Source of the DNA: an uncultured archaeon
GTDB taxonomy: Archaea > Asgardarchaeota > Thorarchaeia > Thorarchaeales > Thorarchaeaceae
DNA: 12,275 nt
Assembly: GCA_964590575.1 (NCBI GenBank)
Contig: CAZPWM010000093.1
Span: 1-12,275, forward strand
Reading direction: 5' to 3'
A program made the position numbers and the translations under genes. Positions 1 to 12,275 of this stretch are shown in pieces. The notes beneath the pieces were generated by a model that ran no database searches, was not told where the DNA came from, and saw only the letters and a program-made list of their open reading frames with translations. Every line of letters begins with the position of its first letter. Position 1 is the first letter of the stretch.

Positions 1-77
1 CCCGCGGTGAAAAGCACTGTAACAGGAACACCAGGTACGTCAACTAGACTGATGTCTACGATTGATGCAATACGCAT
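1..77 (-). CDS. nrdG: 5' end of anaerobic ribonucleoside-triphosphate reductase activating protein / radical SAM activase (partial, runs off left edge)
   Basis: Manual translation from ATG at 77 gives MRIASIVDISLVDVPGVPVTVLFTAG. This fits the typical N-terminus of NrdG-like activases (M-x-I-x-G-x3-S-L-x-D-x-P-G-x4-V-x-F-T-x-G), which normally precedes the CxxxCxxC motif; that motif would lie just outside the window. Not in the ORF track. Confidence 0.7.
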   Translation of the reverse strand, partial: MRIASIVDISLVDVPGVPVTVLFTA

Positions 78-288
78 TTCTACTCAAGTCCATACATTTA
101 TTGTATTTACCGAGTTAAATCTTCCACCTATAGTTTGCTCAATAAACCATATGCTGGGGCAGTATTACTAGATTTCTTGTAGGTTTTTTCTAGAACTTTC
201 TTAAGAAAACAATAGCCCAAAAAGTATAGGGACCGTGCGTATGACAATGGAGAACAGATGTATCTCTAGAAACGACATTTTGCAAAGC

Positions 289-318
289 ACACTGTTTCAT
301 ATCCAAATCAAACAGTGT
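289..318. repeat. Perfect 9-bp inverted repeat ACACTGTTT-N12-AAACAGTGT (operator or RNA hairpin candidate)
   Basis: Arms at 289-297 and 310-318 are exact reverse complements and lie in the non-coding stretch upstream of the nrdG-like gene. Function not established. Confidence 0.6.
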
Positions 319-534
319 CAATATATCGACAACTTCCCAGAAGCAGTCACGACTATCATTAATAATGCCGTGGGAAAAAGGAAATTAAAGAAGTATAGCG
401 AGATAAAGAATAAACTTTACCGTATCAAAACGAACTTCTTTATTATCAATGAAGGCAAAACTAGAAAGAAAGACTTCTTTGAAGGTCTATACGAACGAAT
501 AGAGAATCGAACACGATAGTGTATGGAATATCTT

Positions 535-2010
535 TCATTTCTTACGAGGTTCGGTTTTCCTCAGAGTTACAATAAACTTCGACCCCATAGCTGGCTTGCC
601 GATTACTCTATCTTGGACCTCAATCGACCCACCGTATTTCCGTATCATTTGAGATACGAGTGTGATTCCTACTCCACCACCATGTTTCCGTTCAGTGAAC
701 AGTGTCTTCTTTCTCAAATCACTTAAGCCCGGACCATCATCAGCGATAGTAAGAGTGCATGTTTTGGTCTTTGTTTCACAAGTAATCCAGACCTGCTTCT
801 CGTCCTTTGAATTATGACGTGCAGCATTCTCAAGAAGATTCCAAATCAATTCGCCTAATAAGACATCAGCTTCAACAAGAATACTTTTCTTTATTCCTTG
901 AACATGCACTTTTACAACATATATCCTTTCCAAAACCCTGATTTTTTCCTTTAAGACTGGTACAACATCAATTCGGGAGAGTGGGATGAATCGAATTTGA
1001 GCGGCACGCTTGACCTTTGTGATAAGTCGATTACATCGCTCAACAGCATCTAGGATATCCTGTCGAGCATCATCAATGTAGAATGAAGGTACCGCCTCTT
1101 CTAGAAGACCACTGCTTGTCATTATCACTTGGAGTTGGTTTGCAATATCGTGACTGAGCAGATCAAGATAGAATTGGACAGCTTCTTCAGCATTTTTTTG
1201 TGCTGATATTTCAGTAACCACAGCAAAAGTCCCAACAAACTTCCCGTCCCTATCAATATAGGGTGTCGCAGAAATGATAGTTGGTATTTCTTCACCAGTT
1301 TTAGAAGTCCAATTTAACTCATAACTCTCAGATTTTCCAGATTTTCTTTCCACAATTTTTGTTGCGAGACTCTCTGAATCCATTCCTTTGGTTAGCTCAA
1401 TCCATGGATTGCCAAGTAATTCGGTAGGAGTGTAACCAATCATTTTGCAGAAAGCATCATTCGTATAGACGAGATTTCCATCTGCATCATCAATAACTAA
1501 ACCATCATTCATGGTTTCCACTAACATCTGATAACGAGTTTCTGATTCTTCAAGAGCCTCCGAATCAGCGAGCAGTTGGGTGATGTCTAACAGATGGGCA
1601 AGAGTCTTTCTTTTGCCATCAGAACCAAGGACTATTGAAACCCGACCTTCAACGGTTCGAATCACTCCATCCTTTCGAATGATTTCCATCGGATAGACAC
1701 TGGGAACATCTTCACCTTTTCGCCTAGCTTCAAAACGTCCAGATACTAATTTCGCAGTATCCGCGGGCATAAATTTACGAAAGTCATGACCAATAAGATC
1801 TTCTAAAGTTCCACCAAAAATCTGCAACCCTTTCTTATTGACATATTCAAATTTGTAATCCTCACCAATTATTACGAATCCTTCATGAGAATTGTTGAGA
1901 ATATCATGTAGAATTGCATCGTTGATTATAGGTTGAATGGACTTATCCTTCTTCAATGCCTTAGAGGATGTTTTCCTTTTTTTAGCCCGCTTCACAGCAT
2001 CTTCTGGCAT
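535..2010 (-). CDS. Cytoplasmic PAS-PAS sensor histidine kinase
   Basis: Two PAS/PAC repeats (EGFVIIGEDYKFEYVNKKG...RKDG; DGLVIDDADGNLVYTNDAFCKMIGY...SKTGEEIP), H-box LLSHDIANQL, N-box LIWNLLENAARHN, G1 DDGPGL, G2 GGGVGI. No TM segment. The ORF track starts at GTG 2034; ATG 2010 (MPEDAV) seems more likely. Confidence 0.92.
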   Translation of the reverse strand: MPEDAVKRAKKRKTSSKALKKDKSIQPIINDAILHDILNNSHEGFVIIGEDYKFEYVNKKGLQIFGGTLEDLIGHDFRKFMPADTAKLVSGRFEARRKGEDVPSVYPMEIIRKDGVIRTVEGRVSIVLGSDGKRKTLAHLLDITQLLADSEALEESETRYQMLVETMNDGLVIDDADGNLVYTNDAFCKMIGYTPTELLGNPWIELTKGMDSESLATKIVERKSGKSESYELNWTSKTGEEIPTIISATPYIDRDGKFVGTFAVVTEISAQKNAEEAVQFYLDLLSHDIANQLQVIMTSSGLLEEAVPSFYIDDARQDILDAVERCNRLITKVKRAAQIRFIPLSRIDVVPVLKEKIRVLERIYVVKVHVQGIKKSILVEADVLLGELIWNLLENAARHNSKDEKQVWITCETKTKTCTLTIADDGPGLSDLRKKTLFTERKHGGGVGITLVSQMIRKYGGSIEVQDRVIGKPAMGSKFIVTLRKTEPRKK

Positions 2011-2138
2011 ATCAACCCATACTCCGCAATCCACGTAAGTCTTGTTCCAGCTGGCATAAATCTCATTCGATTATACAAAGTGCGGCAAAGAAAGTCATAG
2101 AATTAAGCTAATTATGCCTTCCTAGGGTTTCCTTATTG

Positions 2139-3527
2139 TCAACTATATTTTCTCCAGAATCTATTACCTTTCTTTTGTTTGCCATAGCCCGCAAAATCAT
2201 CCATCTTGATAATCAATCGATTAAGAAAGGGAGTATGCTGTACTAGCCATAAAATCATCCGATGAAAGATACCATCCTTCTTGTTATATGGACATGAACG
2301 GATGCAGTTCGAACATTCTGAACCATTCTCAATCCAGAACCCATAACAGCTCTCAACATCTACGTACCATTTTTTTATCCCAGGATTGTTCGAGATACTG
2401 GTTCCTTCCCAAGTTTGCTCCGTTCCAAGTGGTATCGATTGAGAAGGACATGCAGTTGCACATTTTTCGCAAATCTCACAAAATCGAATAACCGATTTGC
2501 AAAAAGCCTCGTCGGGATAGTCCCTCAGAAGCGGCATATCTGTAAGTACTTTAGCAATTCGCACCCTAGGGCCAAATTGCTTTGTTATCAATAATCCATG
2601 TCGTCCATACTGACCCAGCCCTGCATCAATTGCTTGTGGAACGCTAAGTGCTACATTATTTCCAGAAGTCATCGCATTGTAACCAAGTCGTTGAATAAAT
2701 GCTGAAAGTTCAACTTCAACAAAGGCCATGGTTGAATATCCAAGAGCCGTGGTTGCCGAACATGTGAAGCTAGGTGACGTAGCTATGGCATCATAGTCCA
2801 TCTCTATTGCCATGACAATAACATATCTCATTGTTTCATAAACGTCATATAGTTCTCCTCGTCGATTCTTGGTGTATAGCCAATCCCTGTTGAGAGGAGC
2901 AATACCAACAAGATTCGCTCCAAAGAATTTTGCAGCCCGCTTCACCATCTGAGATAATTCTTTAGGATCTGTTACTTTCCTTACACCAGACTCGCTAGCA
3001 TTAGGATCAAGACCAATTCCTGGCCGTTGTATTGAATGGCGTGAATCGTAAAGCTTCCAGGCTGCGACCGTAAGCTCGTGCTCGAACCGACCATATCCGG
3101 GAATATCTTTCGAAATCATCCGTTCTGCACCGGAGAATTCAGTCTGGTGGTAGTATTGGAACGTAGGGTCGAATTGGACTCTAGCAAAGATAGTATCAGC
3201 CTCTGACATTTGTTTGAAACCATCTGCCACTGTATAGGGGCAATAATCTGATTCTTCAGAGGCTCTCGATTGTGCTACTTTGATTTCACTGCTTCCGCCG
3301 GTCCGTTCACTTCTAATTGCATCACGTGGACAGACACGAACGCATGCAAGACACACAGTACACGTTTCATGATCGATTATAGGATAACTCCAACCCTCTT
3401 GAAAACTCAAAGGCGATTCGTCACCATGTATTCTCTGACAAGCATCAAGACACTCGAGATTGCAAGATGATGGTTCACAGCTACCGGTTTTCACAAACAT
3501 GGGGGAGTCTCCAAGTTGATAGCGCAT
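2139..3527 (-). CDS. rdhA: Reductive dehalogenase-family corrinoid/Fe-S protein with extra N-terminal ABCE1/RLI-like 2x[4Fe-4S] domain
   Basis: RdhA core motifs AKFFGANLVGIA, AIDAGLGQYGRHGLLITKQFGPRVRIAKVLTDMPL, FCEICEKCATACP (CxxCxxCxxxCP), C-x10-CxxCxxxCP and C-terminal MDDFAGYG...FW. N-terminal 8-Cys motif; no twin-Arg signal. Alternative start ATG 3500 has GGAG upstream. Confidence 0.85.
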   Translation of the reverse strand: MRYQLGDSPMFVKTGSCEPSSCNLECLDACQRIHGDESPLSFQEGWSYPIIDHETCTVCLACVRVCPRDAIRSERTGGSSEIKVAQSRASEESDYCPYTVADGFKQMSEADTIFARVQFDPTFQYYHQTEFSGAERMISKDIPGYGRFEHELTVAAWKLYDSRHSIQRPGIGLDPNASESGVRKVTDPKELSQMVKRAAKFFGANLVGIAPLNRDWLYTKNRRGELYDVYETMRYVIVMAIEMDYDAIATSPSFTCSATTALGYSTMAFVEVELSAFIQRLGYNAMTSGNNVALSVPQAIDAGLGQYGRHGLLITKQFGPRVRIAKVLTDMPLLRDYPDEAFCKSVIRFCEICEKCATACPSQSIPLGTEQTWEGTSISNNPGIKKWYVDVESCYGFWIENGSECSNCIRSCPYNKKDGIFHRMILWLVQHTPFLNRLIIKMDDFAGYGKQKKGNRFWRKYS

Positions 3528-3608
3528 CCTCTACATTGCAACTAATACATTCTTCTATAGGATAGTAGAAAAGAACAATAGTCAACCTACTCCAAGACAC
3601 GATAAGGA

Positions 3609-5210
3609 TTGAGTCGAGTGAGAAAGCACATTGTCATATTCGAGCCATCTGGTCTACGTATTCTAACGGATGAACAGACCACGTTTCTTGATGCTGTAAG
3701 AATGGTCGGACTTCATCTACAATCGGATTGTGGAGGCAGAGGCTCATGTGGAAAATGTGAAATTATTTTGCAACCAGCCCCAGAACCGACGCCTGAAGAT
3801 GAGAGAAACATATCTTTGGAAGATCGATTACGGGGTGTCCGTTTGGCATGCCAACACAATGTGAGGACGGACACGCGGGCAGTAATATTCAAGCAACGAG
3901 GGGAGGTACAGATACTTACCGCAGGAGTTTCTCGACTGGAGGAATGGTCTCCTGATTCAGGACATGAGGGTCAGTTTGGGATTGCTATCGACCTAGGAAC
4001 CACTACCATTGTGGCGTATCTCCTTGCACTCTCTTCAGGTGTTCAGATATGCCAAAAAGCGTCGCTCAATCCACAGGCAATCTTTGGCGAAGATGTAATA
4101 TCACGAATATCTTATGCAACTAAGGAGGAAACTGGGCTTTCTGAACTCACAAAGATGGTCACATCTGAGATTGATTCGATTGTTGGTTCCCTTGTAGAGT
4201 GTTCCGGGATTCAGATGGATAGCATCTCAAAAATGTCAATTGTTGGAAATACAGCAATGCACCACCTTTTGTTGGGTGCTGATGTCAAGCCATTGGGACT
4301 TGCACCATATGAACCATCGATTCGAGATGCCGTAGTAACCACAGGTTTAGAATTAGGTTTATTACCCACTCGAAATATCGAGGTCTATCTTCCACCGAAC
4401 ATTGCAGGTTTTGTGGGAGGAGATACTGTTGGCTTCATTCTCTCTCAAAGACTGGATTTGTCGGATGAGGTTGTTCTAGGGATTGATATTGGAACCAACG
4501 GTGAAATTGTACTCTCGAATCGAGGTGCGTTGTCATGTTGTTCCGCGGCAGCAGGACCTGCCTTTGAGGGAGCAACCATACGATATGGGATGCGAGGACA
4601 ATCGGGAGCTATTGAGTATGTCACCATTGAAGACCCTGAAGAACCACCAGAGATAACAGTCATAGGTGATGGAGTGCCTCGAGGTATTTGTGGTTCAGCA
4701 ATTGTAGATACTGTGGCAGAGATGAAACGGTCTGGTATTGTTGATAATACAGGCAGGATGCAATCAACTTCACAAAGAGTGTATCATGATGATGAGTTTG
4801 GACTTAGTTACTTGCTTGTAGAGGAGTCTGCCTCTTCACGTAGGATTTCATTCAACCAGAAAGATGTACGACAGGTTCAGTTGGCAAAAGCGGCTATTAA
4901 AGCAGGGATTACAATACTACTGCAGGAAGCTGATGTCACTGTCAGTGACCTTGATTCTGTGATGCTTGCAGGCGCATTTGGCAACTATATTCGGCCTGAG
5001 AGTGCGCTTCAGATCGGCCTACTACCTCCTGTTGAAAGAAACAGAATCATTCAGGTGGGTAATGCAGCAGGAGAGGGAGCTAAAATTCTTCTTCTTTCTT
5101 CGGAAGCGAGAGAGATAGCAAACGATTTCGTATCCAAGACTAAATATGTTGAACTAGCATCTCATGATGATTTCCAGTCAATATTCATTGAAGCAACCTC
5201 ACTTCCTTAG
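3609..5210 (+). CDS. ASKHA-type ATP-dependent reductive activator of corrinoid proteins (RACE; RACo/AcsV-like, DUF4445) with N-terminal [2Fe-2S] domain
   Basis: N-terminal CGGRGSCGKC...RLAC ([2Fe-2S]); ASKHA motifs IDLGTTT, NPQAIFGEDVISRI, GNTAMHHL, AGFVGGD, DIGTNGE, SAAAGPAFEG, GICGS, AGAFGNYI, GNAAGEGA. TTG start. Confidence 0.92.
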   Translation: MSRVRKHIVIFEPSGLRILTDEQTTFLDAVRMVGLHLQSDCGGRGSCGKCEIILQPAPEPTPEDERNISLEDRLRGVRLACQHNVRTDTRAVIFKQRGEVQILTAGVSRLEEWSPDSGHEGQFGIAIDLGTTTIVAYLLALSSGVQICQKASLNPQAIFGEDVISRISYATKEETGLSELTKMVTSEIDSIVGSLVECSGIQMDSISKMSIVGNTAMHHLLLGADVKPLGLAPYEPSIRDAVVTTGLELGLLPTRNIEVYLPPNIAGFVGGDTVGFILSQRLDLSDEVVLGIDIGTNGEIVLSNRGALSCCSAAAGPAFEGATIRYGMRGQSGAIEYVTIEDPEEPPEITVIGDGVPRGICGSAIVDTVAEMKRSGIVDNTGRMQSTSQRVYHDDEFGLSYLLVEESASSRRISFNQKDVRQVQLAKAAIKAGITILLQEADVTVSDLDSVMLAGAFGNYIRPESALQIGLLPPVERNRIIQVGNAAGEGAKILLLSSEAREIANDFVSKTKYVELASHDDFQSIFIEATSLP

Positions 5211-5262
5211 ATCAATGGTTTAAAACATAGCAAGTGCCATATGGATAATGATTAATTGACAC

Positions 5263-6141
5263 TTGATGCTCTTGCAGAAGATTTCAAAACCTCTAAAGAT
5301 TGGGCACACAAGAACATGTGACTGTCCACCAAAACATATCAACTGCTTAACAGCAAAGGAATGGATGCAATCACAGATTGCAGTTTGGGAGTTCTATTAC
5401 GAAAAGAGGGACATTCGGGACAAGAATTTGCATCCTGCGGTTTTTCCGATTTCACTTCCGACAAAATGTATCGAATTGTTTACACATCGAGGTGAGCTTG
5501 TTATTGACCCATTTGTGGGGAGTGGCACAACACTGGTTGCTGCACAGGATCTAGGTCGCAATGCCGTTGGTTTTGATCTCAAGGAAGAATACGTGGACTA
5601 TGCCAACGAAAGAGTGTCAAGCAATGAAGATGTTACAAGTCAACTAGCAATTAATGACGAAGCTAAGAATATCCCTCATTACTTTGATGATGATATAGTT
5701 AGTCTCTGTGTCACCTCGCCCCCATACGCCAATCTTCTAAACAGAAAACGCAAGAATAAAAGCAAACGGGGAAATCTCAGGGAAGATGAGCATTTTCTGA
5801 AGGTTCAGCAGTATTCTGAAGATTCAAGGGACCTTGGTACAATGGACGTGGAAGAGTATGCTGATGCTCTAAGCGATATCTTTGGGGGGATTCTACCAAT
5901 ACTGAAATCTAGAGGACATTGTGTAATCAACATCACAGACTACTGGTGGAAGGGAAAACGGATTCCAATTCACGTCCACGTTATTGATGCACTTCAAAAA
6001 GTGGGGTATGAACTTCGGAATACTATCATCTGGGATCGACGAAACATTGTGAACAAAGTTGGTATCTTTGGTTGGCCTTCGAACTATATCACACTTACAA
6101 CAACATTTGAGTATCTACTGCATTTCTGGAAACCCGAGTGA
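5263..6141 (+). CDS. DNA amino-methyltransferase (probably N4-cytosine), orphan
   Basis: HPAVFP (5431-5448), SAM-binding DPFVGSGTT (5506-5532), catalytic TSPPY (5713-5727), then IIW...FEYLLHFWK. Start is TTG 5263 or ATG 5266. Confidence 0.88.
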   Translation: MMLLQKISKPLKIGHTRTCDCPPKHINCLTAKEWMQSQIAVWEFYYEKRDIRDKNLHPAVFPISLPTKCIELFTHRGELVIDPFVGSGTTLVAAQDLGRNAVGFDLKEEYVDYANERVSSNEDVTSQLAINDEAKNIPHYFDDDIVSLCVTSPPYANLLNRKRKNKSKRGNLREDEHFLKVQQYSEDSRDLGTMDVEEYADALSDIFGGILPILKSRGHCVINITDYWWKGKRIPIHVHVIDALQKVGYELRNTIIWDRRNIVNKVGIFGWPSNYITLTTTFEYLLHFWKPE

Positions 6142-6153
6142 ATGATTGTCATC

Positions 6154-7233
6154 CTAGATTCCAAGCTCGGAGAACACAAGATCCTTGACCTTCTCGACGT
6201 TTCCGCGTACAATAGCCCACGTTTCATCATCATCTTCGTATGGGGGATCTTGCTTTGGTGGTTCATAATCGTACCCAGAGAGAACAGACATGACAACACC
6301 AATACCCCACTTGAAAGAGTCATTCGTATAACCACCGCCAGCAAGGACTCCGAGGCGGCCATCGCTGAATTTGTGGGCAGCATCGTGAAAGAATGTAGTA
6401 ATGTATCGAATCATGTCAGTGGTGAGATTCAGGTGAGCAAGACGGTCTCTATAATGGGCATCGAACCCGGGCAGGAAAATAATGAAGTCTGGTCTAAAAA
6501 ACTCCACAAGCGGAGGTACAATCTCGTCAAAGGCAAATTTGTAAACTCCATCACAGGAATCCATAGGAAAGTGCATATTGATGTTGTATCCACGACCAAG
6601 ACCTTCCCCAATATCGTCAATGAATCCATCATGGGGGAACATCCATTCGGGGTCTTCATGGAATGAAATCTGCATGACCATGGGATCCTCATAGAAATAC
6701 GCCTGAGTACCATTTCCATGATGGACATCAAAATCAGCAACTAGGATTCTTTGATAACCTAGATTCTTCAGTTCATAGACTGCAGCAGCAACGTCATTAA
6801 AGATACAGAATCCTCCGCCCCATTCGAATCTTGCGTGGTGAAATCCACCGGTTGGGGATAGAAAATGGTGCACTTTTCCAGATGCAACAGCATTTACCCC
6901 GGTCACTGTAGCGCCAGAGGTTATGCTAGCATTTTCGAAAATACCCGGAAATCCGGGAGTATCGATGGCAATATCACCCTCGCCTGTTTCAGATATTCTT
7001 CGAACAGCATCCAGGTATTTCTGAGCGTGGATAAGTTTCAGTAATTCATCAGATAGTGGTTTGGGAGTCAGTACTTCTACATTAGGTTGATCTAGAAAAT
7101 CGTTTTCTGCAAGAAAATCACGGACCATCTGAAATCGCCCGACTTTGATTGGATGCTTGGCACCAAAATCGAAAGTTTCCAGACTAGGATTCCAGAGAAA
7201 ACCAACCCGGCAAATACTGCTGCTCCTCATCAT
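6154..7233 (-). CDS. Zn-dependent histone deacetylase family protein (AcuC/HDAC-like lysine or polyamine deacetylase)
   Basis: KHPIKVGR, DTPGFPG, GGFHHA, GFCIFND, DFDVHHGNGTQ, SFHE, GxGxGYNIN, GFDAH..D.L, GGGY (catalytic Tyr). Full catalytic set is present; substrate cannot be read from sequence. Confidence 0.93.
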   Translation of the reverse strand: MMRSSSICRVGFLWNPSLETFDFGAKHPIKVGRFQMVRDFLAENDFLDQPNVEVLTPKPLSDELLKLIHAQKYLDAVRRISETGEGDIAIDTPGFPGIFENASITSGATVTGVNAVASGKVHHFLSPTGGFHHARFEWGGGFCIFNDVAAAVYELKNLGYQRILVADFDVHHGNGTQAYFYEDPMVMQISFHEDPEWMFPHDGFIDDIGEGLGRGYNINMHFPMDSCDGVYKFAFDEIVPPLVEFFRPDFIIFLPGFDAHYRDRLAHLNLTTDMIRYITTFFHDAAHKFSDGRLGVLAGGGYTNDSFKWGIGVVMSVLSGYDYEPPKQDPPYEDDDETWAIVRGNVEKVKDLVFSELGI

Positions 7234-7252
7234 CTTACTCGGAATCCTAGCA

Positions 7253-7261
7253 TACTTATAT
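7253..7261. promoter_or_regulatory. Candidate archaeal TATA element in the 66-bp divergent HDAC / beta-propeller intergenic region
   Basis: TACTTATAT is the only TATA-like AT tract between the divergent starts (7233 and 7300). Its distance from the HDAC ATG would suit a leaderless transcript. Confidence 0.3.
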
Positions 7262-7299
7262 GGCTATGCAACAAGAGTGCACAAGGTGCAGGTTAGAAG

Positions 7300-8739
7300 T
7301 TGAAGATTCGCTCGGTCGCTGAAGTGCCCATTTCCGCGAATGTGTATTCCGTCTATGTCCGTCGGAGACACGATGCTAGCACGCAAATTTTCTCCCTTGA
7401 TTATGGAGACCATCTGAGAGTTTTCGATGCAATGGGGACGCTTAGAAGCACGAGAAAGTGGAGTAGTAAGGTTAGATGCATTGCTGTTGCTGATATCGAA
7501 GGCGAAGGAAAGGATGCTCTTGTTGGGGGAGTTGGAAAGAAGGTCCTCGTTGTAGACCACCGGGGAAGTCCCGTGTGGAATATCAGACTTGAGAGTAATG
7601 TTGTTGCATGTGATGCAAGAGATGTAGATGGAGATGATGCAGCAGAGGTTGTTGTTGCATTACAGAACAATCGAGTAATCCTCTATAATGATGATAAAGA
7701 CGCGATTTTCACAAAGACCATGAGAGACCCCATCGCAGATGTTTGGCTTGAGGACATCACAAAGGACACTGAATTAGAGGTGGTCGTGGCGGAAAAGAGC
7801 GGCCTAATTACTGTCCTCACAGCGGCAGGATATCAGCTGAAGGAATTACAACTTGGTTCTCGACTATCAGTCTTTGCAGTTCTCTCCTTTGGTGACAGAA
7901 CTTTGTTCATTACAGGAGATCAGTCGCCAACCTTACGAATGTGGGACATTGATGGAAATGAAGTAACACGACTTGATGTTGGAGACATTCCCAGAGCCAT
8001 GGCTACAGGAATTCCAGACGACATCTCGGATGTTGCATTCCTTGTTGTAAGCACTACGGACAAAAAACTAAGCTTTTGGGAAGTTCAAGGAACCGGAGAA
8101 GCAACAAGGACAGAGAAAGTCATTCTACAGCAGATTGGTTCAACTAAAACCATACTTTATCGAAGGGCGATCAAGTGTGGCAACTGTGGTGCACCTACAT
8201 CGCCGGAAGCAGCAGTCTGTTCATCCTGTGGTGCAAAATTAGAAATGATTGAGGAATACGTTATCGAGGAGTACATTCAAGAAAGCATAGACTCGATTAC
8301 ATCCAAACACAATAGAATCAAACTCATGGAGCTAGACCGGATTTTACGACGGACACTTCCTAGACCTGCAGCGTATAATTTACGTCGAAGTCTCCAAGCT
8401 ATGATTCAGAGTGATGCGATAGAGGGACACATTGATGGCAATGTGTTTGTAAGAACAGAATCCAAGAAAAAGATGCCCAGACTTTCAAGCCAGGACATCC
8501 AGAAAGTGAAAGGTACTCTAAGTGATCTCATTCACGGAACAGATACATTAGACATTCGTCGTCTTGAACGAGAAACAGGAGTGGACCGCAGAATTCTGCG
8601 ACGAACCCTTATCATCCTCCTTGGTGAGGGAACCGTGCGAGGCTCATTATCGGGGGACGAATTCATCCTAGAACAAAAACAAGACATTAAATATTTTGAA
8701 AGAAAGTTAGTGGATGAGTTGACAACCTGGAGAGGTTAG
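7300..8739 (+). CDS. Beta-propeller (FG-GAP/WD40-like) + CxxC-x10-CxxC zinc ribbon + two PCI-like winged-helix repeats
   Basis: Blade repeats with 43-44 aa period: DIEGEGKDALV (7492), DVDGDDAAEVV (7621), DITKDTELEVV (7753); WD-like LRMWD and LSFWE; CGNC...CSSC (8176-8229); internal repeat LRRSLQAMIQSDAIEGHIDGNVFV / LRRTLIILLGEGTVRGSLSGDEFI. TTG start. Confidence 0.75.
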   Translation: MKIRSVAEVPISANVYSVYVRRRHDASTQIFSLDYGDHLRVFDAMGTLRSTRKWSSKVRCIAVADIEGEGKDALVGGVGKKVLVVDHRGSPVWNIRLESNVVACDARDVDGDDAAEVVVALQNNRVILYNDDKDAIFTKTMRDPIADVWLEDITKDTELEVVVAEKSGLITVLTAAGYQLKELQLGSRLSVFAVLSFGDRTLFITGDQSPTLRMWDIDGNEVTRLDVGDIPRAMATGIPDDISDVAFLVVSTTDKKLSFWEVQGTGEATRTEKVILQQIGSTKTILYRRAIKCGNCGAPTSPEAAVCSSCGAKLEMIEEYVIEEYIQESIDSITSKHNRIKLMELDRILRRTLPRPAAYNLRRSLQAMIQSDAIEGHIDGNVFVRTESKKKMPRLSSQDIQKVKGTLSDLIHGTDTLDIRRLERETGVDRRILRRTLIILLGEGTVRGSLSGDEFILEQKQDIKYFERKLVDELTTWRG

Positions 8740-8799
8740 AGAAAGGTGAGTAGTAAGTTCAAGATTTCATATATCAAGCAAAGAAATGGTGGTAACTAG

Positions 8800-11659
8800 A
8801 TGGATATCTCAAAACGAATTGTAGTCACTTTCGTCACTGTTGCGCTAATACCGATTATTGTGATTTCATCTCTGTCGATAATTGCAATAAATAACGTATC
8901 AAACGCGAACGCTGCTGATGCCGCTGAGGAGCTTAAAGCAGAAGAGCTAGCAAACCTGATGAGACTCTCTAATGACACGGGTCTCTTCATCGAAGAGAGA
9001 TGGAAGAACTATGTTGATGGAGTCTATATGATGGAAGCGTATTGTGAGGACCTTATCAATGGAAGAATAAACGCGACCGCGCGATATAGCTATTATTGGA
9101 ACCAGACTGAAGAACCAAATTGGGGAGACCTCACATTTGAAACCGCCCCAGATATTGTTGATGCTTACTTCTCTGATTTCATCACATTTCAAACAGATTG
9201 TTACTATATGCCACGATTTGCATGGAATAATAATGACCCACATGACCTCTCTCCAAGTACTCAATATGCTCTTGATGTTACATCCAATATGGTGAATGTT
9301 TTCAGGGCACTTCACGAAATGAATGAAGACTTTAGATGGCTATACATGGGATTTGACTTGGGAATTTCCGACCAACACTTGTTCCGTAACTACCCATTCG
9401 ATGATCTATTCTATTTCCAAGAGGATGATGAAGGAAATCCAGTCCTACCATCGGAGGACTATGACCCCAATGCAGAGGATTGGTACACAAATGTAGTAGC
9501 ACAAGATATTGGTGACGATAGTGTGGTTTTCACTGAACCATATATTGACCCTTCAGTTGGACTTGTAATCTCTATGGGAAGACCTGTGAGATATGACGAT
9601 GGAACATTATTTGGTGTAGTATCTGCAGATGTATCAATGTCCACGATAAATGACAAAGTTCTGAATCTTGAAGTATTGGAAAATGGATACTCATTTTTAC
9701 TCGATTCAAGTGCTACAGTCATAGCGCATCCTCAACAAGACCCATTAGAAGATCCTCTGCCAATTGAGTTACTTGAGTTCAATTCAACAACAAGCACAGA
9801 GGCAGTTGCATTTAGTGGCCTCCTGAGTTCCACAGTGTTAATGGAAGAATCAGGATTGGAAGAATTCCAGAAGGCGGGTCAAACCTGGTATATGGCTTTC
9901 GTCAACGTTACTAACACAGAATATGTGCTAGCAATCGTGGTCCCCAATTCAGATGTCATTGCACCCGCCTTAGCTATGCTCTCCCTTGTTGGGACTCAGA
10001 CCCTCATACTCACCATTGCTCTTGGAGCAGTATTAGCAGTTGTAGCTGGTGTGATTACGGTTGTTTCTTATCGAAGAGCACATTCAGTAATAGAACCAAT
10101 AACCGAAATGACGCGTCTTGTGAATAAGATGGCAAGACAGGACTTCACTAGGGGAATTACAGCAGCAGGTGCCATGTATGAGGAAGTAGGAACAACTGTT
10201 GATGCACTGCTTAGTTTCCAAGAAGCGGCAAGGTTTGGTAATCAAGCGTTCATTCGAGGAGATCTTAATCGAGCATTGGCTAATTACCAGAATCTGTTGG
10301 AAATAAGCCAGAGACTTGAGATTGATGTTGGAGAACAGATCATGCTCCTCAATATTGGCAATGTGTTCAGACAGCGAGGCGATACTGGAAACGCTATGGA
10401 TTACTATGAGCAGTCGATGATAATAGCTAAACGTATTCTAGATAAGACAAAAGAAGAGGGAACGGATGAGAAAGATGCACTCGTAAGAATCGCGTCTCTT
10501 TACCATAATATGGCATTAGTTGAGATGGACCGAGGCAAGGCTGACAAAGCAATGAACCTCTTGGAAGATGCAGAAGCAATCGACAGGACGATGCAGAACC
10601 AATATGGTCTTGCTAAACGCTTCGATGCGATGGGACTCGTAATGATGCGTGATGGTCGTTACAGTCAAGCTCTGTCAAGATTTGATGAAGCCAAGGATAT
10701 CGCAAAGTCAATTGATTACCTGAGAAGTCTAGCTTACATTCACTACCATGAAGGGGAGCTACATCAAGTTCAAGGGAATTGGAAGAAAGCTGAAGACAAC
10801 TATAATGAAGCGATATCATATGGTCAGGAAACTGATGAACTCTGGTTAGTTGTGTATGCTATGAAGAGACTAGCAGATGTTCTCGATCAACGAAACAAAC
10901 CCAGTCATGATGTACGGAGGAAAGCGGAGAAACTCAGGCGCTCTATCATGTTTAAAAAGAGTGTTACCTTTGTAATCGATTACTCAGGCAGTATGCAAGC
11001 GCAGAATAGAATCAGAGCGGCTGTAAATGGCGCTTTAGAGATCTTGCATAGTCAGGTAAACCCACAAGACGCTGTTTCAGTAATCGTCTTTAACTCCTCG
11101 TACCGAGAACTGCTCCCACTCACGATTAAAGGAGAACGAGATGACGATGAGAATAAGATTGTGAAGACACTGAAATCGTTGAAATATCCAAACTATGCCA
11201 CTGCATTCTATGATGCTCTGGGAAGAGCACTGGAAGAACTTGAAAGAATCGAATCCAGTGATAGCATTGACAGATGGACAGGATAATAGTTCTGAAACCT
11301 ACTCTCTTGACGTTCTTGAAGGAATTATTACTGAAGCGGATCGATTGAAGAGAAAGAAACCTCTTACAATCGAGGGCTTTATCCGAGACCACCATCTAGA
11401 TGTCAATCTACTCATCATAGGTGTGGGACAGGAATTAAGTCAGAAAGCGGATACTGACAAACGGATAAAATCAGCACGAACTGGTCAGCTGATAACTACA
11501 GAAGAACTCTTGGAATCAATCTGTGATAGTATTCCAGAAGGTCAGTATATTTCGGTAGTAGATAGCTCTAATGTCAGACTAGATATCGAGAAAGCATTCG
11601 AGAAAGTGGGAGTCTTAATGGCACAACTAGAAGTCGGAGGGACTACTACGGATTATTGA
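8800..11659 (+). CDS. Membrane receptor TM-dCache-TM-HAMP-TPR-vWA, interrupted by a frameshift at ~11251-11260 (first-frame ORF stops at 11286; vWA continues in the +1 frame to 11659)
   Basis: TM1 ~8818-8889; dCache motifs YDPNAEDWY, FTEPYID, GVVSADV, GYSFLLD..VIAHP; TM2 10003-10071; HAMP (IEPITEMTRLVNKMARQDF...EEVG); ~40-aa TPR repeats 10231-10920; vWA MIDAS DYSGS (10978-10992) and ATAFYDAL in the first frame, VIALTDGQDN and LLIIGVG in the shifted frame. Confidence 0.8.
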
Positions 11660-11660
11660 A

Positions 11661-11667
11661 GGAGGTG
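11661..11667 (+). promoter_or_regulatory. Shine-Dalgarno site
   Basis: GGAGGTG just after the TGA at 11657-11659 and 8 nt before ATG 11676. Confidence 0.75.
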
Positions 11668-11675
11668 TAATGAAA

Positions 11676-12275
11676 ATGGTACAGTCAACAACACAGACCA
11701 AGAAGAAAGGTAAATTCCGAACTACTGTAATCCTCACATTCCTCGTGATCTCGCTTGTGTCTCTCGCAGCCACAGGAGTGGTTTCATTGACCTTTGTGGA
11801 CTTGATAGGTAACTCAACGAGGGATCAGAGTTCTATAGCTCTGGAGACCCAGATTGAAACAAATATGGATCAAACCGCTCAGAAGACCGCTCTCGTCATA
11901 AATCAGAAATTAGCTAGTGCAGAAGGGATGATTGCTGCGGCGGCAGAGGAACTCGAAGCTCTATTCGCGACTGGTTCGACTTACGCAAATCGAGAAGTGT
12001 ACTATGACCTTTTGTTCGAAAATGACTCGGTTTCCCCAGCACCAGCTGATAACCACTACGACCCGAATTATGGGCTCAATGTGTCCTGGGATTATAGCAG
12101 CTGGTATATTGCTAACACTGATTCTACAACCTACAATTCTAGCTATGCGGATATTCCTGCAAACGCGGACAAGCTTGGGCGTGTGTCTAATATTGATTAT
12201 ATATTCAAAGCAATACGCAATCAGATAGAGTTCAGATGGCTCTATATTGCCTTTGCTGACGACGGATTGTTCATC
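11676..12275 (+). CDS. Second dCache-type membrane protein, paralog of the 8800 receptor (partial, runs off right edge)
   Basis: Open frame missed by the ORF track: MVQSTTQTKKKGKFRTTVILTFLVISLVSLAATGVVSLTFVDLIG...RVSNIDYIFKAIRNQIEFRWLYIAFADDGLFI. It has a basic N-tail, one TM helix, a long helix, and FRWLYIAF matching FRWLYMGF of the upstream protein. Alternative in-frame ATG at 11670. Confidence 0.85.
   Translation, partial: MVQSTTQTKKKGKFRTTVILTFLVISLVSLAATGVVSLTFVDLIGNSTRDQSSIALETQIETNMDQTAQKTALVINQKLASAEGMIAAAAEELEALFATGSTYANREVYYDLLFENDSVSPAPADNHYDPNYGLNVSWDYSSWYIANTDSTTYNSSYADIPANADKLGRVSNIDYIFKAIRNQIEFRWLYIAFADDGLFI

Follow-up and report, generated by a model that had tools for sequence, protein, structure and literature searches.

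A putative two-gene transmembrane receptor of Asgard archaea, pairing a dCache_1 sensor with a TPR-vWA arm and an output-less paralog, and disrupted in one assembly by a 14-base deletion

The DNA analyzed here (the window) is a stretch of 12,275 nucleotides at the start of contig CAZPWM010000093.1, from an uncultured member of the Thorarchaeaceae (assembly GCA_964590575.1). Three neighboring genes on its forward strand are considered (Table 1): bprop, which encodes a beta-propeller protein; A, which encodes a putative transmembrane receptor; and B, which follows A directly. The original prediction placed A in a single reading frame from 8800 to 11659. The window does not contain such a frame; it holds two open reading frames (ORFs), 8800-11286 (stop codon at 11284-11286) and 11195-11659, the second of them in the +1 frame. 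Relatives of A are single proteins of about 957 amino acids, and the first ORF is 96% identical over 824 amino acids to one of them, the 957-aa protein P0003. The predicted domain order of TM, dCache_1, TM, diverged HAMP, TPR, and vWA is borne out by Pfam and hydropathy, with the HAMP unit inferred.

Table 1. Positions of genes, domains, and motifs in the window
Feature	Position	Strand	Details	Basis
bprop (479 aa)	7300..8739	+	cytoplasmic beta-propeller, Zn ribbon (aa ~291-314), two winged-helix-like units	Pfam, AF2
Receptor gene A, first ORF (828 aa)	8800..11286	+	start codon to premature stop by frameshift	
TM1, aa ~7-25	8818..8874	+	K5 and R6 before it	hydropathy 2.69
dCache_1 sensor, aa ~41-386	8920..9957	+		Pfam, PDB phmmer, fold matches to dCache ligand-binding domains
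TM2, aa ~403-421	10006..10062	+	followed by R425 and R426	hydropathy 2.68
Diverged HAMP-like linker, aa ~426-478	10075..10233	+		hhalign, PF00672 in relatives, model helices
TPR array, aa ~479-717	10234..10950	+	13 helices, LGN/KLC-like	Pfam TPR_12, 2.4e-16
vWA, N-terminal part	10957..11260	+	ORF1 frame	Pfam VWA_2, VWA; alignment
DxSxS (DYSGS, aa 727-731)	10978-10992	+		
MIDAS Thr, aa 801	11200-11202	+		
14-base deletion site	11260..11261	+	EHRWV codons lost, frame shifted +1; between MIDAS Thr and TDG	
vWA, C-terminal part	11261..11659	+	+1 frame only (ORF 11195-11659)	aa 820-957 of P0003, 95% identity
TDG motif	11270-11278	+	D at 11273-11275; ORF stop 11657-11659	
Gene B, first 202 aa	11670..12275	+	runs off contig; starts 11 nt after A stop, behind aggagg	

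Members of the A family were detected in 116 of the 400 Asgard species genomes searched, and further clusters of it were found on metagenome contigs with GC contents of 21 to 66%. A search of the same 400 genomes with P0184 returned only matches of 30 to 32% identity, and the P0184 clade is therefore absent from the sampled Asgard genomes; a homologue search with P0212 gave 11 proteins. The junction between HAMP, TPR, and vWA recurs in independently assembled loci, 47 from Thorarchaeia and 19 from other Asgard families, which removes the concern that the architecture is an assembly chimera. The second concern, that the architecture is widespread and already characterized, is justified in its first half, while published characterization was not found: a literature search returned no publication on the A family, which is apparently uncharacterized.

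The dCache_1 domain of A is extracytoplasmic and lies between two TM helices, both of which have Lys or Arg residues on their cytoplasmic sides in the hydropathy analysis. Pfam places the domain (PF02743) at aa 195 to 379 (53.3 bits, cut-off of 45) and matches it in all 55 family members. The best PDB sequence matches of this region are the chemoreceptors PctB, PctA, and PctC (phmmer, E = 1.6e-11 to 3.3e-10), and the fold matches of the whole A model are full-length MCP models (Foldseek). With the dCache_1AA motif taken from PctA (Y121, R126, W128, Y129, Y144, and D173), A keeps five of the six residues (Y221, W228, Y229, Y248, and D277), as do all 29 Thorarchaeia proteins. The sixth, R126, corresponds to E226 in A, which leaves the six-residue motif incomplete; this position holds Glu in 25 and Gln in 4 of the 29 Thorarchaeia proteins, and Arg in 38 of the 55 members (distant clades). 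In PctA, R126 is described as contacting the ligand carboxylate (PMC10589655). Given that the carboxylate-binding Arg is replaced by Glu, the ligand in Thorarchaeia is probably amine-like and not a free amino acid. The invariance of the other pocket residues in Thorarchaeia argues for ligand binding by the dCache domain of A.

The segment after TM2 is more diverged. The Pfam HAMP profile (PF00672) has no match in aa 399 to 500 of the window protein even at E ≤ 10, and none in the L007 or P0003 orthologs of A at E ≤ 0.001. The same profile matches 23 of the 55 family members at the position of this linker (best E = 1.1e-13). Profile comparison aligns the Thorarchaeia linker with the HAMP region of a distant clade (hhalign probability of 93.5%, E = 2.3e-7), and that region in turn with the Pfam-positive HAMP of B (E = 1e-5); the direct comparison of the A linker with the HAMP of B is not significant (E = 0.21, 17 columns). 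In the monomer model of A, the linker forms two helices (434-444 and 457-486) at low pLDDT, and among its residues that are invariant in Thorarchaeia are P433, E436, M437, T438, and the run G464-L471. By transitivity through the distant members, we infer that the linker is a diverged HAMP domain. The HAMP named in the original prediction is thus retained as a homologous position and a two-helix pattern after TM2, without a PF00672 match in the window protein.

The cytoplasmic arm of A begins with the TPR array, of which TPR_12 and other TPR models cover aa ~480 to 700. The array is modeled with a pLDDT of ~90, and its Foldseek matches are LGN/Pins, KLC1, and consensus-TPR structures. The vWA domain that follows is matched by VWA_2 (PF13519; aa 722-816, 45.3 bits, cut-off of 27) and VWA (PF00092; 27.9 bits, cut-off of 23.8), and the solved structures closest to it in sequence belong to adhesion-type A domains, with TRAP first (E = 0.004) and ITIH4 and CMG2 next. 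Across 55 members whose mutual identity is only 21 to 40%, the MIDAS residues D727, S729, T801, T829, D830, and G831 (P0003 numbering) are invariant, and S731 is present in 54. This invariance argues that metal-dependent binding is the selected function of the domain. The complete MIDAS that had been predicted is present in all 55 intact relatives and on the public contigs of runs X1 and X4 described below, but in the window the DxSxS and Thr are split from the TDG by the change of frame.

No Pfam match to HisKA/HATPase_c, MCPsignal, GGDEF, EAL, Guanylate_cyc, or PP2C/SpoIIE was found in the window ORFs or in the A protein of L007, and no enzymatic or MCP output domain is among the 25 commonest Pfam families of the 55 members. 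The predicted lack of a kinase, MCP, GGDEF, cyclase, or PP2C output is therefore confirmed. The proposal of a non-enzymatic receptor class is upheld to the extent that A has no enzyme or MCP output; being non-enzymatic is by itself no new principle, since MCPs also recruit. PADLOC defense models matched A only through a generic TPR model (E = 7.4e-11) and gave zero matches for B, bprop, and the SpeA-like neighbor described below, and hence no defense system. Counts of sigma-70 promoters (14, versus 10.3 ± 3.3 in shuffles) and of terminators (4, versus 3.2 ± 2.1 in shuffles) do not exceed those of shuffled sequence, and the models behind them are not applicable to archaea.

The frame of A is broken at a single site. 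Relatives read ...IESSEHRWVIALTDG... in one frame; in place of the stretch that encodes their EHRWV, the window has one base, and four of the residues thereby removed (E821, H822, R823, and W824) do not vary across the family. The deletion is polymorphic among public contigs. A Logan contig of run X1 (depth of 6.59) carries 14 extra letters behind 11260 and does not differ from the window at any other letter from 10300 to 12206, and one of run X4 (depth of 5.14) also carries 14 extra letters there. A 231-nt contig of run X2 (depth of 2.2) is without the 14 bases, like the window, and the contigs of run X3 leave 11026 to 11355 uncovered. The X2 contig may share reads with the assembly, in which case it is not independent of it. 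In another genome (L037/G368), A is interrupted by a TAA codon. Given a frameshifted copy in the window and a copy with a TAA codon in L037/G368, A can evidently be lost. Programmed +1 frameshifting was considered and ruled out, because an intact allele exists and the deleted form is without four invariant residues.

Could the locus be a dying pseudogene in this organism, with the deletion real and fixed and nothing functioning? The agreement of the window with the X2 contig, the invariance of the four lost residues, and the internal TAA elsewhere all fit such decay. We nevertheless consider it improbable. The intact form is carried, at higher depth, by X4 and by the otherwise identical X1, the X2 contig may come from the assembly's own reads, and no further defect is seen in the gene: the first ORF is as close to P0003 as stated above, and the second ORF is 95% identical.

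Gene B is the feature that the sequence-only reading had missed, and an output-less paralog beside A is new here. The rest of B is on another contig of this genome, C85, where an ORF overlaps the last residues of the window and ends just after a canonical HAMP. It encodes a TM-dCache_1-TM-HAMP paralog of A without an output domain; the two proteins are 39% identical over aa 177 to 425. In the L007 ortholog of B, Pfam finds dCache_1 and a HAMP at 424 to 486 of 489 aa, and nothing C-terminal to the HAMP. In high-GC loci and some Asgard loci, B proteins carry small C-terminal additions, namely a Zn ribbon in L062, L122, L124, L129, and L144 and HEAT-like repeats in L059 and L060. These additions hint at contacts specific to B.

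B lies directly 3′ of A in all 44 judged Thorarchaeia loci, in all 19 loci of other Asgard families, and in 13 of 21 judged metagenome loci (21 to 66% GC). In the remaining 8 metagenome loci an adjacent B was not found, and some of these "A" ORFs may differ in architecture. The gap between the two genes is short both in the window (11 nt) and in the other loci measured. In family f22, all five genomes encode an A′ without a Cache domain (TM-TM-HAMP-TPR-vWA, ~580 aa) followed directly by a B′ of 150 aa that consists of TM-TM-HAMP only. Because the f22 pair is without Cache domains, TM and HAMP are the only parts common to all A-B pairs.

We hypothesize that A is one subunit of a conserved two-gene, non-enzymatic transmembrane receptor, disrupted in this assembly by the 14-base deletion, and we regard the chances of this reading as evenly balanced. 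Alternatively, A could act alone as a conventional homodimer, with B an independent output-less sensor (a decoy, a modulator, or a receptor that communicates through HAMP) and their adjacency a product of tandem duplication. That the two are paralogs fits this alternative, as do the additions peculiar to B and a published Cache_heme-HAMP receptor that binds a kinase, for which the accessible part of the report describes no pairing with a second receptor (bioRxiv 10.64898/2026.05.25.727664). However, an uncoupled duplicate would not be expected to stay adjacent at 25 to 40% identity across Asgard archaea and on contigs of 21 to 66% GC, and a 150-aa B′ without sensor and output makes little sense other than as a partner for A′. 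We therefore view independent action of A and B as unlikely.

If A is the output-bearing subunit of a pair, its arm may recruit a protein in the cytoplasm, and the neighboring genes were examined as sources of partners. The bprop protein matches Pfam propeller and Zn_Ribbon_1 models and has no TM segment by hydropathy, and its winged-helix-like C-terminal part has no Pfam match at E ≤ 1. Its AF2 model (pLDDT of 81.8, pTM of 0.73) finds generic propellers in Foldseek (Brat NHL, BBS2, and WD40). All 47 Thorarchaeia loci have a bprop-like gene within 5 kb of A, and so do 11 of the 19 loci from other Asgard archaea; for a gene encoding a SpeA-like arginine decarboxylase, the counts are 37 of 47 and 11 of 19. 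Of the 36 metagenome loci, just one has a bprop-like gene and just one a SpeA-like gene, and each of the two is missing from 8 of the 19 other Asgard loci; neither is therefore a universal partner. Their order and strand vary between families. Because synteny within Thorarchaeia is high overall, with the HDAC, M24, ADH, and aminotransferase genes kept as well, neighborhood within this group is weak evidence. We treat bprop as a candidate partner of A. For the HDAC-family neighbor, the assignment as an acetylpolyamine amidohydrolase was unsupported, as NCBIfam gave no name.

The partners proposed originally were not found nearby. Among 12 L007 proteins (~1350-19314, receptor included), there was no match to a GTPase, a roadblock protein, or an AAA+ protein. 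MoxR was sought with PF07726 (AAA_3) in five genomes, four of which are single-contig (G065, G138, G320, and G368). The vWA domain of A could still serve as the adaptor of a MoxR-class AAA+ ATPase whose gene lies elsewhere, acting in metal-cofactor insertion or membrane-complex remodeling; NorD/NorQ, CoxE, and Bat-type proteins form vWA/MoxR systems of this kind. AAA_3 genes are indeed present in all five genomes, NCBIfam finds in A a weak resemblance to a vWA subunit of cobaltochelatase (E = 1.9e-10, far short of the cut-off), and prokaryotic cytoplasmic MIDAS vWA proteins are described as often pairing with MoxR (PMC9976466). Yet PF07726 matches nothing on the window contig, the nearest AAA_3 gene lies at least ~150 kb away in the four single-contig genomes, and the scanned L007 proteins are without an AAA+ match. 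MoxR is not linked to A, and the adaptor role appears very improbable.

For the two-subunit receptor, we propose the following sequence of events. A and B would form a hetero-oligomer through their TM2 and HAMP helices, with the output on one protomer only. A small ligand, probably amine-like in Thorarchaeia, would bind to the outer dCache domains, and the HAMP bundle would relay the change to the cytoplasmic TPR-vWA arm. There, the MIDAS metal site and the TPR groove would capture or release a cytoplasmic protein, for which the best Asgard candidates may be the neighbor with beta-propeller, Zn ribbon, and winged-helix units and the SpeA-like arginine decarboxylase. A contact between A and B through HAMP has precedent in a Cache_heme-HAMP (CHH) receptor that is reported to bind its operon partner through HAMP (bioRxiv 10.64898/2026.05.25.727664). 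The most specific version of the model is an obligate asymmetric A-B heterodimer whose integrin-like inner head captures or releases the propeller protein (possibly a membrane-held transcription factor) and/or the arginine decarboxylase, so that amine or amino acid sensing would be tied to polyamine synthesis with neither phosphorylation nor second messengers involved. We offer this version as speculation that is doubtful in its full form.

Another possibility is that the TPR-vWA arm is not a regulated output and instead serves as a static anchor or scaffold at the membrane, tethering, for example, the propeller protein or SpeA, with the Cache domain structural or adhesive. TPR and vWA domains are generic scaffolds, no ligand is known for A, and the existence of Cache-less versions indicates that the core module can do without the outer sensor. 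Against a static role, every version retains HAMP, a module for signal conversion, even where the Cache is absent, and none of the five pocket residues varies among the 29 Thorarchaeia proteins; we judge such a role to be rather improbable.

Among the extracellular sensors of prokaryotes, TM receptors of the Cache-HAMP type are the most common. A TPR array and a MIDAS vWA as sole output would add a new output class to them, and the pairing with an output-less sister chain would represent a built-in receptor asymmetry. To our knowledge, signaling in Asgard archaea is almost unstudied; the A family is frequent in these archaea, where recruitment-type, eukaryote-like signaling would be of special interest. 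The SpeA-like linkage and the Arg-to-Glu change in the pocket together provide a testable hypothesis of amine or polyamine sensing. If the speculative asymmetric-heterodimer version were true, Asgard archaea would have a recruitment-based signaling route of their own, one that also occurs in other lineages.

We know of no well-known proteins other than alpha2delta and CACHD1 that join a MIDAS vWA with dCache_1. The Cache domain of A has weak sequence matches to 8s7c (E = 2.6e-5) and to alpha2delta (E = ~0.007-0.1). In alpha2delta and CACHD1, as described, both domains are extracellular and the vWA precedes the Cache, with no HAMP or TPR in the accounts consulted (PMC4822843, PMC9901441); in A, unlike alpha2delta, the vWA sits after TM2, HAMP, and TPR. 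The alpha2delta/CACHD1 domains VWA_N and VGCC_alpha2 have no Pfam match in A or its family. Common ancestry of the Cache-vWA combination with that of alpha2delta was rejected, because order and topology differ and the vWA of A has no alpha2delta match.

Bat-type TM-vWA-TPR proteins and MoxR-associated vWA proteins are prokaryotic and combine TM segments, vWA, and sometimes TPR. A differs from them in having no linked MoxR and in its C-terminal vWA, which follows a sensor and HAMP. Integrin I and I-like domains have a complete DxSxS...T...D MIDAS, and integrin alpha propellers pair with beta I-like domains. A resembles integrins in the full MIDAS of its intact relatives and in the beta-propeller gene next door, a likeness that is confined to fold and motif, and its vWA, unlike that of integrins, is cytoplasmic. 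In the ArnA-ArnB pair of Sulfolobus acidocaldarius, a cytoplasmic vWA protein is reported to bind an FHA-domain protein in a regulated manner (PMC6509490). Like ArnB, A has an archaeal cytoplasmic vWA, and ArnB signals by regulated protein-protein binding; unlike A, ArnB is described as soluble and phosphorylation-controlled, without Cache, HAMP, or TPR. No FHA, kinase, or phosphatase match was found among the L007 neighbors scanned.

The closest counterpart of B is the CHH receptor, which is output-less and, according to the same preprint, binds an operon-encoded Ser/Thr kinase through HAMP (bioRxiv 10.64898/2026.05.25.727664). Both are described by a periplasmic Cache, TM, and HAMP "uncoupled from intrinsic enzymatic output," beside a presumed partner. 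B differs from the published CHH description in having a dCache_1 without the heme motif and, as its neighbor, a paralogous TPR-vWA receptor and not a kinase. Classical dCache_1-HAMP receptors (PctA/PctB/PctC, kinases, GGDEF/EAL, and PP2C) share the TM, dCache_1, TM, and HAMP front end of A. Like A, MCPs have no enzymatic domain of their own, and their signaling domains also act through protein recruitment. The accessible part of the 2016 Cache census names chemoreceptor, kinase, cyclic-nucleotide, phosphatase, Ser/Thr-kinase, transcription-factor, and ion-channel modules as outputs, with no TPR-vWA output listed there (PMC4822843). Where the classical receptors end in an MCP hairpin, kinase, cyclase, or phosphatase, A ends in TPR and a MIDAS vWA, and, unlike them, it is accompanied in Asgard loci by an output-less paralog.

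Although the original prediction treated 8800 to 11659 as one gene, this region holds two ORFs in different frames, and the window copy of the receptor gene (gene A; see the table) is frameshifted. Relatives of A are single proteins of ~941 to 963 aa. Aligned to them, the window reads ...IESS, one base, and then IALTDGQDN in the +1 frame, where the relatives read ...IESSEHRWVIALTDG.... A 14-base deletion behind position 11260 has cost the window copy residues E821, H822, R823, and W824 (numbered as in P0003, an intact 957-aa relative), which are invariant in 29/29 Thorarchaeia proteins, and has put the TDG motif out of frame with the other MIDAS elements, DxSxS and Thr. Public contigs were compared with the window over 10300 to 12275, and contigs of three sequencing runs (X1, X2, and X4) span the deletion site, which has no cover in a fourth (X3). 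The X1 contig (depth 6.59) carries 14 extra letters behind 11260 and is otherwise identical at every base from 10300 to 12206, and the X4 contig, from another study (depth 5.14), carries the same 14 letters. The deleted form is found in a 231-nt X2 contig (depth 2.2), which may share reads with the window's bin (194 contigs, 91% complete, one contig being the entire window) and is therefore not independent. Because the X1 and X4 contigs carry the 14 letters, the intact gene occurs in this population or one almost identical to it, and the 14-base deletion is either a minor allele or an artefact of low coverage. An independent disruption of A occurs in a single-contig Thorarchaeia genome, in which a single in-frame TAA splits the receptor gene into 200-aa and 695-aa pieces (CP070658.1, locus L037, 8001 to 10850; equal to G368:C1:196731-199577).

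Features of the window, with their positions and principal matches
Feature	Position	Strand	Remarks
PAS-PAS histidine kinase, soluble-looking	535-2034	-	left contig end; PAS_9 4.9e-27, HATPase_c 1.5e-15
Reductive-dehalogenase-family protein	2139-3527	-	NCBIfam RDH 231.6 bits (cut-off 160); two 4Fe-4S motifs
RACo-type corrinoid reductive activator	3609-5210	+	Pfam RACo_C_ter 1.6e-83
N6/N4 DNA methyltransferase	5263-6141	+	Pfam N6_N4_Mtase 5.4e-33
174-aa ORF, probably not a gene	6142-6666	+	no Pfam match at E<=10
HDAC-family deacetylase	6154-7233	-	Pfam Hist_deacetyl 2.6e-73
Propeller gene	7300-8739	+	479 aa
A, ORF1	8800-11286	+	828 aa
A, second ORF	11195-11659	+	154 aa, +1 frame
B, 5' part	11670-12275	+	leaves contig end

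In substance, the predicted order of a sensor front end followed by TPRs and a vWA domain, with no enzymatic or MCP output, was right. Pfam matches of ORF1 are dCache_1 (aa 195 to 379, 53.3 bits; cut-off, 45), multiple TPR models at about aa 480 to 700 (TPR_12, E = 2.4e-16), and VWA_2 and VWA at aa 722 to 816; none of them is a kinase, MCP, GGDEF, cyclase, or PP2C model. Given two TM helices by hydropathy (aa 7 to 25 and 403 to 421) and basic residues N-terminal to the first and behind TM2, the Cache domain is predicted to lie outside the cell and everything beyond residue ~422 inside. An AlphaFold2 model of P0003, which is 96% identical to the window protein (mean pLDDT, 73), has a long N-terminal helix, a double-Cache fold, TM2, a low-confidence helix pair (434 to 444 and 457 to 486), 13 TPR helices (pLDDT ~90), and a Rossmann-like vWA domain. 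Foldseek matched this model to full-length chemoreceptor models, dCache ligand-binding domains (mmHK1S-Z3, Mlp24, and PctA/B/C), and LGN/KLC-type TPR domains. Past the final vWA helix (P0003 945 to 957), A ends in a hydrophobic-Glu-Gly/Ser-Phe/Leu-like motif conserved in all clades (LEVGG..DY in Thorarchaeia, VDVEGF and EIEGF in other Asgard, NVESL on low-GC contigs), which could dock on the TPR groove.

The predicted HAMP domain of A holds at the level of the family and is not demonstrable from the window sequence alone: with a threshold as loose as E <= 10, Pfam HAMP still does not match the protein encoded here. The linker is highly conserved in Thorarchaeia (invariant positions include P433, E436, M437, T438, and the run G464-L471), and PF00672 matches the same position in 23 of 55 diverse family members (best, 1.1e-13). 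In profile-profile comparisons, the Thorarchaeia linker matched the HAMP region of a distant clade (probability 93.5%, E = 2.3e-7, 51 columns), and that region matched the Pfam-positive HAMP of the neighboring gene B (E = 1e-5); the linker compared directly with the HAMP of B was not significant (E = 0.21). We read the linker, on sequence grounds, as a putative diverged HAMP.

With E <= 1e-5 as the threshold, a word-indexed search returned 159 proteins. All of the 120 matches listed are >=57% identical and, where organisms are named among them, come from Candidatus Thor-, Sif-, Hermod-, Hod-, Loki-, and Promethearchaeota. A one-genome-per-species scan found 49 loci of the Thorarchaeia type plus a single weak bacterial match, confined to the vWA domain. 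Exhaustive phmmer against 1.84 billion cluster representatives gave 126 matches at E <= 1e-30, many of them 850- to 950-aa proteins aligned in one stretch at 22 to 40% identity. Two named clusters belong to Lokiarchaeota and Hodarchaeota. Across a 55-member set (P0003 and 54 of the 150 listed phmmer matches, 846 to 985 aa), dCache_1 is found in 55/55, TPR_12 in 54/55, and VWA in 54/55, and D727, S729, T801, T829, D830, and G831 are invariant, with S731 in 54/55. Matches at E <= 1e-40 occur in 116/400 Asgard species genomes, a count that takes in fragments, the paralog, and Cache-less forms; 68/85 genomes of the window's own family have one, as do genomes of eight other families. A distant clade (representative, P0184) sits on metagenome contigs of 21 to 31% GC and has only 30 to 32% identical matches in the 400 Asgard genomes, and a scan seeded with P0184 found related A-B pairs also on 61 to 66% GC contigs. 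One single-contig Asgard genome (G065:C1) has two A-B pairs (1736902-1739370 and 2277696-2280434), the second of which (L062) is closer to the unassigned metagenome clade than the first is.

The protein is not a chimera of assembly between HAMP and TPR/vWA, as the junction recurs in many independent assemblies; the argument is drawn from these and not from the X-run comparison, which begins behind the HAMP/TPR junction. The architecture is also widespread but apparently not characterised: the full-text literature within reach (subscription journals and bioRxiv supplements lay outside it) yielded no paper on a Cache-HAMP-TPR-vWA family, in Asgard or otherwise, and the words Cache, von Willebrand, integrin, and receptor are all absent from a paper on structural modelling of Asgard proteins. 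We conclude that A represents a genuine and widely distributed family of Cache-HAMP receptors whose output is TPR/MIDAS-vWA and which appears to be uncharacterised.

What is new here is a conserved module of two genes, A being one of them. B starts 11 nt past the stop of A, with the letters aggagg ahead, and continues on another contig of the same genome (C85), whose first residues overlap the window's last. Its product consists of TM, dCache_1, TM, and a canonical HAMP and then ends within a few acidic residues (in locus L007, 489 aa with HAMP at 424 to 486). B is a paralog of A (39% identity over aa 177 to 425) and directly adjoins it in 44/44 judged Thorarchaeia loci, in 19/19 loci fetched from other Asgard families (A there being 25 to 39% identical), and in 13/21 judged metagenome loci, among them high-GC contigs on which the HAMPs of A and B are both Pfam-positive. 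One Asgard family (f22) has, in 5/5 genomes, an A' of ~580 aa that lacks Cache and consists of two TMs, HAMP, TPR, and vWA, followed by a 150-aa B' of two TMs and HAMP only. TM plus HAMP is the part common to all A-B pairs, and HAMP domains work as two-chain four-helix bundles. Because of this, the simplest reading of the sequences is that A and B would form a hetero-oligomer with a single output arm.

Variants of the pair were also seen. At locus L075 (5854-8045), and in G200, G210, G215, and G234, A' has 578 aa, with a short loop between its TMs and a canonical HAMP, and B' 150 aa; a 609-aa propeller/Zn-ribbon gene lies next to the L075 pair. B ends in a CPxC...CPxC Zn ribbon in L122, L124, L129, and L144 (61 to 66% GC) and in L062, and carries HEAT-like repeats in L059 and L060 (583 to 665 aa). 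The Zn ribbon thus recurs around the module, in the propeller protein and in the B tail of the high-GC clade and L062.

The Thorarchaeia gene order is an HDAC-family gene (minus strand), the propeller gene, A, B, and a 616-aa PLP decarboxylase that matches biosynthetic arginine decarboxylase full-length (NF003763, E = 8.8e-103, 345 bits; cut-off, 369). By hydropathy, the propeller protein is free of TM segments; its model (pLDDT, 81.8; pTM, 0.73) has a beta-propeller (aa 1 to 263) followed by a Zn ribbon and a pair of winged-helix-like units, its fold matches are generic propellers, and its C-terminal part has no Pfam match. Because synteny is high overall in Thorarchaeia, the neighbourhood there proves little. 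In other Asgard families, a SpeA-like gene and a propeller/Zn-ribbon gene each lie within 5 kb in 11/19 loci, with order and strand altered, and in metagenome clades each is found in 1/36 loci; they are therefore Asgard-specific associates rather than universal partners. A search of five genomes found no linked MoxR ATPase, a partner the original prediction had proposed, and defence-system models did not match the module.

Further genes of the window show their own distributions. In most Thorarchaeia loci of sufficient length, the deacetylase gene borders the propeller gene on its upstream side, and it was not seen in 20 loci of other Asgard families; a polyamine-deacetylase role for its product, which has no NCBIfam name, is only a thought. 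The 174-aa ORF is almost wholly antisense to it. The divergently paired dehalogenase and activator genes are kept in many Thorarchaeia loci, and the methyltransferase gene, with no restriction enzyme evident alongside, in only some relatives' loci.

The Cache domain gives a hint of the ligand. HMMER alignments to PctA, PctB, and PctC place PctA Y121, W128, Y129, Y144, and D173 at A Y221, W228, Y229, Y248, and D277, and these five aromatic and Asp positions are invariant in 29 Thorarchaeia A proteins. The ligand-carboxylate-binding R126 of PctA (PMC10589655) falls on E226, a position with E in 25 and Q in 4 of the 29; B of the window's own genome (YDPRGEDWY) likewise has Glu there. Distant members keep the Arg (38/55, mostly YDPRCRxWY). 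We tentatively hypothesize that an amine (for example agmatine or a polyamine), attractive because the cluster encodes an arginine decarboxylase, may be the ligand of the Thorarchaeia pair, and that relatives with the Arg may bind an amino acid.

The front end of A is that of an ordinary Cache-HAMP receptor. The outputs listed in a Cache census (PMC4822843) are MCPs, histidine kinases, cyclic-di-GMP enzymes, phosphatases, cyclases, Ser/Thr kinases, transcription factors, and the alpha2delta ion-channel context, and the TPR/vWA output of A is not one of them. The other known Cache and vWA proteins, eukaryotic alpha2delta and CACHD1, are weak matches of A's Cache; unlike A, they have both domains extracellular and in reverse order. 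MCPs likewise signal by recruitment, so a non-enzymatic receptor is not new in itself; the original interpretation is partly supported. ArnA-ArnB offers an archaeal cytoplasmic vWA in regulated binding (PMC6509490). For B, the closest functional precedent is an output-less Cache-HAMP receptor reported in a 2026 preprint to bind its operon partner via HAMP (bioRxiv 10.64898/2026.05.25.727664).
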